Positions 1-33,343 of a DNA stretch of 33,343 bases are shown piece after piece (position 1 is the first letter of the stretch; each line of letters opens with the position of its first letter). The notes under the pieces were generated by a model, which saw only the letters and a list, made by a program, of their open reading frames with translations, did no database searches and was not told the origin of the DNA. The translations under genes and the position numbers were made by a program. The DNA is from a virus (taxonomy: Duplodnaviria > Caudoviricetes): positions 1 through 33,343 of IMG/VR virus record IMGVR_UViG_3300009161_000016; one strand, given 5' to 3'.

Positions 1-123
1 AATCCGGACTGGGTGCATGTAAGTTACACAACAAAAAAACCCCTAAGAAACCAAGTCTTAAGGGCTTTAGATGGGGGTAAATACGAGCCTATTTAGTTTT
101 AATTTGGTGTATGTTATGCAGTA
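1..123. repeat. Terminal direct repeat, copy 1 (identical to 33221-33343); indicates a circular or circularly permuted complete genome
   Basis: Exact 123-nt identity between the window ends. It contains the endolysin 3' end, so it is most likely an assembly overlap. Confidence 0.95.
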
Positions 124-463
124 TAGTAGTATGGTTACGCTTCAAATATCTTGCTTGTTCGGCGCATCCGTAACCAGCTTTAAATGCCTCTTGGCAAAAT
201 TTTGTTCTAATTCTACAAACTTCTACTTTTCCAGATTTTTTATTAACTTCCTCGTAGGTTAAGTTATTTTCTTTTAAATATATTGGCGCCCATTGGTCAA
301 GAGTTAATTTAGGCCTAATATTTTTATTGATGTATTTTTCTACTATTACTATTTTTTCAATAACCTTGGGATTTATTTTATCTTCTAAAATAATGCTAAT
401 ACGCTTTAAGGCGTGGTCATTGCAACCGGTGTAAAGTTTGATGTATTTAAGAATTTCCTTCAT
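89..463 (-). CDS. HTH DNA-binding protein with DnaA domain IV-like C-terminus
   Basis: C-terminal AEQARYLKRNHTTILHNI resembles the DnaA_C signature (IGxxFGGRDHTTVLHA). No AAA+ domain. Confidence 0.6.
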   Translation of the reverse strand: MKEILKYIKLYTGCNDHALKRISIILEDKINPKVIEKIVIVEKYINKNIRPKLTLDQWAPIYLKENNLTYEEVNKKSGKVEVCRIRTKFCQEAFKAGYGCAEQARYLKRNHTTILHNIHQIKTK

Positions 464-629
464 TGTTTATTTTTACATCGTTAAATAATCCTAATTCTTC
501 GGCAACTGATATGTGCTTTTTAAATGAATTATAAAATTCAAGTTCATTTTGTAGTAGGTGCGTTAGCTTGCCTACAAGGTCAATTTTTTCTACGATTGAT
601 AATTCAATCCATTCGTTGTGGTTTGCCAT
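447..629 (-). CDS. Hypothetical protein (60 aa)
   Basis: Overlaps both neighbours in the leftward operon. Confidence 0.6.
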   Translation of the reverse strand: MANHNEWIELSIVEKIDLVGKLTHLLQNELEFYNSFKKHISVAEELGLFNDVKINNEGNS

Positions 630-732
630 ATTCCTTTAGTTTATAAATTAAAGATATTGTTACATAAAGTAATAGCCCTAATGGTAGTGCTATTAAAAAG
701 AATCTTAATAACCCTAGTATTGATTTTATCAT
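604..732 (-). CDS. Small membrane protein, 42 aa (MIKSILGLLRFFLIALPLGLLLYVTISLIYKLKEYGKPQRMD), not in ORF track
   Basis: Translated by hand. One hydrophobic helix; ATGA overlap with the upstream small ORF. Confidence 0.55.
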   Translation of the reverse strand: MIKSILGLLRFFLIALPLGLLLYVTISLIYKLKEYGKPQRMD

Positions 733-815
733 ATATTTTGAAGATATGCGGTTACTAAAAATACTACGATTAAAATTACCACCGCTTGAAAGTTGTGGTT
801 TTGTTGCTTGTTCAT
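729..815 (-). CDS. Small membrane peptide, 28 aa (MNKQQNHNFQAVVILIVVFLVTAYLQNI), not in ORF track
   Basis: Translated by hand. AT-rich leader, hydrophobic core, stop overlaps the next ATG. Confidence 0.5.
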   Translation of the reverse strand: MNKQQNHNFQAVVILIVVFLVTAYLQNI

Positions 816-840
816 GTTAAATTTTTTAAATTAAAAATAT

Positions 841-875
841 GTCGGTTGTTCCGTAGGCGATACCGACCTAAACGC
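841..875 (-). promoter_or_regulatory. Structured RNA leader (hairpin or possible H-type pseudoknot)
   Basis: GTCGGT/ACCGAC stem plus a crossing GCG/CGC pairing, about 26 nt upstream of the ATG at 815. Confidence 0.4.
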
Positions 876-885
876 AAAGAAGTTA

Positions 886-1332
886 TTAAAATGCAATAGT
901 CATTATTGCTTGTTCAAATCCGCCTTGATATTCTTTTTGCTTAATTCCTTTTAATATAAATCCGTCTAAAATATCATTAATCATATTTTTAGGAATATTA
1001 ATTGCTTCTAAAACTGCAAATGCAAAAGCCTTTTTAGGGTGCATTTGAAAACTTATTTTACTTTGTAAATCTTTAGAAATATAAGTATATAGTTTTGTAT
1101 TATCCTCATTTGTTTTAATTTGTAGCAAATCCATTTCATTTGCAAATTCTTCTAAATCTTCAAAGAAGATACTTGGTGCTTCAAATTTAGTATTGTTATC
1201 TTCCCAAATTCCTACATAATGACTTTCGCCATTATAAAAACTATCTTTTTTAATAATAGCTTTTCTTCCTAAAGTTAAATTGTAGTGTTCATTGTTAATG
1301 CTTACTACTGCTTTTTTAATTGACTTTTTCAT
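886..1332 (-). CDS. Hypothetical protein, very AT-rich, with its own promoter (moron-like)
   Basis: 148-aa ORF preceded by a TAnnTTTG element at 1355-1362. Confidence 0.7.
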   Translation of the reverse strand: MKKSIKKAVVSINNEHYNLTLGRKAIIKKDSFYNGESHYVGIWEDNNTKFEAPSIFFEDLEEFANEMDLLQIKTNEDNTKLYTYISKDLQSKISFQMHPKKAFAFAVLEAINIPKNMINDILDGFILKGIKQKEYQGGFEQAIMTIAF

Positions 1333-1354
1333 GTGGTGTTTGTTTTTAATAAAT

Positions 1355-1362
1355 CAAAGCTA
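1355..1362 (-). promoter_or_regulatory. Bacteroidota sigma70 -7 promoter element TAGCTTTG
   Basis: Matches TAnnTTTG in an intergenic gap about 23 nt upstream of the ATG at 1332. Confidence 0.55.
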
Positions 1363-1391
1363 AAACAAACTATTTGAATAAAAAAATATTT

Positions 1392-2618
1392 TTAATAAAT
1401 TTTTTTAAAATGGCTTAAAGTGTAGTCTTTTTTGCTTTGTACTAGCTTGTAAATCCTATCCTCAATGCCGCCTTGGGTAAATACCCAGTACACTTTACTA
1501 GCCTCGGTGCGGTCTTTGGTCTGCATCCTTGCCCTTGATTGCCAATAACTTACGGCCGCAAAGTCTATATTGTACATAACCAAGGCGTCAGCGGTGCTTA
1601 AATTAATGCCTTCCCGTCCGCTTTGTATTTGGCTTATAAACACCGCTGGGCCGGACGCCTCGTTAAAAGCCATAGGATCGTCATAAACGAGGGCTTCATA
1701 CGTATAGCGTAATTGTAGGCCCTCGGCAATATACTTGTAAAAAATGGCTATCTTTTGCCCTTTAAACCGCTCTTTTATAAACTTGGCCTTAGTGTCGTCA
1801 AACATTATACCATTGCCATCCTCGGTCTTGACGGATCCGCTACAAATTTGGTGTACCTTTTGCATTTCCTTAACCGCCGTATCCGCCAGGACTACTTGCC
1901 CATCTTTGGTTTTAAAAAGTTTGTCCTTGGTAATTTTGCCAATAGCCCACTTAATTTTGTCCGACATTGGAACGTAAAGGATTGTTTCTTCAACTAAGCC
2001 CTCGAACCCAGCATCTTCTTGTGTATAAGTTAAAAACAAATGCGCCGTATCAATTTGAATGCGTTCTTGTTTTACTTTTGAATAGTCCGCAATTTCCCTA
2101 TTGAATACGTATTTTTTAGCCGGTATGCCATATTCCTTATGCCATGCGTAAAATGTTTTAAATAACTTATATGGGTTAAAAGTACTTACCCAAAATTGAT
2201 GGTACAACTGCGCATAACTTTCGGGCGTGGGAGTACCACTTAAATAAATAATAGGCTTACCGGCGCATATCTTTTTTAGTTCCGTCGTCCTATTGCTAGG
2301 TTGGGGGTATTGGCCTAGGGAATGTGCTTCGTCAATTATAATAAAATCATAATTTTGTTGGGCCTTATGCACGCTTTCATAATTGATAATATCTAAATCG
2401 TAAATACAAAGGCTATTATCGTAGTCGTCCTGGATGCTGCTAATGGCCTTTTTCTTGGTTACAAATAAAACCTTTTTAGCGTTATATAAACTAGCAATAT
2501 GCAAACTTGTAATTGTCTTACCAGTGCGCACTTGCATAGCTAAATAGACTAAGCCAAAGTCTTTTATTATTTGTATGGCTTGTTCGGATATGTCAACTTG
2601 GTAGTCGCGTAATATCAT
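1392..2618 (-). CDS. SF2 DEAH-box helicase (SNF2/ResIII-like)
   Basis: Q-motif LRDYQ, Walker A VRTGKT, DEAH, SGTP, C-terminal SGREGINL and QSRAR. Start placed at MILRDYQ (2618) rather than 2645. Confidence 0.9.
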   Translation of the reverse strand: MILRDYQVDISEQAIQIIKDFGLVYLAMQVRTGKTITSLHIASLYNAKKVLFVTKKKAISSIQDDYDNSLCIYDLDIINYESVHKAQQNYDFIIIDEAHSLGQYPQPSNRTTELKKICAGKPIIYLSGTPTPESYAQLYHQFWVSTFNPYKLFKTFYAWHKEYGIPAKKYVFNREIADYSKVKQERIQIDTAHLFLTYTQEDAGFEGLVEETILYVPMSDKIKWAIGKITKDKLFKTKDGQVVLADTAVKEMQKVHQICSGSVKTEDGNGIMFDDTKAKFIKERFKGQKIAIFYKYIAEGLQLRYTYEALVYDDPMAFNEASGPAVFISQIQSGREGINLSTADALVMYNIDFAAVSYWQSRARMQTKDRTEASKVYWVFTQGGIEDRIYKLVQSKKDYTLSHFKKIY

Positions 2619-2626
2619 TGGTAGTT

Positions 2627-3355
2627 TTATGATGTACAAGAACAATTAAATGCTGGAGTTAAATCGGAAAGGTCTTGCCCTTTAAATAAATCGTTTTGTG
2701 CTAAATTAAGTAATTGTTTATATGTTGTATCTTGAAAGTATGTATGCCCCCCCCCCTTCAATTTGCTAAATTCTTCATCTTCAATCCATTCGGTAGCAAG
2801 TTCTGGATAGCTTCTTAATATGTTAATTATTGCATTTTTACCTTTTAAAAAACATAAAGTACAATTACCAAGTATTGCCGGTATTTCTAAAGTATAAGGT
2901 TTTTTACTCCAATAATTATTTACTTGTGCTTTATCAATTCCTTGCTCATATAAAGGAAATTTTGGTATTATATATTTTTGTCTTTGTTGATATCCTTTTA
3001 CTCTACGTTCTTCATCGGATCTAAAACCTACAAGCCACTCATAATCTTGTTTTCCATAATTAGCCCTTAACCATCTTTTAGCAGTTTTAATTTTTAGTTC
3101 AATAGTGCATTCTCTCTTTACTCTATTTGGTATTAATTTCCATTTCTTTTTTTCAAGCATTCCTCTAAACCCACCCTCAAACATTACTCTAATAATTGGG
3201 ATATTTTCGTGGGCCTCAAAGTCATTAATAAATTTATAGGTTTTTGCATGTTCTCTACCAGTATCAGCAAATATAACAAGGTCGCCTTCTCTATAATTCA
3301 TTATTGTCATTAATGCACTTGTCTTGCCACCGCTAAAATTAATTACTCTAATCAT
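2627..3355 (-). CDS. PAPS reductase / PP-loop adenine nucleotide alpha-hydrolase family protein (CysH/DndC/SspD superfamily)
   Basis: PP-loop FSGGKTS, FADTGRE, CTxxLK, GFRSDE, FPL, and Cys motifs GNCTLCF and C-terminal CSC. Confidence 0.8.
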   Translation of the reverse strand: MIRVINFSGGKTSALMTIMNYREGDLVIFADTGREHAKTYKFINDFEAHENIPIIRVMFEGGFRGMLEKKKWKLIPNRVKRECTIELKIKTAKRWLRANYGKQDYEWLVGFRSDEERRVKGYQQRQKYIIPKFPLYEQGIDKAQVNNYWSKKPYTLEIPAILGNCTLCFLKGKNAIINILRSYPELATEWIEDEEFSKLKGGGHTYFQDTTYKQLLNLAQNDLFKGQDLSDLTPAFNCSCTS

Positions 3356-3360
3356 TGCTT

Positions 3361-3633
3361 TTATATTAAGCCATCTTGTAAAGGTTCGTCTTCTTTTTGG
3401 TCCACACGTCTATAACCTTCCTTCCATAAAATACGTGTAAGCATTACCGAGTTTTTAATTATAGTATCTTCGGAGTTGCGAGGGTATAGCAAATGCAGTA
3501 CTTCATGTATTAAAATTTCTAGGTGCTTTTTACCTTTAAGGCGCTCGTCTATTTCAATAATACCATCGCTACTAGCCATGCCATGTGCTTGCTCTCTACC
3601 TAGTTTGCGATATATAATTTTAATTTTAAGCAT
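3361..3633 (-). CDS. Small zincin-like HEXXH metallopeptidase-domain protein
   Basis: G...IEIDERL...ILIHEVLH followed by a distal Glu. Confidence 0.65.
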   Translation of the reverse strand: MLKIKIIYRKLGREQAHGMASSDGIIEIDERLKGKKHLEILIHEVLHLLYPRNSEDTIIKNSVMLTRILWKEGYRRVDQKEDEPLQDGLI

Positions 3634-3814
3634 TTTTTAAAAGGTCTTCATCTGGTCTTATGTCTTCGGTTATATGTATGCGCTGGCCTCCGCGTATTGA
3701 CGCTAAAGTTTTTCTTATATAATTTTCTAGGTCGTAAAGTTCGCTTAACTTTTTAACCAAGTAAACTTCTTGCTCACTTAACTTCATTTTGTTCCAATTT
3801 TTTGGTAATTTCAT
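3626..3814 (-). CDS. Hypothetical protein
   Basis: Operonic overlaps on both sides; start at 3814 or 3820. Confidence 0.6.
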   Translation of the reverse strand: MKLPKNWNKMKLSEQEVYLVKKLSELYDLENYIRKTLASIRGGQRIHITEDIRPDEDLLKNA

Positions 3815-4013
3815 ATTCATAATGTATTAATAAATCTATGTAGTGTTTTGCTTTTTTTAAATCCTCAATGCCGTTTTTATACTTATGGCGCATTACATAT
3901 TTAATTACGTTGCCTTCTATAAAAGGTATGCTATTGCTTTGTATAAATTCAATAGGCTGAATTTTATACATAACGTAGTGTTGCCCGCCAACTTGTTCTT
4001 GGTTTGCGCTCAT
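3774..4013 (-). CDS. DUF3310 / SaV / T7 gp1.7-like nucleotide-metabolism protein
   Basis: QVGGQHY...IQPIEFI...GNVIKYVMRHKYKNGIEDLKKAKHYI signature. Confidence 0.85.
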   Translation of the reverse strand: MSANQEQVGGQHYVMYKIQPIEFIQSNSIPFIEGNVIKYVMRHKYKNGIEDLKKAKHYIDLLIHYEYEITKKLEQNEVK

Positions 4014-4014
4014 G

Positions 4015-4746
4015 TTACTTATCTATTTTGCTATGGTATTTATTACAAGTCTTGCACTTATATTGGATGCGCGTTAACCCAGATGCAGTTACTATCTTAT
4101 TGTTTTTTATAAGGTCGTCGCTTCCGCACTCGGGACATGTACCACGATCCGCACCAAATATAACGCCGTAATGCGTTTTAGGTAAGATGTGATTGCTTAA
4201 TGCTTTGTGTACTTTTTCTAAAAGTATTACGTCCATCTTGCAATATTTAATCATTTTGTCCATTGCTTTTTTATCCTTCTTAAGTACAATATCCTTCCAT
4301 AAATCGTAATCGGTTTTAATTTTTTGCCCAATGCCTAAAAATGTGGCAATGTAATTAAGTTTATTTGAGTTAAATTTAAACTTTGCGCGCGCTACTTTTA
4401 AAGTGTCAATGCTTATGTAAGTTGGGAATAATTCTACCTTATGAAATAAACAACGCGTGCGCACCCATGCAAGGTCAAACTTATCGCCGTTGTGTCCTAC
4501 AATTTCATCCGCGGTATTTAAAACTTTTATAAAGTCTTGCAGCATTTTTTTATCGCATTGTTTTGCATCCCAACTAAGCGCGTGGGTTTCTTTTTCTTCT
4601 TCCCACTTATAGCAAATGCAAATAATGGCACGCTCTTTTATAATGTTTTGCGGGCCAATATTTAATTTAAACCCAGACTGCCAAAAAAATCCGATGTTTG
4701 GCGCCGTTTCAATATCAAAATACAATCGTTTTCTTTTGGTAGTCAT
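4015..4746 (-). CDS. RNase H-like (DnaQ/YprB-type) 3'-5' exonuclease with C-terminal Zn ribbon
   Basis: ExoI FDIET, ExoII GHNGDKFD, ExoIII YCKMDV; CPECG...CKTC. Confidence 0.85.
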   Translation of the reverse strand: MTTKRKRLYFDIETAPNIGFFWQSGFKLNIGPQNIIKERAIICICYKWEEEKETHALSWDAKQCDKKMLQDFIKVLNTADEIVGHNGDKFDLAWVRTRCLFHKVELFPTYISIDTLKVARAKFKFNSNKLNYIATFLGIGQKIKTDYDLWKDIVLKKDKKAMDKMIKYCKMDVILLEKVHKALSNHILPKTHYGVIFGADRGTCPECGSDDLIKNNKIVTASGLTRIQYKCKTCNKYHSKIDK

Positions 4747-4758
4747 GGGGTAAATTTA

Positions 4759-5505
4759 CTATTTTTTATGTGATAGTTGATAACTAAATTCTTTTGGCTT
4801 ATCGTCCTCGTGTTCTGCAAGCCAAAGTTTTTGCACCGATTGGAATAAATCCCAGTCTTTGGCGGTATCATCTTTGGTTACCATTTGCCATCCTGGGCCT
4901 TGTATGGCACCATTTTTGCCGTAAGTCCTAGTCTTGGCATTGAGCCATAAAATAGCCACGCCGTCAATATCCGGATATTCATCCGCATGCTTAACGCCGT
5001 TTAAATATAATTCCTTGTAAGCCGATAATTGAAGCCAGTAACTATTGTAAATACCATTTGAAGTCTTGATATCCAATACATATACTTTGCCATCAATCTT
5101 GCAAATACGATCCAACGTACCGGCAAAGCCTAGCTTACCATTGACAAAAGTTTGCTCGATTAAAATATGCTCGGGTGCATGAATTTTACTAAAATCAACG
5201 TAACGTTCAAACATGGCCCATTCTTCTAGGCTATGTTTAGGCTTGCCGTTTTCATCAAATAAATTACATTCAAGTCCGTTATCGTAGTCCTCGGTAAGCT
5301 GATGCACCGCGCTTCCACGTCGTCCGGCATTGTCCCTAATTTCGTCGGCCTTGGCTCCCATGTCCTTCATCCATTGAATTAATTGGTAAGGCTTTGGGTA
5401 TGCCTCAAGCAAGGTGGTAGCACTTGGGTAGTACTGCCCGTCGGTGTCGGTGTAAAAACGCCCATCGACAAACGTTAACTGGTTTGGTTTTGTTTTTACT
5501 AACAT
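4759..5505 (-). CDS. PD-(D/E)xK superfamily exonuclease (Cas4/RecB-like recombination nuclease)
   Basis: YPSATTLL, RGSAVH, E...AGTLD...LDIKTS, QLSAY motifs. Confidence 0.85.
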   Translation of the reverse strand: MLVKTKPNQLTFVDGRFYTDTDGQYYPSATTLLEAYPKPYQLIQWMKDMGAKADEIRDNAGRRGSAVHQLTEDYDNGLECNLFDENGKPKHSLEEWAMFERYVDFSKIHAPEHILIEQTFVNGKLGFAGTLDRICKIDGKVYVLDIKTSNGIYNSYWLQLSAYKELYLNGVKHADEYPDIDGVAILWLNAKTRTYGKNGAIQGPGWQMVTKDDTAKDWDLFQSVQKLWLAEHEDDKPKEFSYQLSHKK

Positions 5506-5690
5506 ATAATTTCTTTAATGGTTACTTCGTCGGCTTTTTCCTTACCGCCGTTTGCAACTAATTTGGTTGCAAATTCTTCGGCTAGTTCTATGGTGGCAAA
5601 TCCGCTTATAAATTTATTATCTATGTAAACAAAGTATCTATCTTCTTTAAAGATTAAATCGGTTTGTTTTGTAATTTTTACTACTGGCAT
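5499..5690 (-). CDS. Hypothetical protein (63 aa)
   Basis: AT-rich leader; stop overlaps the next start. Confidence 0.65.
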   Translation of the reverse strand: MPVVKITKQTDLIFKEDRYFVYIDNKFISGFATIELAEEFATKLVANGGKEKADEVTIKEIIC

Positions 5691-5718
5691 ATAATTTTTT
5701 TTTATGATTTTTAAATAA

Positions 5719-5753
5719 TGGTAGTTTTTTAAACGGAAACTACCAAAACCGCT
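5719..5753 (-). promoter_or_regulatory. Structured RNA leader (hairpin or possible H-type pseudoknot)
   Basis: TGGTAGTTT/AAACTACCA stem plus a crossing AGCGG/CCGTT pairing, about 29 nt upstream of the ATG at 5690. Confidence 0.45.
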
Positions 5754-5771
5754 ATTTAAAAACCAACACTA

Positions 5772-6359
5772 CTAAAAAGGTGTTTCGTCATTGTCTTCCA
5801 TTTCGGTGGCCGTTAAGACGCTAAAAATATTGTTTGCCATATTTTCTAAAAATAGCATCATGTCGCTATCGTCCCATTGCTCCTTACCTTTTACTTTTAT
5901 CTTAGTCATTTGTGGTAAGCCGTTAGGATCTTCCTTGGTATAAGCCGGCGCTATCTTATTGCCATCTTGATACAACGTAATGCCCGTAATTGTTTTAGTG
6001 GCATCGTTCTTATCCTTCATGGCCCATGGCATAAAGCGTACCTCTTTATACAAGTTTACATTTGGTAACGCCTTTAAAAATGATGAAGCATAACGGCTAC
6101 TAAACGGAAGCGAAACTATGTAAGTAACTTCGCCATCGGTAAAACTTAGTTGCCATTGCTTCCCGTAATCATTTTCTTTGGTGTCAATCTTTACTAGCTT
6201 TGCAGTTAAGTCCTTAAACCTTTCTTCATAAACTAGTTTACCGGTTTTTGTTATGCGCTCGGTTGTGCGCTCGGTTGCTTGCTTGTGTTGGCGTACTAAG
6301 TTGCCGTCCGCAACACTGAGGTAAATTGTGTTTGTACCTCCTAATTGTGATAATGCCAT
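5772..6359 (-). CDS. Putative single-stranded DNA-binding protein
   Basis: Beta-rich body with an acidic C-terminal tail ending EDNDETPF (SSB-type PF tip); near the recombination nuclease. Confidence 0.6.
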   Translation of the reverse strand: MALSQLGGTNTIYLSVADGNLVRQHKQATERTTERITKTGKLVYEERFKDLTAKLVKIDTKENDYGKQWQLSFTDGEVTYIVSLPFSSRYASSFLKALPNVNLYKEVRFMPWAMKDKNDATKTITGITLYQDGNKIAPAYTKEDPNGLPQMTKIKVKGKEQWDDSDMMLFLENMANNIFSVLTATEMEDNDETPF

Positions 6360-6391
6360 GATTTAAAATGTAGTTTGTTTTATACTACGAG

Positions 6392-6458
6392 AGCAAATAT
6401 AGTATTATTTATTTAATAAAAAATTATTTTTTTTAAAGTTTTTTTATTTATATTTGCT
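6392..6458. promoter_or_regulatory. Divergent promoter pair, each with TATATTTGCT (TAnnTTTG -7 element)
   Basis: AGCAAATATA at 6392-6401 (minus strand) and TATATTTGCT at 6449-6458 (plus strand) flank an A/T-only spacer at the switch in transcription direction. Confidence 0.7.
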
Positions 6459-6475
6459 GCATAACAATTTTACAA

Positions 6476-7351
6476 ATGAATCATGGATCTTTATTTAGTG
6501 GAATAGGTGGCTTTGACTTAGCCGCTGAATGGGCCGGATGGAATAACACATTTCATTGCGAATGGAATCCTTTTGGTCAAAGAGTTTTAAAGCATCATTT
6601 TCCAAATTCAATATCATATAATGACATTACAAAAACAGACTTCTCTATTCACGAAGGAAACATTGATATCCTTAGTGGTGGATTCCCATGTCAACCATAC
6701 TCAACCGCCGGGCTTAGAAAAGGAAAAGAAGACGAACGCCATCTATGGCCACAAATGCTTAGAGCAATTCGAGAAATTAAACCAAGTTGGGTTGTGGGCG
6801 AAAACGTTCGCGGGCTTATTAATTGGGGGGGGGGGGTGGTATTCCACGAGGTGCAAACTGACTTGGAAGCTGAAGGGTACGAAGTACTCCCGTTTCTACT
6901 TCCAGCTTGCGCCGTCAACGCACCGCATCGACGAGATAGGATTTGGTTTGTTGCTTACGCCCACGACAAAAGAGGAAGTTCAAGACTTAGACAAATTCAA
7001 AAAGAGAATGGAAAAATATCCGAATGGGACAACAATGCCGAACCTAGCAACACAAATAATGAGTTTACTACCAACGCCTCAAGCAATGGAGGGGGAAAAA
7101 ATAACCGGACTAGAAAAACAAGATTCATTAACAAAAAGAGCAAGACAAATAACTGGGAAACCTTCCCAACTGAATCCGCGCTTTGTGGGGGAAATGATGG
7201 GATTTCCAGAGAGTTGGACGGAATTACCTTTTCAAAGTGGCGCAACGAATCAATCAAAGCATACGGAAACGCAATAGTTCCGCAAGTAGCATACGAAATT
7301 TTTAAAACAATAAACCAAATAGAAAATGAAAAAAGAAACTCGAGGGCGTAA
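6476..7351 (+). CDS. dcm: C5-cytosine DNA methyltransferase, large (alpha) chain with motifs I-VIII and X
   Basis: LFSGIGG (I), GGFPCQPYS (IV), ENV (VI), PHRRDRIW (VIII), YGNAIVP (X). No motif IX in this frame. Confidence 0.92.
   Translation: MNHGSLFSGIGGFDLAAEWAGWNNTFHCEWNPFGQRVLKHHFPNSISYNDITKTDFSIHEGNIDILSGGFPCQPYSTAGLRKGKEDERHLWPQMLRAIREIKPSWVVGENVRGLINWGGGVVFHEVQTDLEAEGYEVLPFLLPACAVNAPHRRDRIWFVAYAHDKRGSSRLRQIQKENGKISEWDNNAEPSNTNNEFTTNASSNGGGKNNRTRKTRFINKKSKTNNWETFPTESALCGGNDGISRELDGITFSKWRNESIKAYGNAIVPQVAYEIFKTINQIENEKRNSRA
6621..7277 (+). CDS. Overprinted (+1 frame) small (beta) chain of the C5 methyltransferase, carrying motif IX and probable target-recognition region
   Basis: 218-codon open frame nested in dcm. 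Contains LLxTP repeats and QLNPRFVGEMMGFPESWT (motif IX-like). True start uncertain. Confidence 0.75.
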   Translation: MTLQKQTSLFTKETLISLVVDSHVNHTQPPGLEKEKKTNAIYGHKCLEQFEKLNQVGLWAKTFAGLLIGGGGWYSTRCKLTWKLKGTKYSRFYFQLAPSTHRIDEIGFGLLLTPTTKEEVQDLDKFKKRMEKYPNGTTMPNLATQIMSLLPTPQAMEGEKITGLEKQDSLTKRARQITGKPSQLNPRFVGEMMGFPESWTELPFQSGATNQSKHTETQ

Positions 7352-7466
7352 AGCTTTACCAGTACAAGAAAAAAAGAAACCTATCTTTATAATGATTAAA
7401 GGTAAATTTGTTAACGAAGTAAAACAAAAACTTAAAGCCATTGAAAGAGAGTATTCTACAAAGTAA
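7326..7466 (+). CDS. Small basic putative DNA-binding protein, 46 aa (MKKETRGRKALPVQEKKKPIFIMIKGKFVNEVKQKLKAIEREYSTK), not in ORF track
   Basis: Translated by hand. Bridges dcm and VRR-NUC; RGRK followed by strand and helix resembles ribbon-helix-helix proteins. Confidence 0.55.
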   Translation: MKKETRGRKALPVQEKKKPIFIMIKGKFVNEVKQKLKAIEREYSTK

Positions 7467-7689
7467 AATAATTAAGCACTTTGAACTACTAGGCTACTAC
7501 GTTGTAAAAATAATACAATGCAATAAAAATGGCATGCCCGATTTAATGTTATTAAAAAACGGCAATACTTTCTTTATTGAATGCAAAGCCGAAAAAGGAC
7601 GCCTAAGTGAATTACAAAAGTACCGCCACGAACAACTAGAAGAACAAGGATTTGAAGTAAGAACAATTTATAAAATGCAAGAACTATGA
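7441..7689 (+). CDS. VRR-NUC domain nuclease (putative Holliday junction resolvase)
   Basis: E..LQ..I, GMPDL, FIECKA, GRLSELQ motifs; TTG start. Confidence 0.88.
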   Translation: MKESILQSKIIKHFELLGYYVVKIIQCNKNGMPDLMLLKNGNTFFIECKAEKGRLSELQKYRHEQLEEQGFEVRTIYKMQEL

Positions 7690-8303
7690 TAATTACCAAC
7701 GAAGATAACATGGCCTTAATGGCCCGCTATCCAGATAAGTATTTTGACTTGGCTATTGTAGATCCGCCTTATGGATTAGAAAGGTTACAAAAAGGATCTT
7801 TAAGACTTGGAGGTATTAAAGGTAATTATACTGAAAAATTAAATTGGGATAAAAAACCAAATGAGTTATATTTTCAAGAATTATTTAGAGTGTCTAAAAA
7901 TCAAATTATTTGGGGTGCTAATAATTTTGTATTACCGCCAACTGAATACTTTTGTATTTGGAATAAAAAACAAAGTGTAGAAAATTTTGCAAGTGCTGAA
8001 TATGCTTGGGTAAGTATGGGATTAAAAAAGCCGGCAAAGGTTTTTGAATTTTCAATACATAAACATAATCAAGTTGATAAGATACACCCTACGCAAAAGC
8101 CCGTAGCACTTTACAAATGGCTACTAGATAAGTACGCAAAAACTGGCGATAAAATATTAGATACGCACTTAGGCTCCGGATCAATAGCAATAGCATGCCA
8201 CGACTACGGCTTTGAGTTAACTGCTTGCGAACTAGATACTGAATATTACAACAAAGCAATGCAACGAATTAATAATCACATAAAACAACAAAAACTTTTT
8301 TAA
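7686..8303 (+). CDS. N6-adenine/N4-cytosine DNA methyltransferase, beta class
   Basis: DPPY precedes HPTQKP and the SAM-binding LDTHLGSGS. Confidence 0.92.
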   Translation: MIITNEDNMALMARYPDKYFDLAIVDPPYGLERLQKGSLRLGGIKGNYTEKLNWDKKPNELYFQELFRVSKNQIIWGANNFVLPPTEYFCIWNKKQSVENFASAEYAWVSMGLKKPAKVFEFSIHKHNQVDKIHPTQKPVALYKWLLDKYAKTGDKILDTHLGSGSIAIACHDYGFELTACELDTEYYNKAMQRINNHIKQQKLF

Positions 8304-10799
8304 ATGATAAAAGCCGCACACTACTACACAAAACAAGGATTTTCAGTTATACCCATTGGCGACAACAAACGCGCCGTATTTCCTTGGACGGAATACCAAA
8401 CTAGGATAATGACCGACCAAGAAATTAAACAACAATTCACAAACGACCGCACTAAAAACATTGCCATTATTGGTGGTTCCGTTAGCGCTGGGCTTGAAAT
8501 TATTGACGTCGATTTAAAGTACGACGTTACCGGTACACTTTGGCTTAACCTACAAGAAGCCCTAAAAGATTTATTACCACTACTTTACGTAGTACGTACA
8601 AAGTCGGGCGGGTACCATCTTTATTATAGATGCGAAGAAGTCCAAGGCAACCAAAAACTTGCCATGCGCAACGCCACCAAAGAAGAACTTAAAGAAACAC
8701 CACACGCCAAAGAAGTAGTCCTAATAGAAACACGAGGCGAAGGCGGGTACGTACTAGCGCCACCAAGTGAAGGTTATACCAAAGAAAAGGAATTTAAAGT
8801 AAATGTAATAACCCTAGAGCAACGCGATTCAATATTAGCTATTTGCCGATCCTTTAACGAAGTAGTAAAAGAAACCCGTACACAACTACCAGCCGACGCC
8901 GATACTTACGCCACCACGCCATGGGACGATTACAATAACAAATGTAATGTAGTAAGTTTACTTGAGGCCCATGGTTGGCAATGGGTAGAAGCCAAAGGCG
9001 ACCGCGATTATTTAAAGCGTCCTGGTAAAACTGATTCTCACATTTCGGCCGACTATCATAAAGGCCTTAACTTGTTTAAAGTATTTAGCACTAGCACCGA
9101 GTTTGAAACCGGACGCGGCTACAAGCCATTTGCTATTTACGCAACCCTAGAACATAATGGTAATTTTAGCAACGCTGCAAAGCAACTTATTAAAGATGGC
9201 TACGGCGAACAACGTAACCGAATTGGTAATAATATTAAAAAGGATTTTGTAAATAAAAAGGATGAAGGCATCGACAATGATAACATTGCCGCATTCATAA
9301 GCCAAAAACATAAAATAGATATTAACAAAGCAAAAAACTTAGTTAACGAACTTGATAGCGACAACGATACACAACTGCTTACATTTTGGAGCGTAGTAAA
9401 AAGCATTATAACTATTGACCGCTATAAACTTATAAGCCTACTAAGTAACGAAGGTGGATTTTATTTGTACTACTACGACAAGAAACTTAACTACCAACTT
9501 GTACGCGTAATAGATAACTTTGTAAGTGAAACTAATATTGAACAAGTAAAGAAGTTCCTTATTAATTACATTGATGCCATCCCTTACGAAAACTTTGATG
9601 GCATAAATAAAACCCGACTACGCGAAGTTATTTACAAAGGCGCCGACGCTTATTTTAATAAAGCCCTATTTGAATTTATGCCTAACATAGATTTAAAGTT
9701 TTTAAAGCACACAAAAGATTCCGCCTACTATCCATTCCTAAATGGCGTGGTACATGTAACTAAAAACAAAAAGGAACTACTTAAATATGGCGCTATTAAT
9801 ATGCACGTTTGGAAGGATCAAGTTATACAATACAAAATAGATGTTGACCAAGACTTGGACTACGAGAACGTGCAATACACTAAGTTTATTAACAAGATAA
9901 GCGATAGCAACCCAGAGCGCGAAGCCTACGCCATTAGTTTAATTGGTTACCTATTGCATACTTACAAGGATCCTACAAAGTCGTACGCCGTTATCCTAGC
10001 CGAAGAAACCGAAGACGAAAGCGCCGGTGGTGGTGCCGGTAAAGGTTTGTTCTTTAAAGCTATTGGCAAACTTATTAACCTTGTTAGCATTGATGGTAAG
10101 AACTTTAAGCTAGATAAGTCCTTTGCCTTCCAACGTGTGGAACTTAGTACCCAACTTATAGTAGTTGAGGATTGCCGTAAGAACGTAGACTTTGAAGGAT
10201 TCTATTCCAAGATAACCGAAGGCGTTACCATAGAAAAAAAGAACAAGGACGAGATTTATATAAGCTACGACGACGCGCCAAAGTTTGGCTTTACTACCAA
10301 TTACACTATAAACTATGCCGGTGGGCATGGCAAACGTAGAGTAAAGGTAATTGAGTTTAGTAGTTTCTTTAACCATAAAAATACACCACTAGACTTCTTT
10401 GGTGGCAAGGCATTGTTCAACGACTGGGACAACGACGAATGGAATAGGTTCTACAATTATATGATTGAATGCGTACAAATATATTTAGAAGCCGGAATAC
10501 CAGCACTTGATAATAGCTTAACCATTAACCGCAAAAATATTAAACTTAACTTTACTGAGGACTTTCTGGACTATTATGATAGCGTTGTGCAAGACAAATG
10601 GTTTGAGTTTGGAGCCGAGTATCAAAACTTTTTAGGAATTAACGACCTAGAAAAGAAAGATTATAGCCAAGTAAGGTTTAAAAAAGGCCTACAAGTAGCA
10701 AGCGAATTATTTGGATTTAAACTAATAACATTACGTAACCGACAAAATAATAACAAAAATGAGTTTAAAATCTTATCTGGATCCGTTGGTAGCTTTTGA
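8304..10799 (+). CDS. Bifunctional primase-polymerase (Prim-Pol) fused to a C-terminal P-loop helicase-like domain
   Basis: N-terminal IIDVD, TKSGGYHLYY, ETRGEGGYVLAPPS; C-terminal Walker A GGAGKG, Walker B LIVVED, TTNY. Confidence 0.88.
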   Translation: MIKAAHYYTKQGFSVIPIGDNKRAVFPWTEYQTRIMTDQEIKQQFTNDRTKNIAIIGGSVSAGLEIIDVDLKYDVTGTLWLNLQEALKDLLPLLYVVRTKSGGYHLYYRCEEVQGNQKLAMRNATKEELKETPHAKEVVLIETRGEGGYVLAPPSEGYTKEKEFKVNVITLEQRDSILAICRSFNEVVKETRTQLPADADTYATTPWDDYNNKCNVVSLLEAHGWQWVEAKGDRDYLKRPGKTDSHISADYHKGLNLFKVFSTSTEFETGRGYKPFAIYATLEHNGNFSNAAKQLIKDGYGEQRNRIGNNIKKDFVNKKDEGIDNDNIAAFISQKHKIDINKAKNLVNELDSDNDTQLLTFWSVVKSIITIDRYKLISLLSNEGGFYLYYYDKKLNYQLVRVIDNFVSETNIEQVKKFLINYIDAIPYENFDGINKTRLREVIYKGADAYFNKALFEFMPNIDLKFLKHTKDSAYYPFLNGVVHVTKNKKELLKYGAINMHVWKDQVIQYKIDVDQDLDYENVQYTKFINKISDSNPEREAYAISLIGYLLHTYKDPTKSYAVILAEETEDESAGGGAGKGLFFKAIGKLINLVSIDGKNFKLDKSFAFQRVELSTQLIVVEDCRKNVDFEGFYSKITEGVTIEKKNKDEIYISYDDAPKFGFTTNYTINYAGGHGKRRVKVIEFSSFFNHKNTPLDFFGGKALFNDWDNDEWNRFYNYMIECVQIYLEAGIPALDNSLTINRKNIKLNFTEDFLDYYDSVVQDKWFEFGAEYQNFLGINDLEKKDYSQVRFKKGLQVASELFGFKLITLRNRQNNNKNEFKILSGSVGSF

Positions 10800-10887
10800 C
10801 AAATGGATAAAAGTTAACCCAAAAGGTGGTATATTTATATGGCAAGGACAAAGATTTAGGGTAAATGTACGCGGTGTACTCGGTTGA
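10759..10887 (+). CDS. Possible 42-aa protein (MSLKSYLDPLVAFDKWIKVNPKGGIFIWQGQRFRVNVRGVLG)
   Basis: Translated by hand. Overlaps the primase 3' end and runs into the repeats. Confidence 0.35.
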   Translation: MSLKSYLDPLVAFDKWIKVNPKGGIFIWQGQRFRVNVRGVLG

Positions 10888-10986
10888 TGTACGCGGTTTT
10901 TATATATTATATAAATAAAAAGTAATGTATAAATGATTAATAACTAAGTAAAAGTAAAATATATGTACGCGTGTACGCGGTGTACT
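10866..10986. repeat. TGTACGCG(G) iteron-like repeats flanking an AT-rich spacer; putative replication origin
   Basis: TGTACGCGGTGTACT at 10866 and 10972, TGTACGCGGT at 10888, TGTACGCG at 10964; directly downstream of the primase gene. Confidence 0.6.
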
Positions 10987-11065
10987 TACTTTTTTAAGAA
11001 TATTAAGGGGGGTATAAAATAAATAAAAAAATAGTATAGGAACAATAAAACACCCAAAAACAAAG

Positions 11066-11073
11066 TACATTTG
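11066..11073 (+). promoter_or_regulatory. TAnnTTTG -7 promoter element (TACATTTG)
   Basis: 10 nt upstream of the sigma-like gene. Confidence 0.5.
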
Positions 11074-11083
11074 TACAAACCTT

Positions 11084-11614
11084 ATGAAAGATTGCAATAA
11101 ATACATAGAAACCATATATCTTGATCCGCAGATAAACCAACTGATTAGAAATGTGCGTCCCGAGGGTTTACAAGACGACCTAAGGCAAGAAATGGCTTTA
11201 GCCTTACTTAGTATCGATTGCGAAAAGTTAAGCGAAATTTGGGCCTCTAATGGCTTAATAGGTTTTAGTATTAAGATTATTACTAATATGGCATTCAGTA
11301 GCACTAGCCAATTTTATAAAAAGTTTCGTAAAAACGACATTGACAAAGCTATGGCCTATCTACGCAGTCAACAAAAACTACCGGAACTTAACCCGCTATA
11401 TGCCAATATTGCTACCAAACGCCTAGAACAAAAACATAAAGAAGATGAACTTCAAGCACACGAAGCCATATTATTTAAAAAATATGTAGAATTACGCTCA
11501 TGCAAAAAAGTATCTGACTACTTCCAAATACCAGAAAAACATGTTAAGGATGTAATACGTAAAACAAGACAAGAACTAAAAGATATTTGCATTAAACAAA
11601 ATAAAAATATATGA
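11084..11614 (+). CDS. Sigma70/ECF-like transcription factor (probable late-gene activator)
   Basis: DDLRQEMALALL is region 2-like; C-terminal SCKKVSDYFQIPEKHVKDVIRKTR is a region 4-like HTH; sits at the head of the late region. Confidence 0.65.
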   Translation: MKDCNKYIETIYLDPQINQLIRNVRPEGLQDDLRQEMALALLSIDCEKLSEIWASNGLIGFSIKIITNMAFSSTSQFYKKFRKNDIDKAMAYLRSQQKLPELNPLYANIATKRLEQKHKEDELQAHEAILFKKYVELRSCKKVSDYFQIPEKHVKDVIRKTRQELKDICIKQNKNI

Positions 11615-11850
11615 TAACTATTTTACTAGCTGGCTTTTTCTTTGCTTACTATTTTGTTAACGTAGCCAAAATAGTGTACCTTATAAAAAAGATATGGGAC
11701 ATCCCACACCATGAACGCATCAAGCCTTTTGATTGCGTAACTTGTTTAAGTGTTTGGACAAGTGCGGTGCTTTATTTTTTACCCATACAATTCAGCCAAT
11801 TTATTTTAGTTATATTTGCTGCGGGATTCCTTGGCCAAAAAATAAAATAA
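11611..11850 (+). CDS. Small membrane protein with CxxC (DUF1360-like)
   Basis: Hydrophobic helices around KPFDCVTCLSVW. Confidence 0.6.
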   Translation: MITILLAGFFFAYYFVNVAKIVYLIKKIWDIPHHERIKPFDCVTCLSVWTSAVLYFLPIQFSQFILVIFAAGFLGQKIK

Positions 11851-11851
11851 T

Positions 11852-12085
11852 ATGAAACCAGTTGTACTACCAGTACTATGCCACAACGAAGATACCGCTT
11901 TATTTAATGAACTTGGTATTAGTTATAAGTACCAGGACTTAGAAGAAGTAGAGTTTATATTTTTTAACATTGACTTTGCATGTGGTAATATAAGGGATGG
12001 CAAAGAGTTTACCGAAATAGTAAGCGGCGAGGATTCGTACGTAATTAATTTAAGATTTAATGATTTCAAAAAATTATTTATATAA
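11852..12085 (+). CDS. Hypothetical acidic protein
   Basis: Operonic ORF; TATATTTGCT at 11811-11820 may be its promoter. Confidence 0.65.
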   Translation: MKPVVLPVLCHNEDTALFNELGISYKYQDLEEVEFIFFNIDFACGNIRDGKEFTEIVSGEDSYVINLRFNDFKKLFI

Positions 12086-12210
12086 TGGCAAAAGTAAAAG
12101 GTAACGACAATAAAAAGCTAACATTTGGCAAACGTAAGCAAGGCAAGGCAAAAAAAAGTTATAACAAACACACCAGTAAACCAAAGCAATATCGTGGACA
12201 AGGTCGATAA
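12085..12210 (+). CDS. Small highly basic protein, 41 aa (MAKVKGNDNKKLTFGKRKQGKAKKSYNKHTSKPKQYRGQGR), not in ORF track
   Basis: TAATG coupling to the upstream gene. The C-terminal YRGQGR is a motif I recognise from small aquatic-phage proteins. Confidence 0.7.
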   Translation: MAKVKGNDNKKLTFGKRKQGKAKKSYNKHTSKPKQYRGQGR

Positions 12211-13213
12211 AATAATACAAGTACTTGGCATAACGCAAAAGGTAAGCGGTTGCGGGTGGCATAGGGTTTTACTGCCATTGGCTTTTATGCCCGATAGTTA
12301 CAACCATATCTGCAATGTACCTACCGAAGAAATATTAAAAGAACGGCCATTTGACATGCTATTGTTTAATAGATTTAGCCCTTTTGACGATAAGTGGGCC
12401 GAAGCCAAAGAGCATTGGAAAATAGTAATGGACCTGGACGACGACTGGGAACTACCTATCAACCATCCTTTATTTCAATTCTACGAGCCACAAAAAGAAC
12501 GCGTAGTAAAGAACATACAAGCGGCCGATTTGGTTACATGTACAAACGAACGCCTTGCCGATAAAATAAGCAAATACCACAAAAACATTGTGATCCTACC
12601 TAACGCCATTCCTTTAGGCGAACACCAGTACACCGACTTTAGAAACGAAAGCGATAAGGTGCGCATATTTTGGGCCGGTGGTAGCACGCACATGGACGAC
12701 ATAAAAATACTAAACGGACCATTCAAACGCTTAATAGGAATGAAGGGCATTGAGTTAGTGCTAGGCGGTTACACCGATACCGATGAAAATTCAAAATACT
12801 ATTGGGATAAACTTTGGCACCTATTTACTAACGGCGGGCGTATACCCAATAGAAAGCTAAACGGAACCCTACCTAACGAATACATGGTACACTACGAGCA
12901 TGCCGACATAATGGTAATACCTTTAGAAGATAGCGCTTGGCATTCATGCAAAAGTAATTTAAAGATCCTGGAAGCTGCAAGCAAACGCGTAGCCGTAATA
13001 TGTAGCGATGTAGAACCTTACAACAAAGACAAAGACGCACCAGTGCTATGGGTTAAAAAGCAAGCAGACTGGTATAAGCATATTCATTATTTAGTTAACA
13101 ATCCACAAGAAAGGATCCGCATGGGTAATGACCTTTACGAGTGGGCAAAACAAAAATACAATTATGAGCAAATTAGTAGAATTAGACGCAACGAGTTTGG
13201 CCGTCTTATCTAA
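12194..13213 (+). CDS. GT-B fold glycosyltransferase (GT4-like)
   Basis: SGCGWHRVLLP, MDLDDDW, ADLVTCT, LPNAI, IFWAGGSTH, DIMVIPL, KSNLKILEA. Likely GTG start at 12194 rather than TTG at 12125. Confidence 0.85.
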   Translation: MDKVDKIIQVLGITQKVSGCGWHRVLLPLAFMPDSYNHICNVPTEEILKERPFDMLLFNRFSPFDDKWAEAKEHWKIVMDLDDDWELPINHPLFQFYEPQKERVVKNIQAADLVTCTNERLADKISKYHKNIVILPNAIPLGEHQYTDFRNESDKVRIFWAGGSTHMDDIKILNGPFKRLIGMKGIELVLGGYTDTDENSKYYWDKLWHLFTNGGRIPNRKLNGTLPNEYMVHYEHADIMVIPLEDSAWHSCKSNLKILEAASKRVAVICSDVEPYNKDKDAPVLWVKKQADWYKHIHYLVNNPQERIRMGNDLYEWAKQKYNYEQISRIRRNEFGRLI

Positions 13214-13406
13214 GCATAAACATTACTTTGATTTGTTTATGAAGACCGGCGAACTGGTTAACTTTACGCACGAAGTACAAAACGACATACTAGCAGTGTA
13301 CCAAAAGGCAGCGCCAGGATATACATACAACCGAGGATGTGGCGCATGCGTTGGCGCCTTCTTGTATTTAGTTTACAACACTTTTAAAGACCAACTTGCT
13401 TTATGA
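13164..13406 (+). CDS. Hypothetical protein with CxxC (GCGACV)
   Basis: Overlaps both neighbours; start placed at MSKLVEL. Confidence 0.65.
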   Translation: MSKLVELDATSLAVLSKHKHYFDLFMKTGELVNFTHEVQNDILAVYQKAAPGYTYNRGCGACVGAFLYLVYNTFKDQLAL

Positions 13407-13891
13407 ATAATATTCACGCGACTGCAATTATTTACGAGGGCGTACAATTAGGCGATAATATTTACATTGGGCCTTATTGTATTATAGGCGCACCGGCCGA
13501 GCATAAAGCATATTGGAATAAGCCAATAGGCAAAGTAAAGATAGGGGACGGATGCGTACTAACGGGCCACGTTACTATTGACGCTGGCACCGAGGACGTA
13601 ACTACATTAGGCGAAGGCGTATGGATGCTTAAGCATGCGCATGTAGGCCACGACGCATGGATAGGTAGTAACGTTACAATAAGTTGCGGAGCCAAGATAG
13701 GTGGGCATACTATTGTAAGAAGTAATTGCAATATTGGGCTTAATGCAGTGATCCACCAAAAGCAAGAGATTGCACCTAGTTGCATGATAGGTATGGGCGC
13801 GGTGGTAACAAAGAAACTTAAAACTGAACCTTACACTAAGTACGCGGGCAATCCGGCAAAAGAGTTAGGGCCAAATGTTATAACAAAGTAA
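13403..13891 (+). CDS. Hexapeptide-repeat (left-handed beta-helix) acyltransferase, LpxA-like
   Basis: IHATAII, IGPYCIIG, HAHVGHD (compare LpxA HIAHD), IGMGAVV, YAGNPAK. Lacks the LpxA C-terminal helical domain. Confidence 0.85.
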   Translation: MNNIHATAIIYEGVQLGDNIYIGPYCIIGAPAEHKAYWNKPIGKVKIGDGCVLTGHVTIDAGTEDVTTLGEGVWMLKHAHVGHDAWIGSNVTISCGAKIGGHTIVRSNCNIGLNAVIHQKQEIAPSCMIGMGAVVTKKLKTEPYTKYAGNPAKELGPNVITK

Positions 13892-13980
13892 TGTTATAAC
13901 TTTACTTATGTTATAACAAAGTAAGTCAATAACTTTACTTTTTGACACACATGAGCCGAATACAAGTCAAAATCGGCTCA
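13875..13980. repeat. Array of tandem and palindromic repeats
   Basis: 33-bp unit ATGTTATAACAAAGTAATGTTATAACTTTACTT repeated imperfectly (13875-13940), followed by the inverted repeat TGAGCCGA-N13-TCGGCTCA (13952-13980). Confidence 0.8.
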
Positions 13981-13992
13981 AAATATAAAAAT

Positions 13993-14616
13993 ATGAAAGT
14001 ACTAATTGCGGGCCTTGTTTATGGCAATAAGCCAAAAGACATACTAAAAGACAACCTAGCCAAAGCGGGTTATGTTTTTACGTACATAGAAGTAAATAAA
14101 GAAGGCATAGCCGACGCTATGAACGAAGCCATTGACGTAGCTTTAATTGATAACTTTGACGCCATTGCTTATTTAGCAAACGATATTATTGAATCGGATA
14201 ATTGGCTTGCTAAAAAGGTAGAGGCATTGCAGACCTATCCAAGTGCGGGCATTGTGGCAAGTAGTTTGGACTTTGTACGCGGTACAATACAAAGCGAACA
14301 CATTATAAGCAACTGGCTTTTAAGTATGGCCGTAGTTGATAAGATTGGCATCTTTAACGATAGCATGTTTCCTTATGGGCCAATAGACCTGGACTACTGC
14401 GAGAGGGCCAACCTATCCGGATTTAATACTTACTATGTAATGAACTGCAAGGCCGAACACCTAGGCAACCATGCCGGTGGCAACGAATATGGGTGGGACA
14501 AAGGCGCATTAGTTCAAAAATATTGGCCACAACACGTTGAAGATGTTTACTTATATCGCAACGGACTAAAAGATTTAAAATATGGAAACAAGGGAACACG
14601 TAACGAGGAAATTTAG
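13993..14616 (+). CDS. GT-A fold glycosyltransferase (GT2-like)
   Basis: GIADAMNEAI, YLANDI (degenerate DxD), KIGIFND...YGPIDLDYCERA...GF. Start placed at MKVLIAG. Confidence 0.75.
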   Translation: MKVLIAGLVYGNKPKDILKDNLAKAGYVFTYIEVNKEGIADAMNEAIDVALIDNFDAIAYLANDIIESDNWLAKKVEALQTYPSAGIVASSLDFVRGTIQSEHIISNWLLSMAVVDKIGIFNDSMFPYGPIDLDYCERANLSGFNTYYVMNCKAEHLGNHAGGNEYGWDKGALVQKYWPQHVEDVYLYRNGLKDLKYGNKGTRNEEI

Positions 14617-15010
14617 GGACATAGACGAAGACAAGTTAATGGAGTTGGCATACGCTTATTGCGACGACTGCATGGCTGGTAAAAAGGAAGTGGCAACCGG
14701 TAGCGGTAAGATAGTAGAAATTAGGGATAGGCACGTACCTACTATTGATTACTTTCTAGATCATTGGTTGCGCAAGCATAACTTTGAATTTTATAAAAGG
14801 ATGAACCTATGGAAAATAAGACAAGATCCTACCCATCCTTATTATGAAATAACAACGCACATAGTAGCTATGTTTAAAAGTTTAGCGACCGATATTGTAG
14901 CCAACGAGGGCAAAGCAATCTTCTACGCTAAGAACGCACTAGGAATGACCGATAGGCAGCAAACCGAAAACACAAACATTGATACCATTACAATCAAGTA
15001 CGAATCTTGA
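14582..15010 (+). CDS. terS: Terminase small subunit
   Basis: Directly upstream of TerL; AY.DDC, PTIDYF and AIFYAKNALGMTDRQ motifs. Confidence 0.75.
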   Translation: METREHVTRKFRDIDEDKLMELAYAYCDDCMAGKKEVATGSGKIVEIRDRHVPTIDYFLDHWLRKHNFEFYKRMNLWKIRQDPTHPYYEITTHIVAMFKSLATDIVANEGKAIFYAKNALGMTDRQQTENTNIDTITIKYES

Positions 15011-16166
15011 AATTAGTTTAAAGAAACCGCACCCAGCACAAAAGCAAGTTCTTGATAGCGCTGCGCGTTTTCGCGTAATGATGTGCGGGCGTAGGTTTGG
15101 TAAAAGTTTAATTAGCCAAAACATATCCATTGAATGCGGACTAAGAAAGCAAAGCATTGCTTACATTACGCCAACGTACCAACTTGGTAAGATGTTCTTT
15201 AAAGAAATATGCAAGCTACTACCAGAAAAGATTTATAAGAAGAATGAAACCGATTTATTAATAGATTTTATTACCGGTGGATCAATACGCTTTTTTACCG
15301 GCGAACGTTTAGATGCCATGCGTGGTACCAAATTCCACCTAGTTATAATTGACGAAGCTAGTTACATACCCAACCTAGAAGAAGGTTGGAATAATTCAAT
15401 ACGTCCAACGCTTACCGATTACAAAGGCAAGGCAATATTTTTAAGCACACCACGTGGCAAGAACTATTTTTATAGCTTGTTTATGCGTGGTGGCGAGCCG
15501 GACTGGGAAGCGTTTAAATTTAGCACTTATGACAATCCGCACATTGACGCCTCGGAAATTGACGCGGCAAAGAGCCAACTTCCTTCCGTTGTATTTAGAC
15601 AAGAATATATGGCAGATCCTATGGAGAATGCGGCCAACCCATTTGGATCCGAATTTATACAAGCATGTACAAAGGCGTCAAGTGGGGTGGCTTCTTATTA
15701 CGGAATTGACTTGGCTAAGTCTGTGGACTGGACTGTCATTATTGGTTTAGACAAATTTGGTAACGTAGTACATTTTGACCGCTTCCAAAAAGACTGGATG
15801 CAAACCAAAGAAACTATTTTACGCCTACCTAAAAACTTACCTATCTTAATTGATAGCACTGGCGTAGGCGACGCCATTGTAGAGGAACTGCAAAAGAAGT
15901 TTAACAATATGACCGGCTTTAAATTTACTAGCGTAAGCAAGCAACAATTACTTGAGGGCCTATCTAACGCAATACAAACTAAAACAATAAGTTATCCGGA
16001 TGGATTTATAAAGCACGAACTTGAGGTTTTTGAATATACCTTTACACCAACCGGCGTAAGGTACTCGGCACCGCAAGGCTTCCACGACGATTGCGTCATT
16101 GCTTTGGCCCTAGCTAACAAATGTAAAAACGACAACAAGCTGGTAGGCAAGTACCACGTTATTTAA
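14979..16166 (+). CDS. terL: Terminase large subunit
   Basis: Walker A GRRFGKS, Walker B LVIIDE, STPRG, nuclease GIDLA and HDDCVIA. Start uncertain (TTG 14979 or ACG 15000). Confidence 0.95.
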   Translation: MIPLQSSTNLEISLKKPHPAQKQVLDSAARFRVMMCGRRFGKSLISQNISIECGLRKQSIAYITPTYQLGKMFFKEICKLLPEKIYKKNETDLLIDFITGGSIRFFTGERLDAMRGTKFHLVIIDEASYIPNLEEGWNNSIRPTLTDYKGKAIFLSTPRGKNYFYSLFMRGGEPDWEAFKFSTYDNPHIDASEIDAAKSQLPSVVFRQEYMADPMENAANPFGSEFIQACTKASSGVASYYGIDLAKSVDWTVIIGLDKFGNVVHFDRFQKDWMQTKETILRLPKNLPILIDSTGVGDAIVEELQKKFNNMTGFKFTSVSKQQLLEGLSNAIQTKTISYPDGFIKHELEVFEYTFTPTGVRYSAPQGFHDDCVIALALANKCKNDNKLVGKYHVI

Positions 16167-16185
16167 AAAATATACTTATAAACGT

Positions 16186-16824
16186 ATGAAGTTAACTATT
16201 GACAATTTTCAAAAGCTACATAGCATATCCAATTTAGACGAAAATGAATTGGATAAAACTAAGCGTATTATCCAGGTGTTACTTGGTAAAACCTTAGAAG
16301 AAATTGAACAAATGCCTTTAAAAAAGTTTAGTAAACTATGTGAGGATTTAAAAGGCTTGTTTGAACTTGAAGTCGATAAGGCAATGGCTACAAGTCCACA
16401 AAAACTTATTAAGGCTAACGGCAAATGGTACCGCTTAAACTTTGAAATTAAGAGGCCTTTTAATACCGGAAGGTATATTGAGGTTTTGACATTTAGTAAG
16501 ACCGAACCAGTTATGGGCATGCACAATATCTTAGCAAGTATATGCACACCTACTAAGTGGAGTTGGAAAAAATGGCACTTAGTAAACGAACCCTATGACG
16601 TACTAGACCACGAAAAGTATGCCGAAGACTTTAAGCAAGCAGATTTTAAACATGGTTACCATGCCATGGTTTTTTTTTGCACTCTCTTAGCCAGTTTAAT
16701 GACCAATACAAAGGGCTATTTGGAACCGCAGATAAAGAGTTGGATGACGAGCCAAAAACGAGTAAATCAGTTGAAGACGAGTTTCAAGACAATTTTGGGT
16801 GGGTTTACAACGCGAGCCAAGTAG
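16186..16824 (+). CDS. Tail assembly chaperone (gpG-like), zero-frame product
   Basis: Contains a T9 slippery run at VFF, with an overlapping -1 frame ORF downstream. Confidence 0.6.
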   Translation: MKLTIDNFQKLHSISNLDENELDKTKRIIQVLLGKTLEEIEQMPLKKFSKLCEDLKGLFELEVDKAMATSPQKLIKANGKWYRLNFEIKRPFNTGRYIEVLTFSKTEPVMGMHNILASICTPTKWSWKKWHLVNEPYDVLDHEKYAEDFKQADFKHGYHAMVFFCTLLASLMTNTKGYLEPQIKSWMTSQKRVNQLKTSFKTILGGFTTRAK

Positions 16825-16961
16825 CCGAGTTTGAAAGGGTAACATTAGACCAAGTCTATGAATTACCGGTAGTACAATTTTTAAACGATTTATCGTACTT
16901 AAAACAAAAAACGCAAGTAGATGAGTATCAACATAGGCAACGCACAAAAGAAAGCACTTAG
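16677..16961 (+). CDS. -1 frameshift extension of the tail assembly chaperone (gpT-like)
   Basis: Opens in the -1 frame at the T run 16670-16678; FGWVY...VYELPVVQFLNDLSYLK is a gpT-like helical tail. Confidence 0.6.
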   Translation: MHSLSQFNDQYKGLFGTADKELDDEPKTSKSVEDEFQDNFGWVYNASQVAEFERVTLDQVYELPVVQFLNDLSYLKQKTQVDEYQHRQRTKEST

Positions 16962-17577
16962 CGAAGGTTTCGACTTTGGTGGCGAGGACATAAGCCAATT
17001 TGGGGTAATAGGTAACGTGCTTGAGCAATATGGCAATTTATTCCTAGAAAATATTGACAAGTACGCCAAGCAAGAAGAAGTAACTGCAAGCGGTACATTG
17101 CTTAAAGAAATGGCCGCAGAAATACGCGATACGGGCAATTTAAAGACCTTTACGCTTAAGCTACTAGATTACTTTGATTACCCAAATGAGGGCGTTAAAG
17201 GGGTTGATAGTAGTAAGAACGCACCAGATTCGCCTTATCAGTACAAAAACTACGGCATGCCACCGGAGGCACTAGCATCGCTAAAAAAATATATACTTAG
17301 TGGAAAGGCTAAGATTGCTAGCGTAAAAAAGGACAAAGCGCTAGGCATTGGATCCGAAAAGAAAGGTTTAAAGCAAGGAAATAAAAAAACACCAATAGAA
17401 CGCCAAGTTAACACAATGGTTTACTTGATTAAAAAATATGGAATAAAAGCAACACATTACTTTGACTTAGCTTTTGAAGAAACGTTTTCGGACTTCGACG
17501 ACGTTATGACCGAAGCCCTAGGCGAAGACGTACAAATTACAATAGACTTAATGAGCAAAAAATATGGCAATAACTAA
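16921..17577 (+). CDS. Putative tail completion/neck protein (HK97 gp10-like)
   Basis: ASGTL...DYFDYPNEGVKG...KYGIKATHYF pattern; structural context. Confidence 0.5.
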   Translation: MSINIGNAQKKALSEGFDFGGEDISQFGVIGNVLEQYGNLFLENIDKYAKQEEVTASGTLLKEMAAEIRDTGNLKTFTLKLLDYFDYPNEGVKGVDSSKNAPDSPYQYKNYGMPPEALASLKKYILSGKAKIASVKKDKALGIGSEKKGLKQGNKKTPIERQVNTMVYLIKKYGIKATHYFDLAFEETFSDFDDVMTEALGEDVQITIDLMSKKYGNN

Positions 17578-18787
17578 CATAGCATATCCAAGCGGATCTC
17601 CTTCGGTACAAGATTCACTTTGGCATATCTTCAATACAAATGTAAGCGGACAAATAGACTATAAATATGTAGTAGATGTTTACACTAATGGAACGCAACA
17701 AATACGCGTAAAATTATATCCGGAGCCTAGCAATGGCCTTGGTTACTTTGACGCTGGGCCAGTAGTACGTAACACTATGACCTACGAATGGCTAACGCCT
17801 AAAGAGGAACTATTAGTAAGTGAGCCTAATGCAAGTGGTCAAATATCTCAGACGTACCAATATAGAATTGGCGAGGAATATAGCGGCGTAACTTACTTAA
17901 ACTTAGCAAGCGGAAATATTACGGCTTACAACTGGACTGCGCCTTTATTTAAACGTAAGGTAAGCGACATAAGCACTTATACAAATTTATTATTTACCAA
18001 TAGGCCTAAAAACATTGAGGCAAGCATTGGCGATAATATTTACATTCCAGCTAAGGACATTAATAGATTTTTAATTGCTACTTACAATTTACAAAATCAA
18101 TTAACAAATACTATTCTTTATAGTTTTGGTGCGGTTAAAAGTTTCGCTCAATTAAACATTGGATCCGTTGCTATAAATAAAATAGCTAGCATTATTGACG
18201 ATAGCACAAAGTACTACCAAATACCTATTGAAGAAAGTAAGTATTATAACCGAGTTTTAACGGATAGCGGTATAGTTGAGGGCTTAACTTGTTTAATGTC
18301 TAAGATTACTGCGCTAGGAAATACCAATACTTATCAAGTTGACTTAGTATGCAATCCAAAATATCAAAGTTACAATTTGCATTTTTTGAATAGTCTTGGC
18401 ATGTTTGACACCGCCAAGTTTGGTTTAGTTAGCCGTTTAAATATGGACGTTAACCGCAAAGGTTATGAAAAACGCGATTACTCATTAAACACGAGTTCGG
18501 TAACTTATTACGATGCCAATAATAAATACAATAGTTCTAAGGTTAATTACCTAAATCAGAATAACTTTACCTACAAATTAACTATGGATGCGCCAAACGA
18601 TGCCGAGTACGAATGGCTTGACGAGTTAATAAGTAGCCCACAAATTTACATGGAGGTTGATAGTTACTATTATCCAGTAAGTTTAAAGAATACGAATTAT
18701 GAATATAGTAAATATGTTAACAATAGAATGCGTGTACTAGAAGTAGAAGTAGAAATGAACCAAACACGTTATAGCCAATTAAGATAA
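17564..18787 (+). CDS. Virion tail/baseplate structural protein
   Basis: Beta-rich; FLNSLGMFD and WLDELISSPQIY motifs; lies in the tail module. Confidence 0.6.
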   Translation: MAITNIAYPSGSPSVQDSLWHIFNTNVSGQIDYKYVVDVYTNGTQQIRVKLYPEPSNGLGYFDAGPVVRNTMTYEWLTPKEELLVSEPNASGQISQTYQYRIGEEYSGVTYLNLASGNITAYNWTAPLFKRKVSDISTYTNLLFTNRPKNIEASIGDNIYIPAKDINRFLIATYNLQNQLTNTILYSFGAVKSFAQLNIGSVAINKIASIIDDSTKYYQIPIEESKYYNRVLTDSGIVEGLTCLMSKITALGNTNTYQVDLVCNPKYQSYNLHFLNSLGMFDTAKFGLVSRLNMDVNRKGYEKRDYSLNTSSVTYYDANNKYNSSKVNYLNQNNFTYKLTMDAPNDAEYEWLDELISSPQIYMEVDSYYYPVSLKNTNYEYSKYVNNRMRVLEVEVEMNQTRYSQLR

Positions 18788-18788
18788 T

Positions 18789-20861
18789 ATGACAAGGATA
18801 TTTTTAGAAGATTATGAACTAGACATTTCGCAAGGTTTAACGAATCAAATTACTTATGCCATTGACGATTTACGCAACCTAGATAGTAAAAGCACTGCAT
18901 TTACTAAAACTATTATTATTCCTGGTACTGCAAATAATAACATAATTTTTGGGAATATATTTGAATTTAATAATTCTAATTTTTATACCGAAAGTTCACA
19001 AAACGTTTTAAGCAATTTCAATGCAATGATTAACGCTTATGCGCGCATTGAAGTTAACGGATTGCAAATAATGAAAGGCCATTTACGCCTACTTGAAATT
19101 ATACGCGACGGAAATAGCGTAGAATACGAATGCGCTATTATTGGCGAACTTGGTAGCTTTATTAATACCTTAGGAAATTTAAGGCTTGAAGATTTAGACT
19201 TTAGTAATTATAATCACACTTATATACATGAAAACATTGAAGCAAGTTGGGAAGCAACCGGATCAAGAGGCACAAATAATAGTAGCGCTTATGGTACTGG
19301 ATATTTTTATCCATTAATTGACTACGGCCAAAATAGTACAAATAAAATAGACTTTAAAATTAATACTTTTAGACCTTCATTTTTTGTAAAGCAATACATT
19401 GATAAAATGTTTGAATATACGGATTATACCTACGATTCAACTTTTTTTAATACTAGCTTTTTTAAAAGTTTATTAATACCAAATAACCAAAAAGAATTTA
19501 GTAAGAAAAGTAATACGGCTTTTCAACGTACTTCGGTTGATGCCACTTACGACAATACCGATTTTGTAGAAGTAAAAATACCATTTGCTACAAGTGTTAC
19601 AAGTGGTAACTTTACTGCTAGCGGGGCAAATACTATTTTTACATATAATAGTTCAACAATACTTACTGGAAGTTTGAATGTTAGTTTAGGTGGTACTATT
19701 GTTTATCCCGTTGATGGTAGTGTAAATTTTAAAGTATTAAAAAATGGGGAAGTTATAGGTAGTCAATCTACTACACAAACTACATTTGATATTAGTATTG
19801 TAGTAGCTGAAGTTAGTTTTAATTTAAACGATACTTTACAAGTTGTATGGACTGGCCCAAAACGTACTCAATTAGGAGTTATAACTACATTAAGTTTATC
19901 TGGCACTAATTCAATAACTATTAATAGCGTTGGTTCTTATGTTACTTTTAATAGCGGGGATGTAATTAGCGTTAACGATACTATTCCAAAAGGTATATTT
20001 TTAAAAGATTTCTTTACCTCAATTATGAAGATGTTTAATTTACTTATTGTAGAGGATAAGTATAAGCGCAATCATTTAATAATTGAGCCTTATCAAAATT
20101 TTTATAGTGGTCTTATTTTGGATTGGTCTGATAAAATGGATCGTTCAAAGCCTATAAAAATAAAACCAATGAGCGAACTAAATGCTCGTTATTACAATTT
20201 AAAATATTCTGAAGACAATGATTTTTACAACGAGAACTATAAAAAAGTTTTTAATGAGGGCTATGCTGACCGCGTTTACGATACTGCTTATGAATTTAGT
20301 AAAGATACGGACAATGTTCAAGTAATTTTTGCACCAAGCGTAATGATAAAAGCAACCGGAACCGATAAGGTTTACCCAGCTATTTATAAATTAAGCAATA
20401 GCAATACAACCGAGGATAGAATGGATTCCAAGATTCGCATAGGAATGGTTAAAAAAATTACTGGCGTAGCTAACTGGCGTATAGAAAAGCAAGATGGATC
20501 CGGTAACTGGTCTGGCATATTAACTTCTTATGGTTATTTTGGACATGTTGATAACCCTACCACACCTACAATAGATATAAACTATGGCGCACCTTTAGAA
20601 ATATTTTTTACACCTACTAGCTTCCCTTCAAATAATTTATTTAATACTTACTATTCCGGTTACATGGATGAAATTACTAATAAAGATAGTAGGCTTTTAA
20701 CGGCTATGTTTAAACTAAACGAAATTGATATTTATAATCTAGATTTTAGTAAATACATTTTTATAGATGGTGGACTTTATAAAATATCAAAGGTAATAGA
20801 TTACGAAACCGGTGCAAATAATTTAACTAAAGTTGAATTATTACGCGTTATACTAACATAA
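18789..20861 (+). CDS. Tail tip/hub structural protein
   Basis: FTKTIIIPGT, GHLRLLEI, YPLIDYG, MFNL motifs with a Ser/Thr-rich central insert; precedes the tape measure gene. Confidence 0.65.
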   Translation: MTRIFLEDYELDISQGLTNQITYAIDDLRNLDSKSTAFTKTIIIPGTANNNIIFGNIFEFNNSNFYTESSQNVLSNFNAMINAYARIEVNGLQIMKGHLRLLEIIRDGNSVEYECAIIGELGSFINTLGNLRLEDLDFSNYNHTYIHENIEASWEATGSRGTNNSSAYGTGYFYPLIDYGQNSTNKIDFKINTFRPSFFVKQYIDKMFEYTDYTYDSTFFNTSFFKSLLIPNNQKEFSKKSNTAFQRTSVDATYDNTDFVEVKIPFATSVTSGNFTASGANTIFTYNSSTILTGSLNVSLGGTIVYPVDGSVNFKVLKNGEVIGSQSTTQTTFDISIVVAEVSFNLNDTLQVVWTGPKRTQLGVITTLSLSGTNSITINSVGSYVTFNSGDVISVNDTIPKGIFLKDFFTSIMKMFNLLIVEDKYKRNHLIIEPYQNFYSGLILDWSDKMDRSKPIKIKPMSELNARYYNLKYSEDNDFYNENYKKVFNEGYADRVYDTAYEFSKDTDNVQVIFAPSVMIKATGTDKVYPAIYKLSNSNTTEDRMDSKIRIGMVKKITGVANWRIEKQDGSGNWSGILTSYGYFGHVDNPTTPTIDINYGAPLEIFFTPTSFPSNNLFNTYYSGYMDEITNKDSRLLTAMFKLNEIDIYNLDFSKYIFIDGGLYKISKVIDYETGANNLTKVELLRVILT

Positions 20862-20903
20862 TAAAGCAAGTAGCAATAGATACTTGTTTAAAATAAATTA
20901 AAG

Positions 20904-22916
20904 ATGGCAAAAAAGACAAAAATAATAGGCGCCAAAATTGAGGTTGACACCTCGGGTGCCAGTAAATCGGTAGGGGAATTAGGTAAGGAATTAGGTAGCT
21001 TATCGCCAGCTGCAAAAAAGGCAAGCGAAGCCGCCGGACTATTTAACAACGCTTTAAACATAATTAGGGCCAACCCAATTATTGCGGTAGTTACTACGCT
21101 TGTCGGAGTTATTACGGCATTATTCCAACCATTTAAAAAGATGGAAGGTGTAAGCGATGCTTTAAATAAATCCTTTGGTATTTTAAGCGGAGTATTTAAC
21201 ATGTTTATAACTAAGATACTTACGCCATTAATTGACGGCTTTGTACAATTTACCGAAATAGTAAACAATGGTTTAATTGTTGCACTGGACGCGTTAGGAA
21301 TTTCTAGTAAATCAACTGCCACACGCTTTGGCGAAATTGCCGACGCCCTAGACGATTTAGATGATTCGCAACGTAAAGTAGCATTTTCAACCGCAGAGGC
21401 TAATAGACGCCTACAAGAAGCGCGTGAGGCAGCCGCAGATGCCAACCTTCCAATAATAGAAAGAATAGCCTATTTAAAAGAAGCTGCAAAAACTGAAAAA
21501 GAAGAAACCGAAAAAGTAATTGAAATAAATAAAAAACGCGCATCGCTAATGATGGAGCAACTTGCACTTGAAGTAGGCGCGCGTGAAAATGTTTTAAAGG
21601 TTATACGTAGTGGAACAATAGAAAATTTAAAAAAAGCATTTGCTGAGCTTCAAGGTTTAAAGCAAATAGATAAAGAAAAACTAAATGGTATTCAAGAATT
21701 AATTATTGAAACAGAGAATGCTGGTGCTAGTGCTGCAAAAATTTCTAAACGTACACAAGGGCAAATTACCTCTATTGAAAAAGAAGAAGCATCAAAAAGA
21801 AAACAAACCGCCGATGAGGCATTCCAAAATAAATTAAAAAATTTAGATTCCGATAATAAATTTAGTGAATCAAGATTAAAAAATTTAAAACAAGAACTAC
21901 TTGCATTTGCAACAAATGAGCAACAAAAACTAGATGTAGAAAAAACCTTTGCAGATAAAAGTTATCAAACAAAGGTAGCTGATATAGAAAAAAAGCAAGC
22001 ATTATACAAGTTAGATTCAGTTGAATATAAGAATCTTCAAATTGATTTAATTGACGCAGAAACCGAGTTTACCGCTAAAAAAATAGAACTAAGCGATAAG
22101 CAAGTAGCAATAGATAAAAAGAATAAAGAAGACCAACAAAAAGTAGTAGATGATAGATTTAAGTCGCAACAAGAATGGAACGCTTTTTATTTTAAGCAAC
22201 AACAAGAAATAAACGACCTAGAACAAAAAAGAATAGATACTGCCTTTGCTGCCAACATTGCAATAGGCGAAAGCTGGGTAAGTTTAGGAAATAACATTGC
22301 CGGAACTATTGGGAATTTATCACATGTACTTGGCGAAGGTAGCGATTTAGCTAAGGCTTTTGGAATTGCACAAGTAGCTATTGCAACCGCCGCTAGTATA
22401 GGATCAATTTTATTAAGTGGTAGGCAACAACAAGCCGAGTACAACAAAGCTATTGCCGCCGGTAACGCTACTATTGGCATAAGCATTGCAAATGCTTTTA
22501 TTCCAGGAATGCAAGGTGTAGCGGCTGCGCAATATGCGGCTGGTACTATTGCCGTTGCCGGTGCGGTAACTGCTAAAGGAATTTCAAAAAGAAATACTAT
22601 TATGCAAGTAGTTGGTGCCGGCGTTGCCGGTGCGGCACAAATTGCAGCAATTATTTCAGCCGGTAAAAGCAAAGCGGCGCCAGCTTCGGCTAGTTCAACC
22701 GGCGGTGGGGATGCTGCAATGAGTACACAAAGCGCACCAAGTATTGGTGCCACTGCAAGCGCACCATTATCGCCAACGCCTCAAACAACTACATTAAATC
22801 AAGCGCAAGTTAATCAAATGGGCAATCAAGCGCAAAGGGCTTATGTAGTAGAAAGCGACGTAAGTGGCAACCAAGAACGCATAACCCGTTTGAATCGTGC
22901 GGCCCGAATAAACTAA
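20904..22916 (+). CDS. Tape measure protein
   Basis: ANPIIAVV hydrophobic segment, long E/K/A coiled coil, Ala/Gly-rich C-terminus ending RAYVVESDV. Confidence 0.75.
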   Translation: MAKKTKIIGAKIEVDTSGASKSVGELGKELGSLSPAAKKASEAAGLFNNALNIIRANPIIAVVTTLVGVITALFQPFKKMEGVSDALNKSFGILSGVFNMFITKILTPLIDGFVQFTEIVNNGLIVALDALGISSKSTATRFGEIADALDDLDDSQRKVAFSTAEANRRLQEAREAAADANLPIIERIAYLKEAAKTEKEETEKVIEINKKRASLMMEQLALEVGARENVLKVIRSGTIENLKKAFAELQGLKQIDKEKLNGIQELIIETENAGASAAKISKRTQGQITSIEKEEASKRKQTADEAFQNKLKNLDSDNKFSESRLKNLKQELLAFATNEQQKLDVEKTFADKSYQTKVADIEKKQALYKLDSVEYKNLQIDLIDAETEFTAKKIELSDKQVAIDKKNKEDQQKVVDDRFKSQQEWNAFYFKQQQEINDLEQKRIDTAFAANIAIGESWVSLGNNIAGTIGNLSHVLGEGSDLAKAFGIAQVAIATAASIGSILLSGRQQQAEYNKAIAAGNATIGISIANAFIPGMQGVAAAQYAAGTIAVAGAVTAKGISKRNTIMQVVGAGVAGAAQIAAIISAGKSKAAPASASSTGGGDAAMSTQSAPSIGATASAPLSPTPQTTTLNQAQVNQMGNQAQRAYVVESDVSGNQERITRLNRAARIN

Positions 22917-22950
22917 AAGTACACAAAGCAATAATTTTATATTTATTTCT

Positions 22951-23973
22951 ATGGATTTACCTATTTACGAACTTAAGATACAAGAGGAACTAGACGACAA
23001 TGCCGAAGTAAGTTTTATTGCTTTGGTAGATAAGCCGGCCATAAAAAAGGATTTTATTGTATTTGCGCAAGATTTTGTTGAGCCTACCAGTGGCGAACAT
23101 AAAGATAAATTTTTACCACGTTGCATTAGCTATGTAGTAAACGAAGGCAAAGATAGCGAACAAGCCGTTGCAATTTGTAATAGCATTTGGGAGCAACACT
23201 TTGCCGGACTAAAAGTATCCTTTGATTATGATGATACCTTAAGCACTGCACGTGGTAAAGAACTAGCACAAAAAGAAATAGACGCAAATAATACCCTTTA
23301 CATAATTTCTGCAAGACAAGACAAAGAAGGCATGCTTACAACTGCTAAGGAACTAGGCATACCCGAAAGCCGAGTTTATGCAACCGGTAGTAATACGGCC
23401 AAGATTGAAAAAATAAAAGAACTAGCCATCAACAAGCACTACGACAATAACGCCGACGTAATTTCAAAGCTAGGTAGTGTGGGCCATAAATTTAACTTTA
23501 TGGGTTTCGCAATACAAAGCGAAGACAAGCACATTATAAGCGGCCCATTGATGCTAGCCGATACACCTATTTACCGCAACAATAGTAAATTTGGCGAACA
23601 CTATGTAAAGTTTAGTGCCGAAACTATTAAAGAAATTGCTATCAAGTTTAGCAAGAAAGGCTATCAACAAAACGTTAATTTAATGCACGATAGCCAAATG
23701 CAACTTGACGGCTTAGTAATGTTTGAAAGTTTTATTGTTGATAAAGAACGTGGCATTGCACCTATGGCGGGTTTTCAAGATGCCAAGGACGGATCATGGT
23801 TTGGAAGTTTTTATGTAGAAAACGACCAAGCGTGGAAATTAATAAAAGACGGCAAAGTAAAGGGATTCTCGGTTGAAGGTTTTTTTGACTATGCCTTACC
23901 CGAAAATAGAAAAATAAGCTATGCTGAACAAAAATTATCCGAGTTAGCAGATTTACTAAAAGTACCTATTTAA
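22951..23973 (+). CDS. Prohead maturation protease (XkdF-like) interrupted by a small helical module and a HAD-like domain
   Basis: IALVDKPAI...ISGPLMLADTPIYR...NLMH...GSWF...KGFSVEG; insert contains FDYDDTL, IISAR, HYDNN. Confidence 0.75.
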   Translation: MDLPIYELKIQEELDDNAEVSFIALVDKPAIKKDFIVFAQDFVEPTSGEHKDKFLPRCISYVVNEGKDSEQAVAICNSIWEQHFAGLKVSFDYDDTLSTARGKELAQKEIDANNTLYIISARQDKEGMLTTAKELGIPESRVYATGSNTAKIEKIKELAINKHYDNNADVISKLGSVGHKFNFMGFAIQSEDKHIISGPLMLADTPIYRNNSKFGEHYVKFSAETIKEIAIKFSKKGYQQNVNLMHDSQMQLDGLVMFESFIVDKERGIAPMAGFQDAKDGSWFGSFYVENDQAWKLIKDGKVKGFSVEGFFDYALPENRKISYAEQKLSELADLLKVPI

Positions 23974-23995
23974 TCAAAATAATATATATAGAAGT

Positions 23996-24586
23996 ATGAA
24001 AGACGCACAAACAATCTTAGAAAAAGTTCAACAATTTTTTGTTGAATTAGTAAAAGAAGATCAATCTTTTGCAGTGGCACCGGAAATGGCGCCCGTATCT
24101 GGTGTTCCAGAGATGGCCGTTAAAATGATGGACGCTAAACTAGCCGACGGCACAATGGTACAAGTTACCGAATTGGCAGTAGGTGGCGTAGTAACTATCG
24201 ATGGTATGCCAGCGCCAGTAGGCGAGCATAAATTAGAAGATGGTACAATTATCGTACTTGGCGACAATGGCGCTATTATGGAAATTAAGCCAGCTACTAC
24301 CGAAGAAGTTGCACCAGTAATGGAAGACATGAGCGCAAAGTTTGCGGCTTTTGAAAACGCAACAAACGAAAAGTTTGCAGCATACGAAACAAAGTTTGCA
24401 GCATACGAAACAAAATTAACGCAAGCAAACAAAGTAATTGAAGGCCTTATGCAAATTAGCAAAATGCTAGTTGAAGCGCCTCAAGGTACTCCGGATGCAA
24501 GCATAAAAACAAGCAATGCTTTTGCTGATCAAAAATTAGATGCAAAGGCCGAGTTTGAAAATTTCTCTAAATCAATTTGTTCATAA
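23996..24586 (+). CDS. Capsid scaffolding protein
   Basis: Acidic; LADGT and APVGEHKLEDG repeats plus coiled coil; between protease and capsid genes. Confidence 0.7.
   Translation: MKDAQTILEKVQQFFVELVKEDQSFAVAPEMAPVSGVPEMAVKMMDAKLADGTMVQVTELAVGGVVTIDGMPAPVGEHKLEDGTIIVLGDNGAIMEIKPATTEEVAPVMEDMSAKFAAFENATNEKFAAYETKFAAYETKLTQANKVIEGLMQISKMLVEAPQGTPDASIKTSNAFADQKLDAKAEFENFSKSICS
24370..24411 (+). repeat. 21-bp perfect tandem duplication (KFAAYET heptad) in the scaffold gene
   Basis: AAAGTTTGCAGCATACGAAAC x2, with a degenerate copy just upstream. Confidence 0.9.
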
Positions 24587-24603
24587 TTTAAAATTTAATA
24601 AAA

Positions 24604-25563
24604 ATGGCATTATCATTTTCAGGCATAAGTGCATATACTAAACAACAGATTGCACCTTTATTGACCGAAGCAGTTTTCTCTGCAAAAACACAAGAATTAA
24701 TTAAGTCTGGTGGTATCTTATTACCTAAGACTAAATCTGCGGTAGCGGTTCCTAAACTTGCTACAAATGCTAACTTCCAAGCTGATGCTTGCGGTTGGAA
24801 CGCAAGTGGTACAACTACTTTAAGCCAAGCAACAGTAACAGTTGGTAAAATCAAAATCGAAGAAGCAATTTGCCCTAAAGATTTTGAAGCCTACTTCTCT
24901 CAAGAGGCTTTAAGAGCGGGTTCTACTTACGAAGATTTTGGATGGACTGAATTTCAAGCTAAGTTTGCTGAACAAAAAAATAGAGTAATTGCTAAACAAT
25001 TAGAAGTTGCAATTTGGCAAGGCGATACTGATTCTGCTGTTGAAAACTTAAAGCGTTTCAATGGTTTAATTAAGTTAATCGACGCTGGTTCTCCAGTTGA
25101 TGCAAACGTTTCTGGATATGTATCCGGTGCGCCTATTTCAACTTTGACTTCTACTAACATTGTATCTGCTTTACAAGGTGTATACAAAGCTATCCCAGTT
25201 GAAATTGTTGACGCTGAAGATTTACATATCTTCGTAGGTTTTGATGCTTATCGTTTAGCGGTATTAGCTTATCAAGCATTGAATTTATACAACTACCAAG
25301 TTGACGGCAGCGCTGATAGAATGTTCGTTATTCCTGGAACTAACGCTAAGTTAGTAGCAGTAAACGGATTGAATGGCACTGGCGATATCTACGCAACAAC
25401 TTTGTCTAACATCGCAATGGCGTTTGACTTAGAAGCTGAAGAAGATAATTACACTATCTGGTATTCAAAAGACAATAACGAAGTTCGTTATAGAGTAGCT
25501 TTCAAATTAGGAGTTAACGTAGCTTACACACAATTTTGTGTTAAGTTCAAGTCAACAATCTAG
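24604..25563 (+). CDS. Major capsid protein (HK97 fold)
   Basis: 319 aa after the scaffold; ICPKDF, IWQGDT, FNGLIK motifs; codon usage typical of high expression; followed by a terminator. Confidence 0.85.
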   Translation: MALSFSGISAYTKQQIAPLLTEAVFSAKTQELIKSGGILLPKTKSAVAVPKLATNANFQADACGWNASGTTTLSQATVTVGKIKIEEAICPKDFEAYFSQEALRAGSTYEDFGWTEFQAKFAEQKNRVIAKQLEVAIWQGDTDSAVENLKRFNGLIKLIDAGSPVDANVSGYVSGAPISTLTSTNIVSALQGVYKAIPVEIVDAEDLHIFVGFDAYRLAVLAYQALNLYNYQVDGSADRMFVIPGTNAKLVAVNGLNGTGDIYATTLSNIAMAFDLEAEEDNYTIWYSKDNNEVRYRVAFKLGVNVAYTQFCVKFKSTI

Positions 25564-25582
25564 TTCTAATATTTAACCAAAG

Positions 25583-25614
25583 AAAGGCGGTGCAAAAAAC
25601 GCCGCCTTTTTTTT
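25583..25614 (+). terminator. Rho-independent terminator
   Basis: AAAGGCGGTG / CGCCGCCTTT stem running into a T8 tract. Confidence 0.85.
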
Positions 25615-25627
25615 AAACTTTTTTTTT

Positions 25628-26146
25628 ATGCCATGTGCAATAATTAGCGGATATACAATCGATTGCCGCGAAAACATAGGAGGATTAAAAGCCGTATATA
25701 TTGCCGAATTTGGTAATATTTCTGGCGTTACCGAAGTAAGTGGTTTAGTAACCGGAATTACTAAGGCAACTGGTAAGCGTTTTTATAAGTTTGAGGTGCC
25801 ACGTGCAACCGCTAACACTAATGCAAACGCAACTGGATCTGAAGAAAATGGATCATTGTTTTACACGCACCAAGTGGTTTTCCCTTTAAACAAAAGAGAT
25901 AGCACAACTGCAAACATAGTACGTACGTTAGCAAAATCAAAAGTAATGATTGTTACTTTAGATATGGACGGCAACTATCGTATGTTTGGTAAAGGTAACG
26001 GCCTTTATGTAGCTTCTACCGAGAATGGTAGCGGTACCGGAGCGGGCGATCGTAACGGGTACAATATAACTTTGACTGGCGTAGAGCCAGATGATTTCTT
26101 ACAAGTGAGTGCCGCAGTAGGTTTGGCGCTTGAAACTGCTGGTTAA
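25628..26146 (+). CDS. Major tail tube protein
   Basis: C...C..NIGGLKAVY, ENGSLFYTH, GDRNGYNITLTG pattern; flanked by terminators, consistent with an abundant protein. Confidence 0.7.
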   Translation: MPCAIISGYTIDCRENIGGLKAVYIAEFGNISGVTEVSGLVTGITKATGKRFYKFEVPRATANTNANATGSEENGSLFYTHQVVFPLNKRDSTTANIVRTLAKSKVMIVTLDMDGNYRMFGKGNGLYVASTENGSGTGAGDRNGYNITLTGVEPDDFLQVSAAVGLALETAG

Positions 26147-26189
26147 TTTTAACCAATTATTTAAAAAGTAAAGCAGTTATTTAATTACG

Positions 26190-26219
26190 CCCTACCTACA
26201 ATAAGTGGGTAGGGTTTTT
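26190..26219 (+). terminator. Rho-independent terminator
   Basis: CCCTACCTAC-AATAA-GTGGGTAGGG followed by T5. Confidence 0.8.
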
Positions 26220-26234
26220 AAATTTATAGACCTT

Positions 26235-26606
26235 ATGTTGCATATTTATAAAGGACAAAATAATGACTTAATATTTACCGGCCTTGAGTTGGCAACATTA
26301 ACGAACCCATATTATTTATTTATTTTTACCAGTGCTAACGAAAATATAGTTAAATTTGTGGGAACCAATATAAGCACCGATAATAGGTACCAAGATGTAC
26401 TTTGTTTACAAGCTACATTTAACACCCAAGAAAGTGGGACTTGGCGTTATAGAATACGTGAGCAAGCAAGTTCTAGTAATATCAACGAGGCTTTAAGTGG
26501 AAATATAGTTGAACAAGGATTTATGTATTTACACGATTCAACTGCATTTACACCGGTAGAGTACAATAATCAAGATAACGAATTTAAAACTTACAATGGT
26601 GAATAA
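26235..26606 (+). CDS. Hypothetical structural protein (possible head closure protein)
   Basis: Start placed at MLHIYKG because the GTG at 26205 lies inside the terminator stem; overlaps the portal start. Confidence 0.6.
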   Translation: MLHIYKGQNNDLIFTGLELATLTNPYYLFIFTSANENIVKFVGTNISTDNRYQDVLCLQATFNTQESGTWRYRIREQASSSNINEALSGNIVEQGFMYLHDSTAFTPVEYNNQDNEFKTYNGE

Positions 26607-28590
26607 ACAATATCAATTAGTAAAAGTAGAATTTGACCAAGCGCAACAACCTAAATTTGAAGAAAAGAAAGGTAAAAATTACGTTGAGTTTGGCGACCGA
26701 AACAATTACTCAAATTATTTAATAAGTCTTTTTGGCGAAAGTCCAAAGCATGGCGCTATTGTAAAAGGCAAAGTAAATTATATTTTCGGAAATGGCTTTG
26801 AAGATATACAAAAAAAAGCCAATACCCAAGGCGAAACATGGAACCAAATTTTAAAGCGTTCTATCCTAGATGATGAATTGCATGGAGGATTTTATTTGCA
26901 AGTACTATGGAATGCGCTAGGTAACATTGCCGAAGTGTACCACATAGAGTTTCAAAAAGTACGTGCTAGCAAAGATTTAAAAAAGTTCTATATTAAGGAT
27001 GACTGGGAACTAAGCGACTTTAAAGAAAAGGCCCGCGAATACCCAGCCTTTAACTTAAACGATAACCATGGCGCACAAATATTATTTGTAAAGCAGTACA
27101 ACCCAAAGTCGGATATTTATCCTTTACCAAGTTACTTCCAAGGTTTGAACTACATTGAAAGTGATATACAAGTAAGCCGACATATTTTAGGCAATGCAAA
27201 GCATAACTTTGTTGCAACTAAGTTAATTAATTTTAACAATGGGTTACCTCAAGAAGAAGAACAAGAAGAAGTTGAACGCGATTTAAAACGTAAGTTTGCC
27301 AACCACGACGGCGACCGCGTAGTAATTGCGTTTAACCCAAGTAAAGAAAACGCCGTCGATATTATCGACCTAGGCGAAACAAGTTTAACAAAAGAAGATT
27401 TTACAAATATTAATAATTTGATCCAGCAAGAAATTTTTGCTTGCCATCAAGTTACAAGCCCTACTTTATTTGGCATTAAGACCGAAGGGCAATTAGGCGC
27501 ACGTAATGAAATACGCGACGCATACCAAATTTTCCAAAACACTTACGTAAACGAGCGCCAACAAGAACACGAGCAAACTTTTACTAAGATTATGAATTTA
27601 GCCGGTATTCCTGGCGAACACACCATTACACCAGTGGAACCACTTAGCTTTGAATTTAGCGAGGCAGTATTAGCCGCTAATATGACACGCGATGAAATTA
27701 GGGAAAAGCTAGGCTTACAACCCGAAATGACCGCACCGGCGGCAAGTGGTACAACTACCTCGGTAGCACAACCAATGCAAGCAAACGATAGCATAAAGAA
27801 TTTAAGCGGACGCCAATATCAAAACGTGATGCGTATAGTACGCCAATTTGGTAGCGGTAAAATTAATAAGCAACAAGCTAGCTTAATGCTAAAAAGTGGC
27901 TTTGGCTTTACCGACGCCGACGTTAATACTTTTTTAGGCATAGATGAAGATCCTACAACGGAGTTTGCTGCCTTTGCCGAAACGCAAGACGAAATTCTTT
28001 TGAACGAGTTTGCGGCATGTGGCGACCATGTTAACGACTTTGATGTAGTTGATACCTACGAGGCTAAAAACTTTGAGCAATTTGCCGATACCGAGATCAA
28101 CAAACTTAAAGCTAACGTCCTAGACCTTATAAGCAAGGATAAGCGCGTTACACCCGAAACAATGGCAATAGTACTAGGCAAGGATGTAAGTGCCGTAAAT
28201 ACCGCCTTAAAAGCCCTACAAACCGAAGGTTATTTGAGCGTAATAGGTACGGAAGTAAATATATTGAATCCTAGATATGCACCTATTGTACGTGAATTGT
28301 TACAACCTTTAAGCACCATTCCAGGTGGCGACAAAACCACAACGACCGAAGTACTTTTAAGATATACTTACAATGGGCCAAGGGACGATAAAAATAGACC
28401 ATTTTGCGCACGTTTGCTACAATTAGCAGACACCAAACTTTGGAGCCGCTCCGACATTGAGAACATAAGCGAGCGTCTTGGTTATTCGGTTTGGGATAGA
28501 CGTGGTGGCTGGTTTACCGAGCCTAACGGCAACCATAGACCATATTGCCGCCATAGATGGGATGTAAAAGTAGTAACACGTAAAAAATAA
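26596..28590 (+). CDS. Portal protein with C-terminal wHTH-like and MuF-like extensions
   Basis: SPKHGAIV, YPLPSY, IFACHQVTSPTLFGI portal motifs; C-terminal YNGPRDDKNRPFC...GGW...YCRHRW. Confidence 0.8.
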   Translation: MVNKQYQLVKVEFDQAQQPKFEEKKGKNYVEFGDRNNYSNYLISLFGESPKHGAIVKGKVNYIFGNGFEDIQKKANTQGETWNQILKRSILDDELHGGFYLQVLWNALGNIAEVYHIEFQKVRASKDLKKFYIKDDWELSDFKEKAREYPAFNLNDNHGAQILFVKQYNPKSDIYPLPSYFQGLNYIESDIQVSRHILGNAKHNFVATKLINFNNGLPQEEEQEEVERDLKRKFANHDGDRVVIAFNPSKENAVDIIDLGETSLTKEDFTNINNLIQQEIFACHQVTSPTLFGIKTEGQLGARNEIRDAYQIFQNTYVNERQQEHEQTFTKIMNLAGIPGEHTITPVEPLSFEFSEAVLAANMTRDEIREKLGLQPEMTAPAASGTTTSVAQPMQANDSIKNLSGRQYQNVMRIVRQFGSGKINKQQASLMLKSGFGFTDADVNTFLGIDEDPTTEFAAFAETQDEILLNEFAACGDHVNDFDVVDTYEAKNFEQFADTEINKLKANVLDLISKDKRVTPETMAIVLGKDVSAVNTALKALQTEGYLSVIGTEVNILNPRYAPIVRELLQPLSTIPGGDKTTTTEVLLRYTYNGPRDDKNRPFCARLLQLADTKLWSRSDIENISERLGYSVWDRRGGWFTEPNGNHRPYCRHRWDVKVVTRKK

Positions 28591-28593
28591 AAT

Positions 28594-29163
28594 ATGAGCC
28601 TTAATATACTTTTTATAAACGAAGTCTTAATTAAAAGTCGCACCGGTATAAGCGACGCCATAGACGGCAAACAAATAAAACCAACTATAAAGCTAGCGCA
28701 AGATAAATATATTTTGCCGGCCCTAGGTAGTGGGCTTTACAATAGGTTGCAAGCTGGCGTAGATGCCAATAACTTAACAACTATTGAAAAAACATTACTA
28801 GACGACTACGTTACCGATGCTTTACTTTGGTTTACTATTGCCGAAATGGTAGTAGGTACAAGCTATCAATTTTTTAGTAAAGGGCTTTTGCAAAAAAGTG
28901 CTGAAGAAAGCAACAACCCAACCAAAGGCCAACTTGAATTATTAGAACGCAAATACATGGAAAACGGCGAGTTTTATAAACAACGCCTTATAGATTACCT
29001 ACGCGAAAATGCCGAACAATTTGCAACTTACTTAAACTATGGTAGTGGCTTTGATGCCATACCGCCACAAACAAAGGCTTACACTGCGCCTATATATTTA
29101 GGACGCCACCGCAATAGAACATTTTCAAACCTAGATTATCCTTATGAAGATACGAAGTTATAA
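28594..29163 (+). CDS. Head-tail adaptor/connector
   Basis: AQDKYILPALGSGLY...RLIDYL pattern; follows the portal gene. Confidence 0.55.
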   Translation: MSLNILFINEVLIKSRTGISDAIDGKQIKPTIKLAQDKYILPALGSGLYNRLQAGVDANNLTTIEKTLLDDYVTDALLWFTIAEMVVGTSYQFFSKGLLQKSAEESNNPTKGQLELLERKYMENGEFYKQRLIDYLRENAEQFATYLNYGSGFDAIPPQTKAYTAPIYLGRHRNRTFSNLDYPYEDTKL

Positions 29164-29198
29164 ACGCGAGTTCATAGACAAAGTAAAACAAAAATTTA

Positions 29199-29633
29199 AT
29201 GACTTACAACCAAGTAATAAAAACAATAAGGACACTACTAGAAAGCCATGCAATGATCCGAAGCGTGAAGAACGCGACGCCAAGGGAATGGCTATTTTTA
29301 AGTGATCAACCTATTTACCCTATTGCTTGCTATGCCATTAATAGTGGAAGTCTAAACATAGGACGCGAGCAAGTGTATAGCGTTACGCTTTGGTTTTTGG
29401 ATAAGGCTGGCATTGAAGCCGAGTTTGAGCCAGATGTAGCATCGGATCAACTTGGCATAGCGGCCGACATTATAAGTAAATTGCGCAATGCCGCTAATGA
29501 TTTTGAAATTGAAGATAATATTTCTTATAACTTTGTACTAGATAAGTTTGAAGATTATTTAAGTGGCGTAGAATTAACTTTTAACATGAACACAATATCG
29601 GACTTTGACGCGTGCGATATGCCTTTAAATTAA
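29199..29633 (+). CDS. Tail terminator/completion protein
   Basis: YP...WFLD...SDQLGIAADI...C-terminal CDMP pattern; position in the neck module. Confidence 0.55.
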   Translation: MTYNQVIKTIRTLLESHAMIRSVKNATPREWLFLSDQPIYPIACYAINSGSLNIGREQVYSVTLWFLDKAGIEAEFEPDVASDQLGIAADIISKLRNAANDFEIEDNISYNFVLDKFEDYLSGVELTFNMNTISDFDACDMPLN

Positions 29634-29639
29634 TAAACA

Positions 29640-29996
29640 ATGGGAATATATTTACAAGACTTTGCAAACCTTAACGGCGTAACCGCTACGCAAAGTAGTT
29701 GGCTGCAAGCAATATGTGAGGCTAACGGGGTAATGAATCCGGTTAACGGAACTTGGATTGAAGCGCTTGCAAGATTTATGGGTGCAACCGATGTAGTTAA
29801 CGGAACTTGGGAGCAAGCCTTAGTGCGTGTTATGGGTTTAAGTTTAAATGGAACTTGGATGCAAACTTTAGCCGAGCAAGGTTTTATAAGCGTAACCGAG
29901 GCAAATAGCTTTAGTACAAGAGTAATTGCTGCCAGTGGCATAGTTGAAGGATTTACTTGCTTTACTAATAAAATAAGATTTTTAAAATATAATTAA
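29640..29996 (+). CDS. Hypothetical protein with four ~17-18 aa Trp repeats and a C-terminal RV..SG.VEG.TC module
   Basis: QSSWLQAI, NGTWIEAL, NGTWEQAL, NGTWMQTL; GTTAACGGAACTTGG repeated at 29742 and 29796. Confidence 0.7.
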   Translation: MGIYLQDFANLNGVTATQSSWLQAICEANGVMNPVNGTWIEALARFMGATDVVNGTWEQALVRVMGLSLNGTWMQTLAEQGFISVTEANSFSTRVIAASGIVEGFTCFTNKIRFLKYN

Positions 29997-30007
29997 AAAA
30001 ATAAACT

Positions 30008-31798
30008 ATGGCATCTTTTTACGACAATGCTTCAATTATAACTATCCCTAGTGGATACAAAGTAGGCACCTTATATAGTGCAAAGCCAACCGACGGAACG
30101 GGCGATATGTCCTTTACAAGAACTGGCGACACCGCAACTAGATTAAATAGCGCTGGTATTATTGAAAGGTGTATTACTAACTTAGCCTTGCAATCAAACG
30201 TTTTTAGCAATGCGAGTTGGACAAAAGGAAACACGACAATAGCTACTGGGATAACTGATCCTAATGGTGGTACAACTGCGTTTTCTTTAGCTGGTAGTTC
30301 TTCAACTTCAAATACTAAAACAATTTCTCAATCGCCTTTTACTAGTTCAAGTGATATAAAAACATTTTCTATTTATGCTAAGGCAAATACACATTCATTT
30401 TTTCAAATAAGAACTTCGGCTAGTGCTTCGGTAAACTTTGATTTAACTACTGGGACTTTTCAACTAGGTAGTGGTCTTTCTGCAATTATGACTAGTATTG
30501 GTGGAGGTTGGTATCGTTGTCAAGTTACTAGTACTAGTGCTACTGCAAATACTTCTGCTGTAATCCAACTTGTTGATTCTTTATCTGCGGCGGTAAACGA
30601 AGCCTCAACAACTACAAACTCAATTTTTATTTGGCGCGCGCAAGCACAAACCGGCGACTTCGCTACAAATTATATTGATACAACAACCGCGGCGGTTACC
30701 GAAGGGCCGGTTACAAACCTACCACGTTTAGACTATTTTGGTAGCACATGCCCTCAATTATTAATGGAGCCGACAAGGACTAATTTAGAAACTTATAGCC
30801 AAATGTTTGATAATTCGGCATGGGTTAAAAATACTTCAAGTGTTAGTGGAAATGTTGCAGTTAGCCCTGATAGTTATACAAATGCAGATGCTTTAATTGA
30901 AGATAATACTAGTGGTATTCATTCTGTTGCAAAGGATTTAGCTTTTGTATCTGGTACAACATATACTTTTAGTTGTTTTGTAAAACAAGGAAGCGGAACT
31001 AGAAGATTTGCAATAGCTACACATGGCAGTGCTTTTGGTAGTACTTATGTATCTAATTTTAATTTACAAACCGGAGTAGTTACAAATTCAGCTGCACAAA
31101 TTGTTGGTAAAATTGAAAACTATGGCAATGGTTGGTATCGTTGCAGTGCGGTTGCAACTGCTACCGCAACAATTACTAGAGCAATTACTTTTTTCTTAAG
31201 AAGTACAGATACAGCTTCTTCTGCAAATTACACTGGCGACGGAACTTCTAGCTTATACCTTTGGGGTGCGCAAGTAGAAGCCGGCGCGTACGCTACAAGT
31301 TATATCCCAACAACCGCGGCGACTGTGACTAGGAACCAAGATTTATTTGCAAAAAGTACTATTACAAGTTTACTAGGACAAACCGAAGGAACTTTATTTT
31401 TAGACTTTTCATTCAATAGACAATTTGAAAACGTTGATATTTTTAGCTTAAACGATGGCACAATTTTAAATAGAGTTTCAATAGGTGTAACAGCTTCAAA
31501 TACTTTAACTGCTTTGGTTACAAGTGTGGGAGTTGATGTAGCTACTATTACAAGCACTATTTCGGTAGGTACAATGTATAAATGCGCGATAGCATATAAA
31601 GCAAATGATTTTATGCTTTATGTAAATGGTGTTCAAGCTGGTAGTGATACAAGCGGAATAGTTCCGGCTTCATTAACTAGGCTAGCAAGTGATGCGGGAA
31701 CTACAAGTACAAACCCTTTTGATTTTCCAATAAATCAAGCCTTAGTATTCAAAACACGTTTAACCAATGCCGAATTAGCAACCCTTACAACTTTATAA
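30008..31798 (+). CDS. Fibre/spike receptor-binding protein with two CBM-like beta-sandwich repeats and a C-terminal LamG/ConA-like domain
   Basis: Ser/Thr-rich; duplicated TNL..S..F....W / GWYRC / W.AQ...G..AT.YI.TT units; EGTLF...KCAIAY...LYVNG C-terminus. Confidence 0.75.
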   Translation: MASFYDNASIITIPSGYKVGTLYSAKPTDGTGDMSFTRTGDTATRLNSAGIIERCITNLALQSNVFSNASWTKGNTTIATGITDPNGGTTAFSLAGSSSTSNTKTISQSPFTSSSDIKTFSIYAKANTHSFFQIRTSASASVNFDLTTGTFQLGSGLSAIMTSIGGGWYRCQVTSTSATANTSAVIQLVDSLSAAVNEASTTTNSIFIWRAQAQTGDFATNYIDTTTAAVTEGPVTNLPRLDYFGSTCPQLLMEPTRTNLETYSQMFDNSAWVKNTSSVSGNVAVSPDSYTNADALIEDNTSGIHSVAKDLAFVSGTTYTFSCFVKQGSGTRRFAIATHGSAFGSTYVSNFNLQTGVVTNSAAQIVGKIENYGNGWYRCSAVATATATITRAITFFLRSTDTASSANYTGDGTSSLYLWGAQVEAGAYATSYIPTTAATVTRNQDLFAKSTITSLLGQTEGTLFLDFSFNRQFENVDIFSLNDGTILNRVSIGVTASNTLTALVTSVGVDVATITSTISVGTMYKCAIAYKANDFMLYVNGVQAGSDTSGIVPASLTRLASDAGTTSTNPFDFPINQALVFKTRLTNAELATLTTL

Positions 31799-31801
31799 TA
31801 T

Positions 31802-32056
31802 ATGCAATTTAGAAAATACGAAATGAAGCCTAGCGAATGGGCAACTTTAAAAGATACAATGCCGGAAGGAACTATTGCTATTGAATTGGGCTTTTTAAAC
31901 GAAGCTAATCCAACGGCGTATAGCTTAGATATTATTTGGCCGGATACCGAAGCCAAGAATTTTAGCAAATACAAAGTTTGGCCGGAGCCTATGGGTTACC
32001 ATTCTTTTGGGTACGATGTGGATCTTGATTACATAAATGCTTACAATAATAGATAA
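31802..32056 (+). CDS. Hypothetical fibre-associated protein
   Basis: Follows the fibre gene; IELG...DIIW...P.GYHSFG motif. Confidence 0.65.
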   Translation: MQFRKYEMKPSEWATLKDTMPEGTIAIELGFLNEANPTAYSLDIIWPDTEAKNFSKYKVWPEPMGYHSFGYDVDLDYINAYNNR

Positions 32057-32244
32057 TGACTCAAGATTCTAGCAATGCGTTAATAAATACCGGCGTAAGC
32101 ATGACCGCCGCAACTTTAACCATTACGCAAGTGCAACCATTAATAACAATGGTAGCTGGTTTGGTGGCAATAGTTTCTGGTATTATGGCAATACGCTACT
32201 ACTACAATGCAACTAAAAAAGTAAAACGCAATGAAGTTCCTTAA
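32056..32244 (+). CDS. Holin-like membrane protein
   Basis: Hydrophobic helix with a basic C-terminus in the lysis cassette. Confidence 0.6.
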   Translation: MTQDSSNALINTGVSMTAATLTITQVQPLITMVAGLVAIVSGIMAIRYYYNATKKVKRNEVP

Positions 32245-32422
32245 CACAATTTACGGAAGTTATATTAAAGTTTTTATAACCGCAGTGCTTACAATGGTTA
32301 TAAGTAAAGGCGATATTTTTGCCATTACTTTAAACGAAGTTATAAGCGCCGGCGCTATTGCAATACTACCAATTATTGTTAACTGGCTTAACCCACACGA
32401 TATACGTTATGGCAAGAATTAG
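32231..32422 (+). CDS. Holin-like membrane protein (2 TM)
   Basis: Two hydrophobic segments ending WLNPHDIRYG. Confidence 0.65.
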   Translation: MKFLNTIYGSYIKVFITAVLTMVISKGDIFAITLNEVISAGAIAILPIIVNWLNPHDIRYGKN

Positions 32423-32885
32423 CCTTATTTTACTTTTATTGCTTACGGCATGCAATCCATTACAAAAAGCACAAAGGCTTATTTTAGCCAACCCAGACGC
32501 AAGCGAGCGCATCTTTAGGGAACTTGAAAAGACACGCCCTTGCGCCAACGATACTGCTTTTGTTACTAATTTAGATACTTTAGTAACAACCGATACTATT
32601 ACTAACTACAAGCGTGATACTATCAATAATGTTATAACCTTAACCGAACAAGGTAAAACCATCTATAAAACTAGGGACATAGTTAAAATTCAAACCGGTT
32701 ACATAGTGGACGTGCGTAAAGTAGGCATATTGCTTGATAGCGTGCGATATTACAAGGTTTTATACAACACCGAACATAAGTACAAGCAACAAGCCGAACG
32801 CCGTTTTTGGTGGCTTATAATTGCAATAGTAGGGTTTATAATTTTAAAGCGTTACGTATGGTCATTAGTGAACATCTTACATTAG
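32409..32885 (+). CDS. Putative unimolecular spanin
   Basis: Signal peptide with lipobox MARISLILLLLLTA-C and a C-terminal TM FWWLIIAIVGFIIL-KR; lies between holins and endolysin. Confidence 0.7.
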   Translation: MARISLILLLLLTACNPLQKAQRLILANPDASERIFRELEKTRPCANDTAFVTNLDTLVTTDTITNYKRDTINNVITLTEQGKTIYKTRDIVKIQTGYIVDVRKVGILLDSVRYYKVLYNTEHKYKQQAERRFWWLIIAIVGFIILKRYVWSLVNILH

Positions 32886-33316
32886 GCGAACTTATTAGAT
32901 CCGATAGCGCAAAGCGTGCCGGCATTACCAATATGCCCAATGCCGAGCAAATTGAGAATCTTAAACAATTAGCCGAACATATCTTCGAGCCAATACGCAA
33001 TAACTTCCGCGTGCCTATTTATATTAGTAGTGGGTTCCGCTCGGTAGAACTTTGTAATTTAATTAAAGGCGCCGCAAAAAATAGCCAGCATTCTAGAGGG
33101 GAAGCCATTGACATTGATATGGATGGCCATAGCCACGATATAACAAATTCTGATATTTTTAATTATATAAAAGGGCATCTAAAGTTTGATCAACTTATCT
33201 GGGAACATGGAACGGCCACAAATCCGGACTGGGTGCATGTAAGTTACACAACAAAAAAACCCCTAAGAAACCAAGTCTTAAGGGCTTTAGATGGGGGTAA
33301 ATACGAGCCTATTTAG
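32858..33316 (+). CDS. Endolysin, peptidase M15 family
   Basis: SSGFRS, SQHSRGEAID, FDQLIWE, WVHVSY. Start placed at MVISEHL. Confidence 0.9.
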   Translation: MVISEHLTLGELIRSDSAKRAGITNMPNAEQIENLKQLAEHIFEPIRNNFRVPIYISSGFRSVELCNLIKGAAKNSQHSRGEAIDIDMDGHSHDITNSDIFNYIKGHLKFDQLIWEHGTATNPDWVHVSYTTKKPLRNQVLRALDGGKYEPI

Positions 33317-33343
33317 TTTTAATTTGGTGTATGTTATGCAGTA
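33221..33343. repeat. Terminal direct repeat, copy 2
   Basis: Identical to 1-123. Confidence 0.95.

What the first reader, a model, noticed from the sequence alone, without database searches (positions are those of the whole stretch)
6476..7351. Two-chain C5 methyltransferase with motif IX and probable specificity region overprinted in the +1 frame
Seen: the main frame has motifs I, IV, VI, VIII and X, but its variable region is low-complexity N/K/S/T sequence with no motif IX. The nested +1 frame stays open for 218 codons in AT-rich DNA and encodes LLLTPTT and LLPTPQA repeats followed by QLNPRFVGEMMGFPESWT, a good motif IX. Known: M.EcoHK31I has this alpha/beta alternative-frame arrangement. 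Inference: this is a phage heterodimeric MTase, and the LPTP units may be target-recognition modules, possibly giving more than one specificity. Standard gene callers would miss the second chain.
Basis: partly seen in the sequence, partly recalled or inferred. Interest (0 to 1): 0.8.

Follow-up and report, generated by a model that had tools for sequence, protein, structure and literature searches.

The report
Two-frame phage methylase with swappable cassettes
One phage gene keeps two overlapping reading frames under selection: the outer frame encodes the catalytic body of a DNA cytosine methyltransferase, and the hidden inner frame encodes a likely partner chain whose short cassettes, shuffled among related phages, probably choose the DNA sites to methylate.

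Summary
Alpha (6476-7351) carries motifs I-VIII and X. Beta (6621-7277, +1 frame) carries motif IX and two LPTP units.

Both frames are under selection. The +1 frame is open in 70 of 70 distinct close loci. The alpha frame is open over the cassettes in 67 of 67 loci picked by beta. Cassette substitutions fall at beta's wobble position.

Beta holds 0-5 cassettes in 100 combinations among 137 loci. Similar cassettes lie in frame between motifs VIII and IX in 36 of 120 relatives of a single-chain form, which is where target recognition normally sits. A clamp-binding-like start motif occurs in 101 of 137 loci (1.8 expected).

Best reading: an orphan alpha/beta C5 methyltransferase laid out like M.EcoHK31I, with probable recognition modules like Bacillus multispecific phage enzymes. 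The layout has been known since 1995, and this scan noted layout, cassettes and clamp motif before on other DNA. New variant of a known kind.

The parts
6476..7351 (+). alpha chain, 291 aa: C5-MTase catalytic domain (motifs I-VIII), passive linker, motif X helix
   Evidence: PF00145 E 3e-45, phrog_363, TIGR00675; model matches M.HaeIII and M.HhaI over about 163 columns, E 8e-16
6621..7277 (+). beta chain, 218 aa, nested in the +1 frame
   Evidence: ATG at this or the adjacent codon in 59 of 68 close loci; phrog_1008 E 6e-17
6636..6650 (+). beta residues 6-10, QTSLF: resembles a sliding-clamp-binding motif (binding untested)
   Evidence: consensus from PMC11139829 passages
6680..6703 (+). alpha motif IV with the catalytic Pro-Cys
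   Evidence: P71, C72 and Q73 invariant in 112 aligned sequences (the set was parsed on this motif)
6825..6836 (+). G12 tract read by both frames; in frame here, often shortened in relatives
   Evidence: a notebook entry gives 6826-6837; one search corrects it
6855..6917 (+). beta residues 79-99, predicted beta-hairpin of the arm, overlapping alpha motifs VII-VIII
   Evidence: strands 79-86 and 92-99, pLDDT 81-85; W73, S75, L80, W82, T87 and L96 at least 90% conserved
6951..7067 (+). LPTP cassette 1 (beta 111-149); family seen in 12 of 137 loci in 9 arrangements
7068..7169 (+). LPTP cassette 2 (beta 150-183); family seen in 20 of 137 loci in 13 arrangements
7170..7220 (+). motif IX in the beta frame
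   Evidence: L184, P186, M193-P196, W199 and T200 at least 90% conserved; helix 186-193
6977..7186 (+). alpha 168-237: disordered linker whose sequence follows from beta, but which is kept free of stops
7262..7279 (+). start of alpha motif X (GNA), overlapping the end of beta

Best explanation
[quoted passage not shown] Shown: both frames are open and selected, the motifs are split between them, and the cassettes vary in number and order. Inferred: beta starts at its own ATG (6621); motif IX and the hairpin pack on alpha to rebuild the small domain; each cassette acts as a target-recognition module, as in Bacillus multispecific phage enzymes, so this copy would have up to two specificities; methylation would shield phage DNA from host restriction. 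Predicted, less sure: QTSLF would dock the enzyme on the host sliding clamp so that new DNA is methylated as it is made.
For: (1) +1 frame free of stops from alpha codon 52 to 160 in 70 of 70 distinct loci, while the +2 frame is full of stops. Second set: 76 of 78 parsed against 0 of 78. Open from motif IV to VIII in 65 of 65 parsed genome loci across phyla (many are GC-rich, so this is weaker). (2) Loci picked by beta keep alpha open over the cassettes and on to motif X in 67 of 67, the third frame in 0 of 67; 4.9 stops are expected in the window. (3) Differences by alpha codon position 1/2/3: 0.16/0.11/0.45 before beta, 0.49/0.19/0.17 in cassettes, 0.28/0.12/0.17 at motif IX, 0.19/0.16/0.53 after beta. 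(4) 298 cassettes, 115 clusters, 100 combinations in 137 loci. (5) 36 of 120 listed relatives of single-chain L374 carry 1-5 LPTP units between VIII and IX, followed by X, in one polypeptide; 23 of the 36 hit beta cassettes at E<=1e-3 in a small database. (6) In 5 actinobacterial loci motif IX stays in alpha while the cassettes stay in beta. (7) Precedent: M.EcoHK31I needs both chains, and removing beta's starts abolished methylation (PMC2836561 passages). The small domain is the variable region plus motif IX and makes the specific DNA contacts (PMC3404938). Tandem recognition domains occur in Bacillus phage enzymes. (8) Clamp-like motif in 101 of 137 loci against 1.8 expected, at two different offsets, -15 and -7 codons from motif IV.
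Against: There is no direct evidence of translation, binding or methylation. The cassettes show no sequence or fold match to a solved recognition domain, and many are only 25-35 aa. No DNA word is depleted in step with the window's two cassettes after multiple testing (best p 0.007 of 76 tests, and 0.039 of 55). In M.EcoHK31I the predicted recognition domain is placed in alpha, not beta. The clamp-like motif is not universal: 36 of 137 loci lack it, and only 45 of 78 and 13 of 65 have it. The window's copy has Thr where the reviewed consensus has an aliphatic residue. Loci are related, so the counts are not independent.
Confidence: 0.75

Rival explanations
1. The enzyme is a two-chain methyltransferase, but it has one relaxed or fixed specificity; the cassettes are structural spacers or only one of them works.
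For: No cassette-motif association was found. The cassettes have no solved homologue. EcoHK31I's recognition domain is predicted in alpha.
Against: Alpha's variable region is the passive frame and is predicted disordered. Cassette families keep their own sequence (23% aa difference in beta against 57% in alpha), recombine as units and sit between VIII and IX in single-chain relatives.
Confidence: 0.15
2. One polypeptide is made by two programmed frameshifts: into +1 after motif VIII and back after motif IX.
For: That path would give the normal motif order, and natural single-chain forms exist.
Against: It needs neither the +1 frame open about 100 codons upstream of motif VIII with a conserved ATG nor the alpha frame open over the cassettes, yet both hold.
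Confidence: 0.05
3. Beta is a separate protein (a regulator, inhibitor or clamp-binding factor) and not a needed subunit.
For: It has its own start and a clamp-like motif. Removal of about 40 N-terminal residues was tolerated in EcoHK31I beta.
Against: Alpha lacks motif IX and beta supplies a conserved one. Cassettes and motif IX are fused to the catalytic domain in relatives.
Confidence: 0.04
4. The open +1 frame is a by-product of alpha's codons.
For: Nothing found.
Against: 0 of 20,000 recodings stay open, and the substitution pattern follows beta's frame.
Confidence: 0.01

Closest known systems
M.EcoHK31I (YGGCCR), alpha/beta C5 methyltransferase (PMC2836561 passages and supplement text; PMC3404938 passages; the 1995 paper of Lee, Kam and Shaw was not read)
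   Same: Beta is nested wholly in another frame of alpha; motifs I-VIII and X are in alpha, motif IX in beta.
   Different: There the recognition domain is predicted in alpha and beta is described as holding only motif IX. Here alpha's variable region is passive, and beta carries variable tandem cassettes and a clamp-like start. This copy is in a phage, with no restriction partner seen. The EcoHK31I sequence itself was not compared; only primer tables were readable.
Multispecific C5 methyltransferases of Bacillus phages (SPR, H2, phiBssHII; as described in PMC8936443 and PMC12707154 passages)
   Same: Phage orphan enzyme with tandem modules in the variable-region position before motif IX; antirestriction role.
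   Different: Those are single chains with proven specificities. Here the modules lie in a nested second chain, start with LPTP/WPTP, and have no tested specificity. Homology to the Bacillus domains was not tested.
M.AquI (CYCGRG), two-polypeptide C5 methyltransferase (PMC3404938 passage)
   Same: Two chains; the small one carries part of the variable region and motif IX.
   Different: M.AquI's small chain also has motif X. Here motif X stays in alpha and beta is nested.
Beta-clamp-binding motifs, QL(S/D)LF and Q-aliphatic-x-[L/M]-[F/L] (PMC11139829, PMC9690074 passages); DNMT1-PCNA coupling as an analogy
   Same: Short Q-x-x-L-F motif in a predicted disordered N-terminus, as described for Hda.
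   Different: The window has Thr at position 2, and binding is untested. The word 'methyltransferase' does not occur in the main text of PMC11139829.
PHROGs phrog_363 and phrog_1008; GenBank BLOOM_56/BLOOM_57 and K1ind1 ORF29/ORF28
   Same: Both chains already exist as separate 'DNA methyltransferase' families or CDS.
   Different: The passages read from the Paenibacillus phage paper (PMC6070908) list two methyltransferases but do not describe them as nested subunits.

Membership tests
C5 cytosine methyltransferase (PF00145) | Motifs I, IV (Pro-Cys), VI (ENV), VIII and X, with the catalytic fold | tested here: met
C5 cytosine methyltransferase (PF00145) | Variable region and motif IX in the same chain as the catalytic motifs | tested here: not met
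   Motif IX lies in the +1 frame; the PF00145 match stops at profile position 232 of 324
C5 cytosine methyltransferase (PF00145) | Forms 5mC on DNA | not testable with these tools
   needs an assay
M.EcoHK31I-type alpha/beta enzyme | Second ORF nested in another frame and kept by selection | tested here: met
M.EcoHK31I-type alpha/beta enzyme | Motifs I-VIII and X in alpha, motif IX in beta | tested here: met
M.EcoHK31I-type alpha/beta enzyme | Target-recognition domain in alpha (as predicted in the literature) | tested here: not met
   Alpha 168-237 is predicted disordered and is the passive frame; this is indirect evidence, with no binding test
M.EcoHK31I-type alpha/beta enzyme | The two chains associate and both are needed for activity | not tested
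Multispecific phage C5 methyltransferases | Tandem, exchangeable modules between motifs VIII and IX | tested here: met
Multispecific phage C5 methyltransferases | Each module confers its own DNA specificity | tested here: inconclusive
   no cassette-linked word depletion after correction
Multispecific phage C5 methyltransferases | Homology of the modules to known recognition domains | tested here: inconclusive
   no PDB or Pfam match; the Bacillus sequences were not fetched
Beta-clamp-binding motif | Q-aliphatic-x-[L/M]-[F/L] | tested here: inconclusive
   the window's QTSLF has Thr at position 2; 78 of 137 loci meet the strict form and 102 meet it if Thr is allowed
Beta-clamp-binding motif | Binds the clamp pocket | not tested
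   no host clamp is known for this phage; needs a binding assay
Type II restriction-modification system | Cognate restriction endonuclease nearby | tested here: inconclusive
   no restriction-enzyme model hit among 14 of the window's 56 listed ORFs, the 14 at and around the gene

The most novel reading that the evidence does not exclude
Phages of many bacterial phyla carry a large, uncharacterised family of programmable methyltransferases: a hidden, overprinted subunit holds a shuffled array of 25-45 residue specificity cassettes (over 100 kinds), rides the host sliding clamp to methylate DNA as it is replicated, and in one lineage is switched on and off by a poly-G tract that breaks both chains at once.
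Probability: 0.3. Interest if true: 0.85.

Novelty: new variant of a known kind. Interest (0 to 1): 0.58.

Why it matters
If the cassettes are recognition modules, this family is a natural library of over 100 very short, swappable DNA-specificity units. It would also be a common phage route around restriction that annotation usually records only half of. It would question the placement of the recognition domain in alpha for EcoHK31I-type enzymes. A clamp-tethered phage methylase would parallel DNMT1-PCNA coupling in bacteria. It is also a clear case of gene overlap in which insertions must keep two frames open.

Tried and rejected
Complex prediction of alpha plus beta was not available, so association is untested.

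Beta folded alone is not globular (mean pLDDT 61, pTM 0.27). A wide structure search gave no match at Z>=5 among 48,161 chains; with such a model this says nothing about novelty. Beta has no Pfam hit at E<=0.01 (0 meaningful families over 112 members), no NCBIfam or PADLOC hit and no PDB sequence match. The Atlas gave only 'hypothetical protein' clusters. The cassettes of single-chain L374 did not align to M.HhaI or M.HaeIII.

Target inference from word depletion failed. Among 94 de-duplicated loci (of 139), the best p for the window's cassettes was 0.007 (ACSGT, 76 tests) and 0.039 (CTSAG, 55 tests). The best overall were 5e-4 (CANTG) and 8e-4 (GGNCC) for another cassette family among 79 tests, which is borderline and confounded by kinship.

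No RNA holder was listed. Contigs of four runs showed no length change in the G tract, but contigs drop rare variants.

Double frameshifting and chance openness were rejected (see rivals). The control I wanted, ordinary single-chain enzymes with stops in the +1 frame, did not come out of the genome scan, because all 65 parsed loci had the frame open. The 14 other window genes served as the control instead.

Literature searches (listings read, eight papers opened in passages) showed no paper on this phage family, its cassettes or its clamp-like motif. The library lacks most subscription papers, and the original EcoHK31I and Trautner papers were not read. Figure S1 of PMC2836561, which holds the beta sequence, is a picture and could not be read; it bears on whether EcoHK31I beta has a cassette.

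Full report
Observation. The window is a whole 33,343-base contig of a tailed phage: terminase, portal, tail and primase families. Its best read-set holders are freshwater metagenomes (the top one may be the source). Three of the four best genome hits to alpha are Bacteroidota records, so a Bacteroidota host is an inference. Alpha matches PF00145 over residues 2-221. It folds as a C5 catalytic domain like M.HaeIII and M.HhaI, followed by a disordered stretch and the motif X helix. Beta matches only phrog_1008.

Both frames are coding. Recoding alpha synonymously left the +1 frame open over codons 49-162 in 1 of 20,000 trials and over 49-266 in none. In 70 of 70 distinct close loci (81 with duplicates and the window) there is no +1 stop from codon 52 to 160, while stops cluster just upstream and the +2 frame has many. 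A second set gave 76 of 78 parsed loci (80 fetched) against 0 of 78 for the +2 frame. These sets were picked by alpha, so I also picked 80 loci by beta's second half. After dropping 11 duplicates and 2 unparsed, alpha's frame is open across the cassettes and reaches motif X in 67 of 67, and the third frame in 0 of 67; the window would expect 4.9 stops there. Substitutions in 65 close loci fall at alpha's third position outside beta (0.45 and 0.53) and fall to 0.17 at motif IX. In same-family cassette pairs drawn from all 137 intact loci they fall at alpha's first position, which is beta's third (0.49 against 0.17). The pairs are not independent, but the reversal is plain. An ATG lies 20-21 codons before motif IV in 59 of 68 close loci. 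This argues for two separately started chains and against a double frameshift.

Range. The layout recurs in phages of Bacteroides, Porphyromonas, Lacticaseibacillus, Bacillus, Paenibacillus and Mycobacterium, in coliphage K1ind1, a Nodularia phage, and plasmids of Enterobacter and Leptospira, and in many genomes. Pattern scans estimated about 15,000 viral and 13,000 genomic stored stretches with alpha-like words. I examined only the best 80 of each, and these totals may include ordinary enzymes. Some GenBank records annotate both CDS, some only alpha and one only beta.

Cassettes. Among 137 intact loci (19 of 156 dropped as cut, frameshifted or unparsed), beta holds 0-5 units beginning LPTP or WPTP, mostly 25-49 residues: 298 units, 115 clusters, 100 combinations. 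The window's two families occur in 9 and 13 different arrangements. Locus L374 has motifs I-VIII, two cassettes, IX and X in a single frame. Of its 120 best listed relatives, 36 have the same single-chain order with 1-5 cassettes, and 23 of those hit beta cassettes weakly. Five other actinobacterial loci keep motif IX in alpha and the cassettes in beta. The cassettes therefore sit where established C5 structures place the DNA-reading small domain (PMC3404938 passages), and they behave like the tandem recognition domains of Bacillus phage enzymes (PMC8936443 and PMC12707154 passages). Against this: there is no match to a solved recognition domain and no DNA word depleted with either of the window's cassettes. 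I put 'cassettes set specificity' at about 0.7 and 'this copy has two working specificities' at about 0.55.

Clamp-like motif. Beta begins MTLQKQTSLF. A Q-x-x-L-F type motif lies within 25 codons before motif IV in 101 of 137 loci, against 1.8 expected from alpha's codons. It sits at offset -15 in the window's clade and mostly at -7 (QLTLF) elsewhere. Three actinobacterial betas end with a similar QLT[LI]W. The reviewed consensus is Q-aliphatic-x-[L/M]-[F/L], and Hda carries it in a disordered N-terminus (PMC11139829 passages); the window's Thr at position 2 departs from it. The motif is absent from many loci, and the null ignores shared ancestry. Clamp binding is about 0.5.

Poly-G tract. A G12 run at 6825-6836 is read by both frames. 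Among beta-picked loci (80; 14 duplicates and 4 unmatched dropped), 5 of 11 with a run of 9 or more G are out of frame, against 0 of 51 with shorter runs. Pattern scans found 6 distinct G12 and 4 G11 loci after removing two duplicates and a probable copy of the window. Database proteins show the same alpha-beta fusion. A shortened tract would lose motifs VIII and X from the alpha product and cut beta, so it would be an off state. Phase variation (about 0.3) cannot be told from decay or homopolymer error here.

Mechanism. Shown: two selected frames, motifs split between them, modular cassettes. Inferred from M.EcoHK31I, where removing beta's starts abolished methylation (PMC2836561 passages): the chains assemble. 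Inferred from position: the cassettes read the DNA. Inferred from context (replication region, a second N6/N4 methylase at 7686-8303, no restriction-enzyme hit among the 14 ORFs tested): protection from host restriction.

Novelty. The nested alpha/beta design has been known since 1995 from one enzyme, and tandem recognition domains are known from Bacillus phages. Their combination, its spread and the clamp-like start did not appear in nine literature searches, in a library that lacks most subscription papers. This scan has noted the layout, the clamp-like motif and the cassettes before on other genomes; those notes are not independent support, and one of them led me to PMC11139829. Verdict: real, a new variant of a known kind, interest 0.58.

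Noticed in passing
window 6825-6836: G12 tract inside both frames; relatives with runs of 9 or more G are out of frame in 5 of 11 loci against 0 of 51 with shorter runs. Possible on/off switch, decay or sequencing error.
   Followed up: partly
window 7686-8303: Second orphan methylase (N6/N4 family) whose last five residues are QQKLF, also clamp-like.
   Followed up: no
window 2627-3355 (-): PAPS-reductase-domain protein matching PADLOC SspD at E 1e-27, with QNDLF near its C-terminus and a C10 tract at 2747; possibly another DNA-modification gene.
   Followed up: no
whole window: Strong word avoidance, counted on both strands: ACCGT 0 against 38 expected, CAG 306 against 597, GA/TC ratio 0.64, GC ratio 1.58, TCGA 40 against 108. 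Probably avoidance of host restriction or other defence; not linked to a cassette.
   Followed up: partly
window 12125-14616: Glycosyltransferase-like genes and a hexapeptide-repeat transferase just upstream of the terminase; possible DNA or capsid glycosylation.
   Followed up: no
L365, L368, L371, L377, L381 (about 2500-3700): Actinobacterial variant: motif IX and X stay in alpha and the cassettes lie in the +1 frame; three of these betas end in QLT[LI]W.
   Followed up: partly
L374 2480-3544: Single-chain form with the cassettes in frame between motifs VIII and IX; its +1 frame stops where the cassettes begin.
   Followed up: yes
P0133: Beta-like chain continuing into HNH/NUMOD4 domains (PF13392, PF07463): a fusion or read-through into a homing endonuclease.
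   Followed up: no
L088 794-1630: A marine phage record annotates this gene as two CDS because of a frameshift before motif IV; the second annotated CDS is beta.
   Followed up: no
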